Shown piece by piece: positions 1 through 64,000 of a DNA stretch of 64,000 bases. The stretch's first letter is position 1. The number at the start of each line of letters is the position of its first letter. The position numbers and the translations under genes were made by a program. The DNA is taken from assembly GCF_003334305.1 (NCBI RefSeq), contig NZ_QOWS01000026.1; one strand, written 5' to 3'. The stretch is from Escherichia coli. GTDB taxonomy: Bacteria; Pseudomonadota; Gammaproteobacteria; Enterobacterales; Enterobacteriaceae. A model generated the notes under the pieces. It was not told where the DNA came from. It worked only from the letters and a program-made list of their open reading frames with translations, and searched no databases.

Positions 1-639
1 CTTGCCGCTCAGTCGGCGCTTTTGCATCGTCCGCGTCCAGCTTTTCGATAACCCGGCGGCGGAGAGTAAACGGTGATATTGATCGTCATCAAACGGCATA
101 TGCCATGCGATGGCGGCAGCCTCCTGCACGGTCACATCGCTGACACGGGAAACCAACTCCAGCGGCGCGTCCGCAGACACTTTCCCTGGCGCTATCACGC
201 TATACAACCACCCCACCTTACCTGTGTTTTGCATCAACTGCGCTATATCGCTGATATCAAAATGGTAATTGAGTTTATAGCAAGGCGAGCGCGGCTGGCT
301 GACCTGAATTAATGCCTCTCCCCAGCGGAAAATATCGCCCATATAAACATTACTTTCCGTGAGACCGTCGGTTGAGAGATTTTCGCCAAACGCAGGCGCA
401 ACAAACAACTCCGCCTGTTCCGGAAATTCCCGCGCCCAGTAGAGATAATGCTCACGAGGATAATGACACAGCGCTCTGTCTGGTCCGCCGTGAACCTTTT
501 TCTCCGCCTGCTCGTCACCTTCCAGCCCCAGCTCCGTCAGCATCAACTCACCATCAACCTGGATTTTGGCAATTGCGCTGGGTTTGCCTTCGGGATAAGC
601 CTGAATCTTGCCTGTGTATACATCAACCGGATATCGCAT
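1..639 (-). CDS. yiiM: MOSC-domain protein YiiM (6-N-hydroxylaminopurine resistance); the last ~11 codons lie outside the window
   Basis: The minus-strand frame is open from ATG at 639-637 to position 1. It has no stop in the window, so it is absent from the ORF track. My translation MRYPVDVYTGKIQAYPEGKPSAIAKIQVDGELMLTELG...AAGLSKSWTRTMQKRRLSGK matches my recollection of E. coli YiiM (224 aa). Confidence 0.85.
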   Translation of the reverse strand, partial: MRYPVDVYTGKIQAYPEGKPSAIAKIQVDGELMLTELGLEGDEQAEKKVHGGPDRALCHYPREHYLYWAREFPEQAELFVAPAFGENLSTDGLTESNVYMGDIFRWGEALIQVSQPRSPCYKLNYHFDISDIAQLMQNTGKVGWLYSVIAPGKVSADAPLELVSRVSDVTVQEAAAIAWHMPFDDDQYHRLLSAAGLSKSWTRTMQKRRLSGK

Positions 640-787
640 CTGTTCCCTCTCCACGAGAAATTTCCCCATTAGACCATATTTATTTTATGTCAGGCGTGCT
701 GTTTTCGCGGTAAGTATCCAGGCAGGAACTCAATAGCAAACCGGACGAACGTTAGTTCATCCGGCTGTGGGGATTAAGGAAGCAGGT

Positions 788-1771
788 TTATTTCACCGTA
801 CCTAAAATTTCGATTTTCGCTGCTCTGGCTTTGACTTTACGTGACCAGATAGAGGTAAGAATTGGCACCAGAATCGAAGTCACAATGACCGCCGTCGCTA
901 CCAGCGAAGTTGCTGCCGGAGCCATCGGTTTAAACGCAGGCACCATTTCTGCAATCAGCACAGGTGTCGCTACCGCGGCCCCTGCGGAACTGGAAGCGGC
1001 AATTCCGGCAGTGCCATCGCCACCGCCAATCAATTTATCGGCGATAATCAACGGAATACCGGTCACGATAATTACTGCCACACCCAACAGGATCCCCAGC
1101 AAACCAGTCTGGGCAATCACAGTCAAATCAATGGTATTGCCCAGCGCGAAGGCAAAGAATGGAATCAGCGTTTGCACCGCTTTGCTGAAAAATTCTCGTA
1201 ATTCAGGGTCAAGGTTCCCCAGGGCAAAGCCCACCAGGAACGGTAATACTGCGCCGACGAAAACATGCGGTTCAAACGAGGCAATCCCTGCAGTGCCCAG
1301 AATAATCATCGTCATGAGCGGCCCGGACTCCAACGACATCAACACAAATGCCCCAGCTTCTTCTTTTGTGCCGTACTGCTGCATGATGGAAGCGTAAAGT
1401 CCGCCATTGGTCATATCCATCGCCGCCACCAGCGCCAGCGTTGAAAGTCCGGCAAAGAATCCAACTTCAACACCATGTTCCGGAATAATGCGCGAGGCAA
1501 TTGCCGCAACCACCCACGCGACGGCAATTTTTGTTACCACCAGCGTACCGGATTTACGCAATACCGTTCCCGTCGCGCTTAATTTTATTGACGCCCCCAT
1601 GCAAAAAAACCACACCGCCAGAATGGGCACCGTACCGGTAATCATCCCGTTGGTGAATGATCCAAAATATTTCCCCGCCCCCGGCGAGAAGGTGTGGCAC
1701 AGTGCGCCAAGGAATAGCGGGACGAGCATCATCCCCCCCGGGATTTTCTCAATCGAGCGTTTTATCTGCAT
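788..1771 (-). CDS. kdgT: 2-keto-3-deoxygluconate permease KdgT
   Basis: Track ORF 788..1813. The internal Met gives [28 protein letters not shown]..., 327 aa as I recall for KdgT. It is a polytopic hydrophobic protein. The start could be 6 nt upstream (MEMQIK). Confidence 0.9.
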
Positions 1772-1890
1772 TTCCATCACCTGTCGGCATATTTTTAAGG
1801 GCTGATGCGTCATTCCTCAATGGAGCATCAGTGTTGATGGAAACGAAGATAGACATTCATTTAATCAATAAAAGTGATCAAAACCACATC

Positions 1891-1910
1891 AATTGAAACA
1901 CTGTTTTATT
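1891..1910. promoter_or_regulatory. Candidate KdgR operator upstream of kdgT
   Basis: aattGAAACactGTTTTatt is an imperfect inverted repeat resembling the TGAAA-N-TTTCA KdgR box, about 120 bp upstream of the kdgT start. kdgT is a known KdgR regulon member. Confidence 0.45.
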
Positions 1911-1946
1911 TTTATCGGATCATTGTTTTTATTTTGAAATTGATCA

Positions 1947-1977
1947 CAAAAAAACCACCGCCGTTGGCGATGGTTCA
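1947..1977 (-). terminator. Rho-independent terminator of sodA
   Basis: The minus strand reads gaaccatcgcc-aac-ggcggtggtt followed by a T run (plus-strand A run at 1947-1954), about 55 nt after the sodA stop. Confidence 0.7.
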
Positions 1978-2030
1978 TTTTTTAAGCTGATATGCGGCCT
2001 ATACGCCTCATTGCAGCAGGCGGCAAATGA

Positions 2031-2651
2031 TTATTTTTTCGCCGCAAAACGTGCCGCTGCTTCGTCCCAGTTCACCACGTTCCAGAACTCTTTAATGTAG
2101 TCCGGACGGCGGTTCTGGAATTTCAGGTAGTAAGCATGTTCCCACACATCCAGGCCCAGAATCGGGAAGCCGGAAGCGCCAGAAATAGCTTCACCCATCA
2201 GCGGAGAATCCTGGTTAGCAGTAGAAACCACCGCCAGTTTATCGCCTTTCAGCACCAGCCATGCCCAGCCGGAACCAAAGCGGGAAGCTGCCGCTTTTTC
2301 AAATTCTGCTTTGAAGTTATCAACGGAGCCGAAGTCACGTTCGATAGCCGCTTTCAGGTCACCCTGCAGGGTGGTGCCTTTTTTCAGACCTTTCCAGAAC
2401 AGGCTGTGGTTAGCGTGACCGCCAGCGTTGTTGCGCAGTACGGTTTTCTTGTCTGCTGGCAGCTGGTCCAGTTTGGTGATCAGCTCTTCAACCGGCAGGT
2501 TGGCAAATTCTGGCAGGCTTTCCAGCGCCGCGTTGGCGTTGTTTACGTAGGTCTGATGGTGTTTGGTGTGGTGGATTTCCATGGTCTGCTTATCGAAGTG
2601 CGGTTCCAGGGCATCGTAAGCATACGGCAGGGATGGCAGGGTATAGCTCAT
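2031..2651 (-). CDS. sodA: Manganese superoxide dismutase
   Basis: Track ORF 2031..2657. From the second Met it reads [38 protein letters not shown]...[19 protein letters not shown], 206 aa, with Fe/Mn-SOD signature residues. Confidence 0.97.
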
Positions 2652-2730
2652 ATTCATCTCCAGTATTGTCGGGCGGCCGATTGTTAATGCCGCGTAAGCA
2701 GTTGGTTCATTATAGTTAATTAAATGATAT

Positions 2731-2747
2731 TGAAAATGATTATCAAT
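2731..2747. promoter_or_regulatory. Fur box in the sodA promoter
   Basis: tgaaaatgattatcaat matches about 12 of 14 positions of the TGATAATCATTATC Fur core. It lies 80-95 bp upstream of the sodA ATG, with a TATAAT (minus strand) at 2709-2714. Confidence 0.55.
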
Positions 2748-2935
2748 GCCGTACTTTTCGTAAGGGTATGGTTTTGCAGGAAAATGCCCGAGATGTGAAG
2801 CAAATCACCCACTTAATGCCGTGATTGCCAGTAAATCGACAACGGCGGCAACAGGCGAAAGGTTAATCGACAGCACGATTTTTACACTCATCTCGTCGGA
2901 GATGTGAAGCGACGAAAAATGATGAGGATAAGAAG

Positions 2936-3970
2936 ATGAGTAACGCGATTACGATGGGGATATTTTGGCATTTGATCGGCGCGGCCAGTGCAGCCTGTTT
3001 TTACGCTCCGTTCAAAAAAGTAAAAAAATGGTCATGGGAAACCATGTGGTCAGTCGGTGGGATTGTTTCGTGGATTATTCTGCCGTGGGCCATCAGCGCC
3101 CTGTTACTACCGAATTTCTGGGCGTATTACAGCTCGTTTAGTCTCTCTACGCTGCTGCCTGTTTTTCTGTTCGGCGCTATGTGGGGGATCGGTAATATCA
3201 ACTATGGCCTGACCATGCGTTATCTCGGCATGTCGATGGGAATTGGCATCGCCATTGGCATTACGTTGATTGTCGGTACGCTGATGACGCCAATTATCAA
3301 CGGCAATTTCGATGTGCTGATTAACACCGAAGGCGGACGCATGACGTTGCTCGGCGTTCTGGTGGCGCTGATTGGCGTAGGGATTGTAACTCGAGCCGGG
3401 CAGTTGAAAGAGCGCAAGATGGGCATTAAAGCCGAAGAGTTCAATCTGAAAAAAGGGCTGGTGCTGGCGGTGATGTGCGGCATTTTCTCTGCCGGGATGT
3501 CCTTTGCGATGAACGCCGCAAAACCGATGCATGAAGCCGCTGCCGCACTAGGCGTCGATCCACTGTATGTCGCTCTGCCAAGCTATGTCATCATCATGGG
3601 CGGCGGCGCGATCATCAACCTCGGTTTCTGTTTTATTCGTCTGGCAAAAGTGAAGGATTTGTCGCTAAAAGCCGACTTCTCGCTGGCAAAACCGCTGATC
3701 ACTCACAATGTGTTACTCTCAGCACTGGGCGGGTTGATGTGGTATCTGCAATTCTTTTTCTATGCCTGGGGCCACGCCCGCATTCCGGCGCAATATGACT
3801 ACATCAGTTGGATGCTGCATATGAGCTTCTATGTATTGTGCGGCGGTATCGTCGGGCTGGTGCTGAAAGAGTGGAACAATGCAGGACGCCGTCCGGTAAC
3901 GGTGTTGAGCCTCGGTTGTGTGGTGATTATTGTCGCCGCTAACATCGTCGGCATCGGCATGGCGAATTAA
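2936..3970 (+). CDS. rhaT: L-rhamnose:H+ symporter
   Basis: 344 aa, [38 protein letters not shown]..., a 10-TM DMT-type protein. It sits beside rhaRS as in E. coli. Confidence 0.95.
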
Positions 3971-4815
3971 TCTTTCTGCGAATTGAGATGACGCCACTGG
4001 CTGGGCGTCATCCCGGTTTCCCGGGTAAACACCACCGAAAAATAGTTACTATCTTCAAAGCCACATTCGGTAGAAATATCACTGATTAACAGGCGGCTAT
4101 GCTGGAGAAGATATTGCGCATGACACACTCTGACCTGTCGCAGATATTGATTGATGGTCATTCCAGTCTGCTGGCGAAATTGCTGACGCAAAACGCGCTC
4201 ACTGCACGATGCCTCATCACAAAATTTATCCAGCGCAAAGGGACTTTTCAGGCTAGCCGCCAGCCGGGTAATCAGCTTATCCAGCAACGTTTCGCTGGAT
4301 GTTGGCGGCAACGAATCACTGGTGTAACGATGGCGATTCAGCAACATCACCAACTGCCCGAACAGCAACTCAGCCATTTCGTTAGCAAACGGCACATGCT
4401 GACTACTTTCATGCTCAAGCTGACCGATAACCTGCCGCGCCTGCGCCATCCCCACGCTACCTAAGCGCCAGTGTGGTTGCCCTGCGCTGGCGCTAAATCC
4501 CGGAATCGCCCCCTGCCAGTCAAGATTCAGCTTCAGACGCTCCGGGCAATAAATAATATTCTGCAAAACCAGATCGTTAACGGAAGCGTAGGAGTGTTTA
4601 TCGTCAGCATGAATGTAAAAGAGATCGCCACGGGTAATGCGATAAGGGCGATCGTTGAGTACATGCAGGCCATTACCGCGCCAGACAATCACCAGCTCAC
4701 AAAAATCATGTGTATGTTCAGCAAAGACATCTTGCGGATAACGGTCAGCCACAGCGACTGCCTGCTGGTCGCTGGCAAAAAAATCATCTTTGAGAAGTTT
4801 TAACTGATGCGCCAC
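3967..4815 (-). CDS. rhaR: AraC-family activator RhaR
   Basis: Track ORF 3967..4989 is over-extended. A GTG at 4815-4813 gives (M)[30 protein letters not shown]..., 282 aa as I recall for RhaR. It has an N-terminal cupin and a C-terminal double HTH. Confidence 0.9.
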
Positions 4816-4888
4816 CGTGGCTACCTCGGCCAGAGAACGAAGTTGATTATTCGCAATATGGCGTACAAATACGTTGAGAAGATTCGCG

Positions 4889-5725
4889 TTATTGCAGAAA
4901 ACCATCCCGTCCCTGACGAATATCACGCGGTGACCAGTTAAACTCTCGGCGAAAAAGCGTCGAAAAGTGGTTACTGTCGCTGAATCCACAGCGATAGGCG
5001 ATGTCAGTAACGCTGGCCTCGCTGTGGCGTAGCAGATGTCGGGCTTTCATCAGTCGCAGGCGGTTCAGGTATCGCTGAGGCGTCAGTCCCGTTTGCTGCT
5101 TAAGCTGCCGATGTAGCGTACGCAGTGAAAGAGAAAATTGATCCGCCACGGCATCCCAATTCACCTCATCGGCAAAATGGTCCTCCAGCCAGGCCAGAAG
5201 CAAGTTGAGACGTGATGCGCTGTTTTCCAGGTTCTCCTGCAAACTGCTTTTACGCAGCAAGAGCAGTAATTGCATAAACAAGATCTCGCGACTGGCGGTC
5301 GAGGGTAAATCATTTTCCCCTTCCTGCTGTTCCATCTGTGCAACCAGCTGTCGCACCTGCTGCAATACGCTGTGGTTAACGCGCCAGTGAGACGGATACT
5401 GCCCATCCAGCTCTTGTGGCAGCAACTGATTCAGCCCGGCGAGAAACTGAAATCGATCCGGCGAGCGATACAGCACATTGGTCAGACACAGATTATCGGT
5501 ATGTTCATACAGATGCCGATCATGATCGCGTACGAAACAGACCGTGCCACCGGTGATGGTATAGGGCTGCCCATTAAACACATGAATACCCGTGCCATGT
5601 TCGACAATCACAATTTCATGAAAATCATGATGATGTTCAGGAAAATCCGCCTGCGGGAGCCGGGGTTCTATCGCCACGGACGCGTTACCAGACGGAAAGA
5701 AATCCACACTATGTAATACGGTCAT
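4889..5725 (-). CDS. rhaS: AraC-family activator RhaS
   Basis: 278 aa, [44 protein letters not shown]..., with a C-terminal AraC HTH. Confidence 0.95.
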
Positions 5726-8738
<3,013 letters not shown>

Positions 8739-8742
8739 ACAC

Positions 8743-8870
8743 TGCCGGATGCGGCGCGAGCGCCTTATCCGGCCTACAGGTCGGCAACAGTTGTAGGCCT
8801 GATAAGACGCGACAGCGTCGCATCAGGCATTGATTGCCGGATGCGGCACGAGCGCCTTATCCGGCCTACG
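8743..8870. repeat. BIME: three REP elements in alternating orientation
   Basis: ctgccggatgcggcgcgagcgccttatccggcctaca, then tgtaggcctgataagacgcgacagcgtcgcatcaggca, then tgccggatgcggcacgagcgccttatccggcctac. These are canonical E. coli REP sequences between rhaA and rhaD. Confidence 0.9.
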
Positions 8871-8912
8871 GGTCGTGCATCTGACAACACCGAATTTACA
8901 GGAACACAGAAC

Positions 8913-9737
8913 ATGCAAAACATTACCCAGTCCTGGTTTGTCCAGGGAATGATCAAAGCCACCACCGATGCCTGGCTGAAAGGCTGGGACGAGCGCAACG
9001 GCGGCAACCTGACGCTGCGCCTGGATGACGCCGATATCGCGCCTTATAAAGACAACTTCCATGCACAACCGCGCTATATCCCGCTCAGCCAGCCCATGCC
9101 TTTACTGGCAAATACACCGTTTATTGTCACCGGCTCCGGCAAATTCTTCCGTAACGTCCAGCTTGATCCTGCAGCTAACTTAGGCGTCGTAAAAGTCGAC
9201 AGCGACGGCGCGGGCTACCATATTCTCTGGGGGTTAACCAACGAAGCCGTTCCAACTTCTGAACTTCCGGCTCACTTTCTCTCCCACTGCGAGCGCATTA
9301 AAGCCACCAACGGTAAAGATCGGGTGATCATGCACTGCCACGCCACCAACCTGATCGCCCTCACCTATGTACTGGAAAACGACACCGCGGTCTTTACTCG
9401 CCAACTGTGGGAAGGCAGCACCGAGTGTCTGGTGGTATTCCCGGATGGCGTTGGCATTCTGCCGTGGATGGTGCCCGGCACGGACGAAATCGGCCAGGCG
9501 ACCGCACAAGAGATGCAAAAACATTCGCTGGTGTTGTGGCCCTTCCACGGCGTCTTCGGCAGCGGGTCGACGTTGGATGAAACATTCGGTTTAATCGACA
9601 CCGCAGAAAAATCAGCACAAGTATTAGTGAAGGTTTATTCGATGGGCGGCATGAAACAGACCATCAGCCGTGAAGAGTTGATAGCGCTCGGCAAGCGCTT
9701 CGGCGTTACACCACTAGCCAGTGCGCTGGCGCTGTAA
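8913..9737 (+). CDS. rhaD: Rhamnulose-1-phosphate aldolase
   Basis: Track ORF 8841..9737 starts inside a REP. The ATG at 8913 gives [39 protein letters not shown], 274 aa, a class II aldolase. Confidence 0.95.
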
Positions 9738-9746
9738 GGAGCAAAC

Positions 9747-10061
9747 ATGATCCGCAAAGCCTTTGTCATGCAGGTTAACCCCGACGCTCACGAAGAGTAT
9801 CAGCGTCGGCATAACCCCATCTGGCCGGAACTGGAAGCAGTGTTGAAATCTCACGGTGCGCATAACTACGCCATTTACCTCGACAAAGCGCGTAATCTGC
9901 TGTTTGCCACGGTAGAGATTGAATCTGAAGAGCGCTGGAATGCGGTTGCCAGTACTGATGTTTGCCAACGTTGGTGGAAATATATGACCGACGTCATGCC
10001 CGCGAACCCGGATAACAGCCCGGTGAGTAGCGAACTGCAAGAAGTGTTTTACCTGCCGTAA
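9747..10061 (+). CDS. rhaM: L-rhamnose mutarotase
   Basis: 104 aa, [46 protein letters not shown]... (YiiL). Confidence 0.95.
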
Positions 10062-10070
10062 TTGCCTAAT

Positions 10071-10101
10071 GTGCCGGAGACGCCTCCGGCACAATATTTT
10101 T
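10071..10101 (+). terminator. Rho-independent terminator of the rha operon
   Basis: gtgccggag-acgc-ctccggcac (9-bp GC-rich stem) followed by aatattttta, 10 nt after the rhaM stop. Confidence 0.8.
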
Positions 10102-10373
10102 AATTTCGATTTGAAAAATAAACATATTACACCTTCAGTTAATATATCCCGGTAACTTATATTTCCCCGATGCATTGTGAGTAAATCACAAAAATAATGA
10201 ATAACTCATTAATGATTCATGTGGTTTATTTAAATAACCATTATGTGCATTACTCCGCAAATCTGACCTTTCACTCTGTCTCAAATTGTCATTGTTTACC
10301 GACATATCGCCTCTCATCACTTAATCGCTCCACCATTACAATTGATTAAAATATATTTCATGGAGTCCGATTA

Positions 10374-10820
10374 ATGGCAGCTCTTACTGCAAGCTGTATT
10401 GACCTGAATATTCAGGGCAATGGCGCTTATTCCATTCTGAAGCAGTTGGCGACAATGGCGTTACAAAACGGTTTTATCACCGACTCACACCAGTTCCTGC
10501 AAACCCTGCTGCTGCGCGAAAAAATGCACTCTACTGGATTTGGTTCCGGCATCGCCGTGCCGCACGGTAAAAGCGCCTGCGTTAAACAACCGTTCGTGTT
10601 ATTCGCCCGCAAAGCGCAGGCTATTGACTGGAAAGCCAGCGATGGCGAAGACGTCAATTGCTGGATCTGCCTCGGCGTGCCGCAAAGCGGCGAAGAGGAT
10701 CAGGTCAAAATCATCGGTACACTGTGTCGCAAAATTATCCACCAGGATTTTATTCACCAACTGCGACGAGGCGACGCCGACCAGGTGTTTGCCTTGTTAA
10801 ATCAAACCCTCAGCTCATAA
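10374..10820 (+). CDS. frvA: PTS fructose-like EIIA component
   Basis: 148 aa with the EIIA(Fru/Mtl/Ntr) phosphorylation motif GFGSGIAVPHGKS. Confidence 0.9.
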   Translation: MAALTASCIDLNIQGNGAYSILKQLATMALQNGFITDSHQFLQTLLLREKMHSTGFGSGIAVPHGKSACVKQPFVLFARKAQAIDWKASDGEDVNCWICLGVPQSGEEDQVKIIGTLCRKIIHQDFIHQLRRGDADQVFALLNQTLSS

Positions 10821-10830
10821 GGAAGTGGCG

Positions 10831-12282
10831 ATGGAGTCATCCTTACGTATTGTCGCGATCACCAACTGCCCCGCCGGGATCGCTCACACCTACATGGTGG
10901 CGGAAGCCCTGGAACAGAAAGCCCGTTCTCTCGGCCATACCATAAAAGTGGAAACTCAAGGGTCCAGTGGCGTTGAAAACCGCTTATCCAGCGAAGAGAT
11001 TGCCGCTGCCGATTACGTCATTCTCGCTACCGGGCGTGGCCTGAGCGGCGATGACCGGGCGCGGTTTGCCGGGAAGAAGGTTTATGAGATTGCCATCTCC
11101 CAGGCGTTGAAAAATATCGACCAGATTTTCAGTGAATTACCAACAAACTCGCAGCTTTTTGCCGCAGATAGCGGCGTGAAGCTCGGCAAACAGGAAGTAC
11201 AAAGCGGCAGCGTAATGAGCCACCTGATGGCGGGCGTCTCTGCGGCGCTGCCGTTTGTTATCGGTGGCGGTATCCTGGTGGCGCTTGCCAACATGCTGGT
11301 GCAGTTCGGCCTGCCGTATACCGATATGTCGAAAGGCGCGCCGTCGTTTACCTGGGTGGTTGAATCCATCGGTTATCTCGGCTTCACCTTTATGATCCCC
11401 ATCATGGGCGCTTATATTGCCTCGTCGATTGCCGATAAACCCGCTTTCGCTCCGGCGTTTCTGGTTTGCTATCTGGCGAATGACAAAGCCCTGCTCGGCA
11501 CCCAGTCAGGTGCGGGATTCCTCGGCGCGGTGGTGCTGGGGCTGGCGATTGGCTATTTCGTCTTCTGGTTCCGTAAAGTGCGCCTTGGCAAAGCATTACA
11601 ACCGCTGCTCGGTTCAATGCTGATCCCGTTCGTTACTCTGCTGGTTTTCGGCGTGCTCACTTACTACGTTATCGGACCGGTAATGTCCGACCTCATGGGC
11701 GGGTTGCTGCACTTCCTGAACACCATTCCTCCATCAATGAAATTTGCGGCAGCGTTTCTGGTCGGTGCGATGCTGGCGTTCGATATGGGCGGCCCCATCA
11801 ATAAAACCGCCTGGTTCTTCTGCTTCTCACTGCTGGAAAAACACATTTATGACTGGTACGCCATCGTCGGCGTTGTCGCGCTGATGCCGCCCGTCGCGGC
11901 GGGTCTTGCGACGTTCATTGCGCCCAAACTGTTTACCCGACAGGAAAAAGAGGCTGCCAGTAGTGCCATTGTGGTCGGTGCCACAGTCGCAACCGAACCG
12001 GCTATACCTTACGCTCTGGCAGCTCCGTTGCCGATGATTACCGCCAATACGCTGGCGGGTGGCATTACCGGCGTGCTGGTGATCGCTTTCGGAATCAAAC
12101 GTCTGGCACCTGGTTTGGGTATCTTTGACCCGCTGATCGGCCTGATGTCGCCGGTGGGTTCGTTTTATCTGGTGCTGGCGATTGGCCTCGCGCTGAACAT
12201 TTCATTCATTATCGTCCTGAAAGGATTGTGGTTACGCCGCAAAGCGAAAGCCGCGCAACAGGAGCTTGTCCATGAACATTGA
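10831..12282 (+). CDS. frvB: PTS fructose-like EIIB-EIIC component
   Basis: Track ORF 10825..12282. The ATG at 10831 is preceded by aaggaag. The N-terminal IIB domain has VAITNCPAGIAHTYM (Cys phosphorylation site), followed by a polytopic IIC domain. 483 aa. Confidence 0.9.
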   Translation: MESSLRIVAITNCPAGIAHTYMVAEALEQKARSLGHTIKVETQGSSGVENRLSSEEIAAADYVILATGRGLSGDDRARFAGKKVYEIAISQALKNIDQIFSELPTNSQLFAADSGVKLGKQEVQSGSVMSHLMAGVSAALPFVIGGGILVALANMLVQFGLPYTDMSKGAPSFTWVVESIGYLGFTFMIPIMGAYIASSIADKPAFAPAFLVCYLANDKALLGTQSGAGFLGAVVLGLAIGYFVFWFRKVRLGKALQPLLGSMLIPFVTLLVFGVLTYYVIGPVMSDLMGGLLHFLNTIPPSMKFAAAFLVGAMLAFDMGGPINKTAWFFCFSLLEKHIYDWYAIVGVVALMPPVAAGLATFIAPKLFTRQEKEAASSAIVVGATVATEPAIPYALAAPLPMITANTLAGGITGVLVIAFGIKRLAPGLGIFDPLIGLMSPVGSFYLVLAIGLALNISFIIVLKGLWLRRKAKAAQQELVHEH

Positions 12283-13342
12283 GTTACTGCAACAGTTGTG
12301 CGAAGCCAGCGCCGTCAGCGGCGATGAACAGGAAGTTCGCGACATTCTGATAAACACGCTGGAACCTTGCGTTAATGAAATCACCTTTGATGGTCTGGGC
12401 AGCTTTGTTGCCCGTAAGGGGAATAAAGGTCCAAAAGTTGCCGTTGTCGGGCATATGGATGAAGTCGGCTTTATGGTCACCCACATCGACGAGAGCGGTT
12501 TTCTGCGCTTCACCACCATTGGCGGCTGGTGGAATCAGTCGATGCTCAACCACCGGGTAACCATACGCACACACAAGGGATTTAAAATCCCTGGTGTGAT
12601 TGGTTCCGTCGCGCCTCATGCGTTAACGGAAAAGCAAAAGCAACAACCGCTGTCATTTGATGAGATGTTCATTGATATTGGCGCGAACAGTCGCGAAGAA
12701 GCGGAAAAGCGCGGCGTTGAAATTGGCGATTTTATTAGCCCGGAAGCCAATTTTGCCTGCTGGGGCGAAGATAAAGTAGTCGGAAAGGCGCTGGATAACC
12801 GCATCGGCTGCGCGATGATGGCGGAGCTACTACAGACAGTAAATAACCCAGAAATTACGCTGTACGGCGTTGGCAGTGTGGAAGAAGAAGTTGGGCTACG
12901 CGGGGCACAAACCTCGGCGGAACACATTAAACCGGATGTGGTGATTGTGCTGGATACCGCTGTCGCAGGTGATGTTCCGGGCATTGATAACATTAAATAC
13001 CCGCTGAAACTGGGCCAGGGGCCGGGGCTGATGCTGTTTGACAAGCGCTACTTCCCCAACCAGAAACTGGTAGCAGCGTTTAAAAACTGTGCCACGCAGA
13101 ATGATTTACCGCTGCAATTTTCCACCATGAAAACCGGAGCGACGGATGGCGGGCGCTACAACGTGATGGGCGGCGGGCGTCCGGTTGTCGCGCTGTGTCT
13201 GCCAACTCGTTATCTGCACGCCAACAGCGGTATGATTTCAAAAGCCGATTACGATGCTCTGCTCACGCTGATACGGGGTTTTCTGACCACCTTAACTGCG
13301 GAGAAAGTCAACGCGTTTAGCCAGTTCCGTCAGGTGGATTAA
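12272..13342 (+). CDS. frvX: M42-family metallopeptidase (CelM/FrvX type)
   Basis: Track ORF 12266..13342. The ATG at 12272 follows caggag. It reads MNIELLQQLCEASAVSGDEQEVRDIL...VGHMDEVGFMV...DNRIGCA, motifs typical of M42 aminopeptidases. It overlaps the frvB 3' end by 11 nt. Confidence 0.88.
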   Translation: MNIELLQQLCEASAVSGDEQEVRDILINTLEPCVNEITFDGLGSFVARKGNKGPKVAVVGHMDEVGFMVTHIDESGFLRFTTIGGWWNQSMLNHRVTIRTHKGFKIPGVIGSVAPHALTEKQKQQPLSFDEMFIDIGANSREEAEKRGVEIGDFISPEANFACWGEDKVVGKALDNRIGCAMMAELLQTVNNPEITLYGVGSVEEEVGLRGAQTSAEHIKPDVVIVLDTAVAGDVPGIDNIKYPLKLGQGPGLMLFDKRYFPNQKLVAAFKNCATQNDLPLQFSTMKTGATDGGRYNVMGGGRPVVALCLPTRYLHANSGMISKADYDALLTLIRGFLTTLTAEKVNAFSQFRQVD

Positions 13343-15090
13343 TGCTAAACGAACGCCAGTTAAAGATTGTCGATCTGCTGGAGCAACAGCCGCGCACGCC
13401 TGGTGAGCTGGCGCAACAGACTGGCGTTTCAGGCAGGACCATCCTGCGTGATATTGACTATCTCAACTTTACCCTTAACGGCAAAGCCCGCATTTCCGCC
13501 AGTGGTAGTGCGGGCTATCAGCTGGAAATCTTCGAGCGCCGCAGCTTTTTTCAGTTGCTGCAAAAGCACGATAACGACGATCGGCTGCTGGCACTGTTAT
13601 TACTGAATACCTTTACTCCCCGTGCGCAACTCGCCTCGGCGCTTAATTTGCCAGAAACGTGGGTCGCAGAGCGTCTGCCCCGGTTAAAACAGCGTTATGA
13701 ACGCGCTTGTTGCCTGGCCAGCCGCCCCGGTTTGGGCCATTTCATTGATGAGACAGAAGAGAAGCGCGTTATCTTGCTGGCGAACTTGCTGCGCAAAGAT
13801 CCGTTTTTAATTCCGCTGGCGGGCGTAACACGAGACAACCTTCAGCATTTATCCACGGCCTGCGACAACCAACACCGCTGGCCGCTCATGCAGGGTGATT
13901 ATCTCTCCAGCCTGATTCTGGCGATTTACGCCCTGCGTAATCAACTGACCGATGAGTGGCCGCAATATCCCGGTGACGAGATAAAACAAATCGTTGAACA
14001 TAGCGGTCTGTTTCTTGGTGATAACGCTGTAAGAACCCTGACAGGTTTGATAGAGAAACAGCATCAGCAAGCGCAGATAATTTCTGCCGATAATGTGCAG
14101 CGGTTGCTGCAAAGGGTGCCGGGCATCGCGTCATTGAATATTATTGATACGCAGCTGGTTGAGAACATTACCGGGCATTTATTACGTTGCCTTGCCGCAC
14201 CGGTGTGGATTGCTGAGCACCGCCAAAGCAGCATGAATAACCTGAAAGCCGCCTGGCCTGCGGCCTTTGATATGAGTCTGCACTTTATTACGCTACTGCG
14301 TGAACAGCTCGATATTCCCCTTTTCGACAGCGATCTGATCGGTTTGTATTTTGCCTGTGCGCTGGAACGGCATCAAAACGAACGCCAGCCGATCATTTTG
14401 CTCTCGGACCAGAACGCGATTGCCACTATTAATCAGCTCGCCATTGAGCGCGATGTTTTACATTGTCGGGTGATTATTGCCCGTAGCTTAAGCGAACTTG
14501 TTGCCATTCGCGAAGAGATTGAGCCGTTATTGATCATTAACAACAGCCATTATTTACTGGATGACGCGGTAAATAATTACATCACCGTAAAAAATATCAT
14601 TACGGCTGCCGGTATCGAACAAATAAAACATTTTCTGGCGACGGCATTTATTCGCCAACAGCCGGAGCGTTTTTTCTCTGCCCCCGGAAGTTTTCATTAT
14701 TCGAATGTACGCGGTGAAAGCTGGCAACATATTACCCGGCAAATTTGTGCGCAATTAGTCGCACAACACCATATTACCGCCGATGAAGCACAACGCATCA
14801 TCGCCCGCGAAGGCGAAGGTGAAAACCTGATTGTTAATCGCCTCGCCATCCCACATTGCTGGAGCGAACAGGAGCGACGTTTTCGTGGATTTTTTATTAC
14901 CCTCGCCCAACCAGTTGAGGTGAATAACGAAGTCATTAACCATGTCTTGATCGCCTGCGCCGCCGCCGATGCGCGTCATGAGCTAAAAATATTTAGCTAT
15001 CTGGCAAGCGTATTGTGTCAGCATCCGGCAGAGGTTATTGCCGGGTTAACAGGATATGAGGCATTTATGGAGTTACTTCACAAGGGGTGA
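13342..15090 (+). CDS. frvR: frv operon regulator: N-terminal winged HTH plus C-terminal EIIA-like domain
   Basis: 582 aa. The N-terminus LKIVDLLEQQPRTPGELAQQTGVSGRTILRDIDYLN is a DeoR-type wHTH. The C-terminal region carries NRLAIPHCW, which resembles an EIIA phospho-His motif. The start overlaps the frvX stop (TAATG). Confidence 0.88.
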   Translation: MLNERQLKIVDLLEQQPRTPGELAQQTGVSGRTILRDIDYLNFTLNGKARISASGSAGYQLEIFERRSFFQLLQKHDNDDRLLALLLLNTFTPRAQLASALNLPETWVAERLPRLKQRYERACCLASRPGLGHFIDETEEKRVILLANLLRKDPFLIPLAGVTRDNLQHLSTACDNQHRWPLMQGDYLSSLILAIYALRNQLTDEWPQYPGDEIKQIVEHSGLFLGDNAVRTLTGLIEKQHQQAQIISADNVQRLLQRVPGIASLNIIDTQLVENITGHLLRCLAAPVWIAEHRQSSMNNLKAAWPAAFDMSLHFITLLREQLDIPLFDSDLIGLYFACALERHQNERQPIILLSDQNAIATINQLAIERDVLHCRVIIARSLSELVAIREEIEPLLIINNSHYLLDDAVNNYITVKNIITAAGIEQIKHFLATAFIRQQPERFFSAPGSFHYSNVRGESWQHITRQICAQLVAQHHITADEAQRIIAREGEGENLIVNRLAIPHCWSEQERRFRGFFITLAQPVEVNNEVINHVLIACAAADARHELKIFSYLASVLCQHPAEVIAGLTGYEAFMELLHKG

Positions 15091-15093
15091 ACT

Positions 15094-15118
15094 GTGTCGG
15101 ATGCGCCGCATCCGACAC
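15094..15118. terminator. Hairpin between convergent frvR and yiiG
   Basis: gtgtcggatgcg/cgcatccgacac is a near-perfect inverted repeat lying 4 nt after the frvR stop and 22 nt after the yiiG stop. Confidence 0.55.
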
Positions 15119-15139
15119 TGCATTTATCATCAAAAACGT

Positions 15140-16180
15140 TTAACGCAGGCTATTATAGTCATCAACCATTTCGTTGTACTCGCGTAATGCTCTCGGGAAA
15201 GAGTCGTCGACCATCCAGCTTGAGTTTGCGTCCTGCAGTTGCTCTTTATCCCAGTCAGAGTACGGGACTTTATCTCTGACGCGGCGAACGTATTTTTTAG
15301 CCTCGAGTTGATACTGGCCTGCCGAATTAATAAACGAGAAATTCATGCCGCCTTTATCCGCTTCTTTGGCCTGCGCCACCAGCGTTTCCAGTTCAGACAC
15401 TTTCTTCATTGCCGCTTCTGCATCAAACTTATCTTGCGATATCAGGTTATTAATTTGTTTCGCTGAAATCATGACTGCCAGAGAGTAATAGTGGAATGTT
15501 TTCCCTTCTCTTTCTTCAATATTTTTCAGTTCCGCAAGCTGGCGCTTATCGTTAATTTCCTGAATCGCCGCATGATAAGATTCTGCTACAGGTTCAAAGG
15601 CTTCCAGATTTTTTAAGAATGTCTGGTGCAGCGTTTTCCCTTTCGCAAACGCATCGTCTTTATAATTTTCCTGGGTGTAATATTTATCCATTTCGTTAAT
15701 GGTATTACCCAACGCCACGGCAGCATCGATATAACTCACCGCCACGCCATCAATTGGTTGCAGCGCAGGCGTTAACGCCACAGCACTTTTTACGCCTTTT
15801 TCACACTCAGCGAGGTTGGATTCACTAATGCCGTAGATGCCATAAACAGTACGCTCTTCACCGGTAGGCCCCTGTTTAAAATCTTTCAGCCAGTCAGCAT
15901 AACGCGCCAGACTGCTCTGTACAGGGATCTGTAACTTGTTATAGCACTTGATATAGACATCCATTTTTTCGTCGAAAACCGCTTGTTCATCGACCACCGG
16001 TTGCGCAGGTGTTTCAGGTTTAGCTTCTGCTTTTGCAACGGGAGCTTCAGGAGCTGGTGCGGCAGGTTGACTATTGGCAGGCGGGGGCGTTTCTGTTTCG
16101 GCTTTTTTATCATCACAACCCGTCAGACCGAGGGCCATGATGGCGACTATAATAGCGGAAGATAATAAATTCCTTTTCAT
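15140..16180 (-). CDS. yiiG: Lipoprotein YiiG (DUF3829 family)
   Basis: 346 aa. The signal peptide has the lipobox LGLTGC, followed by a Pro/Ala/Glu-rich linker. It matches my recollection of YiiG, which is 351 aa in K-12. Confidence 0.85.
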   Translation of the reverse strand: MKRNLLSSAIIVAIMALGLTGCDDKKAETETPPPANSQPAAPAPEAPVAKAEAKPETPAQPVVDEQAVFDEKMDVYIKCYNKLQIPVQSSLARYADWLKDFKQGPTGEERTVYGIYGISESNLAECEKGVKSAVALTPALQPIDGVAVSYIDAAVALGNTINEMDKYYTQENYKDDAFAKGKTLHQTFLKNLEAFEPVAESYHAAIQEINDKRQLAELKNIEEREGKTFHYYSLAVMISAKQINNLISQDKFDAEAAMKKVSELETLVAQAKEADKGGMNFSFINSAGQYQLEAKKYVRRVRDKVPYSDWDKEQLQDANSSWMVDDSFPRALREYNEMVDDYNSLR

Positions 16181-16289
16181 TTAATTGCCTTATAAATATA
16201 TAGATAAGAGAATGAACATAATAAATGAAAAAAGAAAACACCACTACACGCGTTTTATTTATAAATAAAATAATAAAATTCACGAAATG

Positions 16290-16328
16290 AATAAGTCCTG
16301 CAATTTAATATATATCGCAGGACTTATT
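16290..16328. terminator. AT-rich 12-bp-stem hairpin just after fdhD
   Basis: aataagtcctgc-N15-gcaggacttatt lies 5 nt beyond the fdhD stop, with T-rich flanks on both strands. Confidence 0.45.
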
Positions 16329-16332
16329 TTAA

Positions 16333-17166
16333 TTAATTGCTCAAACGCTGCGGATGGGTATAAACCGTTGCCCGACCCGGTTTACAAAAACCTACCAGTG
16401 TCAGATTACAGCGCTCAGCCACTTCTACAGCAAGCGTGGTCGCGGCAGACACCGCAAACAAAATCTCTACGCCGCACATCGCCGACTTTTGCACCATTTC
16501 ATAACTGGCACGACTGGAAACCAGTACCGCACCTTGCTGCCAGCTTTCCCCTTCTTGTGACCGGCGGCCTAACAGTTTGTCCAGCGCCACATGGCGACCC
16601 ACATCTTCATGCCCGCCGACCAGTTCGCCAGATGGCAACATCCAGGCAGCGGCGTGAGTACAACCAGTCAGTTGCCCCACTGGCTGAAAATCGTTGAGAT
16701 GACGTAATGCATCATCCAGTTTGTTGAGATCAAACGTCTGGGTGAACGGTAGCGGCTGCACCGGTTTTCCGATGTCATTAAGTTGCTCCACGCCGCATAC
16801 GCCACAGCCCGTACGTCCCGCCAGCGCCCGGCGGCGCTCCTTCAACCCCATAAAGCGGCGGCTGGAAAGCTCAATTTGTACTTCAAGACCATTACAGGAA
16901 GGAACGACATCCATGCCGAAGATATCGCGCGGACTTTCTATTATCCCCTCGGAAAGCGAAAAACCGAGCGCAAAGTACTCAAGGTCTTTGGGCGACGCCA
17001 TCATCACCACATGCGAAATGCCGTTGTAGACCAGCGCAACGGGAACTTCTTCCGCGACCTCATCTAACCGTGGGTGTTGTAAATCATCACGCCGCCATAA
17101 CTCAATTTGACGAACACCTGTGATATTTGTCACATTTTCGATTTCTTTTCGCTGTGTTTTTTTCAC
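16333..17166 (-). CDS. fdhD: Formate dehydrogenase sulfurtransferase/accessory protein FdhD
   Basis: 277 aa, [56 protein letters not shown]... Confidence 0.95.
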
Positions 17167-17359
17167 TTTCTCTTAACCGGATAAGAACACACACACCAAC
17201 ATTATAGTATTCTGTTACAAACCCTTCCTGGATGGAGGGAAATTGAGCCAATTCTGGACCTTTGCGGCCCCTTCCGCAAAGAAAAATAACTCCCACTCCC
17301 TGCACACGCAGCAAGCGAATGTAAATGGGACGTGACAATGTCGAAACAAGGAGCAATCC

Positions 17360-20300
17360 ATGCAGGTCAGCAGAAGGCAGTTCTTTAAGATCTGCGCTGG
17401 CGGTATGGCAGGCACCACGGCAGCGGCACTGGGTTTTGCACCCAGCGTAGCGCTCGCGGAAACCCGGCAGTATAAACTGCTGCGCACCCGCGAAACCCGT
17501 AATACCTGCACCTATTGTTCCGTAGGCTGTGGGCTGTTGATGTACAGCCTCGGTGACGGAGCAAAAAACGCCAAAGCATCTATCTTCCATATCGAAGGCG
17601 ATCCGGATCACCCGGTCAACCGCGGTGCACTTTGTCCGAAAGGCGCTGGCCTGGTGGATTTCATCCACTCCGAAAGCCGTCTGAAGTTTCCGGAATACCG
17701 TGCGCCAGGTTCTGATAAATGGCAGCAAATCAGTTGGGAAGAGGCGTTTGATCGCATCGCCAAACTGATGAAAGAAGACCGCGATGCTAACTACATTGCG
17801 CAAAACGCCGAAGGCGTGACTGTTAACCGCTGGCTCTCCACCGGGATGCTGTGTGCTTCCGCGTCGAGTAACGAAACCGGCTATTTAACGCAAAAATTCT
17901 CCCGCGCGCTGGGTATGCTCGCGGTCGACAACCAGGCGCGTGTCTGACACGGACCAACGGTAGCAAGTCTTGCTCCAACATTTGGTCGCGGTGCGATGAC
18001 CAACCACTGGGTCGACATCAAGAACGCCAACCTCGTCGTGGTGATGGGCGGTAACGCCGCTGAAGCTCACCCGGTCGGGTTCCGCTGGGCGATGGAAGCC
18101 AAAATTCACAACGGCGCGAAGCTGATTGTGATCGATCCTCGCTTTACGCGTACGGCGGCGGTAGCTGACTACTATGCCCCTATTCGTTCCGGTACTGACA
18201 TTGCTTTCCTGTCAGGCGTATTGCTGTACCTGCTGAACAATGAAAAATTCAACCGCGAATACACCGAAGCCTATACCAACGCAAGCCTGATAGTGCGTGA
18301 GGATTACGGCTTTGAAGATGGCCTGTTCACCGGCTACGACGCGGAAAAACGCAAGTACGATAAATCCTCCTGGACTTATGAACTGGACGAAAACGGCTTC
18401 GCCAAACGCGATACCACGCTGCAACATCCGCGCTGCGTGTGGAACTTGCTGAAACAGCACGTTTCCCGCTACACGCCAGATGTGGTTGAAAACATCTGTG
18501 GTACGCCAAAAGACGCGTTCCTGAAAGTCTGCGAATACATCGCAGAAACCAGTGCTCACGATAAAACTGCCTCGTTCCTCTATGCCCTCGGCTGGACGCA
18601 ACACTCCGTTGGTGCGCAAAACATTCGTACGATGGCGATGATCCAGCTGCTGCTCGGCAATATGGGGATGGCCGGCGGCGGCGTTAACGCCCTGCGCGGT
18701 CACTCCAATATTCAGGGGCTGACGGACCTGGGGCTGCTGTCGCAGAGTCTGCCAGGTTACATGACGCTGCCAAGCGAGAAGCAGACCGATCTGCAAACCT
18801 ACCTTACCGCCAACACGCCAAAACCGCTGCTGGAAGGCCAGGTAAACTACTGGGGCAACTACCCGAAATTCTTCGTCTCTATGATGAAGGCCTTCTTTGG
18901 TGATAAAGCGACGGCGGAAAATAGCTGGGGCTTTGACTGGTTGCCGAAGTGGGATAAAGGCTACGACGTCCTGCAATACTTCGAGATGATGAAAGAAGGC
19001 AAGGTCAATGGCTATATCTGCCAGGGCTTTAACCCTGTTGCCTCATTCCCGAACAAAAACAAAGTGATCGGTTGTCTGTCGAAACTGAAGTTCCTCGTCA
19101 CCATCGACCCGCTGAACACTGAAACCTCTAACTTCTGGCAGAACCACGGTGAGCTGAACGAAGTTGACTCGTCGAAGATCCAGACCGAAGTGTTCCGTCT
19201 GCCATCGACCTGCTTCGCAGAAGAGAACGGTTCAATCGTTAACTCAGGTCGCTGGTTGCAGTGGCACTGGAAAGGTGCGGACGCCCCGGGGATTGCGCTG
19301 ACTGATGGCGAGATCCTCTCCGGTATCTTCCTGCGCTTGCGCAAGATGTATGCCGAACAGGGTGGCGCGAACCCGGACCAGGTGCTGAACATGACCTGGA
19401 ACTACGCCATTCCGCATGAGCCGAAGTCGGAAGAAGTAGCGATGGAGAGCAACGGTAAGGCGCTGGCCGATATTACCGATCCGGCAACCGGTGCGGTTAT
19501 CGTCAAGAAAGGCCAACAACTTAGCTCGTTCGCCCAATTGCGCGATGACGGTACAACCTCCTGTGGCTGCTGGATTTTCGCCGGTAGCTGGACGCCGGAA
19601 GGCAACCAGATGGCGCGTCGTGATAACGCCGATCCGTCTGGCCTCGGTAACACGCTGGGCTGGGCATGGGCATGGCCGCTTAACCGCCGCATTCTGTATA
19701 ACCGCGCCTCCGCAGATCCGCAGGGTAACCCGTGGGATCCGAAGCGTCAGTTGCTGAAATGGGACGGCACTAAGTGGACCGGCTGGGATATTCCGGACTA
19801 CAGCGCAGCGCCTCCGGGTAGCGGCGTCGGGCCGTTTATCATGCAGCAGGAAGGCATGGGGCGTCTGTTTGCCCTCGATAAGATGGCGGAAGGTCCGTTC
19901 CCGGAACACTACGAGCCGTTTGAAACGCCGCTGGGAACTAACCCGCTGCATCCAAACGTTATCTCGAACCCGGCTGCACGTATCTTTAAAGACGACGCCG
20001 AAGCATTGGGTAAAGCCGATAAGTTCCCGTATGTCGGAACCACCTATCGTCTGACCGAGCATTTCCACTACTGGACCAAACACGCGCTGTTGAACGCGAT
20101 TTTGCAACCAGAGCAGTTTGTGGAAATCGGGGAGTCGCTGGCGAATAAACTTGGCATTGCCCAGGGCGATACCGTGAAAGTCTCCTCCAACCGTGGCTAT
20201 ATCAAGGCCAAAGCGGTGGTGACCAAACGTATTCGTACACTGAAAGTGAACGGCAAAGATATCGATACCATCGGTATTCCGATTCACTGGGGCTATGAAG

Positions 20301-20410
20301 GCGTAGCTAAAAAAGGCTTTATTGCCAATACGTTAACGCCATTCGTTGGTGATGCGAACACGCAGACGCCGGAGTTTAAGTCCTTCCTTGTGAATGTGGA
20401 AAAGGTGTAA
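17360..20410 (+). CDS. fdoG: Formate dehydrogenase-O catalytic subunit; selenocysteine at codon 196 (TGA 17945-17947)
   Basis: Track ORFs 17360..17947 and 17996..20410 are in the same frame and joined by a single TGA, giving 1016 aa. A twin-arginine signal (MQVSRRQFFKICAGG) and molybdopterin oxidoreductase motifs are present, and fdoHI follow. Confidence 0.93.
17945..17987 (+). other. UGA(Sec) codon plus SECIS stem-loop
   Basis: In tgaCACGGACCAACGGTAGCAAGTCTTGCTCCAACATTTGGTC, the outer stem is gaccaa/ttggtc and the apical stem agcaa-gtc-ttgct. It resembles the fdhF/fdnG SECIS as I recall it. Confidence 0.8.
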
Positions 20411-20422
20411 CGGAGACGACAT

Positions 20423-21325
20423 ATGGCTTATCAATCTCAAGATATCATTCGTCGTTCCGCGACTAACGGTCTGACCCCCGCGCCTCAGGCGCGGGACTTC
20501 CAGGAAGAAGTGGCGAAACTCATCGACGTCACCACCTGTATCGGCTGTAAAGCCTGTCAGGTGGCGTGTTCAGAGTGGAACGACATTCGCGATACCGTCG
20601 GCAATAACATTGGGGTGTACGACAACCCCAATGATTTAAGCGCCAAATCGTGGACGGTAATGCGCTTCTCGGAAGTGGAGCAGAACGACAAACTGGAATG
20701 GCTGATCCGCAAAGACGGCTGTATGCACTGTTCCGATCCAGGCTGCCTGAAAGCGTGCCCGGCGGAAGGTGCAATTATTCAGTATGCCAACGGTATCGTC
20801 GACTTCCAGTCCGAGCAGTGCATTGGCTGCGGTTATTGCATTGCGGGCTGTCCGTTCGACATTCCGCGCCTCAACCCGGAAGACAACCGCGTCTACAAAT
20901 GTACGCTGTGCGTTGACCGCGTGGTGGTTGGGCAAGAACCAGCCTGCGTGAAGACCTGCCCAACGGGCGCGATTCACTTCGGTACGAAAGAGTCGATGAA
21001 AACGCTGGCGAGCGAGCGCGTTGCTGAGCTGAAAACCCGCGGTTACGACAATGCGGGTCTGTACGATCCGGCAGGCGTCGGTGGTACACACGTCATGTAC
21101 GTGCTGCACCATGCTGACAAGCCAAATCTGTATCATGGCTTGCCGGAGAACCCGGAAATCAGCGAAACCGTGAAATTCTGGAAAGGCATCTGGAAACCGC
21201 TCGCGGCTGTTGGCTTTGCGGCTACCTTTGCGGCCAGTATCTTCCACTACGTGGGTGTCGGTCCGAACCGTGCGGATGAGGAAGAGAATAATCTGCACGA
21301 AGAGAAAGACGAGGAGCGCAAATGA
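20423..21325 (+). CDS. fdoH: Formate dehydrogenase-O iron-sulfur subunit
   Basis: 300 aa with four Cys clusters ([38 protein letters not shown]) and a C-terminal TM helix. Confidence 0.95.
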
Positions 21326-21957
21326 AACGACGTGACACCATCGTGCGCTACACCGCGCCGGAACGTATCAACCACTGGATCACCGCCTTCTGCTTCATCC
21401 TGGCGGCGGTGAGCGGGCTGGGCTTTTTGTTCCCGTCCTTCAACTGGTTGATGCAAATCATGGGCACACCGCAGCTGGCGCGAATTCTGCACCCGTTTGT
21501 CGGCGTGGTTATGTTTGCCTCGTTCATCATCATGTTTTTCCGTTACTGGCATCACAACCTAATCAATCGGGATGATATCTTTTGGGCGAAGAATATTCGT
21601 AAGATCGTCGTCAACGAGGAAGTAGGTGACACCGGGCGTTATAACTTCGGTCAGAAATGCGTTTTCTGGGCGGCGATTATTTTCCTGGTTCTGCTGCTGG
21701 TGAGCGGCGTGATTATCTGGCGTCCTTATTTTGCGCCTGCTTTCTCAATCCCGGTGATCCGATTCGCGTTAATGCTGCATTCATTTGCCGCAGTGGCGTT
21801 AATTGTGGTTATCATGGTGCATATCTACGCCGCCCTTTGGGTGAAAGGCACGATTACCGCCATGGTGGAAGGATGGGTTACCAGCGCCTGGGCGAAGAAA
21901 CATCACCCGCGCTGGTACCGTGAGGTCCGCAAGACAACGGAAAAGAAAGCTGAATGA
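21322..21957 (+). CDS. fdoI: Formate dehydrogenase-O cytochrome b556 subunit
   Basis: 211 aa, a four-TM di-haem cytochrome b. Its start overlaps the fdoH stop (ATGA). Confidence 0.95.
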
Positions 21958-22883
21958 GTATTCGCATAATCCCGCAAGATGAGCTGGGTTCAAGCGAGAA
22001 ACGTACGGCGGATATGATTCCGCCGTTATTGTTCCCTCGGCTCAAGAATTTATACAACCGCCGCGCCGAGCGTCTGCGCGAGCTGGCAGAAAATAATCCG
22101 CTGGGTGATTACCTGCGCTTTGCTGCGCTTATCGCCCACGCCCAGGAAGTGGTGCTGTACGACCATCCGCTGGAGATGGATCTGACCGCGCGCATTAAAG
22201 AAGCCAGCGCACAGGGCAAGCCCCCGCTGGATATTCACGTTCTGCCGCGTGATAAGCACTGGCAAAAGCTGCTGATGGCGCTGATTGCTGAGCTGAAACC
22301 TGAAATGAGCGGCCCGGCGCTGGCAGTGATTGAGAATCTGGAGAAGGCATCGACTCAGGAGCTGGAAGATATGGCCAGCGCACTGTTTGCCTCTGATTTC
22401 TCATCCGTCAGCAGCGATAAAGCGCCGTTTATCTGGGCTGCACTGTCGCTCTACTGGGCGCAGATGGCCAATCTGATCCCCGGCAAAGCCCGCGCTGAAT
22501 ACGGCGAGCAACGTCAATATTGCCCGGTTTGTGGTTCTATGCCGGTGTCCAGCATGGTGCAAATTGGCACCACTCAGGGTCTGCGTTACCTGCACTGCAA
22601 CCTGTGTGAAACCGAATGGCACGTAGTGCGCGTAAAATGCAGCAACTGCGAGCAGAGCGGCAAACTGCATTACTGGTCGCTGGATGACGAACAGGCCGCG
22701 ATTAAAGCCGAAAGCTGCGATGACTGTGGCACTTACCTGAAGATTCTTTATCAGGAAAAAGAACCGAAAGTTGAAGCCGTGGCAGATGACCTCGCTTCTC
22801 TGGTACTGGACGCGCGAATGGAGCAAGAAGGCTATGCCCGCAGTTCCATCAACCCGTTCCTGTTTCCGGGTGAAGGGGAGTAA
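21954..22883 (+). CDS. fdhE: Formate dehydrogenase formation protein FdhE
   Basis: 309 aa with CxxC pairs ([29 protein letters not shown]). Its start overlaps the fdoI stop (ATGA). Confidence 0.95.
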
Positions 22884-23063
22884 TCTCTGACGTTTTCCGG
22901 GTGGCGCTGGTCGCCCGGATTACAGCTCATAGGGTGTGACGACACCATCTCTCGTATTCCGCGTTACCCATTCAAGATCATGCCGCAATTGTCTGTTTGC
23001 CTCGTTCTTCCCTCCAACACATCGATAAGGTTATGGGTATGTCACTGATGACAAGCGTATGAT

Positions 23064-23163
23064 TGCCTGATGCGCTGCGCTTATCAGCCCTACCAATAAA
23101 CTTCAATATATTGAATTTGCATGACTTTGTAGGCCGGATAAGGCGTTCACGCCGCATCCGGCA
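23064..23163. repeat. Two REP elements
   Basis: tgcctgatgcgctgcgcttatcagccctac (23064-23093) and tgtaggccggataaggcgttcacgccgcatccggca (23128-23163). Confidence 0.8.
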
Positions 23164-23212
23164 TGAACAACGCGCACGTTGTCAGCAATCTGATTGACAT
23201 CATTTTTTCCCA

Positions 23213-23431
23213 TTACCATTCCTCGCGCAGCTTACGCTGATATTCGACACCATCTTCCTCACACCCTTGCCAGATGCCAGGAACACTGGTTCTTGCTGTT
23301 TGCGATTGATTTATCAGGTATTGATCTACCGCTTCCCTTAATAGGTCCGCACGAGGAAGATTACGCTGCACCTCGAGATCATCAAGTTGCTTAATCACCT
23401 CATTCGATAAATCGAGTAAAATTCTGCCCAT
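23213..23431 (-). CDS. yiiF: Small ribbon-helix-helix (CopG/Arc/MetJ-like) DNA-binding protein YiiF
   Basis: Track ORF 23213..23455. From the internal Met it reads [39 protein letters not shown]..., 72 aa as I recall for YiiF, with a beta-strand/helix/helix pattern. The start codon is uncertain (23431 or 23455). Confidence 0.8.
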
Positions 23432-23548
23432 ATCTATACCTGCCAGAGAGTTCATAAATATCTCGCCAATATCATTTTTGAATCTATGGAGAGAAAAGTA
23501 CCCTTGCCGAATCTTTAAAGAAAGCTCATTTACGCATCATTTTTTATT

Positions 23549-23568
23549 TTTGCGAGGCGTTTTCCAGA
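23549..23568 (-). promoter_or_regulatory. Conserved 20-bp box, copy 1 (candidate -24/-12 promoter upstream of yiiF)
   Basis: The minus strand reads TCTGGAAAACGCCTCGCAAA, with GG and GC spaced as in sigma-54 promoters. It lies about 118 nt upstream of the yiiF ATG. See findings. Confidence 0.4.
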
Positions 23569-23673
23569 TACGATGTAACAGTTGCAGTTATTATAAGTTC
23601 AAGTAAAACAGCCTTGTATTAATACCAGAATAAGGGCATCTGTTTTTTTATATTCAAGAATGAAAAATTTTTT

Positions 23674-23892
23674 TCATTCCTTATGCTCCTTACACTGATC
23701 ATCAACACCAACTGTCTCACCCCTTTGCCTGCCTCTCTTTGCTTTACGCACCGGAAATTGCTGCCGCTCCAGATATTGCTCAACCGCTTCGCGTAAAATT
23801 GCAGATCGTGAAACCTTACGCCAGCCCCGAAGCTTGTTCAGCCGTTTAATTGCCTCTTCTGATAAATGAAGAAAAACCGTATTCATCGCCAT
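23674..23892 (-). CDS. yiiE: Small ribbon-helix-helix DNA-binding protein YiiE (paralogue of YiiF)
   Basis: Track ORF 23674..23919. The ATG at 23892 is preceded by aaggtgg. It reads MAMNTVFLHLSEEAIKRLNKLRGWRKVSRSAILREAVEQYLERQ..., 72 aa. Confidence 0.82.
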   Translation of the reverse strand: MAMNTVFLHLSEEAIKRLNKLRGWRKVSRSAILREAVEQYLERQQFPVRKAKRGRQRGETVGVDDQCKEHKE

Positions 23893-23987
23893 TACCACCA
23901 CCTTACATATATTACTCATTAATGTATGTGCGAAAATTACGCCGGAAAATCATTTAAAAAAAGCGGATTTTTGCATGTTGTTTTGTT

Positions 23988-24007
23988 TTTGCGAGGTGTT
24001 TTCCAGA
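23988..24007 (-). promoter_or_regulatory. Conserved 20-bp box, copy 2 (upstream of yiiE)
   Basis: The minus strand reads TCTGGAAAACACCTCGCAAA, about 96 nt upstream of the yiiE ATG. The flanking AACTGCAAC is also shared with copy 1. Confidence 0.4.
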
Positions 24008-24496
24008 AATAATAAGAGTGTTGCAGTTGTTTCATTTATTACTCAAAAATGGTTTAGTTATCGCCCAGGATGAGTTATGGATGCTATGAATATATTATAT
24101 TCAGGGATGTTTATTTTTTGATTGGATCTTTATTTGCATAATCTGAATGGTGTACCCGAAAAATGTCAGCATCCTAACAGCACCCGGATTTAAGGTGAAA
24201 TTAATCATCCATCACAGACCGGTCAGTACTGCCACCAACCGGTCTTTACTTGTTCATCGTTATAATTTTGTTGGTAACAGTTCGGGAAACAAGGAATTCC
24301 TTCCGGAACCCCCCGGTATCATCCGATAGCATTGACGTCAATCATCAGCGCGACGATGAGTTTTTTTAATCGCATCATAGGGTGGCGACGTTCAGCACGA
24401 TTACGGGTCATAGCAAAACTCCTGGGCAGGCGACCACTATGCCGCTTTCACAGGAGTTCTGAATGCTAGTGCTTTCTGTATGGCATAACCATGCCT

Positions 24497-24787
24497 CTAA
24501 CGGTTAAGTGCTTGCAGCACATGTTGCGGATCATTGGCAATCGCTCGCAGCAAAGCCTTTGCAGGCCCGGTCGGTGAACGTCGCCCCTGCTCCCAGTTAC
24601 GCAACGTGTCTACGCTTACAGAAATAAGATCGGCAAATTTAGATTGTGACAACCCTGAAGCGCGGCGTATTTCTTTGATTTTCATAGCATCAACTTCAAA
24701 AGTCCGCGAAGGCTGTCGCGTTCCTTCAATAATTTCATTCATCTGGGCCATGCTGTGAGTCAACCGCTCAAAAAGTGCCTTATCCAT
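24497..24787 (-). CDS. XRE-family HTH antitoxin (HigA-2 type)
   Basis: 96 aa. IKEIRRASGLSQSKFADLISVSVDTLRNWEQGRRSPTGPAKALL is a Cro/C1-type HTH. Its ATG directly abuts the stop of the upstream toxin ORF (TGGTAAATG). Confidence 0.8.
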   Translation of the reverse strand: MDKALFERLTHSMAQMNEIIEGTRQPSRTFEVDAMKIKEIRRASGLSQSKFADLISVSVDTLRNWEQGRRSPTGPAKALLRAIANDPQHVLQALNR

Positions 24788-25099
24788 TTACCACCTCGTA
24801 TTTAACAACCGGAGCATTGCTTTTTCCTGGGGAGACAGATCATCTTTAATACCCTTACGATAAATAAGCAGTAATCTGATCTCATAATGTTTAACCTGAT
24901 GAAAGTAAATAACCCTGACACCAGCACGTTTCCCCTTTCCTCCTGAAACCCATCGAACCTTTCTTAACCCACCAGTTTCAGGTATTACCTCACCATAGTC
25001 AGGATTCAAGGCCAGGAAAAACTGAAAACGACTGAATTCATCGTCGGTCAGCAGTTTTTGAACATCTTCAGTAAAAATTTCCGTTTCGATGAAGAGCAT
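24788..25099 (-). CDS. RelE/ParE-superfamily toxin (HigB-2 type)
   Basis: 103 aa, MLFIETEIFTEDVQKLLTDDEFSRFQFFLALNPDYGEVIPETGGLRKVRWVSGGKGKRAGVRVIYF.... The pattern resembles Vibrio HigB-2 as I recall it (GGLRK.R...GKGKRGG.R.IY). The toxin-first gene order is typical of hig loci. Confidence 0.75.
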   Translation of the reverse strand: MLFIETEIFTEDVQKLLTDDEFSRFQFFLALNPDYGEVIPETGGLRKVRWVSGGKGKRAGVRVIYFHQVKHYEIRLLLIYRKGIKDDLSPQEKAMLRLLNTRW

Positions 25100-25136
25100 A
25101 ATTATACGCCATTGGCTTAGAGTAACAATCCTTTTT

Positions 25137-25153
25137 GTACGTCATTGACGTAC
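25137..25153. promoter_or_regulatory. Perfect palindrome, candidate antitoxin operator
   Basis: gtacgtca-t-tgacgtac has 8-bp arms and lies 38-54 bp upstream of the toxin ATG. Confidence 0.45.
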
Positions 25154-25220
25154 CCTTGAAACCACTAGCTTACTGATAGTGCTCCAGCAAAACCACGTCT
25201 CTGCCGGGTTTGTCTTTAGA

Positions 25221-25240
25221 TTTGCGAGGCGCTTTCCAGA
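25221..25240 (-). promoter_or_regulatory. Conserved 20-bp box, copy 3 (upstream of the toxin gene)
   Basis: The minus strand reads TCTGGAAAGCGCCTCGCAAA, about 122 nt upstream of the toxin ATG. Confidence 0.35.
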
Positions 25241-25327
25241 TTTTTCACGCCCGTGAATTTCCCTGTATCCATCCAGCAAAAACGGGTGTATAAGACTGTA
25301 CATTCATACAGCAAAATAAGTTCTACT

Positions 25328-26236
25328 ATGGCACTGGAAAAAGGAATTGCAGAGTTAGTCGAAAAGTTTATCGCTGCGGGTCGCCCCTCATCGCGTCAAC
25401 AAAGTATTGCGCAGCGCAGGGAGGGCTATATCGCCAGCGCTGTCCTTGCGGGTGAGACAGAAACGCGGGTAGATATTCAGACTATCGAACTTGAAGGGAT
25501 GACCTTACGAATAGTGTCGCCGCTGAATGCCCCGACATTACTCCCGACGATAATTTATTACTACGGTGGCTGTTTTGTTAGCGGCGGGTTCGCAACTCAC
25601 GACAACCAGCTGCGCCAGTTAGCCTATTACGGGCAATGTCGGGTTATTGCCGTCCAGTATCGGCTGGCACCGGAACATACTTTCCCCGCCGCCCATGATG
25701 ATGCGCAACGAGGTGCAGAAATAGTCTGGCAACACGCCGAACGACTCGGCGTTGATAAACAACGTATAACTCTTGCCGGTGACAGTGCGGGCGGACATCT
25801 GGCGCTGGTAACTGCTTTGCGATTAAAGCGTGCTGGCGAGTGGCAACCGGCACAACTCATCTTAATTTATCCTATGCTTGATGCGACTGCGCATTTCGAA
25901 AGCTACATACGCAATGGTCACGATTACATCATCACACGCGACACTTTACTGAGCGGCTTTGAGATGTATCTGCCAGGCATTGAACGCAGGCATCCTGAAG
26001 CCAGCCCTCTTTGGCGCGATGATTTCAATGGCTTGCCACCTGTACATATCATTACCGCTGAATACGACCCACTTTGCGATGAAGGTGAAGCGTTGTATCA
26101 CCGCATGACAGGGCAAGGAGTGCAATGCACCTGCCAACGCTACCTTGGCGTTATCCACGGATTTTTTCAGTTAGGTGGTATCAGCGAGGCCGCGCGATCG
26201 GCACTACGGGATGTTGCCTGGAGAGCGGGAAGGTAA
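25328..26236 (+). CDS. Alpha/beta-hydrolase, hormone-sensitive-lipase family (family IV esterase)
   Basis: Track ORF 25253..26236 has a GTG start. The ATG at 25328 (MALEKGIAELVEKF...) gives the usual ~80 aa before the oxyanion-hole block. Motifs present are GDSAGG (nucleophile elbow), EYDPLCDEG (Asp) and GVIHGF (His). Confidence 0.8.
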   Translation: MALEKGIAELVEKFIAAGRPSSRQQSIAQRREGYIASAVLAGETETRVDIQTIELEGMTLRIVSPLNAPTLLPTIIYYYGGCFVSGGFATHDNQLRQLAYYGQCRVIAVQYRLAPEHTFPAAHDDAQRGAEIVWQHAERLGVDKQRITLAGDSAGGHLALVTALRLKRAGEWQPAQLILIYPMLDATAHFESYIRNGHDYIITRDTLLSGFEMYLPGIERRHPEASPLWRDDFNGLPPVHIITAEYDPLCDEGEALYHRMTGQGVQCTCQRYLGVIHGFFQLGGISEAARSALRDVAWRAGR

Positions 26237-26251
26237 CTTCGGACCTGGGCC

Positions 26252-26284
26252 CTGAAAAGGTTTTCAGATTGAAAACCTTTTCAG
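26252..26284. terminator. Bidirectional hairpin between the convergent esterase gene and yiiD
   Basis: ctgaaaaggttttc-agatt-gaaaaccttttcag has a perfect 14-bp stem. Confidence 0.7.
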
Positions 26285-26299
26285 TCAAGTAAAACGCCC

Positions 26300-27289
26300 C
26301 TACTCTTCTTCGTTCCCGCCCTCTTCATACGGGCCAAATGGCTTCGCGGGCAGAACGATATACGTGCCTTCAAACACTGCACCCGGCGTCTCGTCGCCAA
26401 AGATTTCAACTTGCATCTGCACCCGTGCTTTTCGTCCGCGCGCCAGACGGTCGAGATCGCCGCTTAAGGCACCAAGGTCGGCTATCGCATGAGGTTTACC
26501 GCTAATCGGCTTGCTGTAGCGGATATGCGCATCCGCCAGAATAATCGTTCCGCCGAGATGGCGTTCGCGCAGCATCAGCCAGATAAGCCCCCAACCGGTG
26601 AGCGTCGCCAGCGAGAATAAACTCCCGGCAAACAGCGTATGGTGCGGATTCTGATTGCCGGTTTCCGGCATGGTGGTGATAAATTTTTGCCCGGTATATT
26701 GTTGAATGCGCACGCCCATTTTTTCGCTTAATGGAATGTGTTCATACCACGCCTGTTGCAGCTGGGCGCACCAGTCACCGCGATGCAGAATATCATCCAG
26801 AGTGGCAACGGGTTTAATCATCAAAAAATGGCGAATCGGCGTGGTAGTTGGGGTGGTGATCTCCCCCTGATTAATGAATCCCAGCTTGGCGAAAAACTCC
26901 ACCGCGTCTTCACGGGCGCTACAGGTCACGCGCTTAACGCCTTCCTGACGCGCCACCGACTCCAGGGTCATCGCCATCAGCGTTCCTAACCCTTTGTCCT
27001 GCACGTCGGGATGAACGGCCATAAAGCGAATGGACGCTTCATTGTCGGCATTAATATACAATCGGCCTACCGCCACCAGATTACCCTGCTCGTCGACGAC
27101 CATCTGGTGATGCGCCATCGCATCCCACGCGTCGCGTTCCGAACCTTTTGGTTGATGCAGGGGCTTACGCAACATTTCCCAGCGAAACTGATAGTAACGC
27201 TCTAATTCTTCTTCTGTTTGTGGAACCCGAAGGTGATACATAGCGATACTCTCTCTTGTTTCCCGTGACAACCCTGGAAGCTGGCTCAT
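26300..27289 (-). CDS. yiiD: GNAT acetyltransferase / hotdog thioesterase fusion protein YiiD
   Basis: 329 aa. The N-terminal GNAT domain reads [31 protein letters not shown], and the C-terminal half is thioesterase-like. YiiD has been reported as a malonyl-ACP decarboxylase (my recollection). Confidence 0.9.
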
Positions 27290-27723
27290 ACCTGCAACCA
27301 GAATGTCACGGGGCCATCATTGACCAGCGATACCTGCATATCGGCAGCGAAGCGTCCTGTTTGCGTGTTCATCTCTTGCTGGCGGCAGCGTTCGACGAAA
27401 TAGTCATATAACGCCTCTGCGCGATCCGGTGATGCGCCTTTGGAGAAACTTGGGCGCATCCCTCGTTCGGTATCTGCGGCGAGGGTAAACTGGGAAACCA
27501 CCAGTACACTGCCGCCCGCCTGTTGCACGTTGAGATTCATCTTGCCTTCGGCATCGCTAAAGATGCGGTAGCCGAGCACACGCTCGCACAGACGGTTTGC
27601 TTTCTGTTCGTCGTCATCCTTTTCGACACCCAATAACACCAAAAGTCCCGCGCCAATTTCGCCCGTCACTTCTCCCTCCACGGTGACGCTGGCACGGGTT
27701 ACGCGTTGAATTAATGCAATCAT
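27286..27723 (-). CDS. dtd: D-aminoacyl-tRNA deacylase
   Basis: 145 aa, [45 protein letters not shown]...SQFTLAADT... It overlaps yiiD by 4 nt. Confidence 0.95.
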
Positions 27724-28592
27724 GGTTCGTCGTCTTCTTCTTGTTCAGCTGCTTGTTTTAGTTTGCGGTATTCCCCGAGAGTGACAGTAATTTCCGCGCC
27801 AAGCAAGACGATACACCATGTCCAGTAGACCCAAACAAAGAGAATGGGGATCACCGCCAGCACGCCGTAAATGAGCTGATATGACGGGAACATGGTGATA
27901 TAAAGCGCGAAACCTTTCTTTCCTGCTTCGAACAGGAGTGCAGCGACAAACGCGCCGACAATCGCGTCGCGGTTAGGTACGCGGATGGTAGGAACAATGC
28001 TGTACAGCAACCAGAAGGAGATCCACGACAACAGCAGCGGAAAAATACGCAGCACGTTGTCGATGACAGTATTGAGATCGCTCGCCCAGCGCAGGGAGAG
28101 CAAATAGGAACTGATCGCCAGACTGGCCCCTGCCAGCAGCGGCCCCAGCGTTAAAATCATCCAGTACACGGCAAACGAGTAAATTTTTGGTCGCGCTCGT
28201 TTACTGCGCCAGATGGTATTCAACGCGCTATCGATGGAGTACATCAACAATAATGCGGTGACGATCAGCCCGCACGCGCCAACGGCGGTCATCTTGTTGG
28301 AATTGGCAACAAATTGTTCGATATACCGCTGAATAACATCGCCAGTAGCAGGCAGAAAGTTGGCAAAAATAAAGTGACGCAACTGAATGCTGACGTCGGA
28401 AAACATGGGAAAAGCGGCGAAAAGCGCAAAAACAACGGCAACCAGCGGCACTAATGAGAGCAAAGACACATAGGCAAGGTTACCTGCCAGGGTTGTCATG
28501 TTGTCCTCATCAATACGTTGCCAGAGTAGTTTTAGCCAGGCCCATAGTGGACGAGTACGGTGCCTGGCTTTGTCCTGAATGGTTTTTAGCAT
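27720..28592 (-). CDS. yihY: Inner-membrane protein YihY (BrkB/UPF0761 family; formerly mis-assigned as RNase BN)
   Basis: 290 aa polytopic protein, [50 protein letters not shown]... It overlaps dtd by 4 nt. Confidence 0.9.
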
Positions 28593-29185
28593 AACACCTT
28601 CGCGAAATAGTCCGGGATGGTGGTTTTATCTTTCACCAGAATACTGGTAATGCCCAGCTGATTGGCTCCTTCTATATTATCGGCGTTATCGTCGAAAAAG
28701 ACCGTATCGCTGGGTGAAAAACCTTCCGCCTGCAAAACATGCTGGTAAATTCGTGCTTCAGGTTTGCGCATCCCCAGATCTTGCGACAGATAGATATGGT
28801 CAGCAGCATCACGAATTTCCGGGTATTCTTCCGGCCAGAAGGTGGTATGCAGGCGGTTGGTATTGGAAAGCACCACCACGCGATGCCCCTGCTCACGCAG
28901 TTTATGCATGATGGCGATCACTTCCGGGCGCAGCGCAACAAACACCGCCTGCCAGCCGTGAGAGAACTGCTCGTAGCTTAGCGGTAGAGCCATCTCATGA
29001 CACAGCGCCTCTGCGAACGCTTCGTCGCTAATTTCCCCACGCTCATGCTGATGAAACGCCTCCCCCATATGAAAACTCTTCTTAAGCGATGCCAGCGGAA
29101 TACGCGTTAAATCGCTCCAGGCTCCCAGCACACGGTTAAAGTCGATATCGACAATCACATTACCTAAATCAAAGATATAGAGCAT
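28586..29185 (-). CDS. yihX: HAD-family alpha-D-glucose-1-phosphate phosphatase
   Basis: Track ORF 28586..29206. The ATG at 29185 is preceded by aaggagg. [16 protein letters not shown] carries the HAD DxG/DxD motif. 199 aa. Confidence 0.9.
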
Positions 29186-29283
29186 TTTTGCCTCCTTTCG
29201 CGCCACAAGAAATTAACTGTAGCGGGAAAGGATGGGTTTGGCTATGTGGCAAGGTATGAAGCCAGGTTAACGGTCACAAAAAT

Positions 29284-30069
29284 CTACGCGTCTTCCTGGG
29301 GAAGAATGATTTCAATTTGGCTGTCTTGTAAGCGTGATTTTAGCGCAGCGGGCGGCAGCTCGTCGGTAAAGAGCGCAGTGACCTGTGCCACGTTACCAAT
29401 TTCAACCGCCGCCGAAGCATGATACTTAGTGTGATCGGCGACCAGCAGAATATTTCTCGCGTGCGCCATCATCGTTTTCACCACGTTAGCTTCGTTTACA
29501 TCAAACTCCATCAACGCGCCATCGCTCTCAATCGCCCCAACGCTTGTTACCAGATAATCAGCACGAAAATCAGCCACAAAGGACGCCGCTGAAGGGCCAA
29601 TGATCCCGCTATTATGAGAGCGCAACGTACCGCCGGGCACCATCACTTCAAAGCGCGGGTTGTGGTAAAGAATATGCGCCACACGCAGGCTGTTGGTGAT
29701 TATCCGCAAATGATTATGGTTAAGTAACGCCCGGGCAACATGCTCAACAGTCGTACCAATGGTGATAAATATTGTTGAACCATCAGGAATATAGTCTGCC
29801 ACCGCTTCGGCAATCGCTTTTTTTTCCTCGGTTTGCGAAACCTCACGCTGCTCGAACGCCGTATTAACGACGCTGGAAGCCCGACCCGCGCCACCGTGAT
29901 GGCGCGTAATCAGGCCTTGCTCGCTTAATTTACGAATATCCCGGCGGACCGTCTGCGTGGAGACATCCAGCAGATTTGCCAGCTCATCAATATTCATATA
30001 CCCACGCTCGGCGATCAGCATGAGGAGTTGGTCGTGCCGCGGGTTACCGGTTAGTTCGGTAAGGCTCAT
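29284..30069 (-). CDS. csqR: DeoR-family repressor of the sulfoquinovose cluster (CsqR)
   Basis: Track ORF 29284..30093. The ATG at 30069 is preceded by gagga. It reads MSLTELTGNPRHDQLLMLIAERGYMNIDELANLLDVSTQTVRRDIRKL, 261 aa (YihW). Confidence 0.9.
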   Translation of the reverse strand: MSLTELTGNPRHDQLLMLIAERGYMNIDELANLLDVSTQTVRRDIRKLSEQGLITRHHGGAGRASSVVNTAFEQREVSQTEEKKAIAEAVADYIPDGSTIFITIGTTVEHVARALLNHNHLRIITNSLRVAHILYHNPRFEVMVPGGTLRSHNSGIIGPSAASFVADFRADYLVTSVGAIESDGALMEFDVNEANVVKTMMAHARNILLVADHTKYHASAAVEIGNVAQVTALFTDELPPAALKSRLQDSQIEIILPQEDA

Positions 30070-30102
30070 GAAAATTCCTCGAAAAACCATCACCCTGGCA
30101 TT

Positions 30103-30999
30103 TTATACAAAAAGTGACAAAAAAGATCGGGTTTGATCACAGTCAGGGATCCCGGCTCGTCCACCGGGACGTGTGCATTTTAACGCCGCTACACCGCTGG
30201 CGAAGCGGACTGACTCCGCTAAATCCCCACTTGTTGCCAGCGCCACCGCCAAAGCGCCGTGAAAAACATCACCCGCACCTGTGGTATCTACCACATCAAC
30301 TTTGAAGGCCGGTTGATGCTGACGCCCACCATTTTCCAGCCAGTCGCAGCCTGCGCTACCCTGGGTCACATAGACATGACCATTTGTGAGCGTTTGTGCC
30401 TGTTTTAGCGCACTGGCCATCTCTTTCACGCCCGTTAAGCGCGCCAGACCCGGTTCTGAAAAGGCCGCGTGATCGCTTAATGCCACCAGCTCACTGATAT
30501 CCTGCGGCGTAATGTCCCCGTCCAGAACGGTCATCACACCCGCCTGACGGGCCAGGGTGAAGGCTTTTTTAGCGCCGTCGTGCCAGCGTACATCTGCCAG
30601 CACAACATCCCACTGAGAGAAATCAATTTCCTCCAACCACTCTGCGTCAGGCAGCAGATCCGGGCTGGGGTAGTTAATGATTATCCGCTCGCCTTTGGTA
30701 TCCACCATGATGGCGGATTGCGAAGATTTCGCCTGGTTATACCGTTTGGTGTAACGGGTGTTAACGCCCCAGGATTCCAGCTCTGCCAGCAGGCTGTTGC
30801 CCGTGTCGTCATCACCTACGCGACCAATAAAATCGACCTGCGCCCCCAGCCTTGCCGCCGCAACCGCTGCCGTCGCCGCTGGCCCGCCACCAACTTCCGT
30901 ATAATTTCTCGCCACGTATTTACCGCTCTCCGTCGGTAACCCTTCCACGTAATAGATGCGATCCATCACGGTTATACCTACACAAGCAACACGAATCAT
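30103..30999 (-). CDS. yihV: 6-deoxy-6-sulfofructose kinase (PfkB family)
   Basis: Track ORF 30103..31005. The ATG at 30999 follows aagga. It reads MIRVACVGITVMDRIYYVEGLP...DTTGAGDVFHGALAVAL (PfkB signature), 298 aa. Confidence 0.92.
   Translation of the reverse strand: MIRVACVGITVMDRIYYVEGLPTESGKYVARNYTEVGGGPAATAAVAAARLGAQVDFIGRVGDDDTGNSLLAELESWGVNTRYTKRYNQAKSSQSAIMVDTKGERIIINYPSPDLLPDAEWLEEIDFSQWDVVLADVRWHDGAKKAFTLARQAGVMTVLDGDITPQDISELVALSDHAAFSEPGLARLTGVKEMASALKQAQTLTNGHVYVTQGSAGCDWLENGGRQHQPAFKVDVVDTTGAGDVFHGALAVALATSGDLAESVRFASGVAALKCTRPGGRAGIPDCDQTRSFLSLFV
30109..30118. promoter_or_regulatory. AAAAAGTGAC repeat, copy upstream of csqR (candidate CsqR operator half-site)
   Basis: An exact 10-mer, 40-50 bp upstream of the csqR ATG, overlapping the last codons of yihV. 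Confidence 0.35.
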
Positions 31000-31052
31000 G
31001 GTCATTCCTTAAACATTTTGGGATGCGTTCATTTTAATTTCACCAATTGTTT

Positions 31053-31143
31053 AAAAAGTGACGGCTGTCAATTTTTTGACGATAAATTACAAATACGATC
31101 AAAAACAGACAAGCAAAGCATGTCATAAATGACAAAAAGTGAC
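31053..31143. promoter_or_regulatory. yihV / yihU divergent control region with repeated AAAAAGTGAC and palindromes
   Basis: AAAAAGTGAC occurs at 31053-31062 and 31134-31143. tgtcat-aa-atgaca is at 31121-31134, and aaaaagtgac-ggct-gtcaattttt is an imperfect palindrome at 31053-31076. Confidence 0.4.
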
Positions 31144-31166
31144 ATCACTGTATTCAGGAGAGGGTT

Positions 31167-32063
31167 ATGGCAGCAATCGCGTTTATCGGTTTAGGACAAA
31201 TGGGTTCGCCAATGGCGAGCAATTTATTGCAGCAAGGGCATCAACTTCGCGTCTTTGATGTGAACGCCGAAGCTGTGCGGCATCTGGTAGACAAAGGTGC
31301 GACTCCCGCCGCCAACCCAGCGCAGGCCGCTAAAGATGCCGAATTTATCATTACCATGTTGCCGAATGGCGATCTGGTGCGCAACGTGTTGTTCGGTGAA
31401 AACGGCGTTTGCGAAGGCTTATCTACCGATGCGCTGGTCATTGATATGTCCACCATCCATCCGCTGCAAACCGATAAATTGATTGCCGATATGCAAGCCA
31501 AAGGCTTCAGCATGATGGATGTTCCGGTAGGCCGTACTTCTGCAAATGCCATTACCGGTACTCTGTTACTGCTGGCTGGCGGCACCGCTGAACAAGTTGA
31601 ACGTGCCACACCGATCCTGATGGCGATGGGCAGTGAGTTGATCAACTCTGGCGGTCCGGGCATGGGGATCCGCGTTAAGCTCATCAACAACTACATGAGC
31701 ATCGCGCTCAATGCGCTTTCGGCAGAAGCCGCCGTTTTGTGCGAAGCCCTGAATCTTCCCTTCGATGTTGCCGTCAAAGTGATGAGCGGTACCGCCGCCG
31801 GTAAAGGTCACTTCACCACTTCCTGGCCAAACAAAGTCCTCAGCGGAGATCTTTCTCCCGCCTTCATGATCGATCTTGCCCATAAGGATCTTGGCATCGC
31901 CCTTGATGTCGCCAACCAGCTGCATGTGCCAATGCCGCTGGGGGCCGCCTCACGGGAGGTTTATAGCCAGGCGCGCGCAGCGGGTCGCGGTCGCCAGGAC
32001 TGGTCCGCCATTCTGGAACAGGTCCGTGTCAGTGCCGGGATGACTGCCAAAGTAAAAATGTAA
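31167..32063 (+). CDS. yihU: 3-sulfolactaldehyde reductase (beta-hydroxyacid dehydrogenase family)
   Basis: 298 aa. [21 protein letters not shown] is a Rossmann GxGxxG motif. Confidence 0.92.
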
Positions 32064-32086
32064 CGACTGGATAAAGGAATAAATGA

Positions 32087-32965
32087 ATGAATAAGTACAC
32101 CATCAACGACATTACGCGCGCATCGGGCGGTTTTGCCATGCTGGCGGTCGATCAGCGCGAAGCCATGCGCATGATGTTTGCCGCGGCTGGGGCACCCGCT
32201 CCGGTAGCCGATAGCGTTTTAACTGATTTCAAAGTTAACGCTGCAAAGGCCCTCTCGCCTTATGCCTCGGCGATTCTGGTAGATCAACAATTCTGCTACC
32301 GCCAGGTGGTTGAGCAAAACGCGATTGCCAAAAGTTGCGCCATGATTGTCGCCGCCGATGAGTTCATTCCTGGCAACGGTATTCCGGTCGATAGCGTGGT
32401 TATTGACCGCAAAATCAATCCGCTACAGATCAAACAAGACGGTGGCAAAGCCTTAAAACTGCTGGTGCTGTGGCGTAGTGATGAAGATGCGCAGCAACGT
32501 CTGGATATGGTGAAAGAGTTCAACGAACTGTGCCACTCACACGGTCTGGTAAGCATCATTGAGCCAGTCGTCCGCCCACCGCGTCGTGGCGATAAATTCG
32601 ATCGCGAACAAGCGATCATCGATGCCGCCAAAGAGCTGGGCGACAGTGGCGCTGACCTCTACAAAGTTGAAATGCCGCTTTATGGCAAAGGTCCGCAACA
32701 AGAGCTTCTCTGTGCTTCACAACGTCTGAATGACCATATCAATATGCCATGGGTGATCCTCTCTTCCGGTGTCGACGAAAAACTGTTCCCGCGTGCCGTA
32801 CGCGTGGCAATGACGGCGGGCGCATCGGGATTCCTGGCAGGCCGTGCAGTCTGGGCATCGGTCGTCGGTTTACCAGACAACGAGCTGATGCTGCGTGACG
32901 TTTGCGCACCGAAATTACAACAACTTGGCGATATCGTCGACGAAATGATGGCTAAACGCCGCTAA
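32087..32965 (+). CDS. yihT: 6-deoxy-6-sulfofructose-1-phosphate aldolase (class I, LacD-like)
   Basis: 292 aa, [31 protein letters not shown]..., with a LacD/tagatose-bisphosphate-aldolase-like N-terminus. Confidence 0.92.
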
Positions 32966-32981
32966 GATGAGGATAAAAGGA

Positions 32982-34223
32982 ATGAAATGGTTTAACACCC
33001 TAAGCCACAACCGTTGGCTGGAACAGGAAACCGACCGCATCTTTGATTTTGGTAAAAATTCCGTAGTGCCGACTGGTTTTGGCTGGTTAGGCAATAAAGG
33101 GCAAATCAAAGAAGAGATGGGCACCCATCTGTGGATCACCGCTCGTATGTTGCACGTTTATTCCGTTGCTGCGGCGATGGGTCGACCTGGCGCTTACTCG
33201 TTGGTTGATCACGGTATCAAAGCCATGAACGGCGCACTGCGTGATAAAAAATATGGCGGCTGGTATGCCTGCGTGAATGACGAGGGCGTGGTGGATGCCT
33301 CCAAACAGGGCTATCAACACTTCTTTGCTCTGCTGGGTGCCGCCAGCGCCGTCACAACGGGTCACCCGGAAGCGCGCAAGCTGCTCGATTACACCATTGA
33401 AATTATCGAGAAATATTTCTGGAGCGAAGAAGAGCAGATGTGCCTGGAATCCTGGGACGAAGCCTTCAGCAAAACCGAAGAGTACCGCGGCGGCAATGCC
33501 AATATGCACGCGGTGGAAGCTTTCTTGATTGTTTATGACGTCACTCACGACAAAAAATGGCTGGATCGCGCGATTCGCGTGGCTTCCGTGATTATCCACG
33601 ACGTCGCCAGAAATAATCATTATCGCGTTAACGAACACTTCGATACCCAGTGGAATCCGCTGCCGGATTACAACAAAGATAACCCGGCGCATCGCTTCCG
33701 CGCGTTTGGAGGTACACCAGGCCACTGGATCGAATGGGGCCGTTTAATGCTGCACATCCATGCTGCCCTGGAAGCCCGTTGCGAACAACCACCAGCATGG
33801 CTGCTAGAAGATGCCAAAGGTCTGTTTAACGCCACCGTGCGCGATGCCTGGGCACCCGATGGCGCGGACGGGATTGTTTATACCGTTGACTGGGAAGGAA
33901 AACCGGTGGTCCGCGAACGTGTACGTTGGCCTATCGTCGAAGCAATGGGTACGGCCTACGCGCTCTACACCGTCACTGGCGATCGCCAGTATGAAACCTG
34001 GTATCAAACATGGTGGGAGTACTGCATTAAGTACCTGATGGACTATGAAAATGGTTCCTGGTGGCAGGAGCTGGATGCGGACAATAAGGTCACCACCAAA
34101 GTCTGGGACGGCAAACAGGATATTTATCACCTGCTGCATTGCCTGGTGATCCCGCGTATCCCGTTAGCGCCCGGCATGGCTCCAGCGGTTGCAGCGGGTC
34201 TGCTGGATATTAATGCGAAATAA
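32982..34223 (+). CDS. yihS: Sulfoquinovose isomerase (AGE/N-acylglucosamine-2-epimerase fold)
   Basis: Track ORF 32967..34223. The ATG at 32982 gives [27 protein letters not shown]..., 413 aa. Confidence 0.92.
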
Positions 34224-34246
34224 CTGATCTGAAAATAGGGTGCGGG

Positions 34247-34292
34247 TTTTCCCCTCACCCTAACCCTCTCCCCAAAGGGGCGAGGGGACCGT
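34247..34292. repeat. boxC-like GC-rich extragenic repeat / hairpin between yihS and yihR
   Basis: tttcccctcaccctaaccctctccccaaaggggcgaggggaccg, with a stem ccctctcccc/ggggcgaggg carrying one mismatch. It resembles the E. coli boxC family (GGGTTAGGGTGAGGGG) as I recall it. Confidence 0.45.
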
Positions 34293-34336
34293 CCGGTGCA
34301 GTTTTTGGGTTTGACATCAGCCTCACGGGAGGCTGT

Positions 34337-35263
34337 ATGTCGTTAATTAAGGTGCCTTGTATGCAAATCACCAATATGCATTGCAGTGGACAGACCGTTT
34401 CACTTGCCGCGGGGGATTATCACGCGACCATTGTGACCGTCGGTGCTGGTCTGGCTGAATTAACCTTTCAGGGTTGTCATTTAGTCATCCCGCACAAACC
34501 CGAAGAGATGCCGCTGGCGCATCTGGGTAAAGTGCTTATTCCGTGGCCGAACCGGATCGCCAACGGCTGTTACCGCTATCAGGGGCAGGAATATCAGTTA
34601 CCCATTAATGAACATAGTTCAAAAGCCGCTATTCACGGGCTGCTTGCCTGGCGAGACTGGCAAATTAGTGAATTAACCGCCACCAGCGTTACCCTGACAG
34701 CTTTTCTGCCGCCCAGTTACGGCTATCCGTTTATGCTGGCTTCACAAGTTGTTTATTCGCTCAACGCACACACGGGTCTTTCCGTTGAGATCGCAAGCCA
34801 GAATATCGGCACTGTCGCAGCGCCTTATGGCGTGGGTATTCATACTTATTTAACCTGCAACTTAACATCTGTTGATGAATATCTGTTCCAGCTTCCGGCA
34901 AACCAGGTTTATGCCGTTGATGAACACGTAAATCCGACAACGCTTCACCACGTTGATGAGCTGGATTTAAATTTCACGCAGGCGAAAACAATAGCCGCGA
35001 CAAAAATCGACCACACCTTTAAAACCGCTAATGATCTGTGGGAAATAACCATTACCCATCCACAACAGGCGCTTTCGGTTAGCCTTTGTTGCGATCAACC
35101 CTGGGTACAAATTTATAGCGGTGAAAAATTACAGCGTCAGGGACTGGCAGTTGAACCTATGAGTTGCCCGCCTAACGCCTTTAATTCAGGTATCGACTTA
35201 TTATTACTGGAACCAGGAAAACCGCACCGCCTGTTTTTTAACATTTACGGACAGAGAAAATAA
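34337..35263 (+). CDS. yihR: Sulfoquinovose mutarotase (aldose-1-epimerase family)
   Basis: 308 aa, MSLIKVPCMQITNMHCSGQTVSLAAGDYHATIVTVGAGLAELTF...IPWPNRI... Confidence 0.9.
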   Translation: MSLIKVPCMQITNMHCSGQTVSLAAGDYHATIVTVGAGLAELTFQGCHLVIPHKPEEMPLAHLGKVLIPWPNRIANGCYRYQGQEYQLPINEHSSKAAIHGLLAWRDWQISELTATSVTLTAFLPPSYGYPFMLASQVVYSLNAHTGLSVEIASQNIGTVAAPYGVGIHTYLTCNLTSVDEYLFQLPANQVYAVDEHVNPTTLHHVDELDLNFTQAKTIAATKIDHTFKTANDLWEITITHPQQALSVSLCCDQPWVQIYSGEKLQRQGLAVEPMSCPPNAFNSGIDLLLLEPGKPHRLFFNIYGQRK

Positions 35264-35461
35264 CTTGTATTGATTAGCAGTCAAAATCATTGAAGAACAT
35301 TTCACTCGCTAAAGGCAACATTATGTATCTTCAATTTATTAAGTTAAAAACAGCTCAGCTTCTGTAAAGTTTTTATATATCAGTTTTATGAGAATCATTT
35401 TACATAAGCCTGTAATAACAGGAAGGCAACAATCTCGTTCTCAACTCTATGGAGATTAGTT

Positions 35462-37498
35462 ATGGATACGCCACGTCCACAGTTATTAGATTTTCAATTT
35501 CATCAGAATAACGACAGTTTTACCCTACATTTTCAACAACGTCTTATTTTAACCCATAGCAAAGATAATCCTTGTTTATGGATTGGCTCAGGTATAGCGG
35601 ATATCGATATGTTCCGCGGTAATTTCAGCATTAAAGATAAACTACAGGAGAAAATTGCGCTTACCGACGCCATCGTCAGCCAGTCACCGGATGGTTGGTT
35701 AATTCATTTCAGCCGTGGTTCTGACATTAGCGCCACGCTGAATATCTCTGCCGACGATCAGGGCCGTTTATTGCTGGAACTACAAAACGACAACCTTAAC
35801 CACAACCGTATCTGGCTGCGCCTTGCCGCTCAACCAGAGGACCATATCTACGGCTGCGGCGAACAGTTTTCCTACTTCGATCTGCGTGGCAAACCGTTCC
35901 CGCTATGGACCAGTGAACAAGGCGTTGGTCGCAACAAACAAACCTATGTCACCTGGCAGGCCGACTGCAAAGAAAATGCGGGCGGCGACTATTACTGGAC
36001 TTTCTTCCCACAGCCTACGTTTGTCAGCACGCAGAAGTATTACTGCCATGTTGATAACAGTTGCTATATGAACTTCGACTTTAGTGCCCCGGAATACCAT
36101 GAACTGGCGCTGTGGGAAGACAAAGCAACGCTGCGTTTTGAATGTGCTGACACATACATTTCCCTGCTGGAAAAATTAACCGCCCTGCTGGGACGCCAGC
36201 CAGAACTGCCCGACTGGATTTATGACGGAGTAACGCTCGGCATTCAGGGCGGGACGGAAGTGTGCCAGAAGAAACTGGACACCATGCGTAACGCGGGCGT
36301 GAAGGTCAACGGCATCTGGGCGCAGGACTGGTCCGGTATTCGTATGACCTCTTTTGGCAAACGCGTGATGTGGAACTGGAAGTGGAACAGCGAAAACTAC
36401 CCGCAACTGGATTCACGCATTAAGCAGTGGAATCAGGAGGGCGTGCAGTTCCTGGCCTATATCAACCCGTATGTTGCCAGCGATAAAGATCTCTGCGAAG
36501 AAGCGGCACAACACGGCTATCTGGCAAAAGATGCCTCTGGCGGTGACTATCTGGTGGAGTTTGGCGAGTTTTACGGCGGCGTTGTCGATCTCACTAATCC
36601 AGAAGCCTACGCCTGGTTCAAGGAAGTGATCAAAAAGAACATGATTGAACTCGGCTGCGGCGGCTGGATGGCTGACTTCGGCGAGTATCTGCCCACCGAC
36701 ACTTACCTGCATAACGGCATCAGCGCCGAAATTATGCATAACGCCTGGCCCGCGCTGTGGGCGAAATGTAACTACGAAGCCCTTGAAGAAACGGGCAAGC
36801 TCGGCGAGATCCTTTTCTTTATGCGCGCCGGTTCTACCGGTAGCCAGAAATACTCCACCATGATGTGGGCGGGCGACCAGAACGTCGACTGGAGTCTCGA
36901 CGATGGCCTGGCGTCGGTTGTCCCGGCGGCGCTGTCGCTGGCAATGACCGGACATGGCCTGCACCACAGCGACATTGGCGGTTACACCACCCTGTTTGAG
37001 ATGAAGCGCAGCAAAGAGCTGCTGCTGCGCTGGTGCGATTTCAGCGCCTTCACGCCGATGATGCGCACCCACGAAGGTAACCGTCCTGGCGACAACTGGC
37101 AGTTTGACGGCGACGCAGAAACTATCGCCCATTTTGCCCGTATGACCTCCGTCTTCACCACCCTGAAACCTTACCTGAAAGAGGCTGTCGCGCTGAATGC
37201 GAAGTCCGGCCTGCCGGTTATGCGCCCGCTGTTCCTGCATTACGAAGACGATGCGCACACTTACACCCTGAAATATCAGTACCTGTTAGGTCGCGACATT
37301 CTGGTCGCTCCGGTGCATGAAGAAGGCCGTAGCGACTGGACGCTCTATCTGCCGGAGGATAACTGGGTCCACGCCTGGACGGGTGAAGCGTTCCGGGGCG
37401 GGGAAGTTACCGTTAATGCGCCCATCGGCAAGCCGCCGGTCTTTTATCGCGCCGATAGCGAATGGGCGGCACTGTTCGCGTCGTTAAAAAGCATCTAA
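35462..37498 (+). CDS. yihQ: Sulfoquinovosidase (glycoside hydrolase family 31)
   Basis: 678 aa. GH31 blocks are present: KVNGIWAQDW, GGWMADFGEYLP and MMWAGDQNVDWS. Confidence 0.93.
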   Translation: MDTPRPQLLDFQFHQNNDSFTLHFQQRLILTHSKDNPCLWIGSGIADIDMFRGNFSIKDKLQEKIALTDAIVSQSPDGWLIHFSRGSDISATLNISADDQGRLLLELQNDNLNHNRIWLRLAAQPEDHIYGCGEQFSYFDLRGKPFPLWTSEQGVGRNKQTYVTWQADCKENAGGDYYWTFFPQPTFVSTQKYYCHVDNSCYMNFDFSAPEYHELALWEDKATLRFECADTYISLLEKLTALLGRQPELPDWIYDGVTLGIQGGTEVCQKKLDTMRNAGVKVNGIWAQDWSGIRMTSFGKRVMWNWKWNSENYPQLDSRIKQWNQEGVQFLAYINPYVASDKDLCEEAAQHGYLAKDASGGDYLVEFGEFYGGVVDLTNPEAYAWFKEVIKKNMIELGCGGWMADFGEYLPTDTYLHNGISAEIMHNAWPALWAKCNYEALEETGKLGEILFFMRAGSTGSQKYSTMMWAGDQNVDWSLDDGLASVVPAALSLAMTGHGLHHSDIGGYTTLFEMKRSKELLLRWCDFSAFTPMMRTHEGNRPGDNWQFDGDAETIAHFARMTSVFTTLKPYLKEAVALNAKSGLPVMRPLFLHYEDDAHTYTLKYQYLLGRDILVAPVHEEGRSDWTLYLPEDNWVHAWTGEAFRGGEVTVNAPIGKPPVFYRADSEWAALFASLKSI

Positions 37499-37543
37499 TC
37501 ACATCCGCCCGTGGGGAAACTCATGGGCAAAGGGAGAACATCG

Positions 37544-38929
37544 ATGAGTCACATCACAACGGAAGATCCAGCAACTTTACGCCTGCCCTTTAAAGAGAAA
37601 CTCTCTTACGGTATTGGCGACCTGGCCTCTAACATCCTGCTGGATATCGGTACGCTTTATCTTTTGAAGTTTTATACCGACGTTCTGGGGCTGCCAGGCA
37701 CCTATGGCGGCATTATCTTTTTGATTTCAAAATTCTTTACTGCGTTTACCGATATGGGTACCGGCATTATGTTGGATTCCCGACGCAAGATCGGTCCAAA
37801 AGGTAAGTTCCGTCCTTTTATTCTGTATGCGTCATTCCCGGTCACCTTACTGGCGATCGCCAACTTTGTCGGCACACCGTTTGATGTCACCGGTAAAACG
37901 GTGATGGCCACTATTCTGTTTATGCTTTACGGACTGTTTTTCAGCATGATGAACTGCTCCTACGGCGCAATGGTTCCCGCTATCACCAAAAACCCCAACG
38001 AACGCGCCTCACTGGCGGCATGGCGTCAGGGCGGCGCTACGCTGGGCCTGCTGCTGTGCACGGTGGGATTCGTGCCAGTGATGAATCTTATCGAGGGTAA
38101 TCAGCAACTTGGCTATATCTTCGCCGCCACGCTGTTTTCACTGTTCGGCCTGCTGTTTATGTGGATCTGCTACTCAGGCGTGAAAGAGCGTTATGTCGAA
38201 ACCCAACCAACCAATCCGGCGCAAAAGCCTGGCCTGTTGCAATCTTTCCGCGCAATTGCCGGTAACCGCCCACTGTTCATTCTGTGTATTGCCAACCTCT
38301 GCACCTTAGGGGCGTTTAACGTCAAGCTCGCCATTCAGGTCTATTACACCCAGTACGTACTTAACGATCCCATCCTGTTGTCGTATATGGGATTTTTCAG
38401 CATGGGCTGTATTTTCATCGGCGTGTTCCTGATGCCTGGCGCAGTCAGACGTTTTGGTAAGAAGAAGGTCTATATCGGCGGCCTGCTGATTTGGGTGCTG
38501 GGCGATCTGCTCAACTATTTCTTCGGCGGCGGCTCGGTCAGCTTTGTGGCGTTCTCCTGCCTGGCGTTCTTCGGCTCAGCGTTTGTTAACAGCCTGAACT
38601 GGGCGCTGGTTTCCGACACCGTCGAGTACGGCGAGTGGCGCACCGGCGTGCGTTCGGAAGGAACGGTCTACACCGGTTTTACCTTCTTTCGCAAAGTGTC
38701 TCAGGCGCTGGCTGGTTTCTTCCCCGGCTGGATGCTGACGCAAATTGGCTATGTGCCGAACGTCGCACAGGCTGACCACACCATTGAAGGGTTACGCCAG
38801 TTGATCTTCATCTACCCAAGCGCACTGGCGGTAGTCACCATTGTGGCGATGGGTTGCTTCTACAGCCTGAACGAGAAGATGTATGTCCGCATTGTGGAAG
38901 AGATAGAAGCCCGTAAACGCACGGCGTAA
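37544..38929 (+). CDS. yihP: GPH-family (glycoside-pentoside-hexuronide) cation symporter YihP
   Basis: Track ORF 37511..38929 has a GTG start. The ATG at 37544 follows agggag. It reads MSHITTEDPATLRLPFKEKLSYGIGDLASN..., 461 aa, 12 TM. Confidence 0.88.
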   Translation: MSHITTEDPATLRLPFKEKLSYGIGDLASNILLDIGTLYLLKFYTDVLGLPGTYGGIIFLISKFFTAFTDMGTGIMLDSRRKIGPKGKFRPFILYASFPVTLLAIANFVGTPFDVTGKTVMATILFMLYGLFFSMMNCSYGAMVPAITKNPNERASLAAWRQGGATLGLLLCTVGFVPVMNLIEGNQQLGYIFAATLFSLFGLLFMWICYSGVKERYVETQPTNPAQKPGLLQSFRAIAGNRPLFILCIANLCTLGAFNVKLAIQVYYTQYVLNDPILLSYMGFFSMGCIFIGVFLMPGAVRRFGKKKVYIGGLLIWVLGDLLNYFFGGGSVSFVAFSCLAFFGSAFVNSLNWALVSDTVEYGEWRTGVRSEGTVYTGFTFFRKVSQALAGFFPGWMLTQIGYVPNVAQADHTIEGLRQLIFIYPSALAVVTIVAMGCFYSLNEKMYVRIVEEIEARKRTA

Positions 38930-38971
38930 TAATAATAAACGACGCCCTGCGGGGCGTTATAAGGAGTGATT

Positions 38972-40375
38972 ATGTCTGACCATAATCCACTGACATTAAA
39001 ACTGAATCTGCGGGAAAAAATCGCCTATGGTATGGGCGACGTCGGTTCGAATTTAATGCTCTGCATCGGTACTCTGTATCTCCTCAAATTTTATACCGAT
39101 GAATTAGGGATGCCTGCTTACTATGGCGGGATTATCTTTCTGGTGGCGAAGTTTTTTACCGCGTTTACCGATATGCTCACCGGATTTTTACTCGACTCGC
39201 GGAAAAATATTGGGCCTAAAGGCAAATTTCGTCCCTTTATTTTATATGCAGCGGTTCCGGCGGCGTTAATTGCAACGCTCCAGTTTATCGCCACCACCTT
39301 TTGTTTGCCGGTTAAAACGACGATTGCCACCGCGCTGTTTATGATGTTTGGACTTTCATACAGTCTGATGAACTGCTCGTATGGTGCGATGATCCCGGCA
39401 ATTACCAAAAACCCGAATGAGCGCGCGCAGCTCGCGGCTTACCGCCAGGGTGGTGCAACCATAGGGCTATTGATTTGTACCGTGGCGTTTATTCCGTTGC
39501 AGTCGCTTTTTTCTGACTCAACCGTCGGTTATGCCTGTGCGGCACTTATGTTCTCCATTGGCGGCTTTATTTTTATGATGCTGTGCTACAGAGGCGTCAA
39601 AGAGCATTATGTGGACACAGCGCCAACCGGACATAAAGCCAGTATTCTCAAATCTTTTTGCGCGATATTTCGTAATCCACCATTGCTGGTTTTATGCATT
39701 GCTAACCTGTGTACTCTGGCGGCATTTAATATCAAACTGGCGATTCAGGTCTATTACACCCAGTATGTGCTGAATGATATTAATTTATTGTCGTGGATGG
39801 GATTCTTCAGTATGGGATGCATCCTCGTCGGCGTATTACTGGTGCCAGTAACTGTAAAATGTTTTGGTAAAAAACAGGTTTATTTAGCTGGCATGGTGCT
39901 ATGGGCGGTGGGTGATATCCTGAATTATTTCTGGGGAAGTAACTCTTTCACTTTCGTCATGTTCTCTTGTGTCGCCTTTTTTGGCACGGCCTTTGTAAAC
40001 AGCCTGAACTGGGCACTGGTACCAGATACCGTAGATTACGGTGAATGGAAAACCGGTATTCGTGCCGAAGGTTCTGTTTATACCGGTTATACCTTCTTTC
40101 GTAAAATTTCTGCCGCACTTGCTGGCTTCTTGCCAGGCATTATGCTGACGCAAATTGGTTATGTTCCCAACATCGCGCAAAGCGATGCGACATTACAGGG
40201 TTTGCGTCAGCTCATTTTTATCTGGCCTTGTGCACTGGCAATTATTGCTGCATTGACGATGGGATTCTTTTACACACTCAATGAAAAACGGTTTGCATTG
40301 ATTATTGAGGAAATCAACCAACGCAAAAATAAAGAGATGGCGACAGAAGAAAAAACGGCTTCCGTAACGTTATAA
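38972..40375 (+). CDS. yihO: GPH-family cation symporter YihO (paralogue of YihP)
   Basis: Track ORF 38966..40375. The ATG at 38972 follows aaggag. It reads MSDHNPLTLKLNLREKIAYGMGDVGSN..., 467 aa. Confidence 0.9.
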   Translation: MSDHNPLTLKLNLREKIAYGMGDVGSNLMLCIGTLYLLKFYTDELGMPAYYGGIIFLVAKFFTAFTDMLTGFLLDSRKNIGPKGKFRPFILYAAVPAALIATLQFIATTFCLPVKTTIATALFMMFGLSYSLMNCSYGAMIPAITKNPNERAQLAAYRQGGATIGLLICTVAFIPLQSLFSDSTVGYACAALMFSIGGFIFMMLCYRGVKEHYVDTAPTGHKASILKSFCAIFRNPPLLVLCIANLCTLAAFNIKLAIQVYYTQYVLNDINLLSWMGFFSMGCILVGVLLVPVTVKCFGKKQVYLAGMVLWAVGDILNYFWGSNSFTFVMFSCVAFFGTAFVNSLNWALVPDTVDYGEWKTGIRAEGSVYTGYTFFRKISAALAGFLPGIMLTQIGYVPNIAQSDATLQGLRQLIFIWPCALAIIAALTMGFFYTLNEKRFALIIEEINQRKNKEMATEEKTASVTL

Positions 40376-40442
40376 ATGTCAATAGCCGCTATTTCCATCC
40401 TGGTGGGTGGCGGCCTCCCTACGTTTAAAAAATGGACTTATT

Positions 40443-41135
40443 ATGAAAAAGATTAATGCAATAATTTTATTATCTTCTCTGACCTCTGCCTCGGTATTTG
40501 CTGGCGCATACGTCGAAAACAGGGAGGCATATAATCTTGCCTCCGATCAGGGCGAGGTTATGCTACGTGTGGGTTATAACTTCGATATGGGCGCGGGTAT
40601 TATGTTAACCAATACCTACACCTTTCAGCGAGAAGATGAACTAAAACATGGCTATAATGAAATTGAAGGTTGGTATCCTTTATTCAAACCAACCGATAAA
40701 TTAACCATCCAGCCCGGTGGCTTAATTAATGATAAGAGTATCGGTTCGGGTGGTGCAGTGTATCTGGACGTCAACTATAAATTTGTACCATGGTTTAATC
40801 TGACAGTACGAAATCGCTATAACCATAATAACTATAGTTCAACAGATTTGAGCGGGGAACTGGATAATAATGACACCTATGAAATTGGCACCTACTGGAA
40901 TTTTAAAATCACCGATAAATTTTCCTATACATTTGAGCCACATTACTTCATGCGAGTGAATGACTTTAATAGTAGCAACGGGAAAGATCATCATTGGGAA
41001 ATCACTAACACCTTCCGTTACCGTATTAATGAACACTGGCTCCCTTATTTCGAATTGCGCTGGTTAGACCGCAACGTCGAACCGTACCACCGCGAGCAAA
41101 ACCAGATCCGTATCGGGACGAAGTATTTCTTCTGA
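40443..41135 (+). CDS. ompL: Outer-membrane porin OmpL
   Basis: Track ORF 40407..41135. The ATG at 40443 gives MKKINAIILLSSLTSASVFA (signal peptide). The protein has alternating beta-strand character and the terminal ...IRIGTKYFF. 230 aa. Confidence 0.9.
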   Translation: MKKINAIILLSSLTSASVFAGAYVENREAYNLASDQGEVMLRVGYNFDMGAGIMLTNTYTFQREDELKHGYNEIEGWYPLFKPTDKLTIQPGGLINDKSIGSGGAVYLDVNYKFVPWFNLTVRNRYNHNNYSSTDLSGELDNNDTYEIGTYWNFKITDKFSYTFEPHYFMRVNDFNSSNGKDHHWEITNTFRYRINEHWLPYFELRWLDRNVEPYHREQNQIRIGTKYFF

Positions 41136-41142
41136 TGTGAAA

Positions 41143-41220
<78 letters not shown>

Positions 41221-41225
41221 ATTAA

Positions 41226-42491
41226 TTAAGCTTCAGCCGCCAGCATCTCTTTCTTACGTTGGCTAATACGCTTAACCAGCATTACGGAAACCACCGCACC
41301 ACAGAATGCGAAGCAGGCCATAATGCCAAACACGATTTTGTAGCCAATAATCCCCGGATTTAAATCCAGAATGTAGCCATACAGACTGAAGCAGAACATC
41401 GCCGGGGCGTAACCAATAAAGCTACCCAACGCCATCGCCGCGCCTGTTTTATTTTCAGCAATTTTTGCTTCGCCGATAGGTGCAAAAAATACGGCTCGCT
41501 GTGTAAAGACTATCGCGCCAAAGCCCAGCGTACATGCCATCCCTAAATAGACCGGCATACTTTCGTGCGGCAGCATAATCAACAGTACGAGCGCAGCGGT
41601 ACTGATGATAAAGGTGTAGCATAGATATTTACTCGGCGATTTCAGGATCTTATCTGAAATCATGCCACCAATCGGTCCACCAATCATTTTCAGACAGTAT
41701 TGGTTAATGATGCCGTAAGCCCCCACCAGCGCAACGGGCAATAGATAGATGTTTTTCAGGAATGGAATGAAGAATGTCAGGCCACAGTAAACCGCGTAAA
41801 CGAAGAAGACGTTAAAAGCGATAAGCCAGATGGTTTTGTCTCTCAGCACCGAGGTCATACTGGTGTTTTGCGATGCTCCGTCTTCTTTTTTCACCTCAAC
41901 GGACGGTGCCTCTTCTTTGTCATTCAGGACAAAGAAAATAATAATGCCTACGGCAATCACAATAAGGGAATAGAACCAGATGCCTGCTTTAAAACCCAAT
42001 AAGCCACTGCCAAACCAGGTAAATACTGCCAACGCAGAAAATGCCACCACGGTATCGACAATGCCACGCCCTGTTTCGAAGAAGCCAAACAACCGACCTT
42101 GTTGTTCGCTATTGCCCAATCGACTTACCGACTTGAGCAAGACCGGCCAGTTCATCATGTCGCAAGTAACGCCAAATAGCGCCCAGACAAAGAGGATGCC
42201 CCAATACCCCGGCATTGTCGTCAAATAAACACCCAGTAATCCTGTCGCAATGAGTGAGAATGACATGGTGTATCTGCGCGGTAGTTTATCGGCAAAATAA
42301 ATAGACAGAAAAAAACCCACTGTCGTGACAAATGAGTTTACCGACATAGCATTACCAATTTGACCATTGGTCAAATGGAAATATTCCTGCATCGGGATAT
42401 AAAACGCATCTTTCAGCGACGGTAATTTATAAATTGTACCGCCACACAATGTTAATAGACTAAATAACGCCCATTTCTTTTTCGTGAGCAT
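41226..42491 (-). CDS. yihN: MFS transporter YihN (substrate unknown)
   Basis: 421 aa, 12 predicted TM segments, MLTKKKWALFSLLTLCGGTIYKLPSLKDAFYIPMQEYFHLTNGQIGN... Confidence 0.88.
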   Translation of the reverse strand: MLTKKKWALFSLLTLCGGTIYKLPSLKDAFYIPMQEYFHLTNGQIGNAMSVNSFVTTVGFFLSIYFADKLPRRYTMSFSLIATGLLGVYLTTMPGYWGILFVWALFGVTCDMMNWPVLLKSVSRLGNSEQQGRLFGFFETGRGIVDTVVAFSALAVFTWFGSGLLGFKAGIWFYSLIVIAVGIIIFFVLNDKEEAPSVEVKKEDGASQNTSMTSVLRDKTIWLIAFNVFFVYAVYCGLTFFIPFLKNIYLLPVALVGAYGIINQYCLKMIGGPIGGMISDKILKSPSKYLCYTFIISTAALVLLIMLPHESMPVYLGMACTLGFGAIVFTQRAVFFAPIGEAKIAENKTGAAMALGSFIGYAPAMFCFSLYGYILDLNPGIIGYKIVFGIMACFAFCGAVVSVMLVKRISQRKKEMLAAEA

Positions 42492-42592
42492 AACATCCCC
42501 TAAGCGATTTTTAAAATCACTGTTTTAAAGGCAATAAGATACCGACCATTCATATGGAATGGTTTTATTAACTGCGTATGAGTTAAAACTTA

Positions 42593-43573
42593 TTAGTGGT
42601 TCAGAAGATGGTTTGCCTCTTGTTTGATTTGTTGTAGTACGTTACGCACATGATTTATCTGATTAATTGCATCTTCTTTTTCTTTACGTAACCGCGCATC
42701 CAGTAAATGATTTTCTGGCAATGGTGTTTCACTCATCTGGCGATAAGGGATCCACGGATTATCATCTTCGTCTTCAAAGCGGAACGCCGGCGCATAGTAA
42801 TCAACCTCTTCTTCCAGGCCATATGCCGTCACCTGCGGCTCATCATCACCCAGGCATATAAGGTGCGTTAATAACGCTTTGAACGGCATATCACCCTGAC
42901 CTGAAATACAGGCTTTATGACCCAGGCCACCCGGTTCTTTAACGATCAAGGCATCTTTGATATGGACCTGGGTAATATGCGGCGCCATCGTTTTTAAAGC
43001 GTCGATGGGATGCTCATTTGCATTGATCATGTTCGCAAAATCAAACAGTAAGGAAAGAGATTCCATCTCACTTTCTTTGACCAGCGACACCAGCTCATGG
43101 CTTTTTAAATCTTCATGCTGTTCGATCGTAAAAGTCAGGCCGCTGTCCTGATACGTTTCCCGTACATAGGCAATGTCGTTAGCGATGATCGATAATACGT
43201 CGCGCAAATTACCTTCATAACGTGGATAAAAACGTACGGACGATGCCCCAGTTTTCAACGCAATGGCGACGGCTTCGTCAATAGATGCCTTATCTGAGGC
43301 GCTGGTTTCAATATGAATATCAAGGTTCAGACGGCGGGCTTTATCTCCAAAGGCAGAGAGTTCTTTATCGTCCATATTACCAAGAGAAAAACGCTCGCCA
43401 TCCAGAACATGGATTTTGACGCCACGTAGATTATTTTCACTTGCGATATCAAGTAAATCAGCAGGCAACACTCTTTCCAGCCGCATATTTAAATGAAAGG
43501 CATAAGCATGTAAATAAAGAGGAAGAGTGTCGACACGTTGTAGAATCTTTCTTGCGTTATTTATTGTCACCAT
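42593..43573 (-). CDS. yihM: Xylose-isomerase-like TIM-barrel protein (putative sugar-phosphate isomerase/epimerase) YihM
   Basis: 326 aa, MVTINNARKILQRVDTLPLYLHAYAFHLNMRLERVLPADLLDIASENNLRGVKIHV... Confidence 0.85.
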   Translation of the reverse strand: MVTINNARKILQRVDTLPLYLHAYAFHLNMRLERVLPADLLDIASENNLRGVKIHVLDGERFSLGNMDDKELSAFGDKARRLNLDIHIETSASDKASIDEAVAIALKTGASSVRFYPRYEGNLRDVLSIIANDIAYVRETYQDSGLTFTIEQHEDLKSHELVSLVKESEMESLSLLFDFANMINANEHPIDALKTMAPHITQVHIKDALIVKEPGGLGHKACISGQGDMPFKALLTHLICLGDDEPQVTAYGLEEEVDYYAPAFRFEDEDDNPWIPYRQMSETPLPENHLLDARLRKEKEDAINQINHVRNVLQQIKQEANHLLNH

Positions 43574-43580
43574 AAAACAC

Positions 43581-44291
43581 CTACAGATTAATGATGAGGT
43601 CTACGGCCTCAAATCGCCAATATTCAATATCTATCTGGACAATATTGCCTTGCTGGTCGGCGCGATGCTTTTCAATTAAGATCGCTGGCATACCCGCAGA
43701 ACCGCCAAGATACTTGCTGATATCGCCCGGCATTCTGACGGGTTTGAAAATCAATTTTTTTACTACCGTCTCTTTTTGGTAGCACTTTTCCCAGACTGCA
43801 GAAAATGAGTGGTTTTCAAGTTGTTCAATAAAACCCGGAGCAACTTCAGGATTAATATATGTTTCGTGATAGAAAACTTTATGTCCTTCCAGCGCCCCCC
43901 AGCCGGTGATGCGATAGAGTTCAGTTGATGGTGTCACTGCAATCAGTGGCGCGAGCGTCTTGGGAATATCGCTGGTACGGTTTTTCTCGGTAAACCCCCA
44001 GGAAGGCTCTCGTCCTTGCTCAATTGCGGCCCGCTGAAAGCTCGCCGACAACTCCGGACTGTAATTAAATCGCGGCTGGGTCACGAACCACCCCTTACGA
44101 TCCTTACGGAAGATTTTGGATTCTGCCTCGAGGTTCAACAACGCCTGGCGCAGCGTCATACGTTTAATGCCCAGCAGTTCTCCCAGCTCTCTTTCTGAAG
44201 GGAGTTTTCCACCCGGCGTGGTGATGCCATCTTTCAACCACCGATCCAGTTTCTCTTTTGCATTTTCTACGGTGGATTGATTCTCCGCCAT
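43581..44291 (-). CDS. yihL: GntR-family (HutC/UTRA-type) transcriptional regulator YihL
   Basis: 236 aa. The wHTH reads LPSERELGELLGIKRMTLRQALLNLEAESKIFRKDRKGWFV. The stop is 7 nt from the yihM start. Confidence 0.88.
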   Translation of the reverse strand: MAENQSTVENAKEKLDRWLKDGITTPGGKLPSERELGELLGIKRMTLRQALLNLEAESKIFRKDRKGWFVTQPRFNYSPELSASFQRAAIEQGREPSWGFTEKNRTSDIPKTLAPLIAVTPSTELYRITGWGALEGHKVFYHETYINPEVAPGFIEQLENHSFSAVWEKCYQKETVVKKLIFKPVRMPGDISKYLGGSAGMPAILIEKHRADQQGNIVQIDIEYWRFEAVDLIINL

Positions 44292-44304
44292 TGTTTAATC
44301 CTTT

Positions 44305-44316
44305 TGGTTTAAACCA
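44305..44316. promoter_or_regulatory. Perfect 12-bp palindrome TGGTTTAAACCA, candidate YihL operator
   Basis: It lies 14-25 bp upstream of the yihL ATG, abutting the aagga SD. Its shape matches HutC-type operators (GGT-N-ACC cores). Confidence 0.4.
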
Positions 44317-44456
44317 GATGAAGCATCTTACGCTTACGCCAAAAAAGAAAGCAATTAACGGCGTATGACTTTGCAGATAATTGTGACAAAGCTCTCTATT
44401 GACGTAATCCCAGACTTATAAGGGAGATACTCGCATTGGTGTGCGCTCACGACAGG

Positions 44457-44490
44457 TAAAAAAAAACCTGCCAGCGATGGCAGGTTTTTT
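44457..44490. terminator. Bidirectional rho-independent terminator downstream of bipA
   Basis: aaaaaaaaa-acctgcc-agcga-tggcaggt-tttttt, flanked by A and T runs. Confidence 0.85.
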
Positions 44491-44507
44491 ATAACTAAAA
44501 AACGAAA

Positions 44508-46331
44508 TTAATCGTCTTTCGGTGCGCGGTTGGCGCGGCGACGATCGTTTTCCGTCAGGTGACGTTTACGAATACGGATAGAGGTCGGAGTCACTTCTAC
44601 TAGTTCGTCATCATCGATGAACTCCAGAGCTTGTTCCAGAGTCATGCGGATAGGCGGAACCAGAACAACGGCTTCGTCAGTACCGGAAGCACGCATGTTG
44701 GTCAGTTTCTTACCGGTCAGGCAGTTTACCGTCAGGTCGTTAGAGCGGCTATGAATACCGATAATCTGACCTTCGTAAACTTCTGCACCGTGACCGAGGA
44801 ACAGCTTACCGCGATCCTGCAGACCGAACAGCGCGAACGCGACCGCTTTACCCTGACCGTTAGAGATCAGTACGCCGTTCTGACGCTGACCCACTTCACC
44901 CGGACGTACGTCGTCGTAGTGGCTGAAGGTGGAGTACAGCAGACCAGTACCGGAAGTCATGGTCATGAACTCAGAACGGAAGCCAATCAGACCACGGCTT
45001 GGGATCACGTAGTCGAGACGTACGCGGCCTTTACCGTCTGGATTCATGTTTTTCAGGTCGCCTTTACGTTCGCCCAGCGCCTGCATTACAGAACCCTGAT
45101 GCTGTTCTTCAACGTCCAGAGTCACGTTTTCATATGGCTCTTGTTTACGACCGTCGATTTCACGGAAGATAACTTTCGGACGGGATACCGCCAGTTCGAA
45201 ACCTTCACGACGCATGTTTTCGATCAGAACAGACAGGTGTAGTTCGCCACGACCAGAAACGCGGAACGCATCAGCGTCTTCGGTTTCTTCTACGCGCAGC
45301 GCAACGTTGTGTACCAGTTCTTTGTTCAGACGATCCAGGATCTGACGAGACGTTACGAACTTACCTTCTTTACCGCAGAACGGCGAGGTGTTAACGCAGA
45401 AGAACATAGAAACGGTCGGCTCATCAACGGAGAGTGCCGGCAGCGCTTCAACGTTTTGCGTGTCGCAAACGGTGTCAGAAATGTTCAGTTCGCCAAGGCC
45501 CGTGATCGCAACGATATCGCCAGCTTCCGCCAGGTCGGTTTCGATACGTTCCAGACCGAGGTGGCCCAGCACTTTACCGACTTTCGCGTTGCGGGTTTTG
45601 CCTTCGCTATCGATGATAGTGACCTGCTGGTTCGGCTTCACTTTACCGCGCTTGATGCGGCCAATGCCGATAACGCCAACATAGCTGTTGTAATCGAGCT
45701 GAGAAATCTGCATCTGGAACGGACCGTCAAGGTCAACGTCCGGCGCAGGAACGTGGTCAACAATCGCCTGGTACAGCGGGGTCATGTCTTCCGCCATATC
45801 TTCGTGGTCCAGACCCGCGATACCGTTCAGCGCAGAAGCGTAAACGATCGGGAAGTCCAACTGCTCGTCGGTCGCGTCGAGGTTAACGAACAGATCGAAT
45901 ACCTGATCCACAACCCAATCAGGACGCGCGCCAGGGCGGTCAACTTTGTTGATAACAACAATCGGCTTCAGGCCGTAAGCAAACGCTTTTTTGGTTACGA
46001 AGCGCGTTTGCGGCATCGGGCCGTCAAATGCGTCAACCACCAGCAGCACTGAGTCTACCATGGACATTACACGTTCAACTTCACCACCGAAGTCGGCGTG
46101 CCCCGGGGTATCAACGATGTTGATACGGTAATCATTCCATTTGATAGCGGTGTTTTTCGCGAGGATGGTAATCCCACGCTCTTTCTCCAAATCGTTGGAG
46201 TCCATCACGCGCTCTTGGGTTTCGGCACGAGAGTCGAACGTACCGGATTGTTGGAGCAGCTTGTCTACCAGGGTGGTTTTACCATGGTCTACGTGCGCGA
46301 TGATGGCGATATTACGCAATTTTTCGATCAC
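44508..46331 (-). CDS. bipA: Ribosome-associated translational GTPase BipA/TypA
   Basis: 607 aa, [32 protein letters not shown]...[15 protein letters not shown]... Confidence 0.97.
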
Positions 46332-46482
46332 AACTTTGCCTCAGGCATTAGAAATAGCGCGTTATTGTACACGGATTAATCGCACTACAAAACAGGATCA
46401 CAAACATCCTCCGCAAACAAGTATTGCAGAGTCCCTTTGTGATCGCTTTCACGGAGCATAAAAAGGGTTATCCAAAGGTCAT

Positions 46483-46573
46483 TGCACCAACATGGTGCTT
46501 AATGTTTCCATTGAAGCACTATATTGGTGCAACATTCACATCGTGGTGCAGCCCTTTTGCACGATGGTGCGCA
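46483..46573. promoter_or_regulatory. NtrC enhancer sites upstream of glnA
   Basis: There are four TGCACC-N5-GGTGCA-like sites: tgcaccaacatggtgct (46483), gcactatattggtgca (46516), ttcacatcgtggtgca (46535) and tgcacgatggtgcgca (46558). Confidence 0.85.
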
Positions 46574-46604
46574 TGATAACGCCTTTTAGGGGCAATTTAA
46601 AAGT

Positions 46605-46620
46605 TGGCACAGATTTCGCT
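46605..46620 (+). promoter_or_regulatory. glnAp2 sigma-54 promoter
   Basis: TGGCACagattTCGCT has the canonical -24 GG / -12 GC spacing and lies about 85 nt upstream of the glnA ATG. Confidence 0.9.
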
Positions 46621-46703
46621 TTATCTTTTTTACGGCGACACGGCCAAAATAATTGCAGATTTCGTTACCACGACGACCATGACCAATCCAGGAGAGTTAA
46701 AGT

Positions 46704-48113
46704 ATGTCCGCTGAACACGTACTGACGATGCTGAACGAGCACGAAGTGAAGTTTGTTGATTTGCGCTTCACCGATACTAAAGGTAAAGAACAGCACGTCA
46801 CTATCCCTGCTCATCAGGTGAATGCTGAATTCTTCGAAGAAGGCAAAATGTTTGACGGCTCCTCGATTGGCGGCTGGAAAGGCATTAACGAGTCCGACAT
46901 GGTGCTGATGCCAGACGCATCCACCGCAGTGATTGACCCGTTCTTCGCCGACTCCACCCTGATTATCCGTTGCGACATCCTTGAACCTGGCACCCTGCAA
47001 GGCTATGACCGTGACCCGCGCTCCATTGCGAAGCGCGCCGAAGATTACCTGCGTTCCACTGGCATTGCCGACACCGTACTGTTCGGGCCAGAACCTGAAT
47101 TCTTCCTGTTCGATGACATCCGTTTCGGATCATCTATCTCCGGTTCCCACGTTGCTATCGACGATATCGAAGGCGCATGGAACTCCTCCACCCAATACGA
47201 AGGTGGTAACAAAGGTCACCGTCCGGCAGTGAAAGGCGGTTACTTCCCGGTTCCACCGGTAGACTCGGCTCAGGATATTCGTTCTGAAATGTGTCTGGTG
47301 ATGGAACAGATGGGTCTGGTGGTTGAAGCCCATCACCACGAAGTAGCGACTGCTGGTCAGAACGAAGTGGCTACCCGCTTCAATACCATGACCAAAAAAG
47401 CTGACGAAATTCAGATCTACAAATATGTTGTGCACAACGTAGCGCACCGCTTCGGTAAAACCGCGACCTTTATGCCAAAACCGATGTTCGGTGATAACGG
47501 CTCCGGTATGCACTGCCACATGTCTCTGTCTAAAAACGGCGTTAACCTGTTCGCAGGCGACAAATACGCAGGTCTGTCTGAGCAGGCGCTGTACTACATT
47601 GGCGGCGTAATCAAACACGCTAAAGCGATTAACGCCCTGGCAAACCCGACCACCAACTCTTATAAGCGTCTGGTCCCGGGCTATGAAGCACCGGTAATGC
47701 TGGCTTACTCTGCGCGTAACCGTTCTGCGTCTATCCGTATTCCGGTGGTTTCTTCTCCGAAAGCACGTCGTATCGAAGTACGTTTCCCGGATCCGGCAGC
47801 TAACCCGTACCTGTGCTTTGCTGCCCTGCTGATGGCCGGTCTTGATGGTATCAAGAACAAGATCCATCCGGGCGAAGCCATGGACAAAAACCTGTATGAC
47901 CTGCCGCCAGAAGAAGCGAAAGAGATCCCACAGGTTGCAGGCTCTCTGGAAGAAGCACTGAACGAACTGGATCTGGACCGCGAGTTCCTGAAAGCCGGTG
48001 GCGTGTTCACTGACGAAGCAATTGATGCGTACATCGCTCTGCGTCGCGAAGAAGATGACCGCGTGCGTATGACTCCGCATCCGGTAGAGTTTGAGCTGTA
48101 CTACAGCGTCTAA
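46704..48113 (+). CDS. glnA: Glutamine synthetase
   Basis: 469 aa, [39 protein letters not shown]... Confidence 0.98.
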
Positions 48114-48344
48114 TAGTTGAAGTTGTACTACCCGGCGCAACAACGCCGGAGGTTCAAACCAGGCCCATCTGGCGTAATTGTTGCAGCCAGTTTGAACACG
48201 GACAGCGCGCAGAACCCGGAGCGTACACTGGTACGTGAGGAGTTCGAGCACTGCCCAGGTTCAAAATGGCAAATAAAATAGCCTGATGGGACTGGTTTTT
48301 AGTTGCCGTGGAAATTTCAGCCCATCTCTGCATGGGCTTTTTTC
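48114..48344 (+). ncRNA. glnZ: glnA 3'UTR, source of the 3'UTR-derived sRNA GlnZ (5' end set by processing, not determinable here)
   Basis: A 231-nt non-coding tail lies between the glnA stop and a strong terminator. GlnZ has been reported from the enterobacterial glnA 3'UTR (my recollection). Internal pairings are visible (ggttcaaac / gtttgaac). Confidence 0.5.
48319..48344 (+). terminator. glnA / GlnZ rho-independent terminator
   Basis: agcccat-ctctgc-atgggct followed by tttttt. Confidence 0.85.
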
Positions 48345-48388
48345 TCCGTCAATTCTCTGATGCTTCGCGCTTTTTATCCGTAAAAAGC

Positions 48389-48410
48389 TATAATGCACTA
48401 AAATGGTGCA
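48389..48410 (+). promoter_or_regulatory. glnL promoter -10 with overlapping NtrC operator
   Basis: TATAAT at 48389-48394 is immediately followed by, and overlaps, tgcactaaaatggtgca (NtrC consensus). Confidence 0.8.
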
Positions 48411-48431
48411 ACCTGTTCAGGAGACTGCTTT

Positions 48432-49481
48432 ATGGCAACAGGCACGCAGCCCGATGCTGGGCAGATCCTCAACTCGCTGATTAACAGTATTTTGTTAATC
48501 GATGACAACCTGGCGATCCATTACGCCAACCCTGCCGCGCAACAACTGCTCGCCCAAAGCTCCCGCAAATTGTTTGGTACACCGTTACCGGAACTGTTGA
48601 GCTACTTCTCATTAAATATCGAGCTGATGCAAGAAAGTCTGGAGGCGGGGCAAGGTTTTACCGATAACGAAGTGACGCTGGTCATCGACGGGCGCTCGCA
48701 TATCCTTTCTGTGACGGCCCAGCGTATGCCGGACGGCATGATCCTGCTGGAGATGGCTCCGATGGATAACCAGCGCCGCTTAAGTCAGGAACAGCTACAG
48801 CACGCCCAGCAGGTTGCTGCCCGTGATTTAGTGCGCGGCCTGGCACATGAGATTAAAAATCCGCTTGGCGGTTTACGTGGCGCGGCGCAGCTGCTCAGCA
48901 AAGCGTTACCTGACCCATCACTACTCGAATATACCAAAGTGATTATCGAACAGGCGGACCGGCTGCGAAATCTGGTCGACCGTCTGTTGGGGCCGCAGCT
49001 GCCCGGTACGCGCGTTACCGAAAGTATTCACAAAGTGGCTGAACGCGTGGTAACGCTGGTGTCGATGGAACTGCCGGACAACGTGCGGTTGATTCGTGAT
49101 TACGATCCCAGCCTGCCGGAACTGGCGCACGACCCGGATCAAATTGAACAGGTCTTGCTGAATATTGTGCGCAATGCGCTACAGGCGCTGGGGCCGGAAG
49201 GCGGTGAAATCATTCTGCGTACCCGCACCGCGTTTCAACTGACCTTACACGGCGAGCGCTACCGGCTGGCGGCGCGGATTGATGTGGAAGATAACGGGCC
49301 GGGCATTCCGCCTCATTTGCAGGATACGCTGTTTTACCCGATGGTCAGCGGCCGCGAAGGTGGCACCGGGCTTGGCTTATCCATCGCTCGTAATTTGATT
49401 GATCAGCATTCAGGCAAAATTGAATTTACCAGTTGGCCAGGGCATACCGAGTTCTCGGTTTACCTGCCTATCAGGAAATAA
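48432..49481 (+). CDS. glnL: Nitrogen-regulation sensor kinase NtrB
   Basis: 349 aa with the H-box [11 protein letters not shown] and PAS and HATPase domains. Confidence 0.97.
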
Positions 49482-49492
49482 AGGTGACGTTT

Positions 49493-50902
49493 ATGCAACG
49501 AGGGATAGTCTGGGTAGTCGATGACGATAGTTCCATCCGTTGGGTGCTTGAACGTGCGCTCGCTGGAGCGGGTTTAACCTGTACGACATTTGAGAACGGC
49601 GCGGAAGTACTGGAGGCGCTGGCGAGCAAAACGCCGGATGTGCTGCTTTCAGATATCCGTATGCCGGGAATGGACGGGCTGGCGCTGCTCAAGCAGATTA
49701 AACAGCGCCATCCAATGCTTCCGGTCATCATTATGACCGCACATTCCGATCTGGATGCTGCCGTCAGCGCCTATCAACAAGGTGCGTTTGATTATCTGCC
49801 CAAACCGTTTGATATCGACGAAGCAGTGGCGCTGGTTGAGCGCGCTATCAGTCATTACCAGGAACAGCAGCAGCCGCGTAATATTCAGCTTAACGGCCCA
49901 ACGACCGATATCATCGGCGAAGCGCCAGCCATGCAGGACGTGTTCCGTATTATCGGTCGGCTTTCGCGTTCTTCTATTAGCGTGCTGATTAACGGCGAAT
50001 CCGGCACCGGTAAAGAACTGGTCGCTCATGCCCTGCATCGCCACAGTCCGCGCGCCAAAGCGCCGTTTATCGCGCTGAATATGGCAGCTATCCCAAAAGA
50101 TTTGATCGAATCAGAACTGTTTGGCCACGAGAAAGGCGCGTTTACTGGCGCGAATACCATTCGTCAGGGGCGTTTTGAACAGGCCGATGGCGGTACATTA
50201 TTCCTCGACGAAATTGGTGATATGCCGCTGGATGTGCAGACGCGTTTGCTGCGCGTGCTGGCAGACGGTCAGTTTTACCGCGTTGGCGGCTATGCGCCGG
50301 TGAAAGTGGATGTGCGGATTATCGCTGCCACTCACCAGAATCTCGAACAGCGAGTGCAGGAAGGTAAGTTCCGTGAGGATCTGTTCCACCGCCTGAACGT
50401 TATCCGCGTTCATCTGCCGCCGCTGCGCGAACGTCGGGAAGATATTCCCCGTCTGGCGCGCCATTTTTTACAGGTTGCCGCGCGCGAACTGGGCGTAGAA
50501 GCGAAGTTACTGCATCCGGAAACCGAAGCTGCTCTGACGCGTCTGGCGTGGCCAGGCAACGTGCGCCAGCTGGAAAACACCTGCCGCTGGCTAACGGTGA
50601 TGGCCGCCGGGCAGGAAGTGTTGATTCAGGATTTGCCCGGCGAACTGTTTGAATCAACGGTTGCGGAGAGTACTTCGCAAATGCAACCGGACAGCTGGGC
50701 GACGCTTCTTGCGCAGTGGGCAGACAGAGCGCTGCGTTCCGGTCATCAAAATCTGCTTTCCGAAGCGCAGCCAGAGCTGGAGCGGACGTTACTGACGACC
50801 GCGTTGCGACATACGCAGGGGCATAAACAGGAAGCGGCGCGGCTACTCGGCTGGGGCCGCAACACCCTGACGCGTAAGTTAAAAGAGCTGGGGATGGAGT
50901 GA
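49493..50902 (+). CDS. glnG: Sigma-54 enhancer-binding response regulator NtrC
   Basis: Track ORF 49433..50902. The ATG at 49493 gives [23 protein letters not shown]..., 469 aa, with GESGTGKE (AAA+) and GAFTGA motifs. Confidence 0.97.
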
Positions 50903-51013
50903 TTCACAGCTTGTGTGTAAAGATTGATTATTGAGCGCAAATTGCTGGTATTTTACGCTTTACTGTTCCGATAAGTTCAGTATGATCTTGCCCGGAAAAC
51001 GGGGAGAGTCATT

Positions 51014-51124
51014 ATGCTGGAATCAATAATTAATCTGGTATCGAGTGGCGCAGTTGACAGCCACACACCGCAAACTGCCGTTGCTGCCGTGCTGTGTGCC
51101 GCAATGATTGGGCTGTTTAGTTGA
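51014..51124 (+). CDS. yshB: Small protein YshB (36 aa)
   Basis: Below the track threshold. ggggagag-N5-ATG is followed by MLESIINLVSSGAVDSHTPQTAVAAVLCAAMIGLFS*. I recall yshB at this position, between glnG and hemN. Confidence 0.7.
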   Translation: MLESIINLVSSGAVDSHTPQTAVAAVLCAAMIGLFS

Positions 51125-51156
51125 GTTTCAGATTGCTGATGAAGTGCTCTTTGTTC

Positions 51157-51247
51157 ATGCCGGATGCGGCGTGAACGCCTTATCCGGCCTACAAAAGCAA
51201 TATTTTCAACAGGTTTTGTAGGCCTGATAAGCGTAGCGCATCAGGCA
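51157..51247. repeat. BIME: two inverted REP elements
   Basis: atgccggatgcggcgtgaacgccttatccggcctaca ... tgtaggcctgataagcgtagcgcatcaggca. Confidence 0.88.
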
Positions 51248-51313
51248 ATCTTGTTCTCAGCACATTGATGGCGCTTTCGTTTTCTACTTTGTAAACGAAG
51301 CGCCATTCACTAT

Positions 51314-52687
51314 TTAAATCACCCGTGAGAACTGCTGCATCCGCGCTTTCTGGCGCAGATAGGTATCAAAGCACATGCAAATGTTGCGGATCAGCAAGCG
51401 ACCTTTCGCCGTCACCTGTATTCCCTTCTCATCCACATCCACCAGCCCATCTTTTGCTAACGGGGCGAGCAGCTTGAGATCTTCCGCAAAGTAATCAGCG
51501 AAGTGCAAATCCCACTGTTTCTCAATAGGGGCGTAATCCAGACGGAAGTTGCAGATGAGCGACTTAATCACATCGCGGCGAATACAGTCATCACGCGTTA
51601 GCGCAATACCACGCCACAGCGCATTGCCTTGTTCATCCACTTGCTGATAGTACTGCTTCAACTCTTTCTGGTTCTGCGCGTAGCAGTCGCCAATCATGCT
51701 GATGGCGGAAACGCCCATCCCCAGCAGATCGGTATCGCCCTGAGTGGTGTAGCCCTGGAAGTTACGATGCAGCACGCCTTCACGCTGGGCCACCGCCAGC
51801 TCGTCATCCGGACGGGCAAAGTGATCCATACCGATAAACTGATAGCCCGATTGCGTCAGGAAGGCGATGGTTTCCTGCAGGATATCGAGTTTTTGCTGCG
51901 GACTCGGCAGGTCAGCATCTTTGATTTTGCGCTGAGCAGCAAAAATGGTCGGCAGATGCGCGTAGTTAAAGACACTCAGACGATCGGGGTTCAGCTCCGC
52001 CACACGTTTCAGGGTAAAGGCGAAACTCTCCGGCGTCTGTTTCGGCAGGCCGTAAATCAGGTCGATGTTGGTGGAGGTAAAACCAATCTCACGCGCATGG
52101 TTAAGCAGTGCAAAGATGAACTCTTCATCCTGCTCGCGGTTAACCAGACGTTGCACTTCTTTGTTGAAGTCCTGCACGCCCATGCTCAGGCGATTAAAGC
52201 CTTCGGCGCGTAAATGATCGAGTACATCCAGTTCGATTTCCCGCGGATCGACTTCGATCGAAATCTCCGCATCGGCATTGAACTGGAAGTTTTCGCGCAG
52301 CAGCTTCATCAGGCGGCTGATTTGCGCTTTATTCAGATACGTCGGCGTTCCGCCGCCCCAGTGCAATTGGCTGACGTGACGCCCGGCGAACAGCGGTGCA
52401 CGATGGACGATTTCTTGCTCCAGCGCGTCCAGATACTGATCGGCCTTGTGCTGCTGGCGAGTAACAATCTTATTGCAACCGCAGAAGTAACAAAGCTTAT
52501 GGCAGAACGGGATATGTACGTAGAGAGATAATGGACGCTCAGGATAGCGCGCCACGGCTTGTAAAAACGCCTGTTCGCCGAAGTCTTCTGAAAACTCCAG
52601 CGCGGTCGGGTACGAGGTGTATCGTGGCCCGGAATAGTTATATTTCTGGATCAGGGCCAGATCCCAGTCGATTTGCTGTACAGACAT
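51314..52687 (-). CDS. hemN: Oxygen-independent coproporphyrinogen III dehydrogenase (radical SAM)
   Basis: Track ORF 51314..52693. The ATG at 52687 follows aaggag. It reads MSVQQIDWDLALIQKYNYSGPRYTSYPTA...HIPFCHKLCYFCGC (CxxxCxxC), 457 aa. Confidence 0.96.
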   Translation of the reverse strand: MSVQQIDWDLALIQKYNYSGPRYTSYPTALEFSEDFGEQAFLQAVARYPERPLSLYVHIPFCHKLCYFCGCNKIVTRQQHKADQYLDALEQEIVHRAPLFAGRHVSQLHWGGGTPTYLNKAQISRLMKLLRENFQFNADAEISIEVDPREIELDVLDHLRAEGFNRLSMGVQDFNKEVQRLVNREQDEEFIFALLNHAREIGFTSTNIDLIYGLPKQTPESFAFTLKRVAELNPDRLSVFNYAHLPTIFAAQRKIKDADLPSPQQKLDILQETIAFLTQSGYQFIGMDHFARPDDELAVAQREGVLHRNFQGYTTQGDTDLLGMGVSAISMIGDCYAQNQKELKQYYQQVDEQGNALWRGIALTRDDCIRRDVIKSLICNFRLDYAPIEKQWDLHFADYFAEDLKLLAPLAKDGLVDVDEKGIQVTAKGRLLIRNICMCFDTYLRQKARMQQFSRVI

Positions 52688-52875
52688 GCTCACTCCTTCC
52701 GATGGCGTCTCTGGCGGCTACGGCGTACCGGCGGATGCCCGTTTCGGGTCATCAGCCGGTTGCGCAGCCACTTTTGTCGCCGCGACAACCGCTGTAGTTT
52801 AACGAATAACCACACCAGATAACATATAACCGGAAGGGTTATCAGCAGAACGGGAAGGCCCACGGCGGCAATCCG

Positions 52876-53385
52876 TTAGTTGCCCCGCAGCAGACGCATC
52901 ATGTCTTCTTGCTTCTCGTCTTCTTCCTCTTCTTCGTCATCGTCATAAGAGAGGCCGAGTTTCTGCATCAACTCATCAATACGATCCAGTTTAGCATCCA
53001 CCCAGGATTGCTCTTCGGCACTCAGGGTTTCGCCTGCTTCCAGACGTTCCAGCAGCGCATCCAGACGCTCATCCGTTTCCAGTAATTCCAACTCCGCCTG
53101 CGGTGAAAGCATAGGTTTCTCACTCTTCGGTTTGTGCTGTTTGGTGACTTTTTCAGTCACGCCCAATGGAATAGGGGTTTTACTGCCAATACGTGGATCT
53201 TTTGGTGCGTTCTGGCCTTTGCTGCCTGACGTGGTGTTTCCGCCCGCTGCGCGGCTGCCCGGCGCATGACCACGACGTTTTTTCTGACGCTTGCGATCAC
53301 GAGCTTCCTGATCCAGCTCCTCGCGTGTTTTTCGACGCGCTTTTGCATGACCTTTGCTGCGTGAGTTTGAAGATGATGGTTTCAT
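52876..53385 (-). CDS. yihI: Der GTPase-activating protein YihI
   Basis: Track ORF 52876..53448. From the internal Met it reads [40 protein letters not shown]..., 169 aa, with a basic N-terminus and an acidic C-terminus. Confidence 0.9.
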
Positions 53386-53452
53386 AATGGTTCGTCTTTT
53401 AGCCGTTTTATTCAGTATAGATTTGCGGCGGAATCTAACAGAAAGCAAGCAA

Positions 53453-53696
53453 AGAAAAAAGGCGACAGATTACTCTGTCGCCTTTTTTCCTGACTCATAA
53501 CCCTTAACGGGTCTTACAATCCTTGCAGGCCGCCAACACACCCTGTTTTTCCTTTAGCCGGAACAATCCGTGTTGATTCCATTTCCGTTTAATTACGTCT
53601 CCGGACGTTTGTCTTCCTGACAATCCTCTGTCTTCGCCTCCTGGCGCTCCTGACCCTCATCCTGAGTCATTGTTCCTGTTAGCGTCCTCGCTCTAT
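53453..53696 (-). ncRNA. csrC: CsrC, the CsrA-sequestering sRNA
   Basis: The minus strand reads ATAGAGCGAGGACGCTAACAGGAACAATGACTCAGGATGAGGGTCAGGAGCGCCAGGAGG... and carries 14 GGA motifs (counted by hand). It ends in the terminator ggcgacag-agtaatc-tgtcgcc plus a T run. It lies in the yihA-yihI intergenic region, as known for csrC. Confidence 0.92.
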
Positions 53697-53966
53697 GGGT
53701 GCTACTTTACGCCTTTGCTTTAAACAAACAATCAACCGCCATCAGTATTTGCACATTTTCAGAGTTTTATATAAAAGCAATTCACTGATTTATATAGCTT
53801 ATTTGACATGCATCGCAGAATTTTCTCTGCTATTTCGCATAAAGACTATCGGCAATGTCTCACAAAGCGTATGGCTTTTACTTACAACGCTCACGCCGAA
53901 AAATCCGCCTTTTATTATGGTTCAGGTATAATCGCCACAAAGCTTTGACTGACGGAGACGACCGCT

Positions 53967-54599
53967 TTGACTAATTTGAATTATCAACAGACGCATTTTG
54001 TGATGAGTGCGCCTGATATTCGCCACCTACCTTCCGATACCGGAATTGAAGTGGCTTTTGCAGGCCGTTCCAACGCAGGTAAATCCAGCGCGCTGAACAC
54101 GCTGACTAACCAGAAAAGCCTGGCTCGTACCTCAAAAACCCCAGGGCGCACCCAGCTTATCAACCTGTTTGAAGTGGCTGACGGCAAGCGTCTGGTTGAC
54201 TTGCCTGGGTACGGTTATGCGGAAGTCCCGGAAGAGATGAAGCGCAAATGGCAGCGTGCGCTCGGCGAATACCTCGAAAAACGTCAGAGCCTGCAAGGTC
54301 TGGTGGTGCTAATGGATATTCGCCATCCGCTGAAAGATTTGGATCAGCAGATGATTGAGTGGGCGGTAGACAGCAATATCGCCGTTCTGGTGCTGCTGAC
54401 CAAAGCGGACAAACTGGCAAGCGGCGCACGTAAAGCGCAATTGAATATGGTGCGTGAAGCTGTACTGGCGTTTAACGGTGATGTGCAGGTTGAAACGTTT
54501 TCTTCGTTGAAGAAACAAGGCGTGGACAAGCTGCGGCAGAAACTGGATACCTGGTTTAGCGAGATGCAGCCTGTAGAAGAAACGCAGGACGGCGAATAA
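53967..54599 (+). CDS. engB: Ribosome-biogenesis GTPase EngB (YihA)
   Basis: 210 aa with a TTG start, [44 protein letters not shown] (G1 motif). Confidence 0.93.
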
Positions 54600-54618
54600 T
54601 TTTCTTGCCTTAATGCTT

Positions 54619-54700
54619 GTGCCGGATGTGGCGTATCCGGCCCGTAAATTCAATAGATTACAATTCTACCGTTGGCCTGATAAACATAGCGCATCAGGCA
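54619..54700. repeat. REP-like elements
   Basis: gtgccggatgtggcgtatccggccc and ttggcctgataaacatagcgcatcaggca. Confidence 0.7.
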
Positions 54701-54724
54701 TTACGGATCTTTTCTTTCGCCCAA

Positions 54725-54833
54725 TAAAAAACGCCCCAGTCATTACTGACTGGGGCGGCTAAAATATTCAGCCAAATCCGATTACGTGAAGTAAAAGGTC
54801 TGAAAGATAGAACATCTTACCTCTGTACCCTAC
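54725..54833 (-). ncRNA. spf: Spot 42 sRNA
   Basis: The minus strand reads GTAGGGTACAGAGGTAAGATGTTCTATCTTTCAGACCTTTTACTTCACGTAATCGGATTTGGCTGAATATTTTAGCCGCCCCAGTCAGTAATGACTGGGGCGTTTTTTATT, which is the Spot 42 sequence as I recall it. It lies between polA and yihA. Confidence 0.95.
54768..54815 (-). CDS. spfP: 15-aa ORF inside Spot 42 (SpfP)
   Basis: ATGTTCTATCTTTCAGACCTTTTACTTCACGTAATCGGATTTGGCTGA encodes MFYLSDLLLHVIGFG*, preceded by GAGGTAAG. I recall it reported as a translated small protein. Confidence 0.6.
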   Translation of the reverse strand: MFYLSDLLLHVIGFG

Positions 54834-54980
54834 GCGACTAACTTTACTCTTTTTTGTTCAGTTCAGAAAGCACTTTTTGTAATTTTTTTTCAGTTGTTGC
54901 ATAGGAATTTCTAATAGCCATCACAAAACGTGACAGCTTATGTTGCTTACTTACGAAAAAAGGGCATGTTCAGGCGAATC

Positions 54981-57767
54981 TTAGTGCGCCTGATCCCAGT
55001 TTTCGCCACTCCCCACTTCCACCAGCAACGGCACATCCAGACGGGTACAGTTTTCCATCAGTTGATGAATCTGCTTCGCGACGGCATCAACATCATCTTT
55101 ATGAACTTCAAATACCAGTTCATCGTGTACCTGCATGATCATACGTACACGCGGTTGCTCAGCCTGTAACCACGCATCAACGGCAATCATCGCCCGTTTG
55201 ATAATGTCGGCGGCGGTTCCCTGCATTGGCGCGTTAATGGCTGCACGTTCAGCCGCTGCACGACGAGCACCATTGCTGGATTTGATATCCGGCAGATACA
55301 GACGGCGTCCGTCCAGCGTTTCAACGTAGCCCTGCTCTTTCGCCTGAGCACGGGTGCGTTCCATATACTCCAGCACGCCAGGGTAGCGTTCGAAGTAAAG
55401 GTCCATGTACTTCTGCGCTTCTTTACGTGGAATGTTCAATTGCCGCGCCAGACCGAAAGCACTCATGCCATAAATCAGACCAAAGTTGATCGCTTTCGCG
55501 CTACGGCGTTGCTCGCTGGTGACGGTTTCCAGTGGCAAACCAAACACTTCTGCCGCCGTTGCCCGGTGGATATCTTTTCCTTCCGCGAATGCGGTCAGCA
55601 AGCCTTTGTCACGCGAGAGATGCGCCATAATGCGCAGTTCAATCTGCGAGTAGTCCGCTGAGACAATCACATAATCCTCTGGCGCAATAAACGCCTGGCG
55701 GATACGACGACCTTCTTCATTACGCACCGGAATGTTTTGCAGGTTAGGATCGGTTGACGATAAACGTCCCGTTGCAGTTACTGCCTGGTGATAAGAGGTA
55801 TGCACACGCCCGGTTTTCGGGTTGATCATCAGCGGCAGCTTGTCGGTGTAAGTCGACTTTAGCTTCGCCAGACCACGATACTCCAGAATCACTTTTGGCA
55901 ACGGATAGTCCAGCGCCAGTTCTTCCAGTACCTCTTCCGACGTTGACGGCGCGCCACCCGGCGTTTTCTTCAGCGGTTTAATGCCCTGTTTTTCAAACAG
56001 AATGGTTTGTAACTGCTTGGTGGAAGAAAGGTTAAATTCCTCACCTGCAATTTCATGCGCTTTCTTTTCCAGCTCAGCCAGACGAAGGGTGAGCTCTTCA
56101 GAATGATTGTGCAGCACTTTCGGATCGATCTTCACACCGTTACGTTCAATGCGTGAAAGCACCGGCACCAGCGGCATTTCGATATTCTCGAAGACGTTCA
56201 ACGGCCCTTTGTGTTTTTGCAGATCTGGCCACATTTTCAGATGCAACTGCAAGGTGACATCTGCATCTTCGGCGGCGTAACGTCCGGCTTCTTCGAGGGC
56301 AATCTGGTTAAAGGTCAGTTGATTTTTGCCTTTACCCGCAATCTCTTCAAAAGTGATGGTTTTGTGCTTCAACCAACGTTCCGCGAGGCTGTCCATATCG
56401 TGACGCCCGGCAACGCTATTGAGAATGTAGGACTCCAGCATGGTATCAAACGCAATCCCACGCAGCTCAATGCCGTAATTCGCCAGAATACCGCGATCGT
56501 ATTTCAGGTTTTGCCCGACCTTCAGCGCCTTTTCATCTTCCAGCAGCGGTTTTAGCAACTCGAGTGCACGCTCGCGAGAGATTTGATCGGGCGCGTCAAG
56601 ATAATCATGAGCAACCGGAATATATGCCGCTACGCCTGGCTCGATAGCAAAAGAAAGCCCGACCAGGTTAGCAGAGATGTTATCAAGGCTGTCGGTTTCG
56701 GTATCAAATGCAAATACCGGCGCTTTTTCCAGCTTCGCAATCCACGCTTTCAGTGTTTCTTCATCAAGGATGGTGACGTAGTTGTCATAAGAAATCACCG
56801 TTGCCGTCACTTCTGGTGCTTCGTCTGCAACACTGGTTTCCTGTGGCTTCGCGGCTGGTTTTGCCCCTTTGGCCTGTAACCATTTGCCCGCTTCGACATC
56901 AGCAGTCCAGCGTTTGAACTCATACTTTTTGAACAGCCCCAACAACTCTTCCGCTGCCGGTTGCTGCACTTCCAGTTGTTCACAGGTCAGCTCCAGTTCA
57001 ACGTCGGTTTTAATCGTCGCCAGCTGGTATGAGAGATAAGCAACTTCTTTGTTTTGCTCGAGCTTCGCTGCCATTGTTTTCGCGCCACGGAAGCTCAACC
57101 CAGCAATTTTTTCTGGCTCGGCATACAGCGTATCCAGCCCGCCCAGACCTTGCAGCAATGCCTGCGCGGTTTTTTCACCGACGCCCGGTACGCCAGGAAT
57201 GTTATCGGAGGAGTCACCCATCAGCGCCAGGAAATCGATGATCAGTTCTGGCGGCACGCCGTACTTATTCACCACCTCTTCCGGTCCGAGGATGGTATTC
57301 GTCATGGTATTGATAAGCGTAATATTTGGCGTCACCAGCTGCGCCATATCTTTATCGCCAGTGCTGATCAGCACCGGACGCCCGGCTTTTTCGGCTTCGC
57401 GCGCCAGAGTACCGATAACGTCGTCCGCTTCTACGCCAGAAACCGCCAGCAGCGGCAGTCCCATCGCTTTAACCATCGCGTGCAGGGGTTCGATTTGTGC
57501 TCGCAGATCGTTCGGCATTGGCGGGCGATGTGATTTGTAATGTTCAAACAGTTCATCACGAAAGGTTTTTCCCTTGGCGTCAAAGACCACCGCTGCATGC
57601 GTCGGTTTATATTGCATGATCAGACTGCGCAGCATGTTGAGGACACCATACATCGCACCGGTCGGCTCGCCTGCGCTGTTAGTCAGCGGGGGAAACGCGT
57701 GATATGCGCGATAAAGATAAGATGAACCATCTACAAGGATAAGTGGATTTTGGGGGATCTGAACCAT
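54981..57767 (-). CDS. polA: DNA polymerase I
   Basis: 928 aa, [41 protein letters not shown]..., with 5'-nuclease, 3'-5' exonuclease and polymerase domains. Confidence 0.98.
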
Positions 57768-57890
57768 AATGTCCGTGCCTGTTTATCAGATTATGGGTAA
57801 AGGATGCCACAGACAGGATGAAAACATGAGTTTTTCACCGCTTTTCGTGAAAATCTTTTGTAGATCTTCTGGATCGCTCGCAAATCGTCA

Positions 57891-57899
57891 TGTGGATAA
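57891..57899 (-). promoter_or_regulatory. DnaA box in the polA promoter region
   Basis: Plus-strand tgtggataa equals TTATCCACA on the minus strand (9/9). It lies about 125 bp upstream of the polA ATG. A second 8/9 box, tgtggatag, is at 58032-58040. Confidence 0.6.
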
Positions 57900-58130
57900 C
57901 TTTGTGCATAAATTATTTACATCGCTTTTAATTTATTATCATGCTTTTTACAGCATGATGTTTGTCTTTGTTTTTCATGCAGTTAAAAATAAAGCCATCC
58001 CTAATAATTGAGATAATGGGATTTTTTCTAATGTGGATAGATATGAATTATTTTTCTCCTTAAGGATCATCCGTTATTTGGGTCGTTTTCTGCTAAAATC
58101 TGCGCCTTGCGCTTCTTTAGCGCACTGTCT

Positions 58131-59063
58131 ATGGCTAACCTTTTGAATAAATTCATTATGACGAGAATACTCGCTGCGATAACCCTTTTGCTGAGTATCG
58201 TATTGACCATTTTGGTCACTATTTTTTGTTCCGTCCCGATCATCATTGCCGGGATTGTAAAACTATTGCTACCTGTGCCAGTCATTTGGCGAAAGGTTTC
58301 GCGTTTTTGTGATTTTATGATGTATTGCTGGTGTGAAGGTCTGGCGGTATTACTGCATCTGAACCCACACCTGCAATGGGAAGTTCACGGGCTGGAAGGG
58401 TTAAGTAAGAAGAACTGGTATCTGCTTATTTGTAACCACCGTAGTTGGGCAGATATTGTCGTACTATGCGTGCTGTTTCGTAAGCACATTCCGATGAATA
58501 AATATTTCCTCAAGCAACAGCTGGCCTGGGTGCCATTTCTTGGCCTGGCGTGCTGGGCGCTGGATATGCCGTTTATGAAGCGTTATTCCCGCGCTTATTT
58601 ATTACGTCATCCGGAGCGACGTGGTAAAGATGTTGAAACCACTCGGCGTTCTTGTGAAAAGTTTCGCCTGCATCCCACCACCATTGTCAATTTCGTTGAA
58701 GGCTCCCGTTTCACGCAAGAAAAACATCAGCAAACCCACTCCACTTTTCAAAACTTGTTGCCACCAAAGGCGGCAGGCATTGCGATGGCGCTAAATGTAC
58801 TGGGTAAACAATTCGATAAACTGCTTAATGTTACGCTGTGTTATCCGGACAATAACCGTCAGCCGTTCTTCGATATGTTAAGCGGTAAACTGACGCGAAT
58901 TGTCGTTCATGTGGATTTACAGCCTATTGCCGATGAGTTACATGGCGACTACATCAATGACAAAAGCTTTAAGCGCCATTTTCAGCAATGGCTGAACTCA
59001 CTGTGGCAGGAAAAAGACCGACTTCTGACGTCGTTGATGTCATCACAGCGGCAGGACAAGTAA
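58131..59063 (+). CDS. yihG: PlsC-family (lyso)phospholipid acyltransferase YihG
   Basis: Track ORF 58107..59063. The ATG at 58131 gives [21 protein letters not shown]..., 310 aa. The acyltransferase HX4D motif is NHRSWAD. Confidence 0.9.
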
Positions 59064-59069
59064 ATTTTG

Positions 59070-59095
59070 CTCGCCTCTGAATGAGCAGAGGCGAG
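59070..59095. terminator. Hairpin between convergent yihG and yihF
   Basis: ctcgcctctg-aatgag-cagaggcgag has a perfect 10-bp stem. The flanking T runs are weak. Confidence 0.5.
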
Positions 59096-59103
59096 TGAGT
59101 ATT

Positions 59104-60534
59104 TTAATGAACAAAACGTCCGGCACGAGACATAAATTCTTCTTCGCTCATCTCCTGTCCGTTAAAAACAACTTTACCCGGTGTATAACGCAGTTGCAGC
59201 GAGGCGGTATTGTTGTCAATCGTGATTAACTGAAACATCTGACCTAAGGTCATCATCCCGCTGATTTGTTTATCAGCCCGCTTTTGCGCTTTTTCCGCAT
59301 CCATTCCTTCAGATAAATTAAGCTGTTTTGCGGTTTCTGTGGCGACATTAAGCGGTAACTTCACATCAAAATTGAGCGATTTAATATCTTTGTTTGTGGA
59401 TGATGAAGATTTGGCTGGGTCGGCAATACTGATATCCAGATTGGCATTTAGTTCGCCGAGTGCGTTCTTCCATTTTACCGGTTGTTTAATGGTCGGCTCA
59501 CTTTTTTGTAATAACGGTAAATACTCTTTGAACAATGCAGCATTCACTTCTTGCAGAGCAACTTCATCGTTTGCTAACTCAGGGTGTGCAGCAAGCTGCT
59601 TCTGCATTGCAATGTTATACTGGATGATAAATTGGCGCACCGCTGAGGGATCAATAGATTCAGCAATCAATGACCACTCACCACTACCGAGTTGCTGATT
59701 CCCTTTTGTTAACTTATCAAGTTCGTAGGTCAGATTGACATTGATATAATCTTTGTCTTTAACGCGATCCAGCCTGGTTTTTGCAACGAAAGCATCGATT
59801 TGGGCAACGTCTTCCCCGTGATTGATAATGTTAATCTGATTAAATTTCGACTCGCTTTCACCAACCGGAAATTTCTTTTCTTCTAATCGCGCCAGAGAAT
59901 CAATGGTAAAACTTTTTGCCGTTACTTTGTTCATTGGTGATAATTGCAGAACAATATCTTCGACTTTGCCTTCAATATCCAGGTTAGACAATGAACTACC
60001 ATCACCATTAAAAGTAAACTGGCCCTCACCAAAAGAAAACTTTCCATACTCTGCAGGGGCAACATCTAATGTCGTAGAGAATGAGCCACCAAACGCGAAT
60101 CGCAATGTCGCTTCCACGGGCGATTTATTTTTCGCGGCGATAAATAGCGGTTGTGTCAGTTCATTATTCACTAAGTTCACTTTTGCCGCTGCCAGTGCTG
60201 GGATGACATTACCATGCATTAACATTGTGATGGGCAACGGACCGTGCTCAACATCCACATCAAATACAACTTTCTGGCCTGGCTTGATATTGAGATCGGG
60301 TGCACCGTTATCGAATGTCATTTGCATTTGAAAACGGGAATTAAAAAAGCCTTTGTCAAAATTTTGATAACTTAACGTCATATCGTAGGCATGTTCACCT
60401 TTCTTTTTAGCATCGTTAAAATCTTTAATAAATTTTTCGACACCAGGCTGAATTTGTGTACCTGTGTACCATGTGCCACCACCCCAGATTACGGCTAACG
60501 CAACAATAACACCTGTAGCTGACTTACGTATCAT
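59104..60534 (-). CDS. yihF: DUF945-family exported/membrane-anchored protein YihF
   Basis: Track ORF 59104..60576. From the internal Met it reads MIRKSATGVIVALAVIWGGGTWYTGTQIQPG..., 476 aa, with an N-terminal signal/anchor. Confidence 0.88.
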   Translation of the reverse strand: MIRKSATGVIVALAVIWGGGTWYTGTQIQPGVEKFIKDFNDAKKKGEHAYDMTLSYQNFDKGFFNSRFQMQMTFDNGAPDLNIKPGQKVVFDVDVEHGPLPITMLMHGNVIPALAAAKVNLVNNELTQPLFIAAKNKSPVEATLRFAFGGSFSTTLDVAPAEYGKFSFGEGQFTFNGDGSSLSNLDIEGKVEDIVLQLSPMNKVTAKSFTIDSLARLEEKKFPVGESESKFNQINIINHGEDVAQIDAFVAKTRLDRVKDKDYINVNLTYELDKLTKGNQQLGSGEWSLIAESIDPSAVRQFIIQYNIAMQKQLAAHPELANDEVALQEVNAALFKEYLPLLQKSEPTIKQPVKWKNALGELNANLDISIADPAKSSSSTNKDIKSLNFDVKLPLNVATETAKQLNLSEGMDAEKAQKRADKQISGMMTLGQMFQLITIDNNTASLQLRYTPGKVVFNGQEMSEEEFMSRAGRFVH

Positions 60535-60641
60535 ATAAATATTCCCTGATAAAACAGCAAAACTTTGAATATCCACTTATGCTGAAATAATGTCCAGCGG
60601 CAGGATGCATTATCAGAATGTATTTATATTTATTAAATAAT

Positions 60642-60669
60642 AAAAAAAGCCCGTGAATATTCACGGGCT
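60642..60669 (-). terminator. Rho-independent terminator of dsbA
   Basis: The minus strand reads agcccgtga-atat-tcacgggct followed by ttttttt, about 20 nt after the dsbA stop. Confidence 0.85.
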
Positions 60670-60688
60670 TTATGTAATTTACATTTAA

Positions 60689-61315
60689 TTATTTTTTCTC
60701 GGACAGATATTTCACTGTATCAGCATACTGCTGAACAAAAACATCCATATTGCTGGTATCCATGCCCTGCGGATTCAGCTGATATTTACCGTTAACAAAC
60801 ATCGCCGGAACACCACGCAATTGCACGTCAGCTGCAGCTTTTTCCTGCTGAGCGACCAGAGATTTCACCACGAAGCTGTTCCACGCCGCGTCGTACTCTT
60901 CACCTTTAATACCTGCGTTGATAAATACATCGCGGATATCAGATGCTGAACGAATGGTCTGGGTTTTCTGTACGCCTTCAAACAGCGGAACAGTCACTTT
61001 GTCTTCCACGCCCAGCGCCATCGCCACAGCCCATGCCTGAGTCAGATCTTTGCCCAGGTCACCACCCATGAAGTTGACGTGGTATTTAGTCATCTTCACG
61101 CCTTCCGGCAGTTTTTTCTTCACATTATCAGAAATATGCAGAACTTCTTCAAACTGATAGCAGTGCGGACAGAAGAAAGAGAAAAACTCCAGCACTTGCG
61201 GCGCGCCAGCTACCGGTTTTTCCAGGGTAGTGTACTGTTTACCATCTTCATACTGCGCCGCCGATGCGCTAAACGCTAAAACTAAACCAGCCAGCGCCAG
61301 CCAAATCTTTTTCAT
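60689..61315 (-). CDS. dsbA: Periplasmic thiol:disulfide oxidoreductase DsbA
   Basis: 208 aa, [56 protein letters not shown] (CPHC active site). Confidence 0.98.
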
Positions 61316-61331
61316 GATCTACTCTCTCCGA

Positions 61332-62318
61332 TTAATACATAGGTGTTAATTGTAAAGGGGGTTCTTGTAGAACTTTTGCCTGTTCTATAAAAGTCGCCGT
61401 TTGTCGCAGCCAGTAATCTTCCCCGGTTAACCACGGGAAATTTTTCGGGAACGCGGGATCAGCCCAACGCCGCATTAGCCAGGCAAGATAATAAACCAAA
61501 CGCATGGCGCGTAAAGGTTCAATCAGTCCGATTTCAGCGGTGTCGAACTCGCTAAATTCTTCATAAGCTTCAATAATAGTTTCCAGTTGCATCCGCTGCT
61601 CGGCTTTATCGCCATTGAGCAACATCCACAAATCCTGAATAGCTGGACCATTACGTGCATCATCCAGATCAACAAACATTGGACCATCGCGCCAGAGAAT
61701 ATTCCCGGCGTGGCAGTCTCCATGTAGCCGCAGAACGGTGAAGTCTTCCCGCCAGTGTGCTGTAACGGCGGCGATCAGCTCATCTGTCGCTTTCAGGAAT
61801 GCCGCTTTCAACCCGGAAGGCATCAGTGTAGCGTCCTCAAACAGCTTGCGTGGCTCAATGAGATATTCATTCAGACCGATGGTCGGGCGATGGATAAAAA
61901 GCTGTTTGCGCCCCGTCTGGTGCATACGCCCTAAATAACGCCCAACCGCTTCCATCTGATCGATATTATCAGCTTCGAACTGGCGACCACCGACGCTTGG
62001 AAAAACAGCGAAATAAAATCCCTGATGATTCAATAAAGTCTGACCGTTAAAGGCCACAGGTGCTGCGACCGGAACTTCATCATTTACCAACTGCAACGCA
62101 AATTGATGTTCTTCGAGGATTTGATCGGCTGTCCAACGTTCAGGGCGATAAAATTTGACGACAAAACGTCGACGATCTTCGTCCTGAAATTGATAGACAC
62201 GGTTTTCATAGCTGTTAAGCGGGGTAAGACCGGAATCCACCCGGATCCCTTGCTCAAATAGAGCATCCATGATGGTATCCGGGTGTAGTGTCTGGAAAGT
62301 AAAAGCGCTGTTGTTCAT
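61332..62318 (-). CDS. srkA: Ser/Thr protein kinase SrkA (YihE/RdoA)
   Basis: 328 aa with an eukaryotic-like kinase / aminoglycoside-phosphotransferase fold (LHGDCHAGNILW, FVDLDDA). It lies 16 nt upstream of dsbA. Confidence 0.93.
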   Translation of the reverse strand: MNNSAFTFQTLHPDTIMDALFEQGIRVDSGLTPLNSYENRVYQFQDEDRRRFVVKFYRPERWTADQILEEHQFALQLVNDEVPVAAPVAFNGQTLLNHQGFYFAVFPSVGGRQFEADNIDQMEAVGRYLGRMHQTGRKQLFIHRPTIGLNEYLIEPRKLFEDATLMPSGLKAAFLKATDELIAAVTAHWREDFTVLRLHGDCHAGNILWRDGPMFVDLDDARNGPAIQDLWMLLNGDKAEQRMQLETIIEAYEEFSEFDTAEIGLIEPLRAMRLVYYLAWLMRRWADPAFPKNFPWLTGEDYWLRQTATFIEQAKVLQEPPLQLTPMY

Positions 62319-62394
62319 CCCATCATCCGGAAAACATTACGAATGATGAAGGATATCATTTCACGATGATTTTGGTGGCACCGCTTACAAGCTT

Positions 62395-62664
62395 TTACTC
62401 TTTAATTACGCCACGAGCGCGTAACAGCGCCGTTTTGAAGTCTTCTTCATAATCTTTCTGCAAACCCGGGATCACCGCATCTTTCGCGGAATCACGCATT
62501 TTCAGGTGATAGATCAGAATGTCATCCGTCAAATCCGCCAGTTCGCCGTCAAAACCTGACTCTTTCGCCAGTTTCTGCAAAAATTGCAACAGGTTAAGGT
62601 CTGGCTCTTTTTGCCAGGCTGGCTGGAGGAGTTCAATAACTTCATTCAGACGTTTACATTTCAT
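62395..62664 (-). CDS. yihD: DUF1040 protein YihD
   Basis: Track ORF 62395..62694. The ATG at 62664 follows aaggag. It reads [38 protein letters not shown]..., 89 aa. Confidence 0.88.
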
Positions 62665-62733
62665 AGTAATGCTCCTTACTCTTGAGACAGACACGTTAGC
62701 AGGGTCAATCCCACAATAAAAGAGGCGATATCG

Positions 62734-63318
62734 GTGAATCTGATGACGACGATAACAGGCGTTGTGCTGGCAGGCGGTAAAGCCAGACGAATGGGCGGCG
62801 TAGATAAAGGATTGCTTGAATTAAACGGCAAACCATTATGGCAACATGTCGCTGACGCGCTTATGACGCAGCTCTCTCACGTCGTGGTTAATGCCAATCG
62901 CCATCAGGAAATCTATCAGGCAAGCGGTCTGAAAGTGATTGAAGATTCACTGGCGGATTACCCAGGCCCTCTGGCAGGAATGCTTTCAGTAATGCAGCAG
63001 GAAGCAGGCGAGTGGTTTTTGTTTTGTCCGTGCGATACTCCTTATATTCCCGAGGATTTAGCAGCCCGGCTTAATCATCAGCGCAAAGATGCGCCTGTCG
63101 TGTGGGTCCACGACGGTGAACGCGATCACCCGACTATTGCTCTGGTAAACCGCGCAATTGAGCCTTTATTACTGGAATATCTGCAAGCAGGAGAACGCCG
63201 GGTAATGGCATTTATGCGTCTGGCTGGCGGTCATGCGGTTGATTTCAGCGATAATAAAGATGCATTTATTAACGTGAATACGCCAGAGGAGCTTGCCCGA
63301 TGGCAGGAAAAACGATGA
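62734..63318 (+). CDS. mobA: Molybdenum cofactor guanylyltransferase
   Basis: 194 aa with a GTG start, [36 protein letters not shown]... Confidence 0.95.
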
Positions 63319-63827
63319 TACCGTTACTCGCCTTTGCCGCGTGGAGTGGTACCGGAAAAACTACGCTTTTGAAACAACTGATCCCGGCATTATGCGCCAG
63401 AGGGATCCGTCCAGGGCTGATTAAGCATACGCACCATGATATGGATGTTGATAAGCCAGGCAAAGATAGCTATGAGCTGCGCAAGGCTGGCGCGGCACAA
63501 ACCATCGTTGCCAGCCAGCAACGATGGGCCTTGATGACGGAAACACCAGACGAAGAAGAGCTGGATCTACAGTTTCTCGCAAGTCGAATGGATACCTCAA
63601 AGCTGGATTTGATTCTGGTCGAAGGGTTTAAGCATGAAGAGATCGCAAAGATTGTGCTGTTTCGCGATGGAGCCGGACATCGACCTGAAGAATTAGTGAT
63701 AGACAGGCATGTTATTGCTGTAGCCAGTGATGTGCCGCTTAATCTTGATGTCGCATTACTGGATATTAATGATGTTGAGGGGCTGGCTGATTTTGTGGTG
63801 GAGTGGATGCAAAAGCAGAACGGATAA
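63300..63827 (+). CDS. mobB: Molybdopterin-guanine dinucleotide biosynthesis adaptor protein MobB
   Basis: 175 aa with the P-loop [12 protein letters not shown]. It overlaps the mobA 3' end. Confidence 0.93.
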
Positions 63828-63834
63828 GCAAGAG

Positions 63835-63870
63835 TAGGCTGGATAAGACGCGCCAGCGTCGCATCCGGCA
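63835..63870. repeat. REP element
   Basis: gtaggctggataagacgcgccagcgtcgcatccggca. Confidence 0.8.
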
Positions 63871-63888
63871 TTTTTTTCTGCGCCAATG

Positions 63889-63916
63889 CAAAAAGGCCAT
63901 CCTGACGGATGGCCTT
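63889..63916 (-). terminator. rRNA operon terminator downstream of 5S rRNA
   Basis: The minus strand reads aaggccatc-cgtcag-gatggcctt followed by tttgc, immediately 3' of the 5S gene. Confidence 0.8.
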
Positions 63917-63928
63917 CTGCTTAATTTG

Positions 63929-64000
63929 ATGCCTGGCAGTTCCCTACTCTCGCATGGGGAGACCCCACACTACCATCGGCGCTACGGCGTTTCACTTCTG
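63929..64000 (-). rRNA. rrfA: 5S ribosomal RNA, 3'-terminal 72 nt (the rest is beyond the window)
   Basis: The reverse complement reads CAGAAGTGAAACGCCGTAGCGCCGATGGTAGTGTGGGGTCTCCCCATGCGAGAGTAGGGAACTGCCAGGCAT, the E. coli 5S 3' end. Its position next to mobB corresponds to rrnA. Confidence 0.95.

Follow-up and report, generated by a model that had tools for sequence, protein, structure and literature searches.

What do yihL, yihM and yihN do in Escherichia coli, and is their function tied to the sulfoquinovose (SQ) genes beside which they lie? We addressed this question in a 64,000-nucleotide stretch of E. coli DNA (hereafter the window). A first-pass annotation had described the three genes as a regulator/enzyme/carrier module and had raised the possibility, from the SQ neighborhood, of a related (sulfo/phospho)sugar substrate. 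It had also stated that no substrate, inducer or phenotype was assigned. This holds for substrate and inducer, neither of which is published for yihLMN in the literature, but not for phenotype, as deletion phenotypes have been reported for yihL (tryptophan) and yihN (dye).

yihLMN is a discrete three-gene unit

The region is 100% identical to the annotated E. coli yihL, yihM and yihN. Open reading frame coordinates (Table 1) bore out the annotated arrangement of three minus-strand genes, with gaps of 7 nt between yihL and yihM (43574-43580) and 101 nt between yihM and yihN (42492-42592). The unit had been described as insulated by the bipA terminator on one side and by REP sequence near ompL on the other, and RNA folding recovered both elements. 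The terminator folds at -18.7 kcal/mol (z = -6.0) and is followed by a U run; the REP pair folds at -39.3 kcal/mol, and the REP stretch alone has a median of ~21 matching places per E. coli genome. GC content is 45% in the cassette, lower than in bipA (53%) and in the window as a whole (50.5%). Across 80 related loci in many chromosomal contexts, L, M and N were the only conserved gene clusters, as expected of a discrete regulator/enzyme/carrier module.

Table 1. Coordinates of the yihLMN cassette and its regulatory features in the window.
Feature	Position	Strand	Product	Description
REP pair	~41144-41209	.		Between convergent yihN and ompL; downstream boundary of cassette
yihN	41226-42491	-	421 aa	ORF; MFS carrier
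yihM-yihN intergenic stem-loop	42497-42531	-		Pairs with yihN Shine-Dalgarno GGGGA
yihM-yihN intergenic hairpin 1	42545-42563	-		ACCATTC-N5-GAATGGT; inverted repeat of the first-pass annotation
yihM	42593-43573	-	326 aa	ORF; predicted metal-dependent xylose-isomerase-like TIM-barrel enzyme
yihL	43581-44291	-	236 aa	ORF; HutC-subfamily GntR repressor (wHTH + UTRA effector domain)
YihL operator TGGTTTAAACCA	44305-44316	.		Palindrome abutting AAGGA Shine-Dalgarno of yihL
Putative sigma-70 promoter of yihL	44325-44354	-		-35 TTGCTT 44349-44354; 18-nt spacer; -10 TAAGAT 44325-44330
CRP-type site	44382-44397	-		AGAGA-N6-TCACA; centre ~72 nt 5' of inferred start; class I geometry
bipA (typA) intrinsic terminator	44458-44490	-		Upstream boundary of cassette

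Family relationships of YihM, YihN and YihL

YihM matched AP_endonuc_2 (PF01261) at 36.1 bits, above the cut-off of 31.1, and has a xylose-isomerase-like TIM-barrel fold. Its putative metal set, E151, D178, H204 and E254, was invariant in 28 sequences and aligned with the corresponding motifs of 3tva, and many further Arg, Lys and His residues were also invariant. Ketose 3-epimerases, IolI/IolE, UlaE/SgbU and Art22 are likewise xylose-isomerase-like TIM barrels, but share only 11–20% identity with YihM, which is set apart from them by a 40-residue C-terminal helix and by the extra invariant charged residues. Against models of characterised families YihM scored 17.2 bits for IolE (cut-off 290) and 15.2 bits for the L-ribulose-5-phosphate 3-epimerase UlaE/SgbU (cut-off 200), and none of the epimerase or dehydratase models matched at a meaningful score. 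YihM belongs to a small, distinct subfamily. Its nearest structural neighbors mostly have non-phosphorylated keto-sugars or inososes as substrates.

YihN matched MFS_1 (PF07690; 93.9 bits, residues 33–364) over nearly its full length, and it is this match that supports the 12-TM carrier of the first-pass annotation. UhpT, GlpT, PgtP and SLC37A4 (MFS 2.A.1.4) gave its best and only specific matches, though the likeness is remote: the top organophosphate antiporter model, TIGR00881 (PgtP/OPA), scored 70.5 bits, far below its cut-off of 407.75, and the only PDB matches of the YihN family profile were chains of the SLC37A4 glucose-6-phosphate exchanger (E ~1e-3). These best matches weakly suggest kinship with the organophosphate:phosphate exchangers. 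Where SLC37A4 has its TM1 arginine, the alignment places a serine of YihN, and the lysines on either side of it, K22 and K27, are invariant. Deletion of yihN has been reported to lower the uptake of many dyes.

YihL has a GntR winged helix-turn-helix at its N-terminus (PF00392; residues 8–70, 70.2 bits, cut-off 27) and a UTRA effector-binding domain at its C-terminus (PF07702; residues 91–230, 77.5 bits, cut-off 23.8), and its closest solved structures are YvoA/NagR and DasR. The best curated family was PhnR (TIGR03337) at 184.2 bits, with the next family at 51 bits. As the PhnR equivalog cut-off is 296.75, YihL is, by profile score, the nearest relative of PhnR and not a member.

A probable organophosphate substrate from the neighborhoods of YihM relatives

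In Chromobacteriaceae, the operons that hold YihM orthologues (63% identical in Pseudogulbenkiania ferrooxidans) also encode a PhnR-like regulator (267 bits), a HAD-IB histidinol-phosphatase-like phosphatase and an ABC system, all four parts of which best match the 2-aminoethylphosphonate transporters PhnS, PhnT, PhnU and PhnV. A Na/Pi-cotransporter-PhoU protein is encoded in most of these operons, and a PF01663 phosphodiesterase-family protein weakly like phosphonoacetate hydrolase in some. An IMPase-family, HisN-like phosphatase (251–257 bits) comes after the alphaproteobacterial orthologues (43–47% identical), whose operons include MocR-type regulators; in the two Rhodobacterales-type loci yihM and the phosphatase gene are translationally coupled and Na/Pi-PhoU is present. 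Downstream of a metagenomic relative (41% identical) come genes for a HAD-IA phosphatase and a GntR/UTRA regulator. With these HAD-IB, IMPase and HAD-IA examples, the phosphatases adjacent to YihM come from three unrelated families. In the enteric cassette there is none. In the other lineages the ABC importer and Na/Pi-PhoU stand in place of YihN, which would fit an OPA-like exchange role for the carrier.

Canonical RidA (139 bits) was found inside the cassette in 11 loci, in two different gene orders; it is confined to paralogous "group B" cassettes (YihN ~51% identical), with none in the E. coli type. More distant YihM relatives (36–45% identity) also occur in unrelated contexts: one has iol-like genes and a shikimate-dehydrogenase-like gene as neighbors (L097), and another is accompanied by an amino-acid ABC system together with genes for an AraC regulator and an aminotransferase (L096), so function may vary across the family.

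Taken with the PhnR and OPA best matches, the neighborhoods of YihM relatives make an organophosphate the most likely substrate class. An amine group is probably present, with RidA, the MocR regulators and the histidinol-phosphate-phosphatase-like phosphatases as the hints.

We weighed two other substrate classes against an amino-organophosphate. The cassette could instead serve a neutral ketose, keto-sugar or inosose, with YihN as a proton symporter and YihM as a 3-epimerase, isomerase or dehydratase feeding central metabolism. We consider this unlikely, as no kinase or other downstream enzyme was linked to the cassette in any locus, and the orthologous operons carry the three phosphatase families, Na/Pi-PhoU and the phosphodiesterase-family protein. 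The nearest family of the regulator is PhnR and not a sugar regulator, and the nearest relatives of the carrier are organophosphate exchangers.

A phosphonate (C-P) unit akin to the PhnR/PhnSTUV/PhnWX 2-aminoethylphosphonate system, with YihM acting on the phosphonate, is less probable still. YihL and its relatives score best against PhnR (184, 267 and 138 bits), and both the Pseudogulbenkiania ABC parts and the PF01663 protein lean the same way. However, every one of these scores falls under its curated cut-off, as do all the PhnR, PhnSTUV and histidinol-phosphatase model matches, including each of the Pseudogulbenkiania parts against PhnS, PhnT, PhnU and PhnV. No linked phnW, phnX, phnA, phnY, phnZ or C-P lyase gene was seen in the loci examined, phnW/phnX adjoined the cassette in 0 of the 80, and the linked hydrolases belong to phosphomonoesterase families (HAD-IB, HAD-IA and IMPase). 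We know of no xylose-isomerase-like enzyme that cleaves C-P bonds.

YihL binds an operator in front of its own gene

A perfect palindrome had been noted at 44305-44316, against the yihL ribosome-binding site, and these coordinates proved exact. Its core, GTTTAAAC, which lies inside TGGTTTAAACCA, fits GT-N-TA-N-AC, the form of the HutC-type operator consensus. Exact GGTTTAAACC occurs once in the window, at this palindrome. By single-sequence statistics the palindrome alone is unremarkable; its significance rests on its conservation across species and on published ChIP-exo data. It was present in all 70 yihL-carrying loci; in 69 it lies 17–28 nt 5' of the start codon, and it was invariant even where YihL identity drops to 45%. 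In the alphaproteobacterial system of Antarctobacter (L082), where regulator and YihL share 38% identity, two copies precede an ABC-YihM-phosphatase operon. The recognition helix (K/R)RMTLRQ is kept in the regulators that share the operator and is different in those without it. The palindrome was not found in E. coli lacking the cassette; operator and cassette go together in every genome.

In a published ChIP-exo dataset YihL gave one dominant peak, with a signal-to-noise ratio of 60.5, and two others of ~5 (Gao et al., 2021, PMC8464067, supplement). After coordinate conversion, the footprint of the dominant peak matched the palindrome, where no RNA polymerase was bound in glucose; the two marginal sites are near yqcC and yifB (PMC8464067). 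The palindrome TGGTTTAAACCA is the YihL operator, with binding shown by the ChIP-exo data and a phylogenetic footprint beside it. The suggestion that YihL is autoregulatory gains support from the same two sources.

YihL has also been called a repressor of tryptophan biosynthesis, its deletion being cited as raising L-tryptophan titre by 16.3%. Both the titre gain and the label come from secondary citations. That YihL acts chiefly in trans on aromatic amino-acid biosynthesis, and not as a local regulator, we regard as very improbable. The dominant ChIP-exo site is at yihL, with only the marginal yqcC and yifB sites besides and none at trp or aro genes (PMC8464067); the operator keeps company with the cassette; and a modest change in titre can be indirect, arising from derepression of yihMN.

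Promoter, CRP-type site and mRNA structure

Upstream of the operator we identified a putative sigma-70 promoter. A consensus promoter scan made no call at this position, and the -35 TTG and the hexamer geometry relative to the palindrome are kept across genera. Transcription would then start at ~44317-44319, at the edge of the operator.

Further upstream is a CRP-type site. In E. coli its 8/10 matches are alone not above chance, and matches to TGTGA-N6-TCACA at 8–9 of 10 positions keep a constant distance in most Enterobacterales, Aeromonas and Vibrionaceae loci. Serratia has the site displaced by 10 bp, and the Neisseriaceae and Acinetobacter loci had none. This conservation suggests that a class-I CRP site may place the operon under catabolite control.

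The inverted repeat annotated between yihM and yihN at about 42546-42564 is present, but one base away from that position. As RNA, this hairpin 1 folds at -7.3 kcal/mol (z = -1.9), with 93% of cells paired and compensatory changes in 3/7 pairs, in Enterobacteriaceae only. The stem-loop over the yihN Shine-Dalgarno sequence folds at -9.9 kcal/mol (z = -2.3). Intergenic helices 2 and 3 jointly have 6 pairs with changes on both sides, and for the whole yihM-yihN intergenic structure 84% of cells are paired, compared to 34–56% with partners slid.

The cassette is distributed independently of the SQ cluster

In K-12-type E. coli, some Citrobacter and Kluyvera, yihLMN adjoins the SQ cluster and is convergent with it. 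SQ-like genes were found within 10 kb in 12 of the 80 loci, all in the typA context of Enterobacteriaceae, and in none of the other 68. The cassette occurs in unrelated contexts in Serratia, Buttiauxella, Aeromonas, Photobacterium, Neisseriaceae and Acinetobacter, and a typA-yihLMN-yihX arrangement without SQ genes was found in Escherichia sp. E1V33, Pseudocitrobacter, Klebsiella and Raoultella. Within E. coli, Nissle has yihLMN beside a different 8-gene cluster, and O2:H6 has the Nissle-type cluster with a clean absence of yihLMN; all four combinations of presence and absence of the cassette and of an SQ-type cluster occur in the typA-yihX interval. The cassette is not present in ~1,075–1,190 of 5,426 complete E. 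coli genomes.

Co-occurrence of yihLMN with yihO-yihW had been set beforehand as the test of an SQ link, to be refuted by independent inheritance. Independent inheritance is what was found: presence and absence of yihLMN and of yihO-yihW/csqR are independent both across genera and within E. coli. By these genome comparisons, yihLMN moves between genomes independently of its neighboring SQ genes. The related sulfosugar substrate is thus contradicted by the 68 loci without SQ genes and by the E. coli distribution; of the proposed (sulfo/phospho)sugar, a phospho compound is favored and a sulfo compound is not. Although the convergent adjacency and the sugar isomerase/epimerase fold of YihM speak for it, we give hardly any credence to yihLMN as a salvage or detoxification accessory for an SQ-related (sulfo)sugar, coupled to yihO-yihW, as the phylogenetic profiles already contradict it, the related operons link phosphatases and phosphate transporters and nothing sulfur-related, and YihL ChIP-exo has no site in the SQ cluster (PMC8464067).

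Discussion

Our analyses lead us, with about even confidence, to read yihLMN as a self-contained, horizontally mobile and substrate-inducible catabolic or salvage operon for an amino-organophosphate, with no functional tie to SQ metabolism. YihL, seated on an operator that overlaps the probable start of its own promoter, would repress yihL-yihM-yihN, and the upstream class-I CRP site may place the operon under catabolite control. The substrate would be a small organophosphate, a monoester or a diester, probably amino-bearing. YihN would import it, plausibly against phosphate, which would be the job of the ABC importer and Na/Pi-PhoU elsewhere. YihM, as a predicted divalent-metal TIM barrel of the sugar isomerase/epimerase/beta-eliminase clade, would convert the phosphorylated substrate, and where RidA is present the reaction may go via an imine or enamine. 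In ABC-importer lineages a dedicated phosphatase would then free the phosphate. In enterics the product may be a central phospho-metabolite, or housekeeping phosphatases may do the job.

Several points count against the amino-organophosphate reading: the weak OPA score of YihN, the enteric cassette without phosphatase, RidA in group B only, structural relatives of YihM that act on non-phosphorylated sugars, models below cut-off and the uncalled promoter.

We also entertain, as a tentative and somewhat doubtful extension, that YihM and its orthologues represent an unrecognised metabolic step. A metal-dependent xylose-isomerase-fold enzyme would act on an amino-organophosphate by imine/enamine release or rearrangement, forming a pathway core in Alpha-, Beta- and Gammaproteobacteria that is served by varied importers and phosphatases. 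Example substrates would be phosphates of the Amadori or amino-alcohol type, or phosphodiesters made from these; the importers would be an MFS exchanger, a PhnS-type ABC or a Dpp-type ABC system, and the phosphatases would come from the three unrelated families.

Three known systems offer likenesses. The E. coli frl operon (FrlR-FrlA-FrlB-FrlC-FrlD), which serves fructoselysine/psicoselysine catabolism with FrlC as a 3-epimerase, handles an amine plus keto-sugar substrate as a phosphate ester. Like yihLMN, it combines a HutC-type GntR/UTRA repressor, a xylose-isomerase-like barrel and a carrier, but it has a kinase (FrlD), a SIS-type deglycase (FrlB) and an APC-family carrier, against one enzyme and a carrier of the MFS type in yihLMN. 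The Salmonella PhnR/PhnSTUV/PhnWX system shares the regulator family of YihL, best matches to PhnS, PhnT, PhnU and PhnV in the YihM-linked ABC system, and a small amino-phosph(on)ate as the ligand class. It differs in that yihLMN has no transaminase or phosphonatase and has a TIM-barrel enzyme with linked phosphomonoesterases, and the scores are below equivalog cut-offs. The Agrobacterium acc system takes up agrocinopine through an ABC importer with a Dpp-type binding protein and uses the phosphodiesterase AccF and the phosphatase AccG. Compared by gene logic, acc and the ABC-type YihM operons both have import of a phosphodiester or an unusual phosphomonoester, a cytoplasmic phosphodiesterase-family protein, a dedicated phosphatase (IMPase/HAD) and a local repressor; acc, however, has no xylose-isomerase-like enzyme, and its phosphodiesterase is GlpQ-type, whereas that of the YihM operons is PF01663.

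As an operon, yihLMN is of an ordinary kind. Its three genes are among the uncharacterised genes of E. coli K-12, and a tempting but wrong association with SQ metabolism is now removed from them. The regulatory anatomy now comprises the operator, a promoter and a CRP site that are both probable, and mRNA structure at the ribosome-binding site of yihN. The substrate search narrows: in place of any sugar derivative it now covers small organophosphates that probably bear an amino group, which gives a short testable ligand list. Should the substrate prove to be a phospho-amine from host or diet, the patchy occurrence of the cassette across E. coli lineages and gut Enterobacterales could bear on niche use.

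Gene Layout and Domain Content of the yihLMN Cassette

ORF calls placed yihL, yihM and yihN co-directionally on the minus strand, with intergenic gaps of 7 nt (yihL-yihM) and 101 nt (yihM-yihN), in agreement with the first-pass annotation. The window runs in the reverse orientation of K-12. A 3.4-kb cassette query matched an annotated E. coli chromosome bearing the three genes at 100% identity; there it is flanked upstream by typA (bipA) and downstream, in convergent orientation, by ompL and by yihO-csqR of the sulfoquinovose (SQ) cluster. The proposed insulation of the unit held, with a strong bipA terminator on one side and a REP pair on the other; this terminator was confirmed by folding, having been missed, like the inferred yihL promoter, in a scan for consensus promoters and terminators. 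The REP pair was also the source of all surplus megablast matches (126,105 places in 5,426 genomes, median 21 per genome).

Positions in the window of the yihLMN genes and associated elements
Feature	Position	Strand	Remarks
yihL	43581-44291	-	ORF, 236 aa
yihM	42593-43573	-	ORF, 326 aa
yihN	41226-42491	-	ORF, 421 aa
Palindrome TGGTTTAAACCA	44305-44316		abuts AAGGA ribosome-binding site of yihL
Second inverted repeat	42545-42563		yihM-yihN spacer
bipA terminator			cassette flank; folding -18.7 kcal/mol, z = -6
REP pair	41144-41209		between yihN and ompL
Candidate CRP site AGAGAgctttgTCACA	44382-44397		alone not above chance

Domain searches likewise returned the expected content, namely GntR and UTRA domains for YihL, a xylose-isomerase-like TIM barrel for YihM and MFS_1 for YihN. 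The best curated family for YihL was PhnR, the 2-aminoethylphosphonate regulator, at 184 bits against 51 for the next family but under the 297-bit cut-off. For YihN it was the PgtP/OPA organophosphate:phosphate exchangers (70 bits, far under cut-off), and a profile of 16 YihN homologs searched against the whole PDB retrieved only chains of the SLC37A4 glucose-6-phosphate exchanger, at an E-value of about 1e-3. The Pfam match of YihM was barely over threshold, and no match was found to characterized equivalog models; its structure model has a pLDDT of 95.8, and the closest solved structure is Art22. Around 75 residues are invariant across YihM sequences of 43–100% identity, comprising the expected E151, D178, H204 and E254 set together with many Arg, Lys and His residues. 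The family is small: a search among 1.84 billion gave 47 representatives at E ≤ 1e-30, many of these being fragments.

The Cassette Is Inherited Independently of the Sulfoquinovose Cluster

We fetched 80 loci encoding YihM relatives, one genome per species, queried each with the proteins of the window and grouped the full set of ORFs into clusters. Just three clusters recurred widely, those of YihM (76 loci), YihN (75) and YihL (67); every other was confined to 20 or fewer of the 80, and those reaching 20 were the Enterobacteriaceae glnALG-typA backbone. The triad occurs in unrelated contexts in Serratia, Buttiauxella, Budvicia, Pragia, Edwardsiella, Aeromonas, Photobacterium, Vibrio, Neisseriaceae and Acinetobacter. 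Two paralogous cassette types were distinguished, both present in some genomes: group A, which includes E. coli, has YihN identities of at least 72%, and group B has YihN about 51% and YihM about 61% identical.

The first-pass annotation had guessed at a functional tie to the adjoining SQ cluster. Of the 80 loci, only 12 had SQ-like genes within 10 kb, every one of them in the typA context, and the arrangement typA-yihLMN-yihX was found without SQ genes in Escherichia sp. E1V33, Pseudocitrobacter, Klebsiella and Raoultella. Presence and absence are also independent within E. coli, where the cassette was found in 4,238–4,351 of the 5,426 complete genomes. In strain Nissle 1917 yihLMN precedes a different eight-gene cluster, and in an O2:H6 strain, located through a typA-yihL junction query, that cluster comes straight after typA and yihLMN is cleanly missing. 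A REP match in E. coli O18, tried as another marker of the locus, fell in the bio-ybh region and was uninformative. The GC content of the cassette is 45%, against 50.5% for the window. yihLMN is thus a self-contained mobile unit with no tie to the SQ cluster, and this independent inheritance, seen both across species and among complete E. coli genomes, is the outcome that the annotation had itself named as counting against its proposal.

The eight-gene cluster replaces K-12 ompL-yihO...csqR at the same site in Nissle 1917 (L084, 12336-20894) and O2:H6 (L086, 14501-23059). It encodes a DeoR regulator, a sugar kinase, a YihU-like reductase, an aldolase, a Zn alcohol dehydrogenase, two MFS carriers and an aldose 1-epimerase, and lacks sulfoquinovosidase (yihQ) and isomerase (yihS). 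Loci of E. ruysiae, Citrobacter and Klebsiella likewise contain homologs of YihT, YihU, YihV and CsqR, at about 65–74% identity. In a locus recorded as Shigella flexneri SFBU1023 (L081, ~6769-12300), glnA, typA, yihL and yihM gave only 43–55% identity by tblastn, whereas the adjoining yihO-yihS were 99–100% identical; this stretch looks like a locally degraded or low-quality assembly rather than a truly divergent cassette.

YihL Binds a Conserved Operator Upstream of Its Own Gene

The palindrome was found where the first-pass annotation had placed it, against the yihL ribosome-binding site. Its core, GGTTTA(A/T)ACC, was present in all 70 loci with a yihL homolog, nearly always as the full TGGTTTAAACCA, and lay 17–28 nt 5' of the yihL start codon in 69 of them. 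This position is kept at a YihL identity of 45%, where the flanking DNA is unalignable. The 10-mer core occurred 77 times in 1.6 Mb of loci, 70 of these at the operator position. The operator core GTTTAAAC agrees with the HutC-type operator form, and the YihL regulators with this operator share an unvarying predicted recognition helix, (K/R)RMTLRQ. In Antarctobacter (L082), a regulator 38% identical to YihL with the helix NRMSLRQ is predicted to control an operon of ABC importer, YihM and phosphatase genes; although the genome is high in GC, its divergent promoter region contains TGGTTTAAACCA twice, the copies being separated by 12 nt. For betaproteobacterial regulators with a different helix (TRTTVKE), no operator site was found.

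Three YihL ChIP-exo sites have been reported, mapped on NC_000913.2 (Gao et al., 2021; PMC8464067, supplementary file 5). The dominant one (signal/noise 60.5, 4058436-4058459, labeled yihL) was not RNAP-bound in glucose, and the remaining two had signal/noise of about 5 (PMC8464067). In version.3 of NC_000913 the palindrome lies at 4060422-4060433. The offset between the versions is 1,977 bp, the difference in genome length. Converted by this offset, the footprint becomes 4060413-4060436 and spans the palindrome, so YihL binds there. Together with the conservation of the operator, this suggests that YihL represses its own unit through the palindrome, as the autoregulation suggested earlier would have it.

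Both cassette types are carried by Citrobacter sp. Awk 4 (L009/L066), Citrobacter sp. NCU1 (L010/L071) and Buttiauxella ferragutiae (L033/L068). The operator core before their A and B cassettes is the same or nearly so, the B operator having one central change, GGTTTATACC, and the flanks differ (TCTGG...CCAAA against ATTGG...CCAGA). Since the operators are near-identical, the two YihL paralogs, about 46% identical, could cross-regulate. Two Photobacterium loci (L062, 11636; L077, 11336) have, besides the yihL-upstream site, a second exact GGTTTAAACC in the 5' coding part of yihN, which may be an additional operator or a chance match.

Promoter Region and Intergenic Spacer

Alignment anchored on the palindrome revealed a conserved TTG about 39 nt upstream. 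The inferred E. coli yihL promoter is TTGCTT, 18 nt, TAAGAT, a geometry that would put the transcription start at the operator edge. Upstream of it lies a candidate CRP site, TG-N-GA-N6-(T/C)CACA. In most Enterobacterales, Aeromonas and Vibrionaceae loci, of both cassette types, it keeps a constant offset and matches 8–9 of 10 consensus positions; in Serratia it is shifted by exactly 10 bp, and it was absent from the Neisseriaceae and Acinetobacter loci. The case for this site comes from its conserved position, not from the E. coli site alone. A window-wide pattern search also returned a perfect CRP-consensus palindrome, TGTGATATTTGTCACA, at 17119-17134.

The 101-nt yihM-yihN spacer of Enterobacteriaceae folds into the hairpin noted previously and a second stem-loop, which pairs with the yihN Shine-Dalgarno sequence. 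In the alignment 84% of cells were paired, compared to 34–56% with slid controls. Nine pairs showed changes on both sides, a covariation equaled by none of 500 shuffles, to be read with caution as the structure was taken from the E. coli sequence and the aligned sequences are closely related. We also considered the spacer as a relic of ridA, which occupies this place in Photobacterium, and tblastn gave no such signal.

Gene Neighborhoods of YihM Relatives Suggest a Probable Organophosphate Substrate

Canonical RidA, an imine/enamine deaminase, is encoded inside group B cassettes in 11 loci and two gene orders: L-M-RidA-N in Photobacterium and Vibrio, and a YheO-type regulator followed by RidA-N-M in Proteus, Providencia and Moellerella. 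In Pseudogulbenkiania ferrooxidans (Chromobacteriaceae), a YihM 63% identical to the E. coli protein is last in an operon with a divergent PhnR-like regulator (267 bits), an importer whose binding protein, two permeases and ATPase have PhnS, PhnU, PhnV and PhnT as best families, a HAD-IB phosphatase nearest to histidinol-phosphate phosphatases, and a Na/Pi-cotransporter-PhoU protein. The Crenobacter and Pseudogulbenkiania MAI-1 loci add a cytoplasmic PF01663 protein (phosphodiesterase/alkaline-phosphatase superfamily); in a Chromobacteriaceae-type metagenomic contig (L089), the ABC importer and HAD-IB phosphatase occur without PF01663 or Na/Pi-PhoU.

Five alphaproteobacterial loci (Shinella, Ensifer, Aminobacter, Antarctobacter and a metagenomic contig), with YihM 43–47% identical, show the order homologous ABC importer, YihM, HisN-like IMPase-family phosphatase (251–257 bits, cut-off 275), under MocR-type or YihL-type regulators. 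In Antarctobacter and the metagenomic contig the YihM and phosphatase genes overlap stop to start and Na/Pi-PhoU is also present. A 41%-identical metagenomic relative is preceded by a Dpp-type ABC importer and followed by a HAD-IA phosphatase and a GntR/UTRA regulator, so that the place next to YihM is taken by phosphatases of three unrelated families. Several other metagenomic contigs were short and uninformative as to context.

Three of these operons adjoin the same second gene set: Antarctobacter (L082, 9937-16782), a related metagenomic contig (L083, 11362-17038) and the betaproteobacterium Pseudogulbenkiania MAI-1 (L088, 9271-16364). It comprises a LysR regulator, an agmatinase-family ureohydrolase and an NCS1 transporter, with a BetA-type choline dehydrogenase in L082 and L088 (over the curated cut-off in L088), and is completed by an aldehyde dehydrogenase or by two SDRs and a deacetylase. 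The set could represent either a linked pathway, acting on a guanidino- or choline-like moiety, or an island transferred along with the YihM operon.

The contexts of more distant YihM relatives (36–45% identical) indicate that the wider family is not uniform. One lies with an amino-acid ABC system, an AraC regulator and an aminotransferase. Another (45%; L097, 6609-10002) has an NMT1-like binding protein on one side and a shikimate-dehydrogenase-like gene on the other, and iol-like genes close by (two GFO/IDH/MocA oxidoreductases, another AP_endonuc_2 protein and a TPP enzyme), which suggests another specificity.

The three phosphatase families, the recurrent phosphate-handling proteins and the amino-phosphonate-like regulators and importers suggest an organophosphate, probably bearing an amino group, as the cassette's substrate. 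The OPA-like YihN of enteric bacteria would stand in place of the importer and phosphate transporter, and the TGGTTTAAACCA operator shared with Antarctobacter would make the ABC-type and MFS-type versions one regulon family. The reading is guilt by association throughout: the phosphatase is missing from the enteric cassette, RidA is limited to group B, and every family match behind it (PhnR, OPA, PhnS/T/U/V, phosphatases) was under its cut-off. Speculative candidates are phosphoethanolamine or phosphocholine and their glycerol/serine diesters, phospho-serine or phospho-threonine, and amino-sugar or Amadori-type phosphates.

Literature Status and Significance

Literature searches on yihL, yihM, yihN and their b-numbers gave no published substrate or inducer; those combining xylose-isomerase-like, RidA, phosphatase and GntR gave nothing relevant, and those on Art22 only unrelated papers. 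YihL is counted among the transcription factors of unknown function, and its ChIP-exo site is reported in a supplement only (PMC8464067). The earlier statement that no substrate, inducer or phenotype had been assigned therefore stands for substrate and inducer, but effects on dyes and tryptophan are on record: deletion of yihN lowers the accumulation of many dyes, and deletion of yihL is reported, in secondary citations, to raise tryptophan titre by 16.3%, YihL being termed there a repressor of Trp biosynthesis. Because YihL has a single dominant ChIP site, the tryptophan effect is more likely indirect.

The SQ hypothesis is wrong, and autoregulation already has experimental backing that had gone unrecognized. 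yihLMN belongs to an ordinary class of inducible catabolic operons, with a specificity that is possibly interesting, and what is gained is a far narrower, testable substrate hypothesis together with a defined regulatory anatomy.
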